Shown: positions 1 to 64,000, numbered from the stretch's first letter. The stretch: 64,000 nucleotides of DNA from Caecitellus pseudoparvulus (GCA_965644315.1 CBFFRQ010000093.1:1-64000), one strand, 5' to 3'. A program made the numbers and translations. The notes: generated by a model from the letters alone, not told the origin.

Positions 1-386
1 TACCAGAGTGCACCCAGTCACACGCACACTCTGGAAAGCCCCGACCTCGCGTCATGCGGGCTGCACCAAGACTTCCTCCCGGCTCGCCAAGTCACTGGCG
101 TTGCTGCACGCGTCAAACTGCGCCAGCATGCAGTCTCGCAAAATGCCCAATTCCAACGTGACGCACACTTCGTACGTTGCAGCTTGACGTTGTGTAGGTG
201 TGCAGCAGGCGGTGTCCCAGCTGCAGGCCTGCCATGCTCTCCACAGCAGCCGGCACAAGCCGGCAGAAGGCAAGTTGCGCGCTTGCGGAATTAGCCAGCG
301 CCGTGTGCAGCCCGGTGCTGGAGTGGCTGCGGCAGCCTGAGAAACAGCAGTGGGCTGGTCGACCACGCACATCTGGGAAGGCTGTC

Positions 387-3089
387 ATGGCTGCGCAAGG
401 TGGCAGCACTGTCGGTGTGCCGGCGCCGCCCCCTGCGCCGAAGAAGGTTGCGGAGCTCGAGAGCTGCCGTTGGTGGCCAAGATTGACTCCTGACGAGCAG
501 GGGCAGCTGAAGCAGCTGCTGGCCAAGCCAAAGGCAGCAGATGTCGATGGCAGGCTGTATGATGTGGCCAGTGTGGCCGTGCGCAGCAACATGGTAGGTG
601 GCGCCGTGCTGGAGCGTTGTGCATGCGCAGCATTCGAGCACTTGCTAGGTGTGCAGGCTGGCCCGCACCTGGACACCATGGCCATCATGCTGAAGCCAGG
701 CATGTTGCGGGATGCGTATGCACTCTTGTGTAAGGCGACTGGTGGTTCTGATCCCCTCACGAGGCTGGGCACGTTCCTGGGAGTGTGCTTCCGGTTTCCT
801 GTGGAAGGCTTGATCCAGTGGTTGGAGAGTGATGCAGCGCTCAAGGTCATTGGGCTGACTGACTCGTCCGGGGACGCCTTCCCGGCCAACCTGTGCGCTG
901 TGTTGAAGGACAAGGTGAGGCGTCACGCCCTGCAAGCTCAGCTGGCGTCGTACAGAGAAATTGTCGAGGCGAAGTACGACGGATGCCTGGCAGCGATGGC
1001 GGCAGACACCAGGCAGCAGGTGACGGAGGCCATGGAGGCTGTGGCGGAGGCGGGGTACAGCGACGAGGCAGTGCTGGTGGCGAAGCGTGCAGTTGTGGGA
1101 GCCTCGGTAGGTGGCGGCTAGCGTGGTCGCGGGTGTCAGGCGCACGCACCTGTGAATGTGCTTCCTTCGCAGCCATACGTGAAAGGTGAGGGAATGGCGG
1201 TGTTGTTCAGTGCAAAGCTGCTGGTGAAGACGCGGGAGGTGCTGGGGGCGCCTGACCATGATGTGGCTGGCGTCAAGCGGTACTTTGGCTTCTGGCGCTC
1301 GTGCACATTAATGACCCTGCGCGATGTGGCTTGTGCATTGGATGGGCCCAGACCGCGCAGGCCAGTAGGGGTGGAGACTGAGATGTGGGTCAGCTTCGTG
1401 ACCGAGCACCTGCAGCCGACAGCACGAGATGTGGAGTTGGAGGCCATGCTGGGCAGCATGCGAGAGTTTGCTGAGAGGTTTGATGAAGTGGTGGCAAACA
1501 AGCGAGGGACAGCCAGGGCTGAGAGAGCTGTGCAGGAGTTCAAGGACGCAGGGGGGGATGATATGTACCTGTTCATCATCAAGTATGCATTCGTCGTCCA
1601 GTATGTAAGTGCTGTGCGAGCGTTCACGCCTGTACTGCGAGCCGCTAGGCAAGCACGTGAAGCCGCTCCAAGCACAGGCATGCGACCGTATAGACGCTCT
1701 GGAGGTGTGGCTGCGCCCGGATCTGGCAGGGCAGGTCTGCCAACTGCTGGGTGCGCCTGTTTGGGATGCTCCAGCAGTCGAGCGCGTCAGAGGCTTTTTG
1801 GCCATCTGCATCAGCTACAGCCCTGAACAGCTGCTCCCGGGGGTGAAGAGTGGCCAGTTTGGACGATCCTTTGGTGCTGACGAGGCGGCATGGGCCACGT
1901 TTCTCGCTGAGCACCTGGGACCAGTATTGCACGAAGCTGCGCTGAAAGCCAAGCTGGACACGATGCAGCCTTACATTGACAGGTTCGACGAACTGCTGGA
2001 GACGTTGGGAGCCTCCTCCAAGACTGCCAAGGCCTTGCAGAAGCTGAAGGATGCAGGTGGCCATGATGTCTATGTGTGCATCGCCAAGTACGCCTATATG
2101 CGTTCCATGGTGAGTGCTGCGCAAGCGCGTCGTCTGTGCAGTGCGGTGTGGAGACCCATCGCTTGTGCCCGCTCCGACCACAGTGCAGCAGGCTGGACGC
2201 GTTTGGGGTGTTGCTGCGTCCTGAGCTGGTGAAGCGGTCGTACGAGGTGTTTGGATGTCCTGAACATGACACATCAGTGATTGAGGACCACCGCATGCAC
2301 TTGCTGTGTTGCATGGACCAGCCTCCTCACACCATGAGGGAGACGGTGTACGGCGGATCTCTGCTGCACTTCACCAGTGTTGACAGGGACAAGTGGCGCC
2401 GGCTGCTTTTCCGGTGTCTGACAGCCATGTGCCAGGAGGTAGATGTGAGCTGCAAGGTGGCCAGCATGCAGCGCTCGGTGGAGCAGGACTTTGGTCCGGC
2501 CCTTGCCTGTGTCACGGCGGAGAATCGAGGGAGGATCGAAGACGCGCTGGAAGCTGCGTCCGAGCCAGGTGTCGACCAAGGTGCAGTGACCATGGTGCAG
2601 TTCGCGTTCATGACGATCGAGGTGCGTGCTTGTGCAGTGTCTGCTCGCTTGTCTGGTCGACTGTGTGTGTGCTGTGCAGCCGTCCACAGCCCCCACCCGC
2701 CACCTTCACAGGGCGACATGAAGAACACAGACATGCTTGTGGCGCTGCTGCATCCTGACATGCTGGAACGCACTCACAGCGTGCTGGCTGCAGGTGTGCA
2801 GAGCGAAGCCAGCGTGGAGCGCCACGTGGCCTTCCTGAGACAGTGCATGACAGGGCGGCAGCGCCCCATGATGGACGGGGAGCGCTGCCGCCGCTTCCCG
2901 CTGCCCGATGGTGTGTGTGCCGAGGAGCTCGATGCGCTGTTGGCGGATCTTGGCTTCGGGGAGCAGCGGTCGGAGGCTCCTGCCGAGCCTGCTGAGCTGT
3001 GTGACGTGCAGTGGGGGCAGGCAGAGTGTGGCGCCTTGCCGCGGCCAGGCGAGCATGTGCCTGCCATGGTCAGTGTGCGTGCAGGGTAG
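387..3089 (+). CDS. Helical-repeat family protein A1, ~778 aa; predicted join(387..593,657..1106,1173..1604,1678..2109,2184..2621,2712..3089)
   Basis: Five GT-AG introns (63, 66, 73, 74, 90 nt), all phase 0, join several track ORFs into one frame. The internal exons are 150/144/144/146 codons and mutually similar (LDTMAIMLKPGML / EGMAVLFSAKLL / IDALEVWLRPDLA / LDAFGVLLRPELV / TDMLVALLHPDML). Splice sites are conserved in copy A2. Confidence 0.75.
841..1187 (+). repeat. Inverted repeat arm shared with 7139-7485 (~95% identity); also present at 17626-17972
   Basis: Manual alignment gives about 17 mismatches in ~345 nt. The arm covers the 3' half of exon 2, intron 2 and the start of exon 3. Confidence 0.9.
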
Positions 3090-4024
3090 GGCCGGTGTGT
3101 GGTGAGGTGCCACGCGCATCGCGGCCAGCCCTGGTGTCGAGTGTGGCGCAGGGCCGCTGCCGTTCCATGTGCCGTGTCCAGTGCCTGGTACGCTGCGATG
3201 CGCCATGAGTGACAGTGAGGCCAGGCGACTTGTGGAGACCGTGTGCTGCGGGGGCAGCCTTGGTTGTGCTGGCGTAGCTGTGTTGCGGGTCTGCGGCCGA
3301 GGGTGCGGTGTGTCAAAGCACGAGCACGTGCCGATGTGCAGGAGCGTATCGGCCGGTGGCCTGGCCATGTGGGCCGCGCATACCAAGCCACAAGCGGTGC
3401 GCGTGCAGTGCGGTGTTGACGCAAGGCGTGTGATGGTGGAGGGATCGCTGGATTCCTTTCGCCTGAAGTTGTGCTGCGTGTGTGTGGCGTGCAGATGAGG
3501 TAGAACCGTTGCTACTCTCTTCTGAGCCACCCAAGCGCCCGGCGGCACCAGTGCGAGTCTATGCGAGAGGATATGACGACAAGAGTTCAGAGCCGCCATT
3601 CGATGCTTGATGTAGCGAAGGCAGACTGAACCCCGTTGGCCGAGTGTGTGTCGACGCGCCCAGGCACGCATCACTTTCACACTTGGGGCACATCCACGCG
3701 GCTTGCGCTTGGGTCGCGACACACGAAGGCACACAACTTTGACAGATTTGGCTTGGTTCCTCAGAAAGTAGGGCAGCACACGAACCATGATTCCCGTTTG
3801 TGGCTGCACTGGAAAGCACCAGCCAACTCACGTGCCCGGCGCCTTGCGGCGGAGCTGCCACGCAGCTCGCCAACCCTGAACCATGCACACCGCGCCTGCA
3901 AGCTGAGCAGTGCGACTTGCTGGTGCACGACACGCAAGATGATAACTGTGTCGCTTGCCCCTTGGGCTGCCACATGCACTACTTCAGTACATTTCTGTGA
4001 CCGATCACACATGAGAGACTCAGG

Positions 4025-7000
4025 TCACTGAGCAGCCTCTCCTGCGTTGGACGCTGTAGCCTCAGATGGTGCTGCATGGCTGCGCCACCCATGATAGCAG
4101 CTCCTTCCTGAAGTCACCTCTACTCCTGGAATATCAACATGCACGTTGCTGTCAAGCTGCTGTGACGGACCTTCCTCCGTGAATGTCCTGTAGTTGAAAC
4201 GCAGGTGCACTTGTCCTGGCTCGAGCCTTGTTATGACGTTCTGTGGAACAGGATCTCCTTCTTCCCCCCGAGGATAGCATGCCAGTGCACGCTTCACCCG
4301 CTCGTCGATCAGCTTGAGCTGGCTTGGGCTCGCTGCAGCCTTGTGCAGTTTCAGCACTTGCTTCCGGGTCGAACCAGCTCCCTCCCAGCGCATTTCACCC
4401 TCTGCGAGGATGGGAATGCCGATACCTTGCAGGATGGCGCTCAGCAAGCCCATCACACTCGCATCTTGCACGATGTCTCTCTTTCTGACAATCTTCACTC
4501 GCGGTTGTTTGCCGTCTGCAACGTCGTGGACCATCCACCTTGGAACCGCGGTCAGCCATGTCAGCTCCCGCGCTACTCCACGGGGAACTTGGAATTCATT
4601 GCCATCAGCCCTCCACTTGCTCAAGATGGCTTGGATGGCTTTCTTCTTGGCGTGGACATGGAAGGGTGACATAGTTGACTCCTGGAAGGTCACAGTCACC
4701 ACGGTGGCTGTACCGAGCTCCTTCAGCCCAACCGTGACATGGTCGATGCCTGGGAAAACATGGGACGTGTGTATCGTGTGATGCTCGCCAATGCCAAGCT
4801 GATGAATCGCGGCAACATCAGCAAGGCTGATGCAGTTGCCCACTGCTGCGTTGCGGCAGATCGGAGGCAGTTGCCCCTCTTCAAATGCAGCCCTCCACGC
4901 GACCGATGGCCGACTGTCTGTGAGCAGCTTGGGCAGGTGCTGCTCCTGGTCGCTTGGGTGCATCGCAACACCTCCGCCCGCCAAGCCCATGTCCAGCAAC
5001 ACTGCTTCCGCCCGCTCAAACACTTTGCCATCAATCATTGCCTTGTGGCTTCCAAGCTTCCCAGAGAGCACCTTGTCGAAGCTGTCCACCCCCTCCTCAT
5101 TGACGGCTTCTACAGTCAGCACTTGAACCGCGTGTTGGACAACAAGCTGTGAGAAGGAAGACCTGATGAGGAAGCTCTTGGCCTTTCCTCCCATGTACTT
5201 GGCCGCCCCCTTGCCGGAAGCTGGCGCGGCGATGCAGCTGCCCAGCAGGCCCAAGCAATGGTGTGCGGGGGCCTCCTTGGTGTCACCCACCATCTGCCGC
5301 AGATGCTCTCGCAGCCAGCGACATTGCTCCTGCCCCACGCTGCCCAGTGCCGTCGTGAATGAGTCAACCAGGCCCTGGTGCGCATAATCCGGACTGCTGA
5401 GGGTCCGCGTCAGAGCAAAAATCACACCCAGATCACATCCAACATGACATACAAGGTTTGTCACCTCTCTGTGCGTTGGGTCGCTGTCACGCATCTGCAG
5501 GCGCAGTTCCTTCAGGGGCTGGGGAAAATCATGTAGTGACTCGTCCTCCTGCGCACCCGCACTGCCGCTCCCTGTCGCGCACCCACTGCCTGCATCATGT
5601 TGTTGAGTTAGGCTTCCACTCAGTACTTTCATGGCCAGGGCCGGTGTGGTGATGCCCAGCTCGTGCGCCGGACGAGCACCACCCACCACCGCGTCGCAGG
5701 CCGCCATGGTGCCACGGCACCCTTCAGCGGGCTCAAGCGCCCGCAGGTCATCTGAGAAGAACAGCACCGTGTGTGGCAGTCCCTCCAGGGTCAACAGTCG
5801 CCGCAGGTGTGCCCCCCATTCCTTATGGGGCGCTGTGCTGCACTTCAGCAGCTCCGCATGGACGAAATTCCCGTCCTCCACCAGCAGAATGCGTGGGGTC
5901 GCCGAAGCCCCCCCTCTGACTGACCCACATAACCCATTGACCAAGTCAGTGAGTTGCTGAAGGTGCTGAACCCCACTATCGTGCTCAGAAACCTTCGAGA
6001 GCAGGGCCCGGAGCCCTTCGTGGGTCAGAGCTCCTCCGCAACAAAGGCTCAAGAACCCGTGCAGCAGTTTGCCCAGCCACCCCCGCGCTCCAGACCTGAC
6101 CGCGCGCAAAATCTCGCTTGACAGGATAAACGCATCCCCCCCAGCTCCCACAGTCATCATCAAGGCCAAAGCTTGCACGCACCGCGCCTTGCCTGATCCG
6201 CGGGAACTAGCTGCCAGCACGCCGTCCTTGCCCTGGCCCGCGGCCGCAGCAAACGCCTCCACCATAAATGACGCTCGGCTGGGCGTCAGCAGGAAATCTG
6301 TGAACCACAGATCCTGGTTCCTTGGCTGCTCTACAGCTGCCGCCTGTCGATCGCTCCCAGCAAGGAGGCATGCTGGGATGGACCAATTACCGCCTGGTTG
6401 GCCAGCCGGAGCGTCGCCTCCTCGCGCCACAGCACCTGGCATGGTGCTCAGGACGGGAAGGCGCAGGACCACTGCTTCCAGGGCTGGGCCGTTCCATACT
6501 GGGCGGCAGCCGTTGCCCCAGAAGCGCTCCAAGTCGCCCCTTGCTGGGGTCCCTGCCGACCCGCAGGATCCAGTCTCAGCAAAACGTGCGTGTACCATGG
6601 AGAGGTGGTGGAAGACGGGCCAGATCGCCGCATCCTCCAGCCGCCTTGCACCGAACAAGTGCCGCATCCACCCGCAATTCCTGCGTATGCTTGCCAGCAT
6701 TACAGGACTCATGCCTCGCCAAAGCCCCTCCCAATGCTCCAGCGGCGTGCACTTGGGCCGGAAGCCAAGAAACACTTCGCGTGCATCCTCCAGGTGCTCG
6801 TGCTGACTGGCATGTACAACAGCATGCAACAAGACTCCTACACTCTGAACAGAGTGCTTGCGGAGTAGCTGCTGCCAGCTCGATACAGCCTCAGCGTCCT
6901 CCAGAGCGGGGATGATGAAATCCGACACATAATCTCCCCACGCCTCCTCACAGATGCCATCGGGTCGCCAAGCAGCGTCGCTCTGCAAGCGGTCTACCAA

Positions 7001-7958
7001 GTCGCCGGGCTGGTAGCCAATGTGCCACCACAAGTACTCCGTGTTTCGATGCAGAGAACCAACGTCACGCTCAGGCGCGCCCAGCACATTCAACATCTGC
7101 TCCAACAAACCAGGACTTAGCAACACAGCCACCGTTTTACCTTGCACATACGGCTGCGAAGGAAGCACAATCACAGGTGCGTGCGCCTGCCACCCGCGAC
7201 CACGCTAGCCGCCACCTACTGAGGCTCCCACAACTGCATGCTTCGCCACCAGCACTGCCTCGTCGCTGTACCCCGCCTCCGCCACAGCCTCCATGGCCTC
7301 CGTCACCTGCTGCCTGGTGTGTGCCGCCATCGCTGCCAGGCATCCGTCGTACTTCGCCTCGACAACTTCTCTGTACGACGCCAGCTCAGCTTGCAAGGCG
7401 TCACGCCTCACCTTGTCCTTCAACACAGCGCACAGGTTGGTCGGAAAGGCGTCCCCAGACGAGCTAGTCAGCCCAATGACCTTGAATGCTAGACCACTCT
7501 CCACAGCATTCACCAAGTCTGGTGCAGGGCATGCGAGACACCGTTTGAGGAAGTCAACCGTAGCTCCCCGTGCCTGGTGGTGGGAGGTCGCTTTCAGGAA
7601 GAAGTCACGCGCCTCGGCCAGCATTCCCGGCTCCATGAGCACTGCAGCGGAGTCAAGGAAGTACACCTGTACAAGGCAGAATGGCGTAGGGGGTGCGGCA
7701 AGGTCTTTCACTCTCTCAGCTCCAAGGAGCTCCGTAGCAAACATCGCCCCTCAAGCCCCGACAGGCCAAACTCACCGTAGACCCTTCGAAAGCGCTCCTT
7801 GCTACCTGCGCAAGGTCTTGGTCGATCCCCTCGGCTGCAAGGCTTGGAAACTCGACGTCAAAGCTGCTGGCTGGCTCTGCTGGCCTTCCGTGGGCAGTGA
7901 AACGCAAGCGCGTGACGGATGGTAGCATATCTCCACTGTCCTGGCTTGCAGCAGCCAT
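4025..7958 (-). CDS. Protein B, ~1252 aa: helical repeats + degenerate P-loop NTPase + PD-(D/E)xK-like nuclease region (Crinkler/RHS-type CR-like); predicted complement(join(4025..7153,7220..7666,7776..7958))
   Basis: A 1042-codon last exon and two phase-0 GT-AG introns at the same repeat positions as in A1. Motifs: SSRGSGKA (Walker A-like, ~6185-6210), RILLVEDG (Walker B-like, ~5870-5893), DGKVFE (~5015-5032), FPGIDHV (~4736-4757), VTFQESTMSPFHVH (~4650-4695). Confidence 0.7.
7139..7485 (-). repeat. Inverted repeat arm matching 841-1187
   Basis: The reverse complement encodes KVIGLTSSSGDAFPTNLCAVLKDKVRR...AVVGAS and the same intron as A1. Confidence 0.9.
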
Positions 7959-9095
7959 GGTGGAAGCAAAAGGCAAGGTGGTGTGTATTCTACGTTGTTT
8001 CCCGGTGTCTCTCGCCCGCCTGGCCTCTCCCCCGCTTGACCTCGCCTGCCTTCCACGCGACGCAGTTTGAGGATCGGTCTGCTGCGCAGGCAAGACAAGA
8101 CCTCGCACAGCGATCGCGCGGGCAGGAGAGGAAGGTGGTTCAAGTCAAAACCCACTGTAAGGCAACTTTCACCTTGATTGGCTACGGAGGCGTCGTTTTG
8201 AGAGACCTCATGTGTTTCGCCAAGAGGTTACTGCCGTGCTCGTGAGAAGGCTGCTGCCACGCGGAAATTGTTACAACGTTGGTCACCAGGCTGGACGGTG
8301 CCCCACTCAAGCTGCCAAACCCCTGGAAGCGACTGTTGTTTGTGTCTTCATGCTGTGCCAGATGCCCAATCCTGCTTCTCTAGTCATAGTGCAAGAGCAG
8401 GCCAGGAGGTGGCGTGGACTGCACATTCAGTCAAGATCGCCCAGCGACCAGCAGCACCCTGGAAGGACGGAAAGTCATGGATAGCAAGATGTGAGCGAGC
8501 GATGGACAGCAGTGGGAATCAGGTCAGGGGCATAGAGACGCAGCTGAGGCGTGGGCTGCAACTTGCGAGCCGCAACGGGCCAGGGTTTCACTCATGCGGA
8601 AATCGTCAAGTGCAGAAGCAACTTTTGAATGGCCGTATGGAGACAGCTCGGGGGCTTTAGCGTCACGGGCAGGAAGGTATCATACTTCTGGGTGTTCAGA
8701 TCTATCTGACGTGCTGCACGGTGTTGGGCCTTCCCCTGATGCGCGTGCTGCCGTTCAGCAGCAGGTTGGTCGGCTAAGGCACTCGGGTATTGTGCTGCCA
8801 GCAAGCACCCAGGCCAGCAGCTGGGCCACAGTGCTCTGCAGTGTGAAGAAGTAGGTGTGCATTCGGCTGGTTCAGGTCATGGGGTGCAACTTTTAACTGT
8901 CGTCCATGGCCATGGCAGTGAGTGCTCCGCCGGGATGCTGGCCCAAACAAGCTGCCACCACGCGCTGCCCGCCACAGAGCGCGGGGGAAGCCCTCATGTA
9001 CCCCAGCGAGCACAACATCTAACAGTGGCACACTGAGCAGCGCCTGGTGCAAGCTGCTGTGGGCCACCGCACATGGACGTGCGTGCCGCCCTGCA

Positions 9096-9500
9096 CCCGT
9101 CCTGTGCTGCGTGTCATCGAAGTCAAATGGCTCTGGCAGGGATGTCTTGACTGCGTGCTTGCCCAGGCGGGCCGACACCTCCTCCCGGAACACCACGAGC
9201 TCCTGGGTATGGAAGCGCAGGCGGCAGGGGTTGGAGGCCAGCACTACCTGGGGCGTGCGCGCCTTGAGGCGCTCGCAGAAGGAGGCCGGGAGGCCGGGGC
9301 GAGGCAGGACCCGCCCCGCGCCAGGGTCAGCTGGCCCCGGCACCAGGACACAGGGCGTGCTGGACAGAGCGGGGAAGTCAGCGAGGAGAGCAGCCAGGTC
9401 GTCCAGGCCCCTGCACAGGTCGTCCTTGTCCGACGCCCCCGCTCCGAAGGGGTGTGATAGGAAGTTGCCTTGCAGGATGAGAGCTGTGGGGAGTGCGCCG
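9096..9500 (-). pseudogene. POLE2: 405-bp internal fragment of POLE2 (copy of 21370-21774)
   Basis: Encodes a peptide identical to the intact gene (ALPTALILQGNF...FDDTQHRTG) with 8 nucleotide differences. It has no start and no 3' end. Confidence 0.9.
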
Positions 9501-9830
9501 CCATTCCCCTCCCCGTCGTGCGCAGCCTCATGGGCCCGTACCTGGTCTTCCTCGCCTCCACCGTGAACGGGTACGAAGGCACTGGGCGCTCCCTCACCCT
9601 GAACTTCATCCAGCAGCTGCGCCAAGCAACGCTGCGTCCCACGAGCACAGGTGGCGGCGGCAGCAGGGGGCGCTGCGGCGGCTGGCACTGGTGCCAAGAT
9701 CCTCGCCGCGGCCCAGGCGGCGGAGGAGGGCGAGGCCATGGGGGGGCGCAAGCGGGCTCGGGAGGAGGCCCGCCCCAAGAAAGCCAAGAAGGACAAGAAG
9801 GCCTCCAAGAAGAAGGCCAAGAAGGCCTGA
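9497..9830 (+). pseudogene. NAT10: NAT10/Kre33 RNA cytidine acetyltransferase relic: helicase-domain fragment followed out of frame by a Lys-rich C-terminus
   Basis: AAIPLPVVRSLMGPYLVFLASTVNGYEGTGRSLTLNFIQQLRQ is the conserved NAT10/Kre33 motif. A different frame gives ...RKRAREEARPKKAKKDKKASKKKAKKA-stop (9828-9830). Confidence 0.8.
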
Positions 9831-9966
9831 GCTGCCTGGACCGCCAATGCAGCACGCCAACCTCACAGCACCCGGCGCAGCACGGCATCTGCTCTCACCA
9901 CGCCCTCTGCAGCCTGCACCAGGCACGCCCCCGCCTCGTCGAAGGCCTGCACCATGGCATGGTCGC

Positions 9967-11429
9967 TCAGGGCCACGGCATCACTGTCCTCCGCGGCCCA
10001 GTGTCGAAGGCGGCTCGCCGGCCCTGGCGCAGGCTGTCCCACACCTTGCCCCACGCCCAGGCCACCGCCGTCTCCAGGGCAGCAGCGGAGGCGGCGCTGT
10101 GCTTGGGAGACCACGGACAAGGCGTGCTGGCGAGTCCTCGCACGCTTTGCAGCATGATTGACACGGCACTACCCTCCCCACTACCCTCCCCCTCCCCGCC
10201 TGCTATCCCGGCCTGCCATCCACTCCTTGCGCTGGGATGGGTGCCCCCTCGCGCCGCCGCGATCGCCCACTGCCTCGACACCTCCAGCGCACCAGCCAGC
10301 AGCGCGTGGGCCACTTCCCTACTCGGCGTTGCGGGGCCTGTCTCAGCGCTGCCTGAGGTGACGTGGTTGTCGCAGCACAGTACAGTGGGCACACCTGCCC
10401 ACCACAGCAGGGGCAGTGGGTGCTCCCAGTACTGTACAGCCTCGCCACGACGGGCGCTGCCTGCGACATTGGAAGTCAGGCAGACTTCCACTGTGGCGCC
10501 ACTGTCCAGCAGGAGCTGCAGCGTGCTCTGCTGCTTGATGGGGGCTTGTGCCCAGCAACTGCGCGCCAAGGCAGCCGCTGCCGCCGCCTCGCCATTTCCA
10601 CCGAATGCGCACAGGTGCGGGGCCACCTGCAGCGCATGCCCCACACGCTGCGGCAGGCAATCCAGCGGTCCTCGTAGGGCCGCCTCCAGAGACCCTCTCG
10701 AGCCAGGCCACTCCCCTGCGTGCACAGTGGCGCTACCGCCGTCTGCCCGGAAAGCGGCCAGTATTGGAAGCAGCCACGCCCCGTCACCATCAAAGGCCGC
10801 AGAGCATTCCTCCCCGGCTACATCCAGGCCACAGCCATAGCGAGTGGCTAGGGACACCATGTCCTCTGCGTGCTCGCTCCCCAGCGTCCGGAGAATACAC
10901 AGCGTCACGCGCGCATTGCTGCTCCCAGCCGGCAGCCCGCTGAGCACGGCCTGCAGAGCCTCCTCAGCCGTCATGCCTTGCAGAGTGTGCAGCTGTGGGC
11001 AGAATCTCAGCTCAGTGTAGCCCTGCAATGCAATGGGTCGTAGTTGTGCAGGGGCAAGCTGCGCAGTTGCCGGGCAGCACGGCGCACACGCACACAGCCA
11101 TCCTCGGAATTTGATGCGGAAATCAATGCTGCAGCTTCGCGAAGGGCAGGCGGGCTCTGAAGGACGCTGTTCATGAAATCGAACACTCCCAGGGAAGTGT
11201 TTGCCTGTATGCCCTTTGCCCCTGTGTCATCCCAATACTGGCTGATGTTGCGGGTCCAAATGGCTTCCTGCAACTGGCGTGCTGCGGAACTTGTGCTCTC
11301 CATGCCAGCATGCTGCAACAAGAACTTCAGCGGCACAGATCCATCCAAGTGGGTGTGCAAGTCAACCTTCCTTAGTTTCTTCGTGTGGGGCAGCAGCGCC
11401 TTCACGGCTCGTTGCCACACCTGCTGCAT
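9967..11429 (-). CDS. Adenosine/adenine deaminase family protein (intron 11023-11093; 3' end uncertain)
   Basis: Motifs KVDLHTHLDGS, EDGC|GYTELRFCP, HAGE, RVGHA, EVCLTSN, HPL and CCDN match the ADA amidohydrolase family. Confidence 0.85.
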
Positions 11430-11781
11430 GCTGCCTTGGCAAAGGGGTGTGCGAGAGCTTTGGCTCCGGCTGGCTCAGGCTCCTGTTGCACTGGGCATGG
11501 CAGTCACCAAGTGTGCTGCTAGCAGCCCCAAAGTGAGTGCAGAATGAAGAGGTGTTGATATTTTTGCTCGTGGTCGTGTGTTTGCCCCAATTGCGTGGTG
11601 GCAATCAAATTATTCGTTGTGTTTCGCCTGTACTGTTCGAGTCAGTTTCTAAGATTCTGCTTTCTATTCTAACGGAAGACGAAGCTGGACTGTACTTGAC
11701 ATAAGAGAGTCTTCATCACTGCAGCTTACATGCTCAGGGCACACGCGAAAGTTCATTTTCAAACAGCAACCTTTGTCTATG

Positions 11782-12597
11782 TTAGTCTTCCCCATCTGAG
11801 CCTTCCAAGGCAGCGACCGTCTCGATTACTGCTCGTGCGACAGCTGAAGCCAGCTGCATGATGCACTCGTGAATGTTGAGTCGATACGTGGCTACATGCT
11901 TCCAGGCACGTTGAAATTCGAGGTGGCTGACGTACCCGTCGCCGTTCTCGTCCATTAGAGCAAAGACTTCTGCGGCCAGCGCACCAGCGCCACCAGTCAA
12001 ACGGTGCTCCAGGGACTTCCACTCGGCCTCCACAAAGTCCCACAGGGTGCCATGCTGTACCCACCGATTCATGGCCATGGTCAGCACAGTCGAAGCGACG
12101 GCGCACTCTTTGCGGTTAGCCTGACCAGAGAGGCCGAGTAACCTGAACCGCATAACGAGGATCTCTAGCACAGTCTCCAGGACAGCCTGCACCGAGCCTG
12201 GCTCAAATGTGCGTGCCAGAACTTGCTCTACAAACATCCCCACTTCAGTTTCGTCAATGTCACCGCTTCCGTCAGCGTCCAGCACTTCGAAGGAGCCCAG
12301 GCGGAGGAACTCACTGAGCAGCTCCGCGGATTCCAGGCGCTCCGCCTCCTCCAACCACGCATCTTCGGCCAAGTTGTGATTCAAATCTACAAGCAGTTGC
12401 ATGGCTCCCTCCACCTCTTTCCCACCGTGCTCAACGTTGTGCTCGGCGCTCACCATGGCCCACATGTTTGTGCCTTGCGAGAAGCATTGCCGTTGCATCG
12501 CATCCTTTAACAGCCGCCTTTGCAGCCGTTTGCGCAAACGATCCGGGTCCCATGCAATGCCACAAGTTTCACTGAGGACTGGTGAGGTCGCTGCCAT
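11782..12597 (-). CDS. EF-hand calcium-binding protein
   Basis: Two canonical EF loops: DADGSGDIDETE and DENGDGYVSHLE. Confidence 0.75.
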   Translation of the reverse strand: MAATSPVLSETCGIAWDPDRLRKRLQRRLLKDAMQRQCFSQGTNMWAMVSAEHNVEHGGKEVEGAMQLLVDLNHNLAEDAWLEEAERLESAELLSEFLRLGSFEVLDADGSGDIDETEVGMFVEQVLARTFEPGSVQAVLETVLEILVMRFRLLGLSGQANRKECAVASTVLTMAMNRWVQHGTLWDFVEAEWKSLEHRLTGGAGALAAEVFALMDENGDGYVSHLEFQRAWKHVATYRLNIHECIMQLASAVARAVIETVAALEGSDGED

Positions 12598-12723
12598 GGG
12601 GACGGCGTGTTGCGGAAATCGATTGCGTTGACTCCGGCGTGTAGGCAAGGGTCCTCGGCCGACTGCTGCCGTCTTCCTACCGACCTGGCACTGTGCTGAC
12701 AAAGAAGAAGTCGGGAAGTTAAT

Positions 12724-14412
12724 TTAGTCGCTGTCATCGCTGTCGTCTAGAATTGTACCCCCCCCGGCCACTGCCTGAGCAGGGAGTGTCGTTTGGTTGT
12801 GCTGCCCTGACACGTTGCCCCTCGCCTTGGAGCCAGCTCCGCGTGGCAGCGGGCTGCTTTCTGCGCTGCTGCTTGAGGACTCTTCTGCCAGGTCAAGGTC
12901 ACCCTGTAGCTTGCGTGCGATTGAAGACTGCCGCCGGTCCGCTGAAAAAGCCTGGTGTCGGCGACCTGCACTGGCCGTGCCATGCGCAGAATGCATATCT
13001 GTTGCGGACTGCGAACTGGAGCTGGAGTGCGAGCCAGAACTCGACCCAGAGCTGGACCCTGAGTCTGAGCTGGACCTCGAGTCCGAACTGGAGTGCGAGA
13101 GGGAATCCGACTGTCCGCCATGGGCTGTCTTCGGCGACAGAGGCCTGAACGCCGCTGCCTCTGGGAGATGCAAGGCACCACTGCCATCCACAGCGAGAGG
13201 GCGCCTTGGCAGCTTGGTGGCGGGGCTGGCGCTGGCATCCGAGGCCGTGTCTGGGTCTGAGGAGCCGAGCCCGGAGCTGCCCAGGCCGGCATCGGCCCGT
13301 GCCCTGTCGAGCAAGGTTGGGTCTTCAAACGTCTGCCGCAGGTATGCCTCCACCTTGTCAGCCAGGGCAGCGACGTCTCGTGAGACGAGCTTGGTGGCGC
13401 GCAGGCACAGCGCCCGGAAGCGACGCCTGCAGTCTGCGGCGGCGAGTCCAGTGCTGGAGAGGAGGTGCACCACGCCAGCCGCTACGCCGTGCCAGTCCAC
13501 GTGGTCCCACGACTCCTCGCCGTCGTCCACGACGTGCGCCAGGAGCACGGCGTCGGCGTACGGCGTCCACACGTGTTTGCGCTCCCGCAGGCCGAAGGAG
13601 CTGTACCACTTGGACATGCACTGCGCCTCGCAACGGGACTTCACAGCGCTGGCCACGGCTGGCCAGTGAATGCGCACCGCCCCCGGTTTTTCCACGTGGC
13701 CCTGCTCCTTCATGACACTCAACAGGCGCTCTTCCTCCGAGGTGCTCCACGGGCCATGCAAGATGCCTGGCGCATGTGCCTTGTACGTTTCGCGAACCAC
13801 GAGAGGGTGCCGCTGCATCATTTGAGCGATCTTCTTCCACTTGGGGCCATGAATGCCCACGAGGTGGCGCAGCTCCTTGATTTCTTCATCTGAAAATTTC
13901 CCCCTGTAGCTGTGTGGGTGCAGGAGGCGCTGAGCACGGGCCCGTAAACTCTGCGAAGCGGCGCTTGGCTTGGTGCGGTATTTGCTTGCGGAGACTGGTT
14001 CTGGCCACGCACCCTTATAGACCGTGACGTGAAGTGCTTGGAGATGTTCACCCAAAACCTGCCTTGGCCCTCAGCCTTGTGCTTGTTCACACTATCAAGG
14101 ATGACATCCTGACCGGACAAAGCGAGGCGCAGGTGCGGGAACAGCCGCCACCTTGGAAACAGCGGCATGGCTCACCTTTTTCGCCTCCTCATCCATGCCC
14201 CTCGCATCGCACTCGGCGTTGAACAGGTCCCGCAGCAGGTCATCCTCCGATTTAGACCACACGCCTCGTTTTAACTTGCTCTGGGCCGCCGGCAAGTCGG
14301 CGATCTGCCACGCCGACAACTCTTTGCCATCTTGGGCTGGCTCAGGTGCAGGTTGGCCAGCGTCCCCGCGCGGCCGCTTCCGCGCCCGGCGCCCAGAGCC
14401 CGCAGCAGCCAT
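12724..14412 (-). CDS. Myb/SANT-repeat DNA-binding protein, REB1/TTF1/DMTF1-like (two introns near the 5' end)
   Basis: Repeats RGVWSKSED, FWVNI, RGKFSDEE...HGPKWKKIA, GPWSTSEE...IHWPAVA...RCEAQCMSKW and WTPYAD...VDW, followed by a Ser-rich tail. Confidence 0.8.
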
Positions 14413-14499
14413 GGTACTGAAGCTCGCTGCTCTCACACTCTGCATGGAAGCATGGGCGTCGCACAGGAGCGTATGCATGGATTTTGCTGGCGCTCACGC

Positions 14500-16552
14500 C
14501 TACTGCTGCTGCGCGGCAGTCAGTGCCTCGTTTTCCTCACACGCAGCGGTGAAGTCCTTCACGGCCCGCACGTACGCACGCTGGGCAGCCTTGAGCTCAC
14601 CATGTGCTGATCGGGTCGTCTCCAGGGCCAGCCGCCGCTCTCGCAGAATGCCCTGCTGCTCGGCCAGGCTCGCTCGAAGGCCGTCCAACGCGCCGCCAAC
14701 AGAACTCATGAACTGCCCCGTTCCAGTCGTGGACTTCATCGCTGGCTCGAAGGTTTCGCCCATGGAGGACAGCAAGGAGTCCTCATGCTCCAGGTACTTG
14801 CGCCGAGCAGTGGTGGCGTTGAAAGTGGTGTAGTGCGCGCGCAACTCCTCCATCTGCCGCGCCATCGTGTCGTACAGCTCCATGAACCGCCGCTCGTACT
14901 GCAAAAGCTCCCCCCTGGACGGGACATCGTCAATCAACCGTTGCAGGCGGTCTACTTCCCGGCTGCGCCTTGCCAGCATGCCGCGCAGGCGTCTCTGCTT
15001 CGCCAGCGTTTCGCTGTAAGCCGCTTCGATTTCGGACAACCGCGCGCCATCCTTGGACTCGCTCTGTGATCCAGCTGCGCCATCAGCGGCCGCTGCAGCG
15101 GCGACTTTGAGGCCCGCCAGCTCTTGCTCGAGCTCCACAGCCTTGCGCCGGCAGTTGGCTTTGAACTCCTCCTCTTGCGTTGCAAGCGTGCCTTGCATGT
15201 GCTGCAACTTGCGAATCTTCGCAAACACTGCCCCTTGCCCCATCTCCTCCACCGAGTGGGCGATGGCATCCAGCGCCGCCTGCAACTTGGGGCCATACTC
15301 TCTGCGTTTTGACAGCTCCTGGCGCAGTGCTGCGCTTGACTCCTCCGCTGCGCTGGCTTCCTCCGCTGCAATGTCTCGCTTAGCCTCCGCCACCGCCAGG
15401 CGCCGGCGCAGGGACGCCACCTTCCGCGTATGAGCCTGAGCACGGCCCATGGCAGTGTTGGCCAGCAGTTCTCCCGATTCTGAGGCACGCTGCAGCTCCT
15501 CAGCCCGCGCGCTGTACTGTGCTGTCTGCGCACGCAGCGCGTCAGCCTGCAACGACAACACGCCACCCACAGCGTCTCCGCTCAGCCGGCTGCCACCGCC
15601 GCCGCCTGAGCTGGACATGCCAGACAAGATCTCCTCCTGCATGGCTTTGTCCTTCTCGGCTTGCGCCTTGGCGCGTGCCTCCGCCGCTTTCTGCGCCTTG
15701 GCCAGCTTGCGGTCGCTGGCGTGCTCCGCTGTGGCGCCCCCGCCCTGCCCCCCCTCGCCTGCACCGCCCATGATGCTGCCACGCTGTGTGCCAGACATGC
15801 GCCCCGTGTCAATGCGCTCGCCGTACTCCAGCAGTGCGCAGGCAATGCGGGCACCAGCGTCCAGGTTGCTGCGCCACATCCCGGCGTTTCTCCGGTACTG
15901 CCGCTTGGCAGCGTACCTGTCCTGCACTAACCCAAGGAAGTCCGTGCTATGAGGCACTACTGTTCGCGGGACAAAGTAGTTGGCTTCAAAGTGCGTCTCT
16001 GACCCAGCGCGGGCGGAAGCGCTGTGGGCAGCGCGGTACTCCAGCACCCTCGTGACGAGCCAGCGCACGACCGGCAGCATTGCGTCGAAGTGCTTGCCTG
16101 AAATCTGACTGGACTGCAAAGATGCAGGGCACCCCATGTCACGCAGCACGTCAATGACCTTTTCTCCAATGCGGCTGTGACAGAGCGCGGCAGAGCGGCG
16201 TGTGGGTGCTTGCCAGAGCTAAATGAAGCGCGGCACCAACATCTTCTTGCCCAAGGACAAGCTCTCGTCAAACTTCAGAGACACCGATGCAACGCTGCCA
16301 CTATTTGCAATTGCCCAGCACATGCCGCCGATCACCTATGGAGGGTGGGAGGCGCTTTGGATACGGCCAGCGCAAAGTGCACTGCACTTTGCGGCTTACC
16401 TTGTCGAAAGGCGTCAGCCCAGGCGCACGAGCCCGGAAGTAACCAGCTGACAGAAGAAGCCCCAGAACTTCAGCTAGTTTCGTCGCCTGCAACTGCGACT
16501 CCTCTGTGGACGTCTGGTCCTCCCCGCTGGCTGTGGCTGCGCTGCTAAACAT
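14500..16552 (-). CDS. CCDC93: Coiled-coil domain-containing protein 93 (CCC/Commander complex), intron-containing
   Basis: [34 protein letters not shown]...PVVRWLV and [23 protein letters not shown] are CCDC93 signatures. Confidence 0.9.
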
Positions 16553-16785
16553 GGTGTGTGGCCTTGCTCTCTGGCACGCGTCAGGCTCATGCACGGCCCA
16601 GAACGTGACAGTGACCGGTGATCCACCTTCACTGATAAGCTGAAGAGACCAGGTGGATCTGGAAGGTGAGCCAGGGCGCGGGTTGTGCCTCGCTCCTCGG
16701 AATGTGCGTGGCGCAGACTCTCAAGCCCTCTGCACATCATCGCACACGCAGCGTGCAGGGAGCGACCTCAGCGCCCCCCCCGACC

Positions 16786-19700
16786 TACCAGAGTGCACCC
16801 AGTCACACGCACACTCTGGAAAGCCCCGACCTCGCGTCATGCGGGTTGCACCAAGACATCCTCTCGGCTCGCCAAGTCACTGGCGTTGCTGCACGCGTCA
16901 AACTGCGCCAGCATGCAGACTCGCAAACTGGCCAATCCCAACATGACGCACACTTCGTACGTTGCAGCTTGACGTCGTGTAGGTGTGTAGCACGTTGCAT
17001 CCCAGCTGCAGGCCTGCCATGCTCTCCACAGCAGCCGGCGCAAGCCGGCAGAAGGCAAGTTGCGCGCTTGCGGAGTTAGCCAGCGCCGTGTGCAGCCCGG
17101 TGCTGGAGTGGCTGCGGCAGCCTGGGGAGCAGCAGTGGGCTGGTCGACCACGCACATCTGGGAAGGCTGTCATGGCTGCGCAAGGTGGCAGCACTGTCGC
17201 TGTGCCGGCGCCAACTCCTGCGCCGAAGAAGGTTGCGGAGCTCGAGAGCTGCCGTTGGTGGCCAAGGTTGACTCCTGACGAGCAGGGGCAGCTGAAGCAG
17301 CTGCTGACCAAGCCAGAGGCAGCAGATGTCGATGGCAGGCTGTATGATGTGGCCAGTGTGGCCGTGCGCAGCAACATTGTAGGTGGGGCCGTGCTGGAGC
17401 GCTGTGCATGCGCAGCATCTGAGCACTTGCTTGGTGTGCAGGCTGGCCCGCACCTGGACACCATGGCCATCATGCTAGAGCCAGGCGTGTTGCGGGATGC
17501 GTACGCACTCTTGGGTAAGGCGACTGGTGGTCCTGATCCCCTCACGAGGCTGGGCACGTTTCTGGGAGTGTGCTTCCGGTTTCCTGTCGAAGGCTTGATC
17601 CAGTGGTTGGAGAGTGATGCAGCGCTCAAGGTCATTGGGCTGACTGACTCGTCTGGGGACGCCTTGCCAAGCAACCTGTGCGCTGTGTTGAAGGACAAGG
17701 TGAAGCGCCATGCCCTACAAGCTCAGCTGGCGTCGTACAGAGAAGTTGTCGAGGCGAAGTACGACGGATGCCTGGCAGCGATGGCGGCAGACACCAGGCA
17801 GCAGGTGACGGAGGCCATGGAGGCTATGGCGGAGGCGGGGTACAGCGACGAGGCAGTGCTGGTGGCGAAGCGTGCAGTTGTGGGAGCCTCGGTAGGTGAC
17901 GGCAAGCGTGGTCGCGGGTGTCAGGCGCACGCACCTGTGAATGTGCTTCCTTCGCAGCCATACGTGAAAGGTGAGGGAATGGCGGTGTTGTTCAGTGCAA
18001 AGCTGCTGGTGAAGACGCGGGAGGTGCTGGGGGCGCCTGACCATGATGTGGCTGGCGTCAAGCGGTACTTTTACTTCTGGCGCTATTGTATGACAATGTC
18101 CCTGCACGATGTAGCGTGTGCATTGCATGGACTTAGGTCGCTAGGGCCAGAGGGGATGGAGACTGAGACGTGGGTCAGCTTCGTGACCGAGCACCTGCAG
18201 CTGACAGCCCGAGAAGTGGAGTTGGAGGCCAAGCTGGGCAGCATGCGAGAGTTTGCTGAGAAGTTCGATGAAGTGGTGGCAAACAAGCGAGGGACAGCCA
18301 GGGCTGAGAGAGCTGTGCAGGAGTTCAAGGACGCAGGGGGGGATGATATGTACCTGTTCATCATCAAGTATGCATTTGCTTGGCGTGATGTGAGTGCTGT
18401 GCGGGCGTTCACGCCTGTGCTGCGAGCCGCTAGGCAAGCACGTGAAGCCGCTCCAAGCACAGGTAAGCAGTCGGGTAGATGCTCTGGAGGTGTGGCTGCG
18501 TCCTGATCTGGCAGGGCAGGTCTGTCGACTGCTGGGTGCGCCTGTTTGGGATGCTCCAGCAGTCGAGCGCGTCAGAGGCTTTTTGGTCATCTGCATCAGC
18601 GCAACCGCTGAGTGGCTGCTTCCGGGGGTGAAGAGTGGCCAGTTTGGACGATCCTTTGGTGCTGACGAGGCGGCATGGGCCACGTTTCTCGCTGAGCACC
18701 TGAGACCAGTATTGCACGAAGCGGCGCTGAAAGCCAAGCTGGACACGATGCAGCCATACATTGACAGGTTCGACGAACTGCTGGAGACGTCGGGAGCCTC
18801 CTCCAAGACTGCCAAGGCCTTGCAGAAGCTGAAGGATGCAGGGGGCCATGATGTCTATGTGTGCATCGCCAAGTACGCCTATATGCGTTCCATGGTGAGT
18901 GCAGCGCAAGCGCGTCGTCTGTGCTGTGCGGTGTGGAGACCCATCGCTTGTGCCCGCTCCGACCACAGTGCAGCAGGCTGGACGCGTTTGGGGTGTTGCT
19001 GCGTCCTGAGCTGGTGAAGCGGTCGTACGAGGTGTTTGGATGTCCTGAGCATGACACATCGGTGATCGAGGACCACCGCATGCACTTGCTGTGTTGCATG
19101 GACCAGCCTCCTCACACCATGAGGGAGACGGTGTACGGCGGGACTCTGCTGCACTTCACCAGTGTTGACAGGGACAAGTGGCGCCGGCTGCTTTTCCGGT
19201 GTCTGACAGTCATGTGCCAGGAGGTAGATGTGAGCTGCAAGGTGGCCAGCATGCAGCGCTCGGTGGAGCAGGACTTTGGTCCGGCCCTTGCCTCTGTCTC
19301 GGCGGAGGACCAAGGGAGGGTCGAAGACGCGCTGGCAGCTGCCTCCGAGCCAGGTGTCGACCAAGGTGCAGTGGCCATGGTGCAGTTCGCGTTCATGACG
19401 ATCGAGGTGCGTGCTTGTGCCGTGTCTGCTCGCTTGCTTGGTCGACAGTGTGTGTGCTGTGCAGCCGTCCACAGCCCCCACCCGCCACCTTCACAGGGCG
19501 ACATGAAGAACACAGACATGCTCGTGGCGCTGCTGCATCCTGACATGCTGGAGCGCACTCACAGCGTGCTGGCTGCAGGTGTGCAGAGCGAAGCCAGCGT
19601 GGAGCGCCACGTGGCCTTCCTGAGACAGTGCATGACAGAGCCACAGCGCCCCATGACGGACGGGGAGCGCTGCCGCCGCTTCCCGTTGCCTGACGGCGTG

Positions 19701-20158
19701 TGTGCCGAGGAGCTCGATGCGCTGTTGGCGGACCTTGGCTTCGGGGACCCGCGGTCGGAGGCTCCTGCTGAGCCTGCTGGGCTGGGTGACGTGCAGTGGG
19801 GGCAGGCAGAGTGTGGCGCCTTGCCGCGGCCAGGCGAGCATGTGCCTGCCATGGTCAGTGTGCGTGCAGGGTAGGGCCAGTGTGTGGTGAGGTGCCACGC
19901 GCGTCGTGGCCAGCCCTGGTGCCGAGTGTGGCGCAGGGTCGCTGCCGTTCCATGTGCCGTGTCCGGTGCCTGGTACGCTGCGATGCGCCATGAGTGACAG
20001 TGAGACCAGGCGCCTTGTGGAGACCGTGTGCTGCAGGGGCAGCCTTGGTTGTGCTGGCGTAGCTGTGTTGCGAGTCTGCGGCCGAGTGTGCGGTGTGTCA
20101 AGTCACGGGCACGTGCCGATGTGCAGGAGCGCATCGGCCGGTGGCCTGGCCATGTGGG
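16786..20158 (+). repeat. Segmental duplication copy 2 (of 1-3373)
   Basis: Same colinear alignment as copy 1. It sits between the CCDC93 5' end and ZNHIT3. Confidence 0.95.
17172..19874 (+). CDS. Helical-repeat family protein A2; predicted join(17172..17378,17442..17891,17958..18389,18463..18894,18969..19406,19497..19874)
   Basis: Paralogue of A1 with the same exon lengths, intact frames and conserved GT/AG sites. Confidence 0.75.
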
Positions 20159-20462
20159 ATGTGCACGCCGAGTCTGACGCGTGCAGTGATGTACTGTTGT
20201 AATGTATTGTTATACTACTCATAGGAGTGTGCATTTTCATTCCTTGTGCCTCAGGTCGAGCGGGATGCCCCCGAATTGCGTGCCTCTACGCCTGTGAGAG
20301 AGAGGCACACAGGCGCCAAGCTAGGAAGATCGAGTCCGAGTTAATCAGCGTTCAAACATTACATTTTTCACCTCACAAGTAACCCACCTCATGAGCTCAT
20401 TCTCGACGCATCATTGAGCTGCTGTTGTGCACCAGCGCTGAGCGTGGCAGGTGAGCCACAGC

Positions 20463-20969
20463 ATGCCGCCCAAGGAGTGCTGCATCTGCAGGGAGGACAG
20501 CCTGTTCCGGTGCCCAAGCTGCAAGCTGCGGTATTGCTCTGGGGAGTGCTTCAAGGCCCACAAAGCGCAGTGTGAAGCTGCAGCAGCAACAGCAAGCCAG
20601 GACAGTGAACACGACGTGAACGTGCGGGTACCAGTAGCTCCCGGGAGTGGCAGTGCAGGCCTGGAGGTAGACACCGAGGACGATCCGTATCGAGTGGTTT
20701 TGACGCCGGAGCAGTTGCATGGTCTGCACACATCGCCAGAGGTGGTGCAAGCTCTGCGGGACACCCGCCTGCGGAAATTGCTTGTTGCTATCGACACCGC
20801 GCCTGACCGGGAGGCTGCCTTGGAGCGCGCGCGGCTGCAAGACGAGCATTTTCGAGCTTTCATTGACAGCATGCTGGGGGCCGTGGGGTATGCTGAGCCG
20901 GTGACCAGCGCCACGGTCGGCTCCCACGCGATTCCTGACGGGTACAAGGCCTACTCCTTCTCTGGCTGA
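20463..20969 (+). CDS. ZNHIT3: Zinc finger HIT domain protein 3 (Hit1; box C/D snoRNP assembly)
   Basis: zf-HIT motif CCIC...FRCPSCKLRYCSGECFKAHK plus a C-terminal region LRDTRLRKLL...IDTA...FRAFIDSML. Confidence 0.85.
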   Translation: MPPKECCICREDSLFRCPSCKLRYCSGECFKAHKAQCEAAAATASQDSEHDVNVRVPVAPGSGSAGLEVDTEDDPYRVVLTPEQLHGLHTSPEVVQALRDTRLRKLLVAIDTAPDREAALERARLQDEHFRAFIDSMLGAVGYAEPVTSATVGSHAIPDGYKAYSFSG

Positions 20970-20975
20970 AGATCG

Positions 20976-22888
20976 CTACACTTGGCTCATTTCCAGGCGG
21001 CGCTTGGCGGGATAGTACACGACAAACTTGCCCCCATGGGGGAAGGACCCAGGGTTGAAGCAGGACGTGCCCCCCACTGTGTAGTGGTACTGGCCACAGC
21101 CTTCCCCCACTACCAGCACGTCTGGCGCTGGGTACAGGCGCAGGGATGCATCGTAGTCCCAGTGTACTGGCTGCACCCGCAGGGGCAAGGGCAGCAGGTG
21201 CATCTGGTGCAGCATGGTGTGCAAGGCGGCCTTGGTGACTTCCGACCCCCCTCCCTCCTCCTCCTCCTCCTTGGCCAGCGACACGTCCTCAGCATCTGAG
21301 CCTTCTCCACCCTCGTCCTGCCCCCCCCTCCCACCGGCTCCAGCGTCAGGGTGCTCCACATCGCCCCCTCCCGTCCTGTGTTGCGTGTCATCGAAGTCAA
21401 ATGGCTCTGGCAGGGATGTCTTGACTGCATGCTTGCCCAGGCGGGCCGACACCTCCTCCCGGAACACCACGAGCTCCTGGGTATGGAAGCGCAGGCGGCA
21501 GGGGTTGGAGGCCAGCACCACCTGGGGCGTGCGCGCCTTGAGGCGCTCGCAGAAGGAGGCCGGGAGGCCTGGCCGAGGCAGGACCCGCCCCGCGCCGGGG
21601 TCAGCTGGCCCCGGCACCAGGACACAGGGCGTGCTGGACAGAGCGGGGAAGTCAGCGAGGAGAGCAGCCAGGTCGTCCAGGCCCCTGCACAGGTCGTCTT
21701 TGTCCGACGCCCCCGCTCCGAAGGGGTGTGATAGGAAGTTGCCTTGCAGGATGAGGGCTGTGGGGAGTGCGCCGAACTCCACCCATGTGCGAAGCATGAC
21801 GCGGAGGTTCCTGAGGACGGACGGGTCGTCCAGGTGCACGTCTGAGGCGAAGACGATGAATGCGCGCCTGGCCGCTTGCTCCATGGCCAGGGCCTGGGCG
21901 AATTGGGCCGGCGTGGTGAGGCTGCGGGAGGGGTCCACGACGCCCATCGCGGCGCAGGCATCCGCCCTGTCCTCCAGGAAGGGCTGCCCCACCAGCGTAG
22001 CACGCACCTGCCCAGCCCCCCCATCCCCATCCCGATCAAAGACGCCCTCCACCACTACCACGCACGTTTCAGTAAGCAGGCCCACTGGCACGACACAGTC
22101 GGCGTCGAAGGCCAGAGACACACGGGAATGCAAGTCTTCCAGCTCGTACCGGCCCTCCTCAGGGCAAGACAGCATGGCTAGGATCAGGACTGAATCTCCA
22201 TGGTGCCCTCCCAGCGACTCGATGGCGGTGAGTCGGAGGTGGCCGCGGGCAGCGGCGCTCGGCACGCCCGGGAGCGCTGCCTTGGTGGCGCCACTGGCGA
22301 AGGATGGGTGCCTGCTCATGCGCTGCTGTGCCAAAATCAGGCGTTCTCTGTACATGTTGATCTTGGAGTCGGCCTGGGCGTGCAGGCTGCGCGGCTTGCT
22401 TGACACGTGAAACGCCTTGCGAGCCGAGTCGTATTCGTAGTGGGGCATGCGGAAGGCGGAGAACACCTGGAAGCGCTCTGCTGAGACATCTTGCTTGTTC
22501 TTCGTCTTCTCCGCTACCACTGCTGTGATGCAGTCCTCGTCCACAATGGAAGAAGCGCCTGGGGGTGGGGGAGGGTGGCCGTGTGCGGGTGGTGGAAATC
22601 GCGGCAGCGGCATGGGTGCGGGCCACACACCGCCTCCGCGCTCGATGTGTGCTTGAACGTTGTCAATGAGCCCTCGCAGCAGCTCGTGCTGGTTGGCGCC
22701 GGCGCGAGCCCTGTGCCAGCGTCAGGAGCGGGGAATGCAGCAGAGCGCTGCGCCAGGCGCAGCTCGCCAGCGTACCCTCTCAGCGTGCGCTGAATTGCAA
22801 CAAGGGCATCCTTGCGCAGAACGAGGGAATTCAACTTGAACTCTTTGTAAATCTCCCCTGCTGTCACAGGCTGCTCGAGGGCTGCCAT
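20976..22888 (-). CDS. POLE2: DNA polymerase epsilon subunit B (DPB2), with two probable 5' introns
   Basis: Motifs LEDLHSRV, GLLTETCVVVVEG, SDVHLDDP, VPGPADP, SNPCRL, and QMHLLPLPLRVQPVHWDYDASLRLYPAPD...FNPGSF. Confidence 0.95.
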
Positions 22889-23301
22889 GACTGCAGGGCT
22901 GCGTCTTCGTGAAGGCGCCTGCGGGATTTGAAGGCTGCACAGCGATACGCTTGTCCAGACTGCCGGCGCGAGGGCGTGGCGTCACCCAAGACGCTGGCCG
23001 TGAAGGCTGGAGCAGCTCACTTTGCCTGTCAGGTGCAGTGTGGGGTGTGCCAGCCGCGTGGAGGTGGTGCGGTGTTGAGCCCCCCTGACACAGGCTTGTG
23101 AGGGGGGGGTGGGAAGCACTTGCCAAGCGCCTGCCTCCGCTGCAGAGCATCGTCCTCCGCCACAATCTCTCCACACCTTCGACTCTTCATGCGCACGCAC
23201 ACCCCGTGCGCCTATTCTCCTGCAGTCCCACTGCAGTTTCTGGACCACAGTTTCGCAGACGCTGCTGCTGCAGGTCTTGCGTCAGGTTCTCGCTCAGCAC
23301 C

Positions 23302-26300
23302 ATGGCGACGTCGAAAGAGGCCACATCGCAAGCCAAGGTGGCTGCGGAACCCGCACCATCTGATGGGAAGAAGGAGGAAGAGGAGACACTCCCTATGGAC
23401 GAAGGTCTGCCTGCCACCATCGGGTACTGGGGCATGTACCGGTACGCCAACGGGCGGCAGTGGGCACTCACGATCATCGGCTGCATTATGTCGTGTCTGA
23501 ATGGCGCATCCCTCCCCGGATTTGCTTTGCTATTTGGTGAGTGATTAGATGTACTACATGCTGCACGCTCGCCTCAATGTGGCCTGGCCAATGCTGTTGT
23601 AGGAGCGGCGGAGTGTGCCACGCAGGTTGCGGAACTTGGTCCGCGAACCATGGGGTTCGCTCCGCTGCGCCTGTGCGCGAGAGCAGGCACTCTCACCCCT
23701 TTCTGTTATTCCTACACAGGTGATCTTATCGACAGCTTGAATGGGGGCGCAGGTGGGCAGCTGGATATGGCCCGTGATGTCGCCATGTGGTACGTCGGCT
23801 GTGCTCGGGTGGCGTATTGCCGCGGGTCCCCGCCGCACACCTTCCGCATCGAATGCTGCGCAGGTTCGCCGTCCTCGTGAGTAAAGTGTCACTTTAAATG
23901 ATAGATTCTGAACCTTTCTAGGTGTTTGTTTTACGGTTTTTCGACTAGGCGCCACAGTTCGCGCGTTTGTGCCAGCGGACCTGCCGGTCCTCGTCAGCGC
24001 TTTTTCGCCATTCCGCACGTCTCCGCCACCCTCACGCAGGCCGCCGGCACGTTCATCGCGTCGTTTTGCGAAGTGTCCCTCACCATGCAATCAGCGAACG
24101 AGCAGATCAAAGTGGTGCGATACGAGTATTTGAAAGCCCTGCTGTACCAAGACATTGCCTTCCACGACAAGAACAAGGCAGGCGACATGGCGTCCCGCCT
24201 GGCCGAGCAGTCCACCACCATGGTGGCTGGCATGGGCAACAAGCTGGGCGCCACCTGCCACCACATCGGGACATTCTTCGGCGGCATCGCCGTGGGCTTT
24301 GTTTTCTCGGCTGAGCTGTCAGGCGTCATCCTGGCATTCTTCCCCGGCTTCATGATCGCTGGCGCGCTCATGCAGTATGCAGGGGACACCTTTGAACGCC
24401 GCGTGGCAGATGCTTACGCTGCCGCCAACGCCATTGCCTCTGAAGCCATCACCAGCATCAAGACTGTCATCGCCTTCTCCCGTGAGCGCACGGAGATTCA
24501 GCGGTACGACTCGAACCTGGACGAGGCCCGCAAGGAAGGCTCCATGCGCTCGTTCGTGGGCGGCGGCGCCTTCGGCCTCTTCAACTTCTTCATGTTCTGC
24601 GCGTACGGCATCGGGTGCTGGTATGGCGCAGAGCTCATCGCTCGGGACCGCGAGGACAAGCCCCTCAAGTGTGACTTCCTCGCCATTGCCGCGTCAGGCG
24701 GCGAAATCGACTTCACCACTGACGAGTGCTTCACGGGCGGCACCGTGATGAGCGTCTTCTTCGGAGTCCTCATCGGCGGCTTCTCCGTGGCACAGGCTGC
24801 CCCCAACTTCGCCGACTTTGCCAAGGCCCGCGCCGCAGCGACGAAGCTCTTCCACGTCATCGACACTGTGCCCGCTGTGAACTCCACGGGGGAGTCCAGT
24901 GGCCGCAAGGTGGACCCCAAGACCTTCGTGGGCCGCATCGAGTTCAAGAACGTCACGTTCCGGTACCCCACCCGCCCCGAGGAGGTCGTCCTGCAGGGCC
25001 TCAACCTGGTGATCGAGCCTGGGGAGCAGGTGGCCCTCGTGGGCCCCTCTGGCTCCGGCAAGTCCACCATCATCGGCATCTTGCAGCGCTGGTACGACGT
25101 GGAGTCGGGCGAGGTGCTCATCGACGGTGTGAACATCACTGAGTACGATGCAGTGTCCCTGCGTGCCGCCATGGGCCTGGTGCTGCAGACACCCATTCTG
25201 TTTGACGCCAGCGTGAAGGACAACGTGTCTTTTGGCGTGGGCGGGCTGCAGGAGACGGACAGCGCCTCCATCGTCGCTGCCTGCAAGGCTGCCAATGCTC
25301 ACGACTTCATCATGGAGAAGGACGAACAGTACAACTACCAGGTCGGCGTGCGGGGGCAGAAGCTGAGCGGTGGCCAGCGTCAGCGTGTCTGCATCGCCCG
25401 TGCCATCCTGCGCAAGCCCCGCATCCTGCTGGCTGACGAGGCCACCTCTGCCCTGGACAACAAGTCTGAGAAGGTCGTGCAGGCATCCCTGGACAAGCTG
25501 CTGGCAGATGGCAGCGGGCGCACGACCATCGTCATCGCACACCGCCTGACCACCATCCAGAACTCCAACAAGATCGTCGTGCTCGAGTACGGCAAGAAGG
25601 TGGAGGAGGGTAACCACGACGAGCTCATGGCCATGGAGGGCGGCCTGTACCGCAAGCTGTACTTGCTGTCTCAGCACAGTGGAGAGGCGGAGGGGGCGTC
25701 GCCCACTGACTCTGAGGAGTCGGGGGCTGCCGGTGGCACTGACGTGCACACCATCGTGCAGGTGGCCAGCACATACGAAGGGCCCAAGGCCACCTCTGCC
25801 GTGTCCAGCGTCAGCATGACCCGGGAGCCCTCTGACTCTGGGGCAGCCGATAAGCCGGCCGAGGATGAGGCGAGTGCAGAGCCAGAGGAGACTGGCTGCT
25901 GTGGGCGCAAGAAGGTCAAGAGCAAGGAGGAGTTGGAGCAGGAGGAGAAGCTGAAGAAGTACCCTGCCGTGAGCTTCTGGCGTGTGGTGCGGGAGTGGCA
26001 GTACCCTGACTTCCCCCTGCTGGCGCTGGGCATCCTGTTCGCCTGCGTGAACGGCGCCATCTTCCCCGGCTTCGCGCTGATCTTCACCGAGATTACCACC
26101 ACCATGTTCGAGCTGAACACTGACCGCCTGCGCGAGCGTGCGGTGGACTTGCTGGTGCTCTTCATCATTCTCGCCATCGTCTCCGGCGTGGGGTACGTCG
26201 GGCAGCAGACTGCCTTTGGCATCGCCGGGGAGCGCCTCACCAAGCGCCTGCGTGCTGCCACATTCAAGGCTGTCATGCGCCAGGACGCGACCTTCTTCGA

Positions 26301-27873
26301 CCACCCAGACCACACCCCCGGCCGCCTCACGGCGCGCCTGTCCGCTGACGCCGCCCTCGTGCGAGCCACCACAGGGGAGGCAGTGGGGCTCATGATTCAG
26401 AACATCATCTCCCTCCTCGTCGGCATTGGGCTGGCGTTCGAGGCGTCCTGGCGTATGACGCTGGTCATGCTGGCCACCATCCCCCTCATGATCTTGGCAG
26501 CCATGCTGGAGACGGCCTTCTTCTTCGACAGCGGCGGCGCCAAGGACAGCGGCTTCAACGAGGCGGCATCTGTGGCCCTGGAGGCTGTCAGCGCCGTCCG
26601 CACTGTGAACGCCTTCTCCCTGCAGCCCCGCGTCCTGCACATGTTCAAGAGCGCCATGGATGCGACAGATGCTGTGAACAACAAGCGCGCCCTCGTGTCT
26701 GGCTTCGCCTTTGGCGTGTCGCAGGGCCTCATGTTCCTCATCTACTCCCTCTGCTTCTGGGCTGGAACTGAGTTCATCGCCGAGGGCTACATCAACTTCG
26801 AGCAGCTGTTCAAGGTGTTCTTCGTCGTCACCATGGCTTCGTACGGCGCCGGGCAAGCCAGCTCCATGGCCACCGACTCCAGCAAGGCCGAGCCCGCCAA
26901 GCGCTCCATCTTCGCGCTCATTGACTCCGAGAGCGGCATTGACGCGGTGAACCCAGACGGTGCCCGGTTCTCGTCGCCTGAGGGCCTCATCGAGTTCAAG
27001 GACGTCACATTCGCCTACCCTTCCCGCCCACACATGCCTGTGCTGAAGGACTTCAACCTGCGCGTGGAGCCTGGCCAGACAGTGGCACTCGTGGGCCCCT
27101 CTGGCTCCGGCAAGTCCACGGTCGTCGCCCTGCTGCAGCGCCAGTACGACCCACAGAGCGGGGAGGTGCAGGTGGATGGCAGGGACATCAAGCTGTACAA
27201 CCCCGTTGACTACCGCAACCAGTTCGGCTTCGTGCCACAGGAGCCGACGCTGTACCACGAGTCCATCGCGTACAACGTCGCCTATGGCAGGCGCGTGGAC
27301 GCCTCCCCCGACGCCACCCCCGAGTCCATGGAGGTGAAGGGCATGAAAGGGGACGGCTCCAGCCCCACCGACGACGTCAAGTCCGCAGTGCAATCTGCCA
27401 ACGCCCTGGAGTTCGTCTCTGGCTTCGACGAGGGCTTCAAGACCTCCTGCGGGCAGAATGGCACCGGCTTGAGCGGCGGGCAGAAGCAGCGCGTGGCCAT
27501 CGCGCGTGCCATCATCCGGCAGCCTCAATTCCTGCTGCTGGACGAGGCCACTGCTGCCCTGGACAACGAGACCGAGCGCATTGTGCAGGAGTCCATCGAC
27601 AGCCTGCTGGCAGATGGCGCCTCCCGCACCACTGTCGTCATTGCACACCGCCTGAGCACCATCCAGGCAGCCGACGTCATCTGTGTCGTCGTGGATGGCA
27701 GCATCCAGGAACGTGGCAACCATGCTGAACTCATGGCCAAGGGGGGCTTGTACGCCAAGCTAGTGGAGGCGGGCGGGCATAAAGGCACCAGTGCCATTGG
27801 CACGCCTGGCACCGCAGCGGCTGCCGCGGCCGAGGAGAGCAAGGCTGCGCCTGAGGGTGAGGCAGATGCATAG
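23302..27873 (+). CDS. ABCB1: Full-length ABCB (MDR/P-glycoprotein) transporter; join(23302..23536,23720..23789,23864..23876,24040..27873)
   Basis: TMD-NBD-TMD-NBD layout with two sets of GPSGSGKS, LSGGQ, DEAT and IAHRL motifs. The spliced length of 4152 nt is in frame. Confidence 0.95.
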
Positions 27874-28038
27874 GCTGAGTAGACCCTCTCCTTTTCATGT
27901 GCCACGAGGCAGAGCAATGCATGCGCCTGCACACACCCGGCTGTGCCACTTTGCACATGCTCACCCACATCCATTCTGCATTGCACCTCGCCAGTCGCAT
28001 GCTGTGCTGCTTGTACCCTGAGCCCCCTTCCAGCCGCC

Positions 28039-29719
28039 ATGGCAGACACCAGCGGGCAAAACAGCCCAGCCCTGGACTACCACTCCGTGAAGCCCATGGG
28101 GAAGCTGAAGGTGGTAGCCACCAAGCCATGTGCAACTCAAGCTGACCTCAGCCTGGCATACAGTCCTGGGGTGGCTGAGCCATGCCTGGAGATCGCAAAG
28201 GACGAGGAGGCGTCTTATCGCTTCACTGGGCGCGGGTGCGTGATTGTGCGGTGGTTCGCCAAGCCTCACTTGGGCTGTGACAGACTCGTCTCGCCCCCTG
28301 AGCAGGAACCTTGTGGGAGTGGTGTCCAACGGAACTGCTGTGCTGGGTCTTGGCGACATTGGGGCAGCGGCTGGCAAGCCTGTCATGGTGAGTGGTGCAT
28401 GGGCGCCTCGTTCTGGGCTGCGCGGGGCTCACTTGTCATGCGGAATTTGAAGCCAGCAAAGTACGCCTGCCCACGGCCTTGTCACGCCTTGCCAAGCACA
28501 GGAAGGCAAGGCAATTCTCTTCAAGCGCTTTGCGGGAGTGGACTGCTTTGACATCGAAGTAGATGAGCGGGATCCCGACAAGGTGAGTGGGCGAGTGGCC
28601 AGCACATGCACTGTGACACGCTATGGCGTGAGGCTTCCAGGGAACAACACCCCGCTCGCAACTTGGCATGTACGCTGCACCGCCCCCCTCGCCCAGCTGG
28701 CGGACATTGTCTGCGCACTTGAGCCTACGTTTGGAGGCATCAACCTCGAAGACATCAAGGTGTGTGGCTGCGCGGGCCAGCACCGCAACTCATCCTCACC
28801 CGGCAGTTTCCGTGCGCTCCCGGTGCAGGCTCCTGAGTGCTTCAAGGTGGAGGCGGCATGCAAGGAGCGCATGAACATCCCCGTCTTCCACGACGACCAG
28901 CATGGCACGGCGGTGGTGACAGGCGCTGCCTTGTTGAACGCCCTGCACCTGCAGGGCAAGGAGCTGGGCGACGTGAAGGTGGTGTGCATCGGCGCTGGCG
29001 CCAGTGCCGTGGCCTGCATGAGCCTCTGGGTCTCCCTCGGCGTGCAGCGCAGCAACATCACCATGCTGGACTCTGCAGGCGTCATCAAGCACGGCCGCAG
29101 CAGTGGCAGCTGGAACGAGTACAAGGAGCAGTTCGCACAGCCAGCGGCGGACACGAGGGCGTCCCTGGAGGACGCCCTCGTGGGGGCTGACGTCGTCATC
29201 GGCCTCTCCTCAGGCGGCAAGATCCCTGAGCCGGCCATCAAGACCATGGCGCCCAAGCCAGTCATCTTCGCTCTGGCCAACCCAGACCCCGAGATTGCGT
29301 ATGACCGGGCCAAGGAGCTGACGGGTGGGGAGGCCATCGTCGCGACGGGGCGCAGCGACACGCCCAACCAGTGCAACAACGTGCTGTGTTTCCCCATGCT
29401 GTTCCGAGGTGCCCTGGACTGCCGCGCGGCCGGCATCACGGAGGACATGAAGGTGGCTGCCGCCCACGCCATCGCCGACCTGGCCCGGCAGGACGTCCCC
29501 GACTTCGTCAAGAAGGCGTACGGCGACGAAGGCCTGAGCTTTGGACCCGACTACATCCTTCCAAAGGCGTTTGACTCCCGCCTCTTGCCGTGGGTGGCTT
29601 CTCGCGTGGCTCGCATTGCGGGGGAGACGGGGACCGCCAAGGCGCCCATTGCTGACTTGGGTGCGTATGAAGTGGAGTTGGCTGCGCTGGCGCAGCGCCT
29701 GGCCGAGGACCACGCCTAA
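28039..29719 (+). CDS. Prokaryotic-type NAD(P)-dependent malic enzyme (MaeB-like, no PTA domain), four short introns
   Basis: Motifs [75 protein letters not shown] and NNVLCFP. Confidence 0.92.
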
Positions 29720-29765
29720 GCACGGCATGCACCATTTAAATGCATGCTGCAGAGTGCTGCCACGC

Positions 29766-30452
29766 TCACCCAAGGGGGTGCCCTGGCGACTGGCTTGCAG
29801 TTTGGCCGCGCCGCCGCAACGTGGGCTCAGGCGCACCCTGCCCGCTGGGTGGGAGCGCACTTTCGCCGGAGCTGTCCCGGGATGAATCCGGCTCCGCGGC
29901 AGCAGCAGCCTCTGGGGACAGCTGCACACCTAGTCTGCGCAGCTCAGCCTCAATGCTGCGCAGCTCCGCTGTCACAGACTCCATTTCCCCATCCCACTGC
30001 GCTGCCTGGGCGGGGTCCAGGCCCAGAGAGCCACGTTGTGCCTGACGCTCCCCCTGCTGTCCTGCACTCTCGCCAGGCTTGTCGGTCGCCGCCTGCCTCG
30101 CTGGCTGCCACACCGGGTTGTATTTGCCGCGCCCAGCGGATGGCTTATGGGGAGGGCACAGGCGTTCCGTGCACCACATAGACAGAGCAGACAGCGTAAC
30201 CGCAACTGCAATGACAAGTGCAATGGCTGTGTACCATTCCAGCCCCCCCAGCCACACCAAGGCGCGCAGCCAGGCTGGGTGTGAAGCCAGGGCGCGGACA
30301 GCGCTCGCAAACCGCGCCTCCAGCCCGGCCCTGGCCAAGAAGCCCTTGGCAGCGTTCACACCCCACACGATGCCCGGTCGCACAGCATGACGAATGAAAA
30401 GTGCGACTGGGAGCACGAAAACCGCCGCAATAAGGAACCACCACCACCGCAT
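29766..30452 (-). CDS. Hypothetical membrane protein (start uncertain)
   Basis: ORF with two hydrophobic segments (WWWFLIAAVFVLPVALFI; YTAIALVIAVAVTLSALSM) and a short coiled coil. It fills the gap between two genes. Confidence 0.5.
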   Translation of the reverse strand: MRWWWFLIAAVFVLPVALFIRHAVRPGIVWGVNAAKGFLARAGLEARFASAVRALASHPAWLRALVWLGGLEWYTAIALVIAVAVTLSALSMWCTERLCPPHKPSAGRGKYNPVWQPARQAATDKPGESAGQQGERQAQRGSLGLDPAQAAQWDGEMESVTAELRSIEAELRRLGVQLSPEAAAAAEPDSSRDSSGESALPPSGQGAPEPTLRRRGQTASQSPGHPLG

Positions 30453-30982
30453 GGCATCGACGTTTCGGCTGCGTTTCGCGCCGACAGCACAGGCCGACAC
30501 GCCGCTTCCTTGGCCGTGTGCCTGATCGGGGCGTGGAAGTGACCTGCGGACTGCCCTTGCATGTCCCACCGAAAGAAGTGGTTGACTCCTACAGTGGAGC
30601 CGGGGGGCAGGTTGTGCTCAGTTCTCCGGAATGTGCGCGGCACAGAGCCTCAAACCTTCACACACTGCCCAAACGGCGGGCAGGGTGCGGCCGTAGCGCC
30701 CCCCCCACACACCAGAGTGCTCCCAAGCTGAGAAGCATTCAGGATACGCCCCGGAATTCCGTCGATTTTGTCGCTCTGAGGCTTCGCCGCCGCTTGTTGA
30801 GTCCCCGACACGGTGCACCCTTGTGCCAATTTTCCCGTGTTATCCCCCCCTTTGACAAGCCTTGACCGTGGCACGCCAGAAGCCCACCGGCCTCACATTC
30901 CTCACTCTGCTCGATCGACAAGCACATCATTCTTGGGACTACCCCCAAGTTGTGTTGCCTTCGCAGCTTCTCCTCGTCAAAC

Positions 30983-32570
30983 ATGCGGGTGTTTGCAGCC
31001 ATCCTCGCTGCCTGCGCCGCTGTGGCCAGCGTCAATGCTGAGGTCTACTTCAAGGAGACCTTCGAGAAGGGTAAGGCAGCACCGGAGCTAACAGCGTGCA
31101 AGGCAAGTTTCCACTCCTGTGGCATCCCGGCTGCGCAGAGGCATGGCAGGACACCTGGACTGTCGCCTCCGAGTGGAAGGATGCTGACCAGATGGGCGAG
31201 TGGAAGTGGGTTGTGCCCAAGCACATGGAGGAGGGCCATGGCCTGAAGACGGGCCAGGATGCTCGCTTTTACTCCATCACCGCCCCCCTGGACACTGAGG
31301 TTTCCAACCGTGAGTGCTGACAGCGGCGCTAGACACCTCTCTTCTCTGGCGTGGAATGGCGTCAGTGTTGGTGCACTGCCGCTGCTTGCACTGCGTGCCC
31401 CTGGACGCCTAGTCACTGTCAGCACACCTTTCACCCGCAGAGGGCAAGGAATTGATCATCTCGTACACTGTCAAGCACGAGCAAGACCTGGACTGCGGTG
31501 GCGCCTACATCAAGGTGGGTCTCACACAGCGCAGCCACGTGTCTCCCGCCACCACGCCTGCAGCTTCTGCGGCTGCGTGAGCTGCTGTCATGTGCCGGCA
31601 GCGCTGGCGTTGCGGCAAGACCATAGCCTCTGCATTTCCATGCTGTGTGTGGGATGAAACGGCACGCACACTCGCGCTCCCCCACTCCATGCCATTGCAG
31701 CTGGTCCCTGGTGGCTTCGACGCCAAGAAGTTCGGCGGCGACACCCCCTACGCCATCATGTTCGGCCCTGACATCTGCGGCACGTCCACTCGCAAGACCC
31801 ACGTCATCATGACGTACAAGGGCGAGAACCTGCTGACCAAGAAGAGCATCCGCTGCGAGACGGACAACAAGTCTCACAGGTACACCCTCACCATCAGCCC
31901 GGACAACACGTACGAGGTCAAGGTGGACGGCAAGAAGGTGGAGTCTGGCTCCCTGGCTGACGACTTCGACTTCTTGGAGCCCAAGAAGATCAAGGACCCC
32001 AAGGCCAAGAAGCCCGCCGACTGGGTGGACGAGGCCAAGATCCCCGACCCCGAGGCAGAGAAGCCCGAGGGCTGGGATGACGAGCCCGCTCAGATCCCCG
32101 ACCCCGACGCAGAGATGCCCGAAGACTGGGATGAGGATGAGGATGGCGAGTGGGAGCCCCCCATGATTGACAACCCCGAGTATAAGGGCGAGTGGGTCCA
32201 CCCCAAGATCGACAACCCCGACTACAAGGGTCCTTGGGTGCACCCCATGATCGACAACCCCGACTACGTTGAGGACGACACCATCCACGCTGTGTGCAAC
32301 CCCTGCACCCACGTTGGCTTCGAGCTGTGGCAGGTCAAGGCTGGTACCGTCTTCGACGACATCATTGTCACTGACTCTGCTGATGAGCTGGCTGCATTCG
32401 AGGCTGAGACGTGGGAGGCCAAGAACGCCGCGGAGGAGAAGGCCATCGAGGAGGAGAAGGCCAAGGAGGAGGCTGAGCGCGAGCAGCGCATGAAGGAGGC
32501 TGCTGAGGCCCAGGCTGCTGAGGAAGATGAAGAGGATGACGAGGAGGAGGACGACGAGGAGGAGCTGTGA
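30983..32570 (+). CDS. CALR: Calreticulin (three introns)
   Basis: Signal peptide, EVYFKETF, VKHEQDLDCGGAYIK, IMFGPDICG, P-domain repeats (IPDPEAEKPEGWD, GEWEPPMIDNPEYKG) and an acidic tail ending EEEL. Confidence 0.97.
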
Positions 32571-32648
32571 GCGCCCCCCGCCCATCCTGTTAAATGCAGC
32601 CCGACACCTTCCCAGGCCGTGTGCCTCCATGCATTCGGGGAGCACTCT

Positions 32649-35103
32649 CTAAAGCTCGCGCCTGAGAGGTGGCGTGACTGCTGGCTTGGGGGTGGCTTTC
32701 CGGCTCTCTTTGCCGAGCTTGCGCAGCGCCTTGGTGAGCACGCTGCGCGCCAGCTCCACGTCTGCCTTGGACAGCAAGCCCATCTGCACATCCCCAAGCC
32801 AAGCCTGCTGAACCGCAGAAGCCACGCCCTCTGCCACCACCACTACTGGCGCATTGCCGAGGCCATCAGAAGCCTTCGCATTGGACGCCGTGGAATCGTG
32901 AATGGCCGCAATGCCCTTCCCTGCATCAATCACTTCACCTCCAGTCATGGCGCCCATGCGCAGCGACCCCGACTTGCCGCGCCTAACAAACACCAGCGAA
33001 GGCAGCTCCTCAGCGGCTGCATCGCCCTTCTCTTGCAGCAGCCGTTTATAGGCGGACAGGAACGTCGCCTTTGCAGTGTTGCTGTTCCCGTCCAGCAAAA
33101 CGTCTGAGAAGCTGCCAAACATGCCAGGGAGCTGGCGAGCTGCCTTGACTTGTTTCTTGGCCAGCAGGGCGTCCCGGGCAAGCTCCCCCAAGGCAGGCTC
33201 CAGTGGCAGCGTGCGGGGGGCGGCCTTGTCCAGCAGCGCGAGCAGCAGCATCCAAGCCTTGGCTTGCACGTCCTTCCCGCGCCACTTGGCGGCAATGGGT
33301 GCCGCCACGTCTTGGCGAAGCACAACGGTGCGGTCGACCTTCAGGAGCCGGCCTGTCGCCGCCGTGAGGCTGTTGTGGATGGCATCGGCCGACCTGGCGA
33401 AGGTCTTGCCCTGAGCCAGCGTGCTGCCCACCAAGACGACGCACAGCTTCTCCTCATTCTTGGTCGGCGTGAGGCACTCCAACAGGTCAATGAACGAGGC
33501 AACTTTCACTGGTGGCAGTGGCTTTGAGCCCGGCGCTGGGGTCGCACGCACAGACGGGTTGGCGGGCTTCGGGCTTCGTGCCTTCTTGGCTTTGACTTGG
33601 GCGCGCTTGACATCTGCAGGGAAGCTCTTGCCTGCCGACAGCAGCCACTTGCGGATGCCCGCTGCGCTGCCTGCTTTACCCGAGTACACGCTCAGGACAG
33701 ACAGCCCCCAGTCCTTGTCCTTCAACGCTGCCCCAGGCTCTGTTGCCGGGCGAAACAGCAGCAGCTTCGGCTGCGCCGTGACGTTCAGTTTCCCAACAAT
33801 GCCCGCCTTGTTGTCCAGGGCTGCTTGGTCAGCGTGGACTTGCAGGAAGATGGGCTTCCACGTCCCGCGTGGCTTGCGAGTGCCGCCTTCCGCATAATCC
33901 CCCGCAACGGCTCGGAGCAGGGGCCGAGGCTCAGCGTGCGAGCTGACCAGGATGACACAGCCCCCATCACACTTGCCGCCCTTGGAGACACGGGCAAGGG
34001 TGTCGTCCTTAGTGTTGCTCAGCACACGCACGGTGTCTGGGAGGGCCTCCAGCAGGGCCTTGCGGATCTCGGCAGCAGAGTTCCGGCCCTTGTACAGCTC
34101 GCTGCCGCCTGGGGCAAGAATGCGCAGAGTCGGAAGCTCCTGGATGTCCTGCCCCTCGCAAATGGACTCCTGTGTATCGCAGTTCACCACGCCTACCCGA
34201 ACGATGCCCTTCATCCCTTGAGCCAGCTTCTTGATGCCTGGCGCAAGTTTGCGGCAGTGCCGGCAGGCAGGGGAGTAGAACTCCAACAGCCACACGTTGT
34301 TGTGCCGCGCACTGCGGGGAACGTAGCTCTTCCAGTTCCGTCGGTTCAGCTCCACGACACCATCACCAGCCGAGTACAGCTCGGCAGGCGGGCGTTGCCG
34401 AGGGCGCCGACCGTGAAAACCACCTGACCCACCAGCACCCCCTGGGAAGCCACCGCCCATGCCACCTCCAGTGTGGAAGGAGTGGGAGCCACCACCCTCC
34501 CCACCGAAGAAGGAGTTGAACATGTTGAACGCATCGTTCAAGTCGAACTCAAAGTGCATGCCCTCTCCGCCGGGGCCGCCTCCATGGAAGCCACCACCTG
34601 ATCCCCAATCTCCACCCTGCGGCCCTCCACCAGGGCCCCCACCCCCTCCATCCATGCCCGCCTCGCCAACATGATCGTACACTCGCCGCTTTTCTGGGTC
34701 TGTGATTGCGCAGGTGACAGACACATGGCGTGTTGAGGGGCGGGGAAAGTGGCAGAGTTTCAGCGGCGTTTCGGGGCGCCCTTCCACACCACGCCAGGGG
34801 CGCCGCACGCACCTGACAGCACATCATAGGCTTGGCTGATTTCCTGAAACTTCTCCGTGTCTCCGCCTTTGTCGGGGTGGTGCTGTAGTGCAAGCTTTCT
34901 GTATGCCTGTGACGAGCAACGCGCGGCACGCTGCAGACAGTCTCCGGCACACACGTGGCGGCCTCGCCTCGCCGCACCTTTTTCAGCGCCTTGTCATCAA
35001 CATTGCGAGGCACGCCCAGGATTTTGTAGTAATCTCGGCCAGCAAGCACAGCCATGAGAAGGGTGGCCAGGCAGCCCAGCACGAGCAAACGGTGGCTCTT
35101 CAT
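32649..35103 (-). CDS. ER-luminal DnaJ + thioredoxin-domain co-chaperone (ERdj-like), intron-containing
   Basis: Signal peptide, [13 protein letters not shown], a G/F-rich linker, [10 protein letters not shown] thioredoxin motif and C-terminal RREL. Confidence 0.88.
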
Positions 35104-35436
35104 GCTGCAAATGTGGTGACAGGACACTGATTTCGGTTCGCGAGCACGCCGCCAAGAAAGCGCGCCCTGCCGTGCGTGGCAATCAGGCCAAGCTCGGAGT
35201 TGGACAGCTCGCAGGAAGTGCTGTGGGCTGCACAGCACGCATGTGCTTCAGCGCCATCCCATGCAGTCAGCTTCGGGATTCACGAGTTTCCAACGCTGCG
35301 TGTTTTGAATGGCCAGCAGTGCTGACCACGCTCGTGCACAGCAGGCGGAGAACACACGCCCCCCTCAGCGACAACGCGGGGCAGGTGGACCACAAGCGCA
35401 GAGCACACCTTGTGACTACTCTCTCAATAGGCTGAT

Positions 35437-36999
35437 TCATTTTGCAGGGCCGGTGGTGCCTCGCTTTCGCAGGCCACCGGCGGGGGTTGACTCGCCTTTG
35501 GCTTCCGCGCTCCCCTCTGCTTCGTGGGCGGCATGGCGCCGGGCCAGCGCCCTCCGACCACCCAACACCAGCTTGACATGCGGCTTTCCGAGAGAAGTCG
35601 TCAACAAAAGCACAGCAGAAGCCACCAGCAATGCGGCGGGGTACCAACAGAACAGCTTGTGCACCGCTTGGGTGGTGGCCATGGTGGCGGGGTCAGCAGC
35701 CTTGTTGAAATGCGCCTGCGCAAGGACATACGAAGTCAGAACACCCTGCAATGCCCCACTTCCTCTGCGGAGCAACGACTTCAAGGCAAAGAGGGCTTGG
35801 GCCCCCGCTGGGCGTGCTGCTTCAGACAAGTTGTCCACCACCGCACCGCTGAAGAGCTCAGGCAGGACAAGGAATACAGACAGCATAGCCCCTGTCAAGC
35901 CCACATTGAGCAGTGCTGAGTGGTAAGAACGGATGCCCATGACAGAGTACAGCCCCACACTGTACGCAGCAACGCCGATGGCGAAAAGGGTTGACCAGGA
36001 CAGCACCCGCAGCCGTGCGATGTGCGCCCACATGGGGCCTGCCAGACCGCCTGCGACGTAAAACACAAAGTACAAGACAGGCAACAGTGCTGCGCCCGGC
36101 ACCAAGATGTCCCAGAAGTCGGAGTCAGGGGTGTCCTTGTTCTGAATGAATGCCTCCGTTGGAAGCAACGCAGCCGCCAAGGGCCGCAGGGCGGCAGCCA
36201 GCGGGGGCACCGACGAGATGCTCATCATCGCCCCTGGAATGTCCACTCCGAATCGGAACACGTGCCCCACAAGCAGTGGGAAGGCGTTGGTGACCAGCGC
36301 ATTGGCCATGGCAGACAGGAAGTCTGACAAGAGGTAGGCCCAAGCATCCCAGCTCTTCAGGACCTCGGTGAGGCTCGAGAGACGAGAGGGCCTAGGAGCA
36401 CTTGAAGACGCCTTCGTTGACGCTGCCGTCATCAACACCACACCACCTGTCAGCCAGAACAGCAGGCAAGCAGCTCCGAGCATAAGGCCAACCCCCACTG
36501 CGTTTTCCCAGGCAGGCCCTGCCACCAGAGAGACGAGGAAAGTCCCAGACAGGAGGCCCACAATGACAAACTGCTGCTTGTACCCGACGGCTGCAGCACG
36601 GGCGTCGTCACTCTTGAAAATACGAGGAAATGAGGAGGTGTACGCGAGACAGAGAGCGGCGTGGCTCACGCCATGCAACACCAGCGCTCCCAGCTGCCCG
36701 TGTGGGATGTCTTCCAAGCTGATTGGGGCCGTCCAGAGGGACACGGTGGACAGTGTCCAAATGCCCATGAGGAAGAATGCGGCGGCCCTGCCAAGCTGGG
36801 GCGCCGCAACGCCCATGAAGAGCTCAGAGCAGGCAGCGGCTGCGGAAAATGCAAGCCACAGGCTGGACACGTCAAGGCCTTGCTGGCGAAGCATGGTCTG
36901 AGCATGCGCGCTGGTCGCAAGCTGAACAGCTGTCATGGGTGCATACCCTGCGATGAACAGCTTCTGCCGCCATGACAATGGGGGGGCGGAGCCCGCCAT
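35437..36999 (-). CDS. Major facilitator superfamily transporter (GPH/MFS_2-like)
   Basis: 520-aa ORF with about 12 hydrophobic segments in two bundles. The N-terminus is PPLSWRQKL. Confidence 0.7.
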   Translation of the reverse strand: MAGSAPPLSWRQKLFIAGYAPMTAVQLATSAHAQTMLRQQGLDVSSLWLAFSAAAACSELFMGVAAPQLGRAAAFFLMGIWTLSTVSLWTAPISLEDIPHGQLGALVLHGVSHAALCLAYTSSFPRIFKSDDARAAAVGYKQQFVIVGLLSGTFLVSLVAGPAWENAVGVGLMLGAACLLFWLTGGVVLMTAASTKASSSAPRPSRLSSLTEVLKSWDAWAYLLSDFLSAMANALVTNAFPLLVGHVFRFGVDIPGAMMSISSVPPLAAALRPLAAALLPTEAFIQNKDTPDSDFWDILVPGAALLPVLYFVFYVAGGLAGPMWAHIARLRVLSWSTLFAIGVAAYSVGLYSVMGIRSYHSALLNVGLTGAMLSVFLVLPELFSGAVVDNLSEAARPAGAQALFALKSLLRRGSGALQGVLTSYVLAQAHFNKAADPATMATTQAVHKLFCWYPAALLVASAVLLLTTSLGKPHVKLVLGGRRALARRHAAHEAEGSAEAKGESTPAGGLRKRGTTGPAK

Positions 37000-37292
37000 G
37001 GCGACCTTCGCTTCAACGGTCGTGGTCCAGCGCAGCAGCGTGCTTCGGGGCTACTCCCCGCGACTGCTGAGACAGCAATCAGAGTCTGAGCGAGGAATAA
37101 ATTCGGAGTAACAAAAGCAGTTTTGACGGGTCAGTACAACTGCTGCATACTCGGCACGCGACGAATGGGGGCTGAACTTTCGACTGGGGCTCGCCAGCCC
37201 CATCGAAGCACATGCGCGGCTTCGCGGCAAAAGCGATTGGCGGGCTGCCTATCACCCGGCACAGGGTATGGAACGGCCGCCACTCCTCAACT

Positions 37293-40200
37293 TCAGCTGG
37301 TGGTGTCCTTGCCAGCCCCAGCTGCGGCTTGAGACGAGGTATTTGTTGCAGCACCTGCAGCAGCAGTCCGTGAAGGCGGCTTGGCGATCCCACTCAGCAT
37401 TTCTGGGTGCGACGCAAGAATGCTTGCGAGCTGTGTCTCTCTCACTTGATCAGCCGCGGCTTGGTGCCCCAGTGCTGCAGCTTTCTGGAACAGTTCCTTG
37501 GCCGCATCAGGGTCCTCTGCCACGCCGACACCGTGCTGCGTCATGACCGCCAAGTTGTACAGCGCATCGGCATCATCTTGGGCGGCTGCCTGCAGGAAGC
37601 ACTCATACGCCATCTGCAAGTCCAAAGGCACGCCTGTGCCTTTCATGTACATGCGGCCCAAGCTGCACTGCGCCTGCGGGTGCCCCGCCTGGGCCGCCAG
37701 CGCCAGCCACCGACACGCGCGTGCCTGGTCCTGCTCCACGCCCTCTCCCTCTGCAAACATCCAGCCCAGGTGCAAGGCGGCATCAACATGGCCTTCTTCA
37801 GCAGCTGCTTCTAACCACCGCACGGCTTTCCCCGGGTTCTTTCTCACGCCACGGCCGTCCAGGTACATCTGGGCCAGGTTCGCCTGTGCAATGCTGTTGC
37901 CTGCTTCGGCCGCCCGCTTGTACCATTTGGACGCCCGCTTGTCATCCTGCACTATGCCCTGTCCTTCATCGTACATCAGTGCAAGATTAACCTGGGCGGC
38001 AGCATTTCCTGCTTCCGCAGCTTTCCGGTACCACTTGTAGGCCTTCTTCAAGTCCTGCCCGCCAGGGTCGTGCGCATACAGCGAGCCGAGGTTGCTTTGA
38101 GCAGCGGCGTTGCCCTTCTTTGCAGCCTTGCGCAACCAATCTTTGGCTTTCGAGGTATCTTGAGGCACGCCTTGGCCTTGCGCGTACAGCACACCCAGGT
38201 CGCACTGCGCTTCATCGTGCCCGGCCTCGGCTGCCTTGCTCAGCCACTTGGCCGCAGCGCCGTACGCCTGAGTGACACCTCGGCCATGAAGGAAGGCAAG
38301 TCCCACCCTGTGCTGGCCGTCTGCGCTGCCTGCCTCAGCGGCCTTGCTGAACCAGTCGAACGAAGCGGCGGCGTCTGTCGCGACGCCGTCTCCATGCAGC
38401 AGGCGGTCACCCAACATCACTTGGGACCTGGTGTGCCCGCCTGCAGCTGCCTTCCTGTACCAAGACATGGATGTCTCTGCACAGGCAGGCACACCCCGCC
38501 CCTCCTCGTACAACTGTGCAAGGGCCGCCATCGCCTTCACCTCACCCTGCTCCGCCGCAGCCTGGTACCACTTCTTGGCTTCCGGGAGGGCTGCGCCCAC
38601 TCCATGGCCGTGCTCAAACATGGCCCCCAGTGCTGCCATGGCAGTCACATCGCCGCCAAGGGCCGCACTCTTTGCTGTCCTAAAGTCAGACTCGGCGCGG
38701 GCAGTGTCCAGCGCGTCCTGCTGCGCCTCAGTCATTGCCACAGCTTGTTCTGGCTCTGTCCTTGCTGCAGCTGCATCATCGTGTGCTTCATTTGGCGTGT
38801 AACCCGGCAAGCCTTCACCAGAGGCAGCCGCTTTGCTCTCTGCGCTTTGCAACAGTTCAGGCCCTCCGCGCAGGCGAGGGGTCAGTTTGCTGGGGGATGG
38901 ACCTGCCTTGGACATGGCAAAGATCGGCCCGGCGCAGCTCCCCCGATGGATGCGAGGCTTGGTGCGGAGTGGGGGCGAAGACACTGGGGATGCATCGCCA
39001 ACTGTATCGGGAGGGGCACATGCCTCACGAGGCGAGGACTCAGCGGGCTCTCGCTGTGGCTGGTCGCTAGTTGCGCTGCGTGCTTCACCGCCACTCTCAC
39101 CATTGAGCATGGTTGTTACCCGCTTCAAGGAGCGCCCCGCTTCGATGTGGCCTTGGGCTGAGGCTTTTGCATACCAGTCTTTTGCAACTATAAGGTTAAC
39201 CATCGTTCCGCGGCCAAGTTCGTGGAACAGGCCCACACGGTATTGCGCGTCTGAGTCGCCGCCGTTTCCCCCCACTTCGTACCAGTGCAGTGCTTGAGGC
39301 AAGTCTTGCGGGAGCCCTTCGCCCGTCTCTGCCATGCGACCCAAGTTGAACGCGGCCGAAGGATCCCCTGCCTTGGCTGCCTTCTCGTACCATTTGCTGG
39401 CGAGGTACCGATCTTGCCTGACACCGAGGCCCAGGTCGTGCATGACACCCAAGCAGCACTGGGCCCCAACGTGGCCCTGCTCTGCTGCCTCCTGGTACAG
39501 TTTGGCGGCGGCAGCTGCATCAGGTTCGACTCCGAATCCGTCTTCATGCAGCACAGCCAGCCGAAAAGTTGCGTCTACGTCTCCAGCTTCCCGCGCCACT
39601 CTGTACCAGCGCAGGGCCGCTGCATCATCAGTGGGCACGCCGCGCCCTTGTTCAAACTTCAAGGCGAGATTGTATGCCGCCTCTGCGCTTCCTAGGCCAG
39701 CAGCCTTCTCGTACCATTCCAGCGCCTCAGCATCATCCACGCTGCAGCCCTCGCCGCTCTCCAGCGCCAGCCCCAGTCCTGTCATGGCTCCCACGTGTCC
39801 TGCATCTGATGCTCGTCGGAAGAGGTGCACAGCCCTCCATGGGTCCTTGCGCATGCCTTCGCCCGCTTGGCACATGCAGGCAAGGCAGAATTCAGCGGTT
39901 GTGTTTCCTGCCTCCGCGGCCTGCTCGAAGAGCCCGACAGCCTTCAGCGGGCTCTTGGCCACACCCAAACCTTCCAGGAACAAGCAGCCCAGCATAGCTG
40001 CAGCATCGGGGTCCCCTGCACCGGCAGCTGCAGTGTAGTGCTTTGCGGCGGCTTCAAGGTCGGCCGGAATGCCACTCCCATACTGTAACATGACGCCAAG
40101 GTTGTACTGCGCCTGGGTGTTCCCAGCCGCTGCGGCCCGCGCGAACCACTTCGCTGCCTCGGCTGCATCCTGCCTGCAGCCAGTTCCTTGCTGGTGCAGG

Positions 40201-41030
40201 AACCCTAAGTTGCACTGCGCTGCAGCACAACCTCCTGATGCTGCCTGCTCATACAGCTCACGGGCTTTGCTGTGGTCCATTGGCACCCCTGACCCGCCTT
40301 CGTACATGAGACCGAGGTTAAAAGCAGCCAAGGTATGCCCAGCAGCTGCCGCTTTTGTGTAGCATGCGGCGGCGGCGAAGTCATTTGATATGCCCGCCTC
40401 CCCAGAGCTGTACAGCAGCCCCATGCGGAACTGCGCGTCCGCATCGCCAAGCTCAGCAGCCCTGGCATACCACTCCAGAGCAACACCTGCATCCGCAGGA
40501 GTCCCATCCCCTTGCTCGTGCTTGAGGCCGAGGTTGAATGCTCCCGCGCTCTGCCCGCCTCGGAATGCCTCAGCATACCATTTGCCTGCTTCGGACGGGT
40601 CGCGAGGACTGCCCTTGCCCAAGTCCAGGAGCAGCCCCAGCGCACATGCGGCTGCTGCATGGCCACCAGCTGCAGCACTTCGATATGCTTTAGCAGCCGC
40701 TTTGAAGCCGGCTTCACTGCCCAGCCTCTCTGCCTCCACTCCTTGCTGGTATGCTTGCTCGCCAGCGTCGCTTCCGTTGACTTGCGTGGCTGACGCGGCG
40801 AGAGGACCCTTCAACAGATCATCCGAGGGCGCTGTTCCTACAGCCATTCTATCAGGCCCTTCGTCACCATGCTGCCTGCTCTGGTCAGCAGCCTGTGAAA
40901 CGTCGCGCTGGCCAACAGCGGCAGCAGCTTCGGCGAGACTTCCTGAGGAAACATAAGCGTCGCCCGTTTCCGGGAACGAGCCCAGCCCTTCTTGAGGATG
41001 GATGCCGCCTTCAACCATTTGGTCCTCCAT
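37293..41030 (-). CDS. Sel1-like repeat protein (~26 repeats in blocks of ~15 and ~11)
   Basis: 36-aa units of the form AQxNLGxMYxxGxGVxxDxxxAxxWYxxAAxxG. The in-frame ORF extends upstream to 41228. Confidence 0.92.
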   Translation of the reverse strand: MEDQMVEGGIHPQEGLGSFPETGDAYVSSGSLAEAAAAVGQRDVSQAADQSRQHGDEGPDRMAVGTAPSDDLLKGPLAASATQVNGSDAGEQAYQQGVEAERLGSEAGFKAAAKAYRSAAAGGHAAAACALGLLLDLGKGSPRDPSEAGKWYAEAFRGGQSAGAFNLGLKHEQGDGTPADAGVALEWYARAAELGDADAQFRMGLLYSSGEAGISNDFAAAACYTKAAAAGHTLAAFNLGLMYEGGSGVPMDHSKARELYEQAASGGCAAAQCNLGFLHQQGTGCRQDAAEAAKWFARAAAAGNTQAQYNLGVMLQYGSGIPADLEAAAKHYTAAAGAGDPDAAAMLGCLFLEGLGVAKSPLKAVGLFEQAAEAGNTTAEFCLACMCQAGEGMRKDPWRAVHLFRRASDAGHVGAMTGLGLALESGEGCSVDDAEALEWYEKAAGLGSAEAAYNLALKFEQGRGVPTDDAAALRWYRVAREAGDVDATFRLAVLHEDGFGVEPDAAAAAKLYQEAAEQGHVGAQCCLGVMHDLGLGVRQDRYLASKWYEKAAKAGDPSAAFNLGRMAETGEGLPQDLPQALHWYEVGGNGGDSDAQYRVGLFHELGRGTMVNLIVAKDWYAKASAQGHIEAGRSLKRVTTMLNGESGGEARSATSDQPQREPAESSPREACAPPDTVGDASPVSSPPLRTKPRIHRGSCAGPIFAMSKAGPSPSKLTPRLRGGPELLQSAESKAAASGEGLPGYTPNEAHDDAAAARTEPEQAVAMTEAQQDALDTARAESDFRTAKSAALGGDVTAMAALGAMFEHGHGVGAALPEAKKWYQAAAEQGEVKAMAALAQLYEEGRGVPACAETSMSWYRKAAAGGHTRSQVMLGDRLLHGDGVATDAAASFDWFSKAAEAGSADGQHRVGLAFLHGRGVTQAYGAAAKWLSKAAEAGHDEAQCDLGVLYAQGQGVPQDTSKAKDWLRKAAKKGNAAAQSNLGSLYAHDPGGQDLKKAYKWYRKAAEAGNAAAQVNLALMYDEGQGIVQDDKRASKWYKRAAEAGNSIAQANLAQMYLDGRGVRKNPGKAVRWLEAAAEEGHVDAALHLGWMFAEGEGVEQDQARACRWLALAAQAGHPQAQCSLGRMYMKGTGVPLDLQMAYECFLQAAAQDDADALYNLAVMTQHGVGVAEDPDAAKELFQKAAALGHQAAADQVRETQLASILASHPEMLSGIAKPPSRTAAAGAATNTSSQAAAGAGKDTTS

Positions 41031-41953
41031 TAATGCACAGCCGCCCTCCTTACTACCGTTGCGTCTGCATGGAGGGCAAAACGACGTTGGTGGCGCCTTG
41101 GTTGGCGAGGCACTGCAGCTTGCCCCTGAAGGCTGTGCCTGCGCACGTTGCCCTTCCAGGCAAGCGCTGGCCAGACCAACCATGATACCCCAGCCAAGCA
41201 TAATGAGAAGGCGTCGCGGGTCAGACACAACTCATGAGAACTGCACGCTTCGCCGCCGGTCGTGCGGACATGAGCGGGTTGCAAGCGACATGGCTGAGCT
41301 TGCCCATCGCTGCTCCTCGCTGACACGCTGCACATGTAAGACTCCAGGGCGCTGTCCCTCACCTGAAGCAACTTAACAACGACAAGAGCCCTCTTTGCGC
41401 ACTGATTCTCCACGCAGCGTGGGGGGCTGTGGCCTTGACGATGGAGCTGCTCGCATGTGCTGCGAAGCCCCAAGCTTTCGCTGGGTTGCTGGCAGGGCCC
41501 TCTGAAATGTGAAAAGAAGCACCGAAAGAACACCCCAAATGGTTGCTTATGTGACTGGAAAGGCGAACGATTGCCACAGGTTTTCATTTTGCCCTGCCCG
41601 TGCCCTGGCCAACCCACACAACCTGCAGCGGCAGCAGCTCCTGTCCTGCTCAACTCTCGCAAAGCACAGCGTTCAAAACAGCGGTTCAGGCACAATATCA
41701 ACCTCCAAACCATGCTGTTGACATATGCAGGGGCTTTTGGTCGCCCTTGCTCTGCGTAGGTTCCGCGCTGGGAACCTGAGTGCTCTGCGAAGCGGAGTTC
41801 TCGGGAGCGTCCCCTTGCTGACGTGCAGGCGCTCTGGCTGCCTGGTTTCTGACCTGACGAGGCAAGTGGCAAGCTTCACCACAATATTTACCTTATACAG
41901 CCCCACTGAAGGACGAGGGCATCCTCGCAGAACACGGATCGCGGTTCTGTGGC

Positions 41954-42631
41954 ATGGCAGCTCGACTGCGCCAGGCTCAGTCAATTTCCGCACACACCAG
42001 TGCATTGCCTCGTGAGGAAGCAGACGGCCGATCCCGACAATGCCCCCATGCAAACAAGCAAAACATAGTACATACACAGCATGCTGCCGCTGATCTGGGT
42101 ACCGCTTTCAAAGGCCCTGAACTTCCCACAACGTCCCGACGGACAGCCAAAGAGCTGTTGGCGTCCGTCCATGCACACTCCAGGTCCAACAGCGGCACTT
42201 CTCAGGACCTGTCCGGCAGCCCACAACTTACCTCTCGGAAAGTTGCGCACTGCCCAGTTGCACCTACTTCTACTCAGGCGACGCCAAGTGGCTGCCCGGT
42301 GTTACATGAGTCTCCCGATTCGGCGCCGCGGTGTGGGGGAGCCCTGCCGCACCCGCCTCCAGCTCGCCAAGACGGCGAGTACACTCTGGAAGAAGTGGCC
42401 AAGCACAACACCATTGATGATTGTTGGCTTGTAGCTCATGGTATGGTGTTTGACGTTACCTCATTTCTCACGGAGCACCCTGCTGGAATCAGTACCATCA
42501 TGCGCCACGCCGGGCAGGAAAGCACAGAAGACTTCGACTTTCATTCTCCAACAGCTCAAAAGCTTTGGCGAGAGTACAAGATAGGCACCTTGAAGGGATA
42601 CAAAGCTCCTTTATCTTGTTGCACCATGTAG
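41954..42631 (+). CDS. Cytochrome b5 heme-binding domain protein with a C-terminal CaaX-like end
   Basis: YTLEEVAKHNTIDDCWL...FDVTSFLTEHPAG...DFHSPTA...YKIG; the protein ends SCCTM. Confidence 0.85.
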   Translation: MAARLRQAQSISAHTSALPREEADGRSRQCPHANKQNIVHTQHAAADLGTAFKGPELPTTSRRTAKELLASVHAHSRSNSGTSQDLSGSPQLTSRKVAHCPVAPTSTQATPSGCPVLHESPDSAPRCGGALPHPPPARQDGEYTLEEVAKHNTIDDCWLVAHGMVFDVTSFLTEHPAGISTIMRHAGQESTEDFDFHSPTAQKLWREYKIGTLKGYKAPLSCCTM

Positions 42632-42642
42632 CCTGTGGGCCT

Positions 42643-42655
42643 TGCATTTAATGCA
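42643..42655. promoter_or_regulatory. Candidate 3'-end (polyadenylation) motif AATGCA in both orientations between convergent genes
   Basis: TGCATT-T-AATGCA lies in a 34-bp gap between two stop codons. The same motif recurs just after several other stops. Confidence 0.35.
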
Positions 42656-42665
42656 CTTAACCACG

Positions 42666-45600
42666 CTATGCATCCTCATCATCACTTGCTTCGCTGCCTC
42701 CGTCTATGGCATACACAGCCACGTTTGTGCCACAGCCCTCGCCCTCGCCATCTGCGGCGGCATCCGCTGCAGGCTTGGCGTCCTCGCTCTCGCTGGCCTC
42801 GCCCTCGCCATCTGCGGCGGCATCCGCTGCAGGCTTGGCGTCCTCGCTCTCGCTGGCCTCGCCCTCGCCATCTGCTGAGGCATCCACAGCAGGCTTGGCG
42901 TCCTCGCTCTCGCTGGCCTCGCCCTCGCCCTCGCCATCTGCTGAGGCATCCGCTGCAGGCTTGGCGTCCTCGCTCTCGCTGGCCTCGCCCTCGCCCTCGC
43001 CATCTGTGGTGGCATCCACAGCAGGCTTGGCATCCTCGCTCTCGCTGGCCTCGCCCTCGCCATCTGCGGCGGCATCCGCTGCAGGCTTGGCGTCCTCGCT
43101 CTCGCTGGCCTCGCCCTCACCATCTGCGGCGGCATCCGCTGCAGGCTTGGCGTCCTCACTCTCGCTGGCCTCGCCCTCACCATCTGCGGCGGCATCCGCT
43201 GCAGGCTTGGCGTCCTCGCTCTCGCTGGCCTCGCCCTCGCCCTCGCCATCTGCTGAGGCATCCGCTGCAGGCTTGGCGTCCTCACTCTCGCTGGCCTCGC
43301 CCTCACCATCTGCGGCGGCATCCGCTGCAGGCTTGGCGTCCTCGCTCTCGCTGGCCTCGCCCTCGCCATCTGCGGCGGCATCCACAGCAGGCTTGGCGTC
43401 CTCGCTCTCGCCGTGGCCTTCTGAACTACCGGCCAGGACAGCGCTCTTGATTTGTTCTTCCAACTGAGCTCGGGCAGACTCAGCAGCATCAGCTGCTTCG
43501 AAGTCTTCAGACTCCACCGCAGCCTCAACTTTACGCTGAAGCTGCGCAAGGCGTTGGCGCATGGAAGCGAGCTCCTGCTCAGAAACCACTTGACGCTCTT
43601 TTGTCTTTGCACCCTCACCCTCCGCAGCATCGGCAGCGTCTGCCTGGGAGGACACGCTAGCGGGCGAAAGCATGTCAGAGGGTGGATCGACAGAGGATTC
43701 TGCTTCTTCGCAGGGGACGTCAAGCTCCCACCCGTGCCTGTCGCACAGCACTGTCAACTCGGACAGCAGGACAGCCTCTTCCGCACTCAGCAGGTCGACA
43801 ACTGCCTGCAAGACGCCCTCGCCATGAAGGGCGCCGGGCAGCACTCCTTCAGGTTGCTCACCTGCCTCTGGTACTTCCTCCTCCTTGGTGCGCAGCGCAA
43901 CAGCTTTCGTCAGCAGTGCACGAAGGTGAGCGACCCCTTGCCTGAAGGCGTCCACCTTGGTGCTATCCACGTCTTGCTGAGCAGCGAGTGCTTCGTCCCT
44001 TGCAGATGCGAGAGTCTTGTTGGCTAGAGTCAACTTTGCATCCACCTTGTCAAGCTCTTGAGTGTATCCTGCCAGCTCCTGCTCTGCATCTGTGCGCTCA
44101 GACTGCAGGCGCTTGATCTCACTCGTAACACGGCCAGCTTCTTTGAACTGGCGTGCGGAGACCGCAGCCTTCTTGGCCTCCATGAGCCCTGGCAGGGCAG
44201 AGTCCACTCGCTCCAAGGTGGCCTTTACGTCTGAAGCGAACACTTCGATTTCGGAGCGCGAGCTCTCCAACGACTGGACTTCGGCAAGAGCATCAGCCAC
44301 CGCGCCGGTCGCATCACTCACACGCCCATCGAGCCCCGCAACCTTGCGTTGCAGCGCTGCCTCATGCTCAGAGGCCCACTGAAGCGCACTGACCAGCAAA
44401 GCCGCCCCTTCGCTTTGGTCATGCAGAAGTGCAGCCACTCGCTTGCCTGCCTCAAGCGAAGCAAGGTCACGGCTTCGCTTTGCAGCTGCCTCTGCCTCCT
44501 GCTCGTCCAAGGCAGACTGCTCTGCATCGCACTCGCTTTCTTCTGTGCTGATTGTCTCTAGCTTGCTGGAAATGCGCGCGAGTTGCTTCGTGTACCTTTC
44601 GCGTACTTTGTCCACCTGCCCTTCAAGCTCCAACAAAGCGCTAGCTGCCGTGGCGGCTTCCGCCCGCTTGGCTGCCAGAGCTTCCTCCAGAGCTTTCACT
44701 TCCGCATCTAGCTCTTCAGAACGAGACTTGGCAGCTTCCAGCTCGGGCTGCAGTTCTGCCGTTTGGTCTTTGATCGCACCCTCCACGCTTGCCCGCTCCT
44801 CCTCGGCGCGCTGGCGGTCAAGGGCCACGTGCTCTTCCTTCACTTTCAGCTGCTCTCGCTCTGAGGCCAGAGATGCCATCACAGCATCGTGGCTGCTCTG
44901 GGAGCTGGCCGAACTCTGCTCGTTGTGCGAGTTCTGTGCCTCTAAGGTTGCTTGCAGTGCTTGCTGTGCGCTAGCTGCCACGCCCGCTGCCGTTCGCAGC
45001 GCAGCACTCTTCGCAGCCTCGACCTCCTTCAAGGCGGCTCTGATGTCTGCTTGCTCTGCCTCAACTTCTGCGATCTGGGCTGCAAGGCCTTCCAGTGTCG
45101 CATTGAGCGCCTCTGCCTTCTCGAAGTCCTCAGCTTCTACCGCTGTCGCTTGAGCAGCACGCGTGTCAGACAAAGACCGCTGCAGGTCCTGGCACTTGGA
45201 AGCTAACCGGCCATCCTCCTCTACGAGTTCGGCACTCTCCTTTACGGCCTGGCGAAGGGCTTGAGCCACACTGCTCGTTGTGACTTGCAAAGCACTTGCA
45301 GCGGAGTGGAGCTCTGAGGCCGCCACATGCTCCTCCTGTGGCTCTTCGGGTCCATCATGGTGGGACGCCACAGGGCTATCCTCTGCTTGTTCTGGAGTGC
45401 TTGCTTTGTGAGCTGCGCTCATTCCAGGCAGAGGGGGCGGGACTGTGCCGTCCTCGTCTTCCGAAGGCGTGACAGTTGGCTGGCTCCGGATACTGAGTCC
45501 AGCCAACAGCCCTGTCCCCGTGCTGGGTAGCACCGCTGACTCAGATTGATCTCCATCTGTCGCCTGCGTGGCTGAGAATGTAAATCCTCCCGGGGATGCT

Positions 45601-46622
45601 GTGGCGGAGGCTTCGGATACAAAAGCAAAGCTGGTCTCCTGAGCTGGCTGAGACGGAGCGGGCTGTGAGCTTGGTTCGTCCGGAGAAGGGGCCACAGCCT
45701 CAGACGACACATGAGCTGCCACTTGGGCCTTTGGAGACTGAGTGTGGCTGCTCTCTACAGGCTTCTCTACAGGTTTTTCTGCAGTGGCAGGCTCTGGCTG
45801 TGGAGGAGGAGGTGTCTCAAGCTCTGCCATGGCCGCGTCCCGGTCAAAGCCTGGGCGCTTGGTGCGGCGCTTCTTTTTCACTTTGGCCGGCTGCACATGG
45901 GGAACCGGGGCAACGACAGGCGCCTTCACGGCTGCTGCTGCAGGGGCGGCAGCAGGGGGGGGCTGGGACTCGGCGCCGCTGGCGACACTGGCTCGGTCCG
46001 TGCCAGCCACCGACTCTGTCCCCGCGATGCTGGCTGAGCCAGCTGGCACAGCGCCAGTGGCGGCTGAAAAGGAGAAGGAACCGGCGCCTGTGCTCCTTCC
46101 TGTGACGGAGTCCTTGTCTGATGGCCCTGGAGCTGGAGCTGGAGCTGGGGCTGGCGGGCCGACGAATGAGAAGCCAGATGTGGGCGGTGCAGGGGAGCCA
46201 GCTGGTGCTTGGCTTGAAGCCGCAGCAGAGGACGAAAAAGCGAACCCACCAGCAGCCGTGCTAGCCTGCGCGGCAGGTTGATCTGCAAAGGAAAAAAGGC
46301 GATAGAGTCACTTCCGCTTGAAAGCGCGTCGGCGCGGGCGCAACGAACCAGGGGGGGTAGTCTGCAAGAAAGCGAAGCCTCCTGCTGCCGAGGGTGGCGC
46401 AGGAGACGACGCTTGCACAGAAGTGGACGTGTCTGCACTGACTGCCCCTGGAGTGGGGAGGTTGAAGAAGCCTCCATCAGCGGGTGCCGGTGCCGGTGCC
46501 GGTGCGGGCGCTGGTGCGGGACCTGGCGCTGGTGCAGGGCTTGGCGTTGGCCTGGGTGGCCGCCTCGTGTCCTGTTTGTCTGGTTTTGACCCTCCTCCAA
46601 AAAAGGACAAAAACGAACTCAT
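42666..46622 (-). CDS. Long coiled-coil protein with FxF motifs, UVR-like helices and an acidic tandem-repeat tail (intron ~46285-46363)
   Basis: 1127-aa ORF plus an upstream exon MSSFLSFFGG. Motifs AVEAEDFEKA, AVSARQFKEA and AVESEDFEAA. Confidence 0.75.
42735..43411. repeat. Coding minisatellite, ~11 units of 60/66 bp (DGEG(EG)EASESEDAKPAADAAA)
   Basis: Directly visible near-identical tandem units inside the CDS. Confidence 0.95.
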
Positions 46623-47056
46623 AATGTCGGGGTCAAGTGGGGCTGCTCAGTGGCTGAGAGGACGTTTGCTAGCAAGTTGTGACATGTGCCGCCTTGCCAA
46701 CACGCCTGCTGCCTGAGCACGGGCAGCACGGGAGTCGGCTGTCGTGCTTGGCTGTGGGAGCGAGCAGGTTGGCCGGTACGTGACCACATTTTCAACAGGC
46801 AGCTGCGGTTTGGAGCTTTTCCATCAATGCGCTCTGTGGTGCCAGTTGGCAAAGCGCTTGGTGCCACGTGAGATCGATCTGCACATGGGAGTTGGCAAGG
46901 CGAGCCCTTCCTGCCCAAGCACCAAGTTTGCTACAAAAACAACACAACGAAAGAGAAGTTTGCCCCACTCCACGCTCGAGCATAGGTGTCGCACCTTTGC
47001 GCGAACCCCGTTATCGTACCTGACCTGCCAAGCTCGGAGCGGCGCCTGTCAGCGGC

Positions 47057-48983
47057 ATGGATTCAGGACAAGCGCTGAGCGCAGCTGTGTTGCAGGCATG
47101 CAGGCCCCTTTCAGAAAGAGCTGAGATTCCTGTCTCTGCTGCTGCGCTGGAGCGCCTTGCCCACCATGTCGAGCAACGGCTGGTGCTTGTGGTGGAGGTG
47201 AGGCGATGGTTCATTTTCCGCTGCCACCGCCGGCCGCCCGACACACGTTTTGCCTTGGCAATCCTGCGCAGGAGGCTGGGAAGCTGAGACGCCACTCCAA
47301 ACGCGCTTCTCTACACCCCATGGATGTTGTGCATGGGCTGAGCACGCTGCGCGAACCTGTACGTGTTGGACTGGCGTGCAGGAGTGCTTGTGGAGCTCTG
47401 CATAACTGTACCCGCCCCCACCGCAGGCCGTGCTTGGTGTTGGCTCCTCGTCAACACTCACACTGCACCCCGTTCACTCCGAAGATGGCACAGTCACCAG
47501 CATGTTGGATGATGGCGTGTCCCATGCGTATCAGGCAGCCAAGCGCAAGCGTGACAGCGAGCCTGCCCCAGCACAAGTCGGCAGTGAGCTGTACCGTCAT
47601 TGGTTTGTCGTGGCAGGGAAGCCCGTGCCTTCCCGCTTCAACCCCTCGGACGCAGAAGTGCTCGAGGCAGATGCAGAAGAGAAGCGCATCCGCACGTTGT
47701 CAGGTCTCTCTTTGGCGCCACGCTCGGCGCTTTCTGCCGAGTACGCCACTGCGCTTGGCGAGGACTCCAAGCTGGCTGGCAGTGGAGTGGCAGGGGACCA
47801 AAACGTGTCGGCACTGTTGAGGTTGCTCTCGCCCTCTCAGACGTCGTTCCTGCAGTGCGTGGGGGCTGCGCTTCGCAGCGCTGCCGGCGGCACTGCGCCT
47901 TGGCTCCCCGCTTGGGGCGCCCCGTCTGTGTCGCCAGCCTCGTCGAAGGGTGCCTGGGGAGCCTTGGATGCGACTGAATCACGGGATGAGGGCTGGGAAT
48001 CAAAAGCACGGGCTGCAGCACTGGTGCTGCGGTCGCTGACTGACGTGTCCCTCGTCTTAGGCCCTGTGGCACTCATGCTCTCCGACAGTGCTGCACATGC
48101 TGGATGTGACGGAGCCCTCACTGCCTGCATTGTGTCGCTGGTCACTGCACTGGCACGCGCGCCCAATGTGCCACTGGACCAACAGCTGCACCGCCTTCTG
48201 CCTGCGCTGCTCACTGCAGCAGTGGGGGGGGCTGGCGCAGGCAAGCCGACGCAGCTGGAGGCAGCCATGGAGGCAAGAGAGGGAGCTGCCAGAGCCCTCG
48301 GCATCATTGCGGAGCGTTATGGGGGAACGTACGCGACCCTTCGATCCCGCCTTGAGCTGTTGCTCGCAAAACCGCTGAACGCCATGCTGGGCGACCAAGC
48401 CCCCTCCACCACTGGAGTGGTGAAGTTGGGGACCACGTCCACCGTGGGTCAAGGCAGTGAATCGGCGCAGCATGCCCCCAAGCCCCCCCTTTCTGTTCTC
48501 TACGGAGCCCTCGCAGCCCTCAATGCGATGGGCGCACCGACGGCACGCGCTGTGGTCGAGCCCTTGCTGTCACAGCTTCGGGGGGCGGTGACGGAATGCC
48601 AAGAAGCCGCGAAGGCGCTGGGTGCCACGGAAAAGACTGTTGCCATGTACGAAGCTTCCATGGTCATGCATGCCCTGGAGACGGCGGAGGCACTTGTGCA
48701 AGGCACAGTGCCGACTGCCCTCTCCAAGCCAAGCATGCCAGCTCTGCCCCTGCCTCCCACTGTTCCTGAGAGAAGCGCACACACAGGCCAGCCAGCAGCC
48801 TCAGCGTCTTTGCCCGTCGCAGCCCCACCTGCCGACCATCAGACCCAGCCAGCAGCTGAGAGCACGGAGGCGGAGGATGTGCAGCTGGAAGCCGCTGACA
48901 CCGCGCGAGAGGTTCCTGCAATGCTTGAGCCAGAGACACCCCTGGAGGGCATGGACGATGACGAGGCGGTGCTGGACCTGTGA
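47057..48983 (+). CDS. TAF6: TFIID subunit 6 (histone fold + divergent HEAT region), two 5' introns
   Basis: ERLAHHVEQRL...EAGKLRRHSKRASLHPMDV, HWFVVAGKPVP, ALSAEY, QLHRLLPALLT and YATLRSRL, ending with LYGALAAL. Confidence 0.8.
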
Positions 48984-49045
48984 ACGAACAATGCATTGCT
49001 GCAGCGCAGTGACCCTTATGGCGGGGCCACTCCATCCTAAACAAG

Positions 49046-52000
49046 CTACTTGAACGTCGCCTGCAGCTTGCGCCGCATCCACGACATCCCCGCCTCGGAT
49101 ATCTGGGCACTGGAATGCATAGGCACGCCCCCTACAGGCAGAGCCGCCCCATCTGGACCGACCAGAGGCTCCTGCACTGCAAGGGCAGGTGCAGCCGGAG
49201 ACCCCTCGCCATCTTGCGTGCCATCAACATCTGATCCGTCGCTGCCACCGTCGCTGCCGTCCAGTTCAAAGCCGACACCATCAGGGAACTCCTCGTCCAG
49301 CTCGGCCATGTCGTCCCACTTGATGCCGCCGCCCGAGGAGCTGGCCAGCTTCGGCGTCGGGACGCCAAGGCCGGCATCCAGGCGGGCGCGGCGTTTCCTA
49401 CGCCTCTCCTCCTTCTTGATCTTCTTGGCTCGCGCCTTGGCCAGTGCTCTGATGCGTAAGATGGCTCGAGCAATTTCGAGTTCCCGGGCAGTTTCGCCTT
49501 GAGGGCGCGGGTCGATCACTTTGAACTGGTACTTCGCCTGCACCACCTCTTCACGCCATGCATCTGTGTGCGCCTCAGCTTGCTGCACGGCTCGCACCCA
49601 GTCCGGCGTGATGGGGGGCAGCACTTCCACCGCCAGCACGGCCGAGACACACTGAGCCGGAGGCGGCGGCAGGGGCGGGCTCGATACAAGTTCCGGGATC
49701 ACTGCCACTAACCGAGATCGGGAACACACTGTACCACGAGTCTGCTTCCATGACATGCCCATGACACTGTCTGTGGCTTCTGTCTGCTTGCTCTCTTGCT
49801 CCATGCCTTTCTTGAGGGCAAGCAGCGCCGCGGCGTCCGACCGGGCATCGAAAATAGCTGGAGCTGGCATGGCAGCTTCGCCGAACACGTCATGCCTGGT
49901 GGGCCGAGCGCGCCGCACCATGCCAGCTACGAATTCGTCGGCCGGCTGAATCCAGCCCTTGCACGACGCACGCAGTTGGGTCCTGCCACCAACACTCACC
50001 AGCCCGACGGTTGAGTGTTGCCGCCCCCCCGCCCCGAGAACCCGCCGTGTGAACGTAAACATATGGCTGCCTGTCAACGACTCAAGCAGTGCTGTGCCAC
50101 GTGGCGACTCAGGCCCCTCACGGTCATCGAGCACGGCTGGAACGTCAGCCCGCACGCCTGGCAGTGCCGTCACTGCAGGTGTATAACTGGGCACTGCAAT
50201 CGCGCCAGAGGTGCCTGAGGCAACTGCTGGCGGCGGCAAGGCGCTGGGGTTTCCTCTGCTTGGATGGGCTGGCTCAACAGTGGCGGTGTCACGTGCATGA
50301 GGGGCTGAGGCTGTCTGTCGCTTTCCTTCGTTCGAGCCCGACGGCAGGCCAGCCAAGCCATCATGCGGCGCTGTGCCAGCCATGCCGTGAACAAAATGTG
50401 CCTCCACATCGTGCGTGTGCTTGGTGTGCAATGTGAGGGCCTTCCATGCCTCTTGTGACAGAAGCTCCGCAGCACTCCCGTCTTCTCCCAACAAGAAAAG
50501 CAACGGTGGGCGTGGCGACACCAAGTCTGCATGGATGATGGACTCGGAACTGCTCCCGTCTGCAGATGCGGGCACAAAAATATCGCCCGCCAGCAGTGCG
50601 GTGCACTTCCCTCGGTGGTCCACCGAAAAGACGTTGGCCTCGGCATCTCGCATCTGCAGCGTTGCCCGTGACAAGTCGAACTCAAACACGCCTACATCAT
50701 GGTCACTCTCGCTTTCATCATCCCTGGGGGCAGAAGCCACAAGAGCAGCAAGTGGGTCCGTTGCCTGCGCGGCCACGGCTTGGTCAGGCTGCTGCTTGGC
50801 GGAGCCGCCCACTGGTGCCTGCAAGGCTGCGACATCAGCGTCATCGTCGTCGCTGTCAGCATGTACGGCTCCGACTCCCTGCCCAACGACAGCGTCAGTG
50901 CGATCAGTGTGTACCCCTCGGTAGGCCACCATGCCACCGTCGGCAGCTGTCAGCAGGCGCCCGTCACGGAAGTGAACCCGCAGGAAGCCGTTGGTCAACG
51001 CAGTCACGCTGCAGTCATAGTCCACAGCGACGACTGTCTCGTCGGGGAGTGTGACCACAGCCCGCGTCTGCGTGCCGACGGCGACCAAGGCCACATCATC
51101 ACCAGCTGCGTGTGCAGTGAACTGATCATGGCAGGACCGGTCATACTCAACTGTGGCAAAGCCAGGGCATGTGACAAGAGTCCGGCTAGTGCCAGCCAAG
51201 CCTTTTGTGGTTGCTGCAGGCCCAGGCGCATGGGCGCTGTGTTCTCCGCCCACAGCCTCAGTAACAATGTGGGTGCCATCCGCATGGATGGCCACGACAG
51301 TGCCAGTCGGGTACTTGATCACGACTGTCCGCCCAAGCTGTCCAACCGGATCCCACTTCCCTGTCGACCCAAAAACGTGCGGGTCGCTGAAGTCCACCTC
51401 GTCAGCAGGGGGGAAGGCATCGCTTCCACGCCTCGCTTCACTGACGTGTGGGTGATGCCACAGCTGCAAAGCATGCTTGGCTCCTGGGAGGGGCGTTGCC
51501 AGGTTCGGTTCTTCGCGGAGAATGCCGGGCAATACGCTGGCGGCATCAGCTGCAGCCCCGGACCATACTCCACCATCAACATCCACAGCTTCGGCTTCAT
51601 GTTCACGCTGGAGCCCCGCCTGCAGCTCAGAGAGCAGGAGCACGTCCCTCGCCTTCTTGAAGACGGGAGTTGGCTGGCTTGCCAGCTTGCTCGAGGAGGT
51701 TTGCTCTGCTATGACAGCCTGCACAGCTTCTGGATCAGAGCAAGGTGGGGCTTCGAACCGCATAGACACCAGTGCGCCACTCTCGGCATCAACGGAGCTG
51801 TGCACAGAGCAAGGCGGAAGCTGGCGCACAACCTCCACGAGGGAATCTAGGCTGTGCCCCTCCTCAAGCAATGCCCATCTCCCGTCAATGTTGACACGGA
51901 CAGTGTCGTTTGACCCCCGCACGGCAGCCTCTGCTGGCAAAGCGCCAAGAGTGTACCCTACCCACTTCGCGGTGCGTTGGCCAGTCTCTGAGGTCAAGAG

Positions 52001-55000
52001 CCAGAGTCCTTGAGAAGCACTCTCTCCGTCTGGGATCCACCAAGCGGTGGAGCCATTGCCGTACAAATGGTGTTGCAGGCCGCCGACAGGGCCTTGAAGA
52101 TGCCGAACGACAGAGCCGCTGCTGTGTGAATGTCCTCGGCTTGTCTCCCGGAGCCAGCTCGGCCAAGCATTGGAAGGGGAAGTGTTCTCCTGTCCCACCT
52201 CCCCAGAACTGGAAACGTGGACCTGCAAGCTGTTCATCGCGAAGGAAGCATGGACCGTGCACTTTCCGTCGGGCTTAAGAGTCTTTATGCTTGCTGCAGC
52301 CTCGTCAATCTGGGGAACAGTCAGCACGGAAGGATCGCCGCTGATGCCTTGCTTCTGCTGCCAAGCCCACAGGCGCTGTTGGCCCCGTGAGGTTGTGTAC
52401 CAGGCGGGGGACAGGCCAGCAGCACGGCAACTCAGGTGGACAGCTCTGCAGCCATTGACTTGACCAGATGCCGCTGCTGCAATTGTGGGTGCTGTGAGGG
52501 TCATGGTGGCAGCTCCGGTGGTAAAGTCTTTCATGGCCACTGTGCCGTCCTTCTCCATGCGCAGCTTGCGTTGGCGCGGGGCTGTGACCTCAGGTTGCAT
52601 CAGAATAAGACCCCCATCGGACAATGACACTTGAACAGAGCGGCCTAGTACACCCCACGCCTTCGCATCCGGACGAGTATTGCTGTACACACCCCCATGT
52701 GAAGACACAGAGATCACAGACTGGTCCGCAGGGTAGAGTTGCACAACGTTGCAGCCGGCCACCCCACAGAGTGCTTGGGATGCCTGGCGAGCGCCCGCCT
52801 CAGCTTCTGAGTCGCCCTCTTGTGCCTTGCGTGGCCGAACCACGGCACGGGAAGCAACGAGCTCATCAAGTTCCTGGACTGAGAGGCTCACGGCGCTGGA
52901 GAGGTGGCACCGGGGAATTGCGTCAGCTTGTGGCGACTGTGGGCGTTGAGGAGGCTTCAGTGGCTGTGGTGCCTGATCCGAGGCCTTTCCTCGCCCCTTT
53001 TGCCCGCTGCCTTTCTTTGCACCACGAGGGCTGCGTGGACTCTCCTTTCCAGAGCGAGCCGACCCGTCGCCGCTTCCACCAGCAAGGGCTGCCCTAGCAG
53101 CCTCGACCAGGCTTGCTGTGTGCTGCTCAGGCAGCGACAAGTCCGGCAACACATCGCGCTTCCACTCTGCAAAGGACGGCAACACTGCAGCTCCTGCAAG
53201 GCACGATTTTACGTCCACAGTGACTTCTTGGCGACGCGCGCGTGGGGTCGGGGCGTGTACAGCGAGCAGTTGCAGCCCGTGGGGCGAAAGCTGCTCACGG
53301 ACAAGGCATGCTCCAGGTACTGCTCGCATGGCCTCAAGGACACGCTGGGATACTTCACTCCCTGACATGACAACTTTGTACCGCCTGTCGGCGAAGCTCC
53401 AGTGGTGAAGAAGCTTTTGCTGCGCAGGTGACAGCCGGCCCTCAGCTTGAAACGCGGAGGGCCGCAGCGAAATTGGAAACGTGGGATTCAGTGGTTGCTG
53501 GACTTGGGCAGCAACGTCAGGCTGGGCAGCAAGGCTCGCCTGCGCGGCCTCAGTTTGACTGCCGCCAGGTGAGGATGACGGAGACGACGACGAAAGACGG
53601 CTGTGTAGGGCAGTGCCTGCTGCAGTGTCACTATCAGCAACGTCGCTCCCAGGGCTCAATGCGAGCAGGTCTGGAGAGTCTGGTGCCGGAGCTTCGAGAG
53701 CGATGCTTTCCGCCTTCTCCTCAGCATCAGACGGGGGTTCGAACGGGGTCGAAGCTGCACCTAACTCAACTGCCAGCCACGCGGCATCTACGGTTGAAAT
53801 GAGTTCCTCAGCAGCCCGGAGGATGTCAAACCTTGCCAACGCTTCGCGAACAATCGCCGTCGCGGGTAGCTGGGCGCGTCCAAAAACACCTGCCTCTCGC
53901 TCACCCAGTTTCGCGGAATCCTCAAAAGCACTGGTGAGCTGAGTCGCACTGACCTCTTGGTTGGGTACGACTGCTGCTAAGAAGCTCCGGAAGACACGTT
54001 GCGTGTCAGGGACGGCCGCCCCTGTGTCTGCAAGCGTTGCACCCTGCAAGGCATGCCACGCATCAGCGCTAGCTCGCTCATCAAACCCGGAAACGATAGA
54101 GTCCACCGGCTGCACGGCACCCGAGATGTCCCCAAGCAGCGAACGCGAACTCCCGCTGCCATCAGCATCTTCGCTTGTCATCCAGCCAGATGCCATGGCA
54201 CACCACGGAGCATCGTCGGACGACAGGCGCGCCAAGTCAACCCTGTCATCTGGAGCTTCAGGTGGGGGAGGTGGTAGCAAGCCCCTGGAGTGGGGGCTAG
54301 ATGACGGTCCTTGGGAGCGCGGAGTGGCTCTGCCTTTGCTACTTGGTCCTGCACAAACAGCCTCAAGAAGAGCCGCGAGAACCCCCGCTGAAGTCTCCTG
54401 GCCAGGCCGTGCCTGATCCCAACACGCTTCATAGCGCTGCTGTAAAGCCGCTGCTTCTGGATCCGTGGATGGAGGAACAAACATCTCTTGCACTTGCACA
54501 TCGGCCTTCCACGAATTGAACAGTCTCTCGTGAGCCTCGATGCCATACAGTGAGCTGAGCAACTGAGGCAAAACGCCTCGCACAGTTGCCACCGCGGTCT
54601 TGGCCTCCACATCGGAGAGAGACTCAACTGCACCCGCCTCTGCTGGCAACACACTGCAGCGGGCATCTCCTGGGGGAAGGTGTCCTTGCCATGCGGCAGG
54701 CTCCAAAAGTGAAGCTGACTGCAAAGATGCGAGCTTCTCCTCGAGTGCCGCGACAACAAGTGTGGGGTCGCCTTTGGGAAGCTTCTTGCCCTTGCGGCCA
54801 GAGCGCGGGGAAGCGGCTTCTGTCAGAGACATGGCAGAGCCTGTCTGAGGCGTGCCTGGGCATGCTAACAAGTGCACTGAGTGCACAGGGTGCTCGGCAG
54901 TTGTGACTTGCTGCCCGGCTGGCCAAGCAGCAGCGCCGGCGGCTTCGCTGAGCGCAACTCGTTCACCTTCTGATGCAGGGAAGTTGTCCATGACAATGAA

Positions 55001-55462
55001 GACGTCTGGCGTTCCCCACGGCTCTGAGGCAGGGGTGGCTGCAGCTGCGGCCGCAACTTCTTCACCAGCCAACTCTACAGTCCCTGCGTCTGCTGACTTC
55101 TTTCGTGGCTTGGTCTTCCTCGAGCGGGGGGAAAGCCCGCCTTCTTCAACAACATCGACGCCGATGACTTGACTCGCAATTTGCCTCATCTTTGTCACTG
55201 CAGCCTCCGCCAGACTGCGAGGCACATCCTCCGCACCTTCAGCTTCAGCTTCCAGCTCTGCTCTGGGGATGTGTCGAAAACGACAAGAGCCGTCTGCATA
55301 CTTACAATGTATCAGGGCTTGACATAGACGACTACTCAGGCCCCACAGTCCAAATGTTCGAAAGCTGTCGTCAGCCCGAGCAAAAGGCAAGACAGTCGCA
55401 ACATGAAATCGCGCAGGTTCGATTTCCGCACCTGCACCAGGCACTGCTTCTGCACTCGCCAT
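49046..55462 (-). CDS. Large SPAG17/PF6-like flagellar central-pair projection protein (5' end uncertain)
   Basis: 2139-codon ORF. The C-terminal half has GTVVAIHADGTHIVT, GFATVEYD, DAEANVFSVDHRG and PPLLFLLGEDGSAAELL, which resemble SPAG17/PF6. Confidence 0.6.
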   Translation of the reverse strand: MASAEAVPGAGAEIEPARFHVATVLPFARADDSFRTFGLWGLSSRLCQALIHCKYADGSCRFRHIPRAELEAEAEGAEDVPRSLAEAAVTKMRQIASQVIGVDVVEEGGLSPRSRKTKPRKKSADAGTVELAGEEVAAAAAATPASEPWGTPDVFIVMDNFPASEGERVALSEAAGAAAWPAGQQVTTAEHPVHSVHLLACPGTPQTGSAMSLTEAASPRSGRKGKKLPKGDPTLVVAALEEKLASLQSASLLEPAAWQGHLPPGDARCSVLPAEAGAVESLSDVEAKTAVATVRGVLPQLLSSLYGIEAHERLFNSWKADVQVQEMFVPPSTDPEAAALQQRYEACWDQARPGQETSAGVLAALLEAVCAGPSSKGRATPRSQGPSSSPHSRGLLPPPPPEAPDDRVDLARLSSDDAPWCAMASGWMTSEDADGSGSSRSLLGDISGAVQPVDSIVSGFDERASADAWHALQGATLADTGAAVPDTQRVFRSFLAAVVPNQEVSATQLTSAFEDSAKLGEREAGVFGRAQLPATAIVREALARFDILRAAEELISTVDAAWLAVELGAASTPFEPPSDAEEKAESIALEAPAPDSPDLLALSPGSDVADSDTAAGTALHSRLSSSSPSSSPGGSQTEAAQASLAAQPDVAAQVQQPLNPTFPISLRPSAFQAEGRLSPAQQKLLHHWSFADRRYKVVMSGSEVSQRVLEAMRAVPGACLVREQLSPHGLQLLAVHAPTPRARRQEVTVDVKSCLAGAAVLPSFAEWKRDVLPDLSLPEQHTASLVEAARAALAGGSGDGSARSGKESPRSPRGAKKGSGQKGRGKASDQAPQPLKPPQRPQSPQADAIPRCHLSSAVSLSVQELDELVASRAVVRPRKAQEGDSEAEAGARQASQALCGVAGCNVVQLYPADQSVISVSSHGGVYSNTRPDAKAWGVLGRSVQVSLSDGGLILMQPEVTAPRQRKLRMEKDGTVAMKDFTTGAATMTLTAPTIAAAASGQVNGCRAVHLSCRAAGLSPAWYTTSRGQQRLWAWQQKQGISGDPSVLTVPQIDEAAASIKTLKPDGKCTVHASFAMNSLQVHVSSSGEVGQENTSPSNAWPSWLRETSRGHSHSSGSVVRHLQGPVGGLQHHLYGNGSTAWWIPDGESASQGLWLLTSETGQRTAKWVGYTLGALPAEAAVRGSNDTVRVNIDGRWALLEEGHSLDSLVEVVRQLPPCSVHSSVDAESGALVSMRFEAPPCSDPEAVQAVIAEQTSSSKLASQPTPVFKKARDVLLLSELQAGLQREHEAEAVDVDGGVWSGAAADAASVLPGILREEPNLATPLPGAKHALQLWHHPHVSEARRGSDAFPPADEVDFSDPHVFGSTGKWDPVGQLGRTVVIKYPTGTVVAIHADGTHIVTEAVGGEHSAHAPGPAATTKGLAGTSRTLVTCPGFATVEYDRSCHDQFTAHAAGDDVALVAVGTQTRAVVTLPDETVVAVDYDCSVTALTNGFLRVHFRDGRLLTAADGGMVAYRGVHTDRTDAVVGQGVGAVHADSDDDDADVAALQAPVGGSAKQQPDQAVAAQATDPLAALVASAPRDDESESDHDVGVFEFDLSRATLQMRDAEANVFSVDHRGKCTALLAGDIFVPASADGSSSESIIHADLVSPRPPLLFLLGEDGSAAELLSQEAWKALTLHTKHTHDVEAHFVHGMAGTAPHDGLAGLPSGSNEGKRQTASAPHARDTATVEPAHPSRGNPSALPPPAVASGTSGAIAVPSYTPAVTALPGVRADVPAVLDDREGPESPRGTALLESLTGSHMFTFTRRVLGAGGRQHSTVGLVSVGGRTQLRASCKGWIQPADEFVAGMVRRARPTRHDVFGEAAMPAPAIFDARSDAAALLALKKGMEQESKQTEATDSVMGMSWKQTRGTVCSRSRLVAVIPELVSSPPLPPPPAQCVSAVLAVEVLPPITPDWVRAVQQAEAHTDAWREEVVQAKYQFKVIDPRPQGETARELEIARAILRIRALAKARAKKIKKEERRRKRRARLDAGLGVPTPKLASSSGGGIKWDDMAELDEEFPDGVGFELDGSDGGSDGSDVDGTQDGEGSPAAPALAVQEPLVGPDGAALPVGGVPMHSSAQISEAGMSWMRRKLQATFK

Positions 55463-55870
55463 CACAGGGTGCAGGTGGCCAGCAGCAACAAGGGAAGGCT
55501 ACGAGAGAGAACGTCAAACGTGTTTCTGGGCTCGAAAACGAGAGTCTGATCTCTCGAAAGGTTGGCTCAGGCGACAGTCGAGCCAACGTGACAGCAAGAA
55601 GTAGCAACTGAAGTGCTCTGCAGTGAGGAGTGGTGCTGGGAACTGGGTGGCGCTGGGGAGATATGCTCGCACCTGGAAATCCCGGTTGAGCTTTTACGGT
55701 CGGGCGAAGGTTTGGTCCAATCGGCGAATTGGCTGCCAGCGACACTTCGTGTCCACGTGGGATGGTCGGAAAGGTGAAAGAGGGTGCATTTGGGCAACTA
55801 GCAAGTACATAGAGGATAACAACGAGTGGTGGGACAGCAGAGTAGTCATGCAGTGAATCATGAACTTCTT

Positions 55871-58225
55871 CTATCTTTGCGCACGCTGAGACGTCGCAGA
55901 TGGCGACACTGCTGCCTGCTTCTGATGCCCACGGCAGCACAAACAACACACTGCCATTGCCACAAGCACTACAATGAGCGCCAGGCCAGCATACACCCAT
56001 GGCGCATCAAGGCCGGTGCCCCATAGCCCTGAACTGGAGCTGCCATCGTCTGGAGGTGGTGGTGGTGCCGGGCTTGAGCTCGGGGAGGGCAGCACAACTG
56101 GCGCCTGGTCTCGCACAAGCTTGCAGAAGATGGCGGGATCCAGGCATGTGAACTCCCCCGAGAAGACAGACGGCTTGGGGTTGATGCTGGTGCTGCCGTT
56201 CACACACGCGGCGTAGTGCACGTCAGTCGTGTCGGGGTCGGCGGCACCGAGCAGCAGCCATGGAGCGGTGGGGGAAGGAGGCGGCAAGCCATCCGTGCCT
56301 GCGATCACGGACAGCTCAGATGGGGACAGGGGCGCCTCCAAACAAAATGTATCAAAGCAACCCGACCCAGTTGACGTTAAGCTGGCTTGCCCTCGTTGAA
56401 GTAAGGTGCTGACGGCACATCTGCTGTCGTCGGAGTACAACCGCCCGAACTTGCGGGAGTCGGCCGAGTTCTGAGACGTGTCAGAGCACAGGCGGTTGGA
56501 AAAGCCCTTGATGTAAGGGCAGAAGTCCGTCTGAATGGGGCTGACACTGCCCACAGTCACGTCCGTGAAGTACGAGAACTCCGCCGGGATGGAGTTGCCG
56601 TCTGTGGCAGAGCAAGCTCCCACAGCCCGGTGGTCCACAGTGCACGCCTGGTGCGAGTTGGCGTCCGTGTAGCGAGTGCAGAAGTGGTCACGTCCCTGAA
56701 CTGTGGCAACGTTCACCGGCGCAGACTTGGGCGCCTGCAAGCACTGCTCCGTGGCAAAGGCACAGCCTTGCTGGAAACCCCACTCAGCCGACAGCGCATC
56801 TGCCGACGAGTAGTTGGCGATGTACCAGCCGCTGTCTTGCATGATGCCCATCTCCACAGGGGTGATGACAGAGTGGTGTGACGTCACTGGTGCCATGAAG
56901 TTCTGCATGAACACTCGCTGCTCCAAGTGACTACCCACCACAGCACAGGCACTGGATGTGCGCTGGTTCTCCAGCTCCACGCCTGGCAAGGAAGGGCAGT
57001 TGAAGAACTCCCGCCCCTTGGCCACAGCCTCACTCGTCACCATGCGTGTGACGCAGTTCCCATTCTGCAGCTTGTCGGCATCATCAGTGCACTCCGAGAT
57101 GCCGCGCTCAGAAAAGTACGCCACGGTGCCGCTCTCTGCTGTCTGCACCGTCACGATCTGCTTGCCAGGCGGCGGGCTGCTGGCTGACGTGGGAGTGCAC
57201 ACACCTGAGCTCAGGTCCTGCTCAGCACGCAGGCGGTATGCGGCGCTGACAGTGTGGGGCTGCACGGAGTCACGTGGCGTGCGGGGAGACCCGCCAGCGC
57301 CAGCGTCCCTGAACAACGGCCAAGCCCCCGATGAAAAGCCAATGGCGTGGTGCAGCTCGTGGATGGCCGTGTACACCTGGCCACGCAGTGTGGCTGGGTC
57401 GGTGTCGATGCGGTCGGGGCAGAAGTTCACCACGCCAACTGTGGGCCGATCAGTGTCCTCGTCACGCTGGCAGGTGCCAGCATATGCCAACGTCGACCCC
57501 CCTGCACAGCTGGTGGTGTCTTCAGCCCTGACGAAGATGTGAAAGTCAGAGTTCGCGCGCCCTGGCGTCGCAGTGGGCGGCGGCAGAGTGTTGGTGCTCA
57601 CACCACACCCCTCCACCTGCTCGCCGTAGTACTTGTCCGGGATGTCCACAGGGGCGCTGCCGTCCCCCAGCGAGCACTGCGCCGGCCGAGTGTAGTCGCT
57701 GCACTTGCCACGGCGTGGGTCAGCTGCCCCGCTGCAGTATGCGTTGCACTTGCGGCTCATGAGCAAGTTGCCTGCCACAGGCTTCACCAGGTACATGCTG
57801 TTCATGCGCTCCACGGCGGCAGGCATGATGGTGTCCACGAGGAGGGTCTTGCGGGCGGGTGTGAGGTCACCGCCAGTGTTCATGTCGTACTCTTCCCACG
57901 TGATGCGCATGGGGCAGTACTCATTGCCACAGTGTGTGCTGGCCAGGGCTCGCCCTCCCAGCGGGTGCACGATTGGCCCAGCTGCAGGCCCGTGGGAGCC
58001 TTGAGCAGCCAGCTCAGGCGCCGGCATGCGGCTGTGCACTTCATCGTGGATGCAAGTGTGCAACGTCCTGTGGATCCCATTGGACTTATCCGCCTGCAAT
58101 GCTGCCGCCAGGCCTCCTCGGGTGCTGGCGGCTGCAAGACAAGTCGCCGGGAAGCAGCATTGTAGGCCGTCCGCAATCACGATCAGAAGGGGGATGAACA
58201 GCGACCGGTAAGGAACCCGAGCCAT
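55871..58225 (-). CDS. Leishmanolysin/GP63-like M8 metalloprotease, membrane anchored
   Basis: Signal peptide, propeptide CIHD, YAGTCQRD...RPTVGVVNFCP, HELHHAIGF, SHLEQR...FM, DSGWY, DFCPY and a C-terminal TM helix. Confidence 0.92.
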   Translation of the reverse strand: MARVPYRSLFIPLLIVIADGLQCCFPATCLAAASTRGGLAAALQADKSNGIHRTLHTCIHDEVHSRMPAPELAAQGSHGPAAGPIVHPLGGRALASTHCGNEYCPMRITWEEYDMNTGGDLTPARKTLLVDTIMPAAVERMNSMYLVKPVAGNLLMSRKCNAYCSGAADPRRGKCSDYTRPAQCSLGDGSAPVDIPDKYYGEQVEGCGVSTNTLPPPTATPGRANSDFHIFVRAEDTTSCAGGSTLAYAGTCQRDEDTDRPTVGVVNFCPDRIDTDPATLRGQVYTAIHELHHAIGFSSGAWPLFRDAGAGGSPRTPRDSVQPHTVSAAYRLRAEQDLSSGVCTPTSASSPPPGKQIVTVQTAESGTVAYFSERGISECTDDADKLQNGNCVTRMVTSEAVAKGREFFNCPSLPGVELENQRTSSACAVVGSHLEQRVFMQNFMAPVTSHHSVITPVEMGIMQDSGWYIANYSSADALSAEWGFQQGCAFATEQCLQAPKSAPVNVATVQGRDHFCTRYTDANSHQACTVDHRAVGACSATDGNSIPAEFSYFTDVTVGSVSPIQTDFCPYIKGFSNRLCSDTSQNSADSRKFGRLYSDDSRCAVSTLLQRGQASLTSTGSGCFDTFCLEAPLSPSELSVIAGTDGLPPPSPTAPWLLLGAADPDTTDVHYAACVNGSTSINPKPSVFSGEFTCLDPAIFCKLVRDQAPVVLPSPSSSPAPPPPPDDGSSSSGLWGTGLDAPWVYAGLALIVVLVAMAVCCLCCRGHQKQAAVSPSATSQRAQR

Positions 58226-58743
58226 TCTACAAGCCAGTAAAGTTTAAGAATGTGCCTGTTTGGCTGTTGAAGGGTGTTGTGTGCGGTCAAACTGGCTGGG
58301 GTGGGACTCGCTCACGGCCACTGGCGCTGTGGTCGATGCGACCAAAGCGTTGCAAGTCTTACCAGCCAGGCGACGAGGGCGGCCTTTCGCCCAATGTATC
58401 AAGGTGCTACACCACCACATTCAAGTTTTCGGGCTATCGTGATTTGAAGAGATCGGTTCATTGTGAGGTTGTTGGGTGCGGATCTCGTTCAGCTGCTCTG
58501 CGTGACTTGTTGAAACGTTGCCTCAGCCATGCACCGCAGCAGTCAGTAACCAGAACGCAATTTACTCCCACGCAACACATTAACGGAAGTTATCTCCTCT
58601 TCCGTCGCGAGGGACGCGAATCACTGTCTCCCGTCACACTGCTGCGATAGTGTTGGGTGCAGCAACCGACGCAGCTGCGCAGCTACCGCGCTCAAGGGGC
58701 CTTCAGGGCTTCGAAAGACAACGCTTTTCGCAGAAAGCACGCA

Positions 58744-59867
58744 ATGGAGTTTGATCACGTTGGTGCATTCTGTGAACACAAAGGCTGCTCGTCTAAAGGT
58801 ACGTGCCGGCTGGGCGGGTTGGGATGCTGCAGCGGAATTCTATAGGAAACGCTCGTGAAACGCCACCCCGCTTCTCGCTGTTGCGGGTCCTCAAAGCACA
58901 CCCCTGTGGATGCTTTCTCGCAGACTTTCTGCCGTTTCAGTGCAGTGGGTGTGACCGCACGTTTTGCTTGCAGCATCGTCTCCCAGCCGTGCACGCGTGT
59001 CCAGACGCCAGCTCCAGGTCTGTGCTCGTGTGCCCTTTGTGCAAGCGAGGTGTAGAGCTCGTGGCAGGGGAAGATCCCAATGTCACCTTTGCACACCATG
59101 AAGCTTCAGAGTGCAAGAAGAACTTGAGAATCAAGGCAGCTCGTAACAAGCGGGTCTGTGGAGCGCCGGGTTGCTCCTCCCGCCTCACGACGATGAATGT
59201 TTGCCACTGCAGCAAGTGTGGCGGGGACTATTGCATGACACATAGATTTTATGACGACCACATGTGCAGTGGTACGCCTGGAGCAGCTCGGCGGAAGCCG
59301 TCTGGGTCTGCGAGCGCTTCGGGCAAGAGGGCGGCTGCGGAGCATGGCCCGCGGTCGATCGCAGGGGCAGCATTCCTGGACGGCCTTGCGAAGCGCTCCA
59401 CGCAAGGGAAGGGAACGGCGTCATCGACCAGTGTATCTAAGTCGGGGGTGGGCGGCTCAGGGCGTGCTGGGCTGGCGAAGAAACCCGTGACACGCAGTAG
59501 GCAGGATGCAGCAGCAGAGCTGCGTGCCACAGCTGCCCGAAGGCGCAGGGGCGGAGAGGCACCTCAGTCAACCCCTTCAAGTAGTGACGGGAGGCGAAGG
59601 GCTCCTGGTCGAGAGGTTTGCCCTCAGTGTGGCGCGCGCTTCCACGAGGTTGAGGATCTTGTGGCTCATGTACAGGGCGCGCACCAAGATGCAGCGCCGC
59701 GCGAAGCGTCTGCTCCAAGCGCTGCTCGAGAGGACCCAGCCAGACGGCTGGGATCGGCGGTTTGCCAGCATTGCTCCACCCTGCACGCTAACCAGGAGGC
59801 ACTCGAGGAGCACTTGAGGAGGAATCACGGCACTCTCGGTCATCAAGAGGGCTGTATCCTCTCATGA
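58744..59867 (+). CDS. AN1-type zinc finger protein (AN1-AN1-C2H2-C2H2, ZFAND2/AIRAP-like); intron 58799-58923
   Basis: MEFDHVGAFCEHKGCSSK|DFLPFQCSGCDRTFCLQHR, a second AN1 finger, two C2H2 fingers and C-terminal CILS. Confidence 0.88.
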
Positions 59868-60290
59868 ATCGGGTGAGGCTTCTGCATATAGGCTCAATGC
59901 CCCGCTAGTGCTTTTGCATGTGCCCGCCAATGCATGCCTGGTGTCAGGTGTTCAAGCAGGGCGCTCAAGATGCGGCGAGAGAGCCTCAGGCTTGAGAGTC
60001 CTTCCGCAAAACCGGACAAATGTTCCCGCAAGCCCCCCGATCTGTTGGGGCCCTTCTCCGTCACAGCTCGCTGACCCTGGATAAAATGAACCGGCCACTC
60101 ACATGGTTCAACTTCCAAACTTAGCTTAATCCAGGCCCACTAGGCCTGCGCGCCTTGCCTCGTGAGCCTGTGGTGTGATTGCGTCCGGTGCCTGCACCAC
60201 CGTTTCTCCCCATCCGTGAGCGGCGCCAGCGCTTTTGCCCCGTTTTTACCCAACTCATTCACTTGGACGGCCCCCATATCCATCAGGGCC

Positions 60291-63200
60291 ATGAAGAGTA
60301 CACAATCGTTAGCCAACGCCCTTCTGGTGGCGTCTTTGTGCGCCTGTGGCGTGGCGCTGCAGCTGCAGTGTGGCCAGGAGGCAGAGTGCTCGGCGACGTT
60401 GCCAGCCGCCATCGGGAGCGCACCCGGCACCCCACTCGTTGCTGAGCCTCCTCAGCACGGAACCGCTATCATCCGATCGGACCAGGTGATTTATGAACCT
60501 AGTTTAGGTTGGGCGGGTTCTGATTCCTTCCAGCTCACCTCGGAGGATGCCAGTGTGGTCGAGGATGTGTCCGTGGAGGTCAACCCGTCCACTGCGTCAC
60601 CTACCCTATCTTGCCCCACGATGGTGGACCCCCCCAGCCCGGATGCATCTGGTTCTTGCTTCACTGCTAGCATCAGTGGCCTGCCAAGTGCCACATTCCA
60701 GAGCGTGGAGGTCCTGGCGTCTCCCTACCGCACCAACGCCACTCTGGCCTCGGGGGGCCGCGCCTTCGTGTGTGCTGCGCCATCAACCCCCCCCCTTCCA
60801 GCGCCGGGAGGGGTTATTCGCCTGCAAGCCACGATTGTAGGGAGTGGCTCTGTCATCGAGTGCAAAGTCCGGGTGCGGCAGCAGGAGGCAGCCGGGCTAC
60901 GGCAAGATCCACAACTTCTCGCCTCCCTTCCTGACACTTGGGTCGTCTCAGGCATGCTCCCCTCCCAGCGCATGCTGGCATCAACCCCCTCATGTGAGAC
61001 TTGCACTTCTGTCACGTTCTCTGTGTTCACCCCGCCTTCTCATCCGATGGGCGCCCGGGTGCTGTCCGACAAGATTCTGGAGGTGTACCCTCGAGCGGCC
61101 AACGTTTGTCAGGTTGCGAGCCAGCCGCTTTGGGTGACTGCCCGACTTGGCTCCCGCGTCTCCACACAAAGGCTGACGCTCTCTACCCTCCCCATGCTTC
61201 CCTCTGAAGTAGCTGCCTCAAAGCTGTTGCGAGGCGTGCTCGCAGTTGACTCACAGCATGTCAGCCGCAACACGTTCGCCCCGCGGGCTGGGTTTGAACA
61301 CACAGTGACGTCAATTTTGGAAAAAGATGGCCATGCCTTCGTAGCTGCTGCTGAGTCTGGCCCAGGGCGGCTTGCTGTGATCGGGAATGGAGGGCTGCAC
61401 CCCGATGCTCTGGAGCGTGAGCCCGCCTCAGGAGGCATGGCAACTGCCGTCTTCAACCTCTTTTCCTGGCTGACAGAGGTGGGGCCACACCTCTCAGTGG
61501 GAAGCCATGCCATGGTCGGGGGCAAGTTGCCTATTCTAGACATAAGCGGGGCGTTCCAGGTCGATGGCGGCTTCGTCCGGGACGCTGACAATCTCCTCAT
61601 GCGCCCCTTCATTCACGATTCTTTCGGCGTGAAGGTGACGTCACATGACCACATCACTGACCAAGTGACTGGCATCCCGTACACAAGCTTCACTCCCGCT
61701 CGATGGGGCCTGGTGACCATTCGGTCTGACCGCATGTCAGAGCACCAGCGTGCTGCGCTGCAAGGGTTCATGCAGGCTGGAGGCGCTGTGCTCATCAGAG
61801 GCGTGGCCTCCTGGACACCTGCCGCCACACAACTGGCTTCTGATGCTGGCATTTCCCGCTCCCTTGCCTGGGTGCGGCACACCGAAGTGCCCATCCCGCC
61901 ACCTTCCCTTGTGACTGCACGAGCTTGCTCGGACAACGGATCTGCCTGGTATGCCGACCTCTCGTCTCCCCTTCTTGACCCTAGCCCCCTAAAGCTGCAC
62001 TCTTCTCGTCGCCACATTATGGCATTCAGCCCTCCAGAGCGCAAGGTGGTTGGCTTGCTCACCATGTCGCGGGCACTGGGCACCGTGCCCTCTGGCACAT
62101 TCTTCATCACGCGCCCCCCTCGACATGGAAGCATTGAGCTGAATGCCACAACTGGCCAGTACGCCTATTCACCCGCCTTTGGAGCTGATGGCCATGCACT
62201 GCCATCTGCTTTCTCATGGTCTTTCATGCACGCGCAGCGGAGCTACGAGCCTGCCACGGTGTGGTTCACTGGCCAGCACCCCATCTTGGACAATTCTCGC
62301 CGCATTTGGACCCAAGTTCCGTACATTCCGCTGCAGAGCACCCCAAGGACGCCGTCCCCACCGACAGGTGACGCACAGATCGCCAGAGTCCTGTTCGGAC
62401 AGACTCATGTTCAGGAGACTTCGGCGCCTCTCCTTCGACTCGTCGGCAACCGCACCATGCTGGTCGTGGTTGATGTCACATCAGCCACAGGAACAGCCCC
62501 CCCAGACGTGCTAGTCAGCGTGGCGTGTCCCGGGCAGGCATGGGGCCCCGTCGCAGCCAGACCTCCTGCCACTCTCCCCGTGTCCGTGAACCCTTACGAA
62601 CATGACGAGAACACGACATACATGGTGACAGTTCCGGGGCACATGGTGCAGCCAGGCATTGAGGTGACTGTGCAGCTGGGCACAGATGGCAGCTCTGTCA
62701 CACAGGTTCACAACGCAACGGTGCTCGGCGGCTGGAACGCACGGTACCTGCATGCTCACGCGAAGCTGTGGGGTGGCAGCTTTGGGCGGCAGATTGAGCT
62801 GGAGTCAGGGCATGAGTACTTGGACAAGACGCCCGCTGCGTCTGCAGACTTTGTGCAGTTCGATGACTGGGAGTGGGACTTCACGGTGTTTCCAGAGGGC
62901 AAATGGCTGGAATGCGGCACGTCGCCCACACCAGTCCTGAACGCCACCGTTGCTTGCAATTTTGGGACGGGAGGCTACTCCACTTTCGGCACAGTCTTGT
63001 CCATGATTGGACAAGTCCGCCACGCGACGGGCTTGCACTATGCAGGGCAGACCTGGATCGGTACTGTCCCCCCCATTGGTGGCGGACTGGGAGGAGGTCG
63101 TTCCGCCTCGGGTGACGTGTCATATGGCGTGTACTTTCACGAGCTTGGCCATGGTTGGGGTCTACCCCATTCTGACAGCGATCCAAACTGGCCTTGGGAT

Positions 63201-64000
63201 GAAATTTGTGGGACAGGGTGCGTCGGGAATGCCAGTGGGTGGCATGGGGGGCGCCAGCACTTCATTTCCCCGATGAGCGATGCTGCACAGCTGGAGTACA
63301 AGACTGATCCCATGTGGGGGGGTGGTAGGTATGCCGGCCCCAACGAGTTTTTTTCCATGCACGCTGACTGGAACAATTTCCGTATTCAGAACTCCATGAT
63401 CAGCACCGGCACAAAGCTCATCGACGGCAAGTGGTGTGAGTGGGACGCTGACGCGTCCAGTTGGGTGCAGAGCAGCAGGCATGTTGGCCGCAACTTGGCT
63501 GTGGCCACCAACGTGTCCTCCATGATATTTGTTGGATTCCTGTCCTCGTCAGATCTCGCAACGTACGTGCATGGGCAGCCGGTCGCGGTGAGCACTTCTG
63601 TGAAGGCAGGTTGGGATCCAACCAACCCTCACCCGGACGCACCCTCCGGGGACTACACGCTGCGCGTTTCTTGGGAGTTGGAAGACGGCAGTCTACTTGT
63701 CGAGCACCGCCTTATCGAGAAGTCCCGCTCTGATGCGACGGAAAAGTTTGCCATTGCCATGGAGGCGCACGGTGTTGCAGCAAAGGCCGAACTGTTGCTT
63801 TCTCCCTCAGCCATGTCCCTTGGCCTTCCCACCAGACCAAGGGTGCTGCACTCCTGGACCAATCCTGCAGCGCTCACACAATGCGGCGTGCTTGGCGATA
63901 ACCCGTCATTTGCTGAAGTCACGTCGAGCATGTGGTTTCCTTCATCCCTCGCGGACGGCGCGGAGGTTAGCTGGGCCTCTTCCCATCCAGCAGTGATTTC
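60291..64000 (+). CDS. Secreted multidomain M66-like (StcE/TagA/dictomallein) zinc metalloprotease with bacterial Ig-like modules; 3' partial
   Basis: The frame appears open from ATG 60291 to the window end, which explains its absence from the ORF track. Signal peptide, FGQTHV...LRLVGNRTML, HELGHGWGLPH at 63138-63170 and KTDPMWGG. Confidence 0.85.
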   Translation, partial: MKSTQSLANALLVASLCACGVALQLQCGQEAECSATLPAAIGSAPGTPLVAEPPQHGTAIIRSDQVIYEPSLGWAGSDSFQLTSEDASVVEDVSVEVNPSTASPTLSCPTMVDPPSPDASGSCFTASISGLPSATFQSVEVLASPYRTNATLASGGRAFVCAAPSTPPLPAPGGVIRLQATIVGSGSVIECKVRVRQQEAAGLRQDPQLLASLPDTWVVSGMLPSQRMLASTPSCETCTSVTFSVFTPPSHPMGARVLSDKILEVYPRAANVCQVASQPLWVTARLGSRVSTQRLTLSTLPMLPSEVAASKLLRGVLAVDSQHVSRNTFAPRAGFEHTVTSILEKDGHAFVAAAESGPGRLAVIGNGGLHPDALEREPASGGMATAVFNLFSWLTEVGPHLSVGSHAMVGGKLPILDISGAFQVDGGFVRDADNLLMRPFIHDSFGVKVTSHDHITDQVTGIPYTSFTPARWGLVTIRSDRMSEHQRAALQGFMQAGGAVLIRGVASWTPAATQLASDAGISRSLAWVRHTEVPIPPPSLVTARACSDNGSAWYADLSSPLLDPSPLKLHSSRRHIMAFSPPERKVVGLLTMSRALGTVPSGTFFITRPPRHGSIELNATTGQYAYSPAFGADGHALPSAFSWSFMHAQRSYEPATVWFTGQHPILDNSRRIWTQVPYIPLQSTPRTPSPPTGDAQIARVLFGQTHVQETSAPLLRLVGNRTMLVVVDVTSATGTAPPDVLVSVACPGQAWGPVAARPPATLPVSVNPYEHDENTTYMVTVPGHMVQPGIEVTVQLGTDGSSVTQVHNATVLGGWNARYLHAHAKLWGGSFGRQIELESGHEYLDKTPAASADFVQFDDWEWDFTVFPEGKWLECGTSPTPVLNATVACNFGTGGYSTFGTVLSMIGQVRHATGLHYAGQTWIGTVPPIGGGLGGGRSASGDVSYGVYFHELGHGWGLPHSDSDPNWPWDEICGTGCVGNASGWHGGRQHFISPMSDAAQLEYKTDPMWGGGRYAGPNEFFSMHADWNNFRIQNSMISTGTKLIDGKWCEWDADASSWVQSSRHVGRNLAVATNVSSMIFVGFLSSSDLATYVHGQPVAVSTSVKAGWDPTNPHPDAPSGDYTLRVSWELEDGSLLVEHRLIEKSRSDATEKFAIAMEAHGVAAKAELLLSPSAMSLGLPTRPRVLHSWTNPAALTQCGVLGDNPSFAEVTSSMWFPSSLADGAEVSWASSHPAVI

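Follow-up and report, generated by a model that had tools for sequence, protein, structure and literature searches.

When two gene copies are nearly identical across exons, introns and flanks, short coding patches in which many residues differ raise the question of whether selection has driven those patches apart quickly or whether they have a history of their own. The question is posed here by the paralogues A1 and A2, found in a 64,000-nucleotide stretch of DNA from the marine protist Caecitellus pseudoparvulus (hereafter the window). The initial annotation of this DNA had noted that the patches diverge faster than the intron lying between two of them, and had read this as diversifying selection on a binding surface.

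The duplicated locus and its gene family

The start of the window falls inside a duplicated segment, the two copies of which can be aligned over their full length, always offset by +16785, with 94.8% identity over 3373 nt. The alignment contains one cancelling +1/-1 indel pair, at 1593/1602, which becomes a 12-nt block with 8 mismatches when left ungapped. Each copy carries a predicted gene, modelled from its reading frames and splice motifs and from the family's pattern of one module to an exon.

1-3373: copy A1 of the duplicated segment
16786-20158: copy A2 of the duplicated segment
387-3089, plus strand: predicted gene A1, with six exons, frames and GT..AG introns kept in both copies, and five module matches to the family profile
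387-593, 657-1106, 1173-1604, 1678-2109, 2184-2621 and 2712-3086 (3089 with the stop codon), plus strand: predicted exons of A1, placed by frames and splice motifs
17172-19874, plus strand: predicted gene A2, paralogue of A1, with intact frames and the same splice sites

The five introns of both genes are short (63, 66, 73, 74 and 90 nt), bounded by GT..AG and all in phase 0. Exons 2 to 6 are each predicted to encode one all-helical module of about 140 amino acids, and the family profile, which has 142 columns, finds five modules per gene. The structural model of the exon 3 module is likewise all-helical, with eight predicted helices and a mean pLDDT of 82.7. Six-frame translation of the 30.6-Mb genome yielded more than 50 further modules, at 22-31% protein identity, on at least nine other contigs.

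No Pfam match was obtained for any of the six exons or for gene B, the convergent neighbour of A1, and PADLOC gave none for gene B or for exons 3-4. A fold search with the module model returned no credible match (best PDB E-value 3.4; TM at most 0.41 in the ESM Atlas). A word-based protein search with the 507-aa open frame of A2 found no match, and the JGI metagenome contigs scanned held no relative. The module profile, when run against 1.84 billion representative proteins, gave 38 matches, nearly all of them short ORF-like fragments, and in every case looked up the source was a marine metagenome, Tara Oceans included. It is an orphan family of a marine protist, with no relatives, domains or matching folds known.

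Local divergence between duplicates might be mimicked by errors of assembly or by an incorrect gene model, or if one copy were a pseudogene. The assembly is indeed fragmented at this gene: three contigs break off where the A gene starts, contig C118 carries a duplicate of window positions 9680-16785 at 92-95%, and the gene model itself derives from sequence alone. Against such an artefact, open frames and all splice sites are kept in both copies, and both forms of every patch described below were recovered independently in marine metagenomes, some exactly and others with few changes. Outside the patches dN/dS is 0.32, indicating that A1 and A2 are under purifying selection. An artefactual origin is accordingly regarded as very improbable.

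Differences between the copies are concentrated in four exonic patches

That the copies are nearly identical and yet differ in clusters, as first reported, was borne out by a scan statistic (p<=0.0002 at windows of 15, 30, 50 and 100 nt). The densest 100 nt contain 26 differences, against a null maximum of 19. When four patches are set aside, the 124 remaining differences amount to 3.9% divergence and are distributed in a near-Poisson manner (dispersion 1.23). The patches, and the intron that separates two of them, are as follows.

1287-1385, plus strand (A2: 18072-18170): patch P1, inside exon 3, with 26 differences in 99 nt and 14 in 33 amino acids
1590-1604, plus strand (A2: 18375-18389): patch P2a, the closing codons of exon 3, C-terminal in the module, with 9 differences in 15 nt
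1605-1677, plus strand (A2: 18390-18462): intron 3, 73 nt, between P2a and P2b; 3 differences (1607, 1619 and 1634)
1678-1695, plus strand (A2: 18463-18480): patch P2b, the six codons that open exon 4, with 8 differences in 18 nt
1798-1833, plus strand (A2: 18583-18618): patch P3, inside exon 4, with 9 differences in 36 nt

P1 corresponds to module residues 39-71, which in the structural model would run from the end of helix 3 through a loop, helix 4 and the long loop into the first part of helix 5. Its changes avoid the scaffold residues conserved in the family (F40, C44, G58, P64, G66 and W72). P2a and P2b together make up the junction between two modules, where VVQY/ACDRI in A1 faces AWRD/VSSRV in A2 and eight of nine residues differ; in the single-module model P2a is placed at the end of the last helix. 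P3 reads AICISYSPEQ in A1 and VICISATAEW in A2. On the 142-column profile P1 occupies columns 36-68 and P3 columns 38-49, in agreement with the earlier statement that the exon 4 patch stands at the same repeat position as that of exon 3. The earlier counts for the exon 3 residues, the junction, the intron and the exon 4 patch were also correct.

The edges of the divergence peaks lie within a few nucleotides of intron 3, an observation that weighs against the explanation preferred below in that it calls for very short conversion tracts or for splicing constraint. The last 26 nt of this intron are invariant in all eight sequences available (A1, A2 and six environmental relatives, described below), and the first 6 nt vary only at position +3 (GTAAGT/GTGAGT). 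Splicing constraint on these near-invariant ends therefore explains the sharp patch edges in part. Pairwise diversity across the intron is 0.058 among the first six sequences.

Silent sites are raised together with replacement sites

For the four patches pooled, comparison of A1 with A2 gave a pS of 0.458 and a pN of 0.267 (dN/dS about 0.47). The corresponding values for the coding background are 0.069 and 0.023 (dN/dS 0.32), and introns and flanks together show 4.9% divergence. Synonymous divergence in the patches is thus raised 6.6-fold over the rest of the coding sequence. P1 by itself has a pS of 0.41, a pN of 0.22 and a dN/dS of 0.43, and only P3 exceeds unity, with a dN/dS of 1.2 that is not significant. 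The silent excess is not an artefact of codons hit more than once, since 5 of the 19 P1 codons with an unchanged amino acid carry a silent difference. Among the eight sequences piN/piS ranges from 0.43 to 0.76, with 1.2 for P3.

By the measure of dN/dS, which the initial annotation had itself set as a test with values at or below 1 counting as a refutation, the diversifying selection first proposed finds no support in these values, silent sites being raised equally with replacement sites. The patches have a deeper history than the DNA that surrounds them.

Environmental homologues and the forms of each patch

Six marine metagenome contigs, L076 to L081, each covering part of the gene, were compared with A1 and A2. 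L079 runs into the flank downstream of A2 and L081 into that downstream of A1, and over its upstream 718 nt L076 matches the end of contig C73 from the C. pseudoparvulus genome at 100% identity. The forms carried at each patch are listed below; metagenome contigs may be chimeras of strains or paralogues, which affects the linkage of forms over long range, such as the alpha P1 and beta P3 of L079.

A1: P1 alpha; P2a VVQY; P2b alpha; P3 alpha
L081: P1 alpha; P2a VVQY; P2b alpha; P3 alpha
L080: P1 alpha; P2a ARRY; P2b alpha; P3 alpha
L079: P1 alpha; P2a ARRY; P2b alpha; P3 beta
L076: P1 beta; P2a ARRY; P2b beta; P3 not covered
A2: P1 beta; P2a AWRD; P2b beta; P3 beta
L077: P1 not covered; P2a AWGD; P2b beta; P3 beta
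L078: P1 not covered; P2a ADEF; P2b near-beta; P3 beta

P1, P2b and P3 each occur in two discrete, internally conserved forms that track the A1-type and the A2-type gene. At P2b the alpha form is ACDRID (A1, L079, L080 and L081) and the beta form VSSRVD (A2, L076 and L077), with ASSRVD in L078; the beta form of P3 is identical in A2, L077, L078 and L079. Within the forms of P1, pN (0.03-0.04) is lower than pS (0.14-0.16), and the beta form of P2b is kept as VSSRVD despite three silent changes, both of which point to purifying constraint within a form. P2a behaves otherwise, with five forms among the eight sequences (VVQY, AWRD, ARRY, AWGD and ADEF), and its variable sites are shared or multi-allelic polymorphisms.

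Differences fixed between the types were counted over positions 1226-2745, with A1, L080 and L081 as A1-type and A2, L077 and L078 as A2-type. With locus assignment of the environmental sequences partial only, and with the A2-type represented in the P1 'fixed' class by A2 alone (L076 in support), 35 fixed differences fall within 168 patch nt and 9 within 1352 background nt. Polymorphic sites number 23 in the patches and 64 in the background, and the contrast between fixed and polymorphic sites is strong (Fisher p=8e-9). The background is a mosaic: 23 polymorphisms are shared between A1-type and A2-type, and outside the patches the distance between types (2.2-3.8%) is barely above that within types (1.0-2.8%). 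For two sets of four sequences each, the minimum number of recombination events, Rm, is 6 or more in one and 8 or more in the other. Blocks switch in L076 and L079 at scales down to 6-12 nt; chimeric contigs may contribute part of this mosaic signal, and switches as short as 6-12 nt are too close together to be assembly chimeras.

These data bear directly on the possibility that recurrent positive selection, as in an arms race over a ligand-binding surface, fixed many point substitutions after a recent duplication. Several features would suit such a process: three of the P2a forms (AWRD, ARRY and AWGD) differ by three replacement changes and no silent change, codon 1347-1349 is represented by four different codons, P3 has the dN/dS of 1.2 given above, and fixed differences in the patches comprise 26 replacement and 9 silent changes. 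The same module columns are affected in exons 3 and 4 and, in L078, also in exon 5. On the other side stand the patch dN/dS of 0.43-0.47, the excess of silent change and the purely synonymous changes in P1. Moreover, P1, P2b and P3 each keep to two stable forms from strain to strain and do not make up a succession of new variants. A family-wide hypervariability of the P1 and P3 columns was considered and rejected, there being no excess at columns 36-68 in 14 independent recent paralogue pairs, which likewise argues against the arms race. Simple diversifying selection after recent duplication is not supported, and as an account of all four patches it is judged improbable. Only P2a behaves as a hypervariable stretch, and recurrent positive selection is plausible for its four codons and perhaps for codon 1347-1349.

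The MK-type contrast in the patches was not significant (fixed N:S 26:9 versus polymorphic 13:10, p=0.25). With patch dN/dS below 1, this leaves the patches with no direct signal of selection by these tests, which counts against the explanation preferred below. The contrast in divergence between patches and adjacent intron, on which the initial annotation had built its argument, is nonetheless real. What did not hold is its reading as fast amino-acid evolution after a recent duplication, given dN/dS below 1 and forms that are old and stable; selection is better read as the maintenance of forms specific to each paralogue.

Exchange within the family and the search for donors

Gene conversion elsewhere in the family was seen in two places, of which the first lies next to A1.

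7062-7503, minus strand: tract in gene B, homologous to A1 823-1264; 89% identity

The homology runs from the 3' half of A1 exon 2 through intron 2 into the first part of exon 3. In the core of the tract, around 895-1172, the resemblance to A1 is far greater, at an estimated 95% or so by eye, and divergence resumes just past the acceptor of intron 2. Among the sites within it that distinguish A1 from A2, nine agree with A1 and three with A2. The tract shows exchange between family members. The second place is a tandem array on C38/C54, where a 24-nt dimorphic cassette with 15 differences (EPVLASLP versus AAALRRLP) is identical in non-sister units, and where the three possible 2:2 groupings alternate along the 3.3-kb unit in blocks down to 23 nt. 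Dense patches also occur in other recent paralogue pairs of the family, at other module columns.

Such exchange invites a neutral account, in which short conversion tracts from a diverged paralogue, or several, since lost or left unassembled, entered one copy after a recent duplication (about 5% divergence) and have been shuffled as neutral passengers ever since. This is the main rival to the explanation preferred below. Replaced tracts would raise silent and replacement divergence equally, as observed, and would be expected to place differences side by side: the 53 patch differences include 23 adjacent-site pairs, whereas the 124 outside include 11. Exchange of short cassettes is demonstrated in the family, and the assembly breaks at the A gene start in three contigs, together with the C118 duplicate, mean that a further copy may have been left unassembled.

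The search for donors speaks against it. Conversion from neutrally diverged paralogues had been named at the outset as a second finding that would overturn the selective reading, and no donor was found in the 30.6-Mb assembly, which is broken at this gene. Searched as 22-mers with up to three mismatches, both variants of P2a, P2b and P3 match only themselves in that assembly, apart from chance hits at three mismatches. The latter comprised hits of the A2 form of P3 within a dispersed repeat, dismissed as chance for lack of similarity in the flanks, and one unrelated site. P1 has only its self-match genome-wide, in a search of low sensitivity, and a comparison of k-mers with about 60 family loci and the remainder of the window gave no more sharing than in controls. 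In addition, neutral import requires four separate tracts, two of which abut one intron without entering it, and family members at 22-31% protein identity are too distant to have supplied the 26%-diverged P1 in one tract. Overall, neutral import is considered unlikely.

A local mutational process, be it template switching, error-prone repair or targeted mutagenesis, would need neither selection nor a paralogous donor. The abundance of adjacent pairs in the patches would fit it, as would their lower ratio of transitions to transversions (31:22, versus 85:39 outside). Direct or inverted templates of at least 10 nt are absent within 600 nt of any variant, however, and the best found (7-9 nt) equal those of controls. 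A base-specific bias of the diversity-generating retroelement type is not evident by eye, the changes involving all bases. The clusters are confined to exons, and environmental samples taken independently yield the same forms with hardly any change, which marks them as old and stable. Such a process is therefore held to be quite improbable, somewhat more so than an arms race.

Divergent tracts probably maintained in a homogenised background

The explanation we prefer, to which a probability of about 0.55 may be attached, is concerted evolution of the two copies through gene conversion, in which selection against homogenisation sustains the peaks of divergence. A1 and A2, and their alleles in the population, would repeatedly convert or recombine with one another and so keep exons, introns and flanks only about 3-5% apart, while four short exonic tracts would escape homogenisation and retain much older sequence, both silent and replacement sites being diverged, by about 26-60% at the nucleotide level. 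In P1, P2b and P3 the two forms would mark the A1-type and A2-type gene, each conserved within its type, and P2a would be multi-allelic. The tracts would most probably persist through selection against converted alleles, their residues being those that make the two proteins functionally different. In the structural model the parts affected would be helices 3 and 4 with the loop that joins them, and the module's long loop, together with the junction between modules.

The pair displays the features of paralogues in concert, namely low divergence that extends into introns and flanks, signs of exchange, and narrow peaks of fixed differences in which silent sites are included. Raised silent divergence inside the peaks is to be expected, because silent sites interleaved with selected sites cannot convert separately. 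The clustering, the raised silent divergence, the fixation by type, the mosaic background and the conversion elsewhere in the family are all observed, whereas we infer the part of selection, as opposed to chance, in keeping the patches, and their part in setting binding specificity.

A broader proposal is that the family of modules of about 140 amino acids serves as a recognition repertoire of this marine protist, its specificity cassettes (helix 3, loop and helix 4, and the module junctions) being kept as discrete forms and recombined between paralogues by very short conversion tracts. This is speculative and rather unlikely to hold in full. If true, binding diversity would be both generated in combinatorial fashion and preserved without a dedicated mutator.

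Clustered amino-acid differences between near-identical paralogues, as this locus illustrates, need not signify rapid adaptive evolution; here silent sites and environmental homologues reveal old, type-specific forms within a background homogenised by conversion. If selection does hold the patches, they would point to the residues that make the A1 and A2 proteins distinct, the sole functional handle so far on an orphan family in a marine protist of an abundant kind. Exchange tracts as short as those of this family, at about 23 nt, also bear on the evolution of multigene families in such genomes.

Comparison with known systems

In the peptide-binding exons of MHC genes and the leucine-rich-repeat residues of plant NLR genes, diversity gathers mostly in short stretches of coding sequence, silent diversity is raised nearby, recombination keeps introns homogeneous and the alleles have a mosaic structure. 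Many alleles are found in these systems, and dN/dS is above 1 at contact residues. The A1/A2 family has no homology to MHC or NLR, and its P1, P2b and P3 are instead dimorphic with dN/dS below 1; only P2a approaches the behaviour of those genes.

Peaks of divergence in duplicates subject to interlocus gene conversion have been described for exon 5 of the human red and green opsins, with homogenised flanking introns, and for RHCE/RHD (PMC3924837). Narrow exonic peaks with low divergence in flanking introns are a described signature of selection keeping duplicates different (PMC3924837). A1 and A2 resemble both cases in having introns and flanks homogenised by conversion and narrow exonic peaks of divergence. 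They differ in that there are four peaks, which are much shorter (12-99 nt), that one of these is multi-allelic, and that the genes belong to an orphan family in a marine protist.

For the GOT1 paralogues of the copepod Tigriopus californicus, islands of divergence are reported that persist despite gene conversion, together with novel combinations of alleles (PMC3728101). The likeness to A1 and A2 is that conversion between paralogues leaves lasting divergent islands and gives rise to new allele combinations, and the difference is that GOT1 is a metabolic enzyme of known function. A1 and A2 are a new example of this known evolutionary pattern, in a gene family without known relatives.

Clusters of differences in related genes

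Further dense strain-specific clusters were found in two of the marine metagenome contigs with homologues of the A gene, L076 and L078. The cluster in L076 spans A1 coordinates 1562-1589 (DDMY..KYA to DETY..KHV) and lies immediately before P2a, the patch of divergence between the paralogues A1 and A2 that precedes intron 3. That in L078 (DQ to SK) is located in exon 5 at A1 coordinates 2316-2319 and falls on module columns 42-43, the same columns as the patches P1 and P3.

A tandem array of family units was recognized elsewhere in this assembly (G000):

G000:C38:162954-176856 and G000:C54:345915-349806, tandem array of family units (merged loci L011-L056)

The units are 3.3-3.6 kb long and 90-94% identical to each other, and their ancestry is strongly mosaic. 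They include a dimorphic cassette of 24 nt (EPVLASLP/AAALRRLP, with 15 nt differing) that is identical in non-sister units.

A match to the A2 form of P3, with three mismatches, was also given by a dispersed repeat, but this is a chance resemblance. The repeat has at least 23 copies identical over a 22-mer, one at G000:C21:18479-18500 and at least 22 more elsewhere (L067-L069); in the three copies inspected the identity extends across about 100 nt of surrounding sequence (core CAGCGCCACCGCTGCCTGGCTG). Self-comparison of the window further revealed a tandem array at 42735-43419 that repeats about every 60 nt and whose copies share 88-96% identity.

Intron ends and splice motifs

The 5' ends of the A1 introns resemble each other within the gene, though identity between the flanking exons is only about 30%. 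Introns 3 (1605-1622) and 4 (2110-2127) have 15 of their first 18 nt in common (GTRAGTGCTGYGCRAGCG), while introns 1 (594-603) and 2 (1107-1116) share GTAGGTGGCG. Such likeness could be left over from a duplication of module and intron together, or it could reflect an extended donor consensus. At window 18455-18470, A2 has the acceptor CAG followed at once by GTAAGC, the first codons of exon 4, which places a donor-like motif 3' of the acceptor; A1 has GCATGC at the matching site, a difference that belongs to patch P2b.

Gene B and the contig breaks

The convergent neighbour of A1 is another family member, and two family modules lie in the N-terminal part of its open frame of 1049 aa:

Gene B, 4025-7744, minus strand

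NTPase and nuclease domains had been considered for gene B but are unsupported, because its open frame gave no Pfam or PADLOC match at E<=0.1 in profile searches.

Just upstream of an A-type gene, the ends or starts of three contigs coincide within about 10 nt:

window position 1, start of contig C93
G000:C73:83374-84091, end of C73
G000:C118:1-381 and 6839-7087, contig break

Window 9680-16785 has an apparent duplicate on C118 (92-95%), and the upstream 718 nt of L076 are 100% identical to the end of C73. Additional, unassembled A-type copies or haplotypes may be present in this genome.
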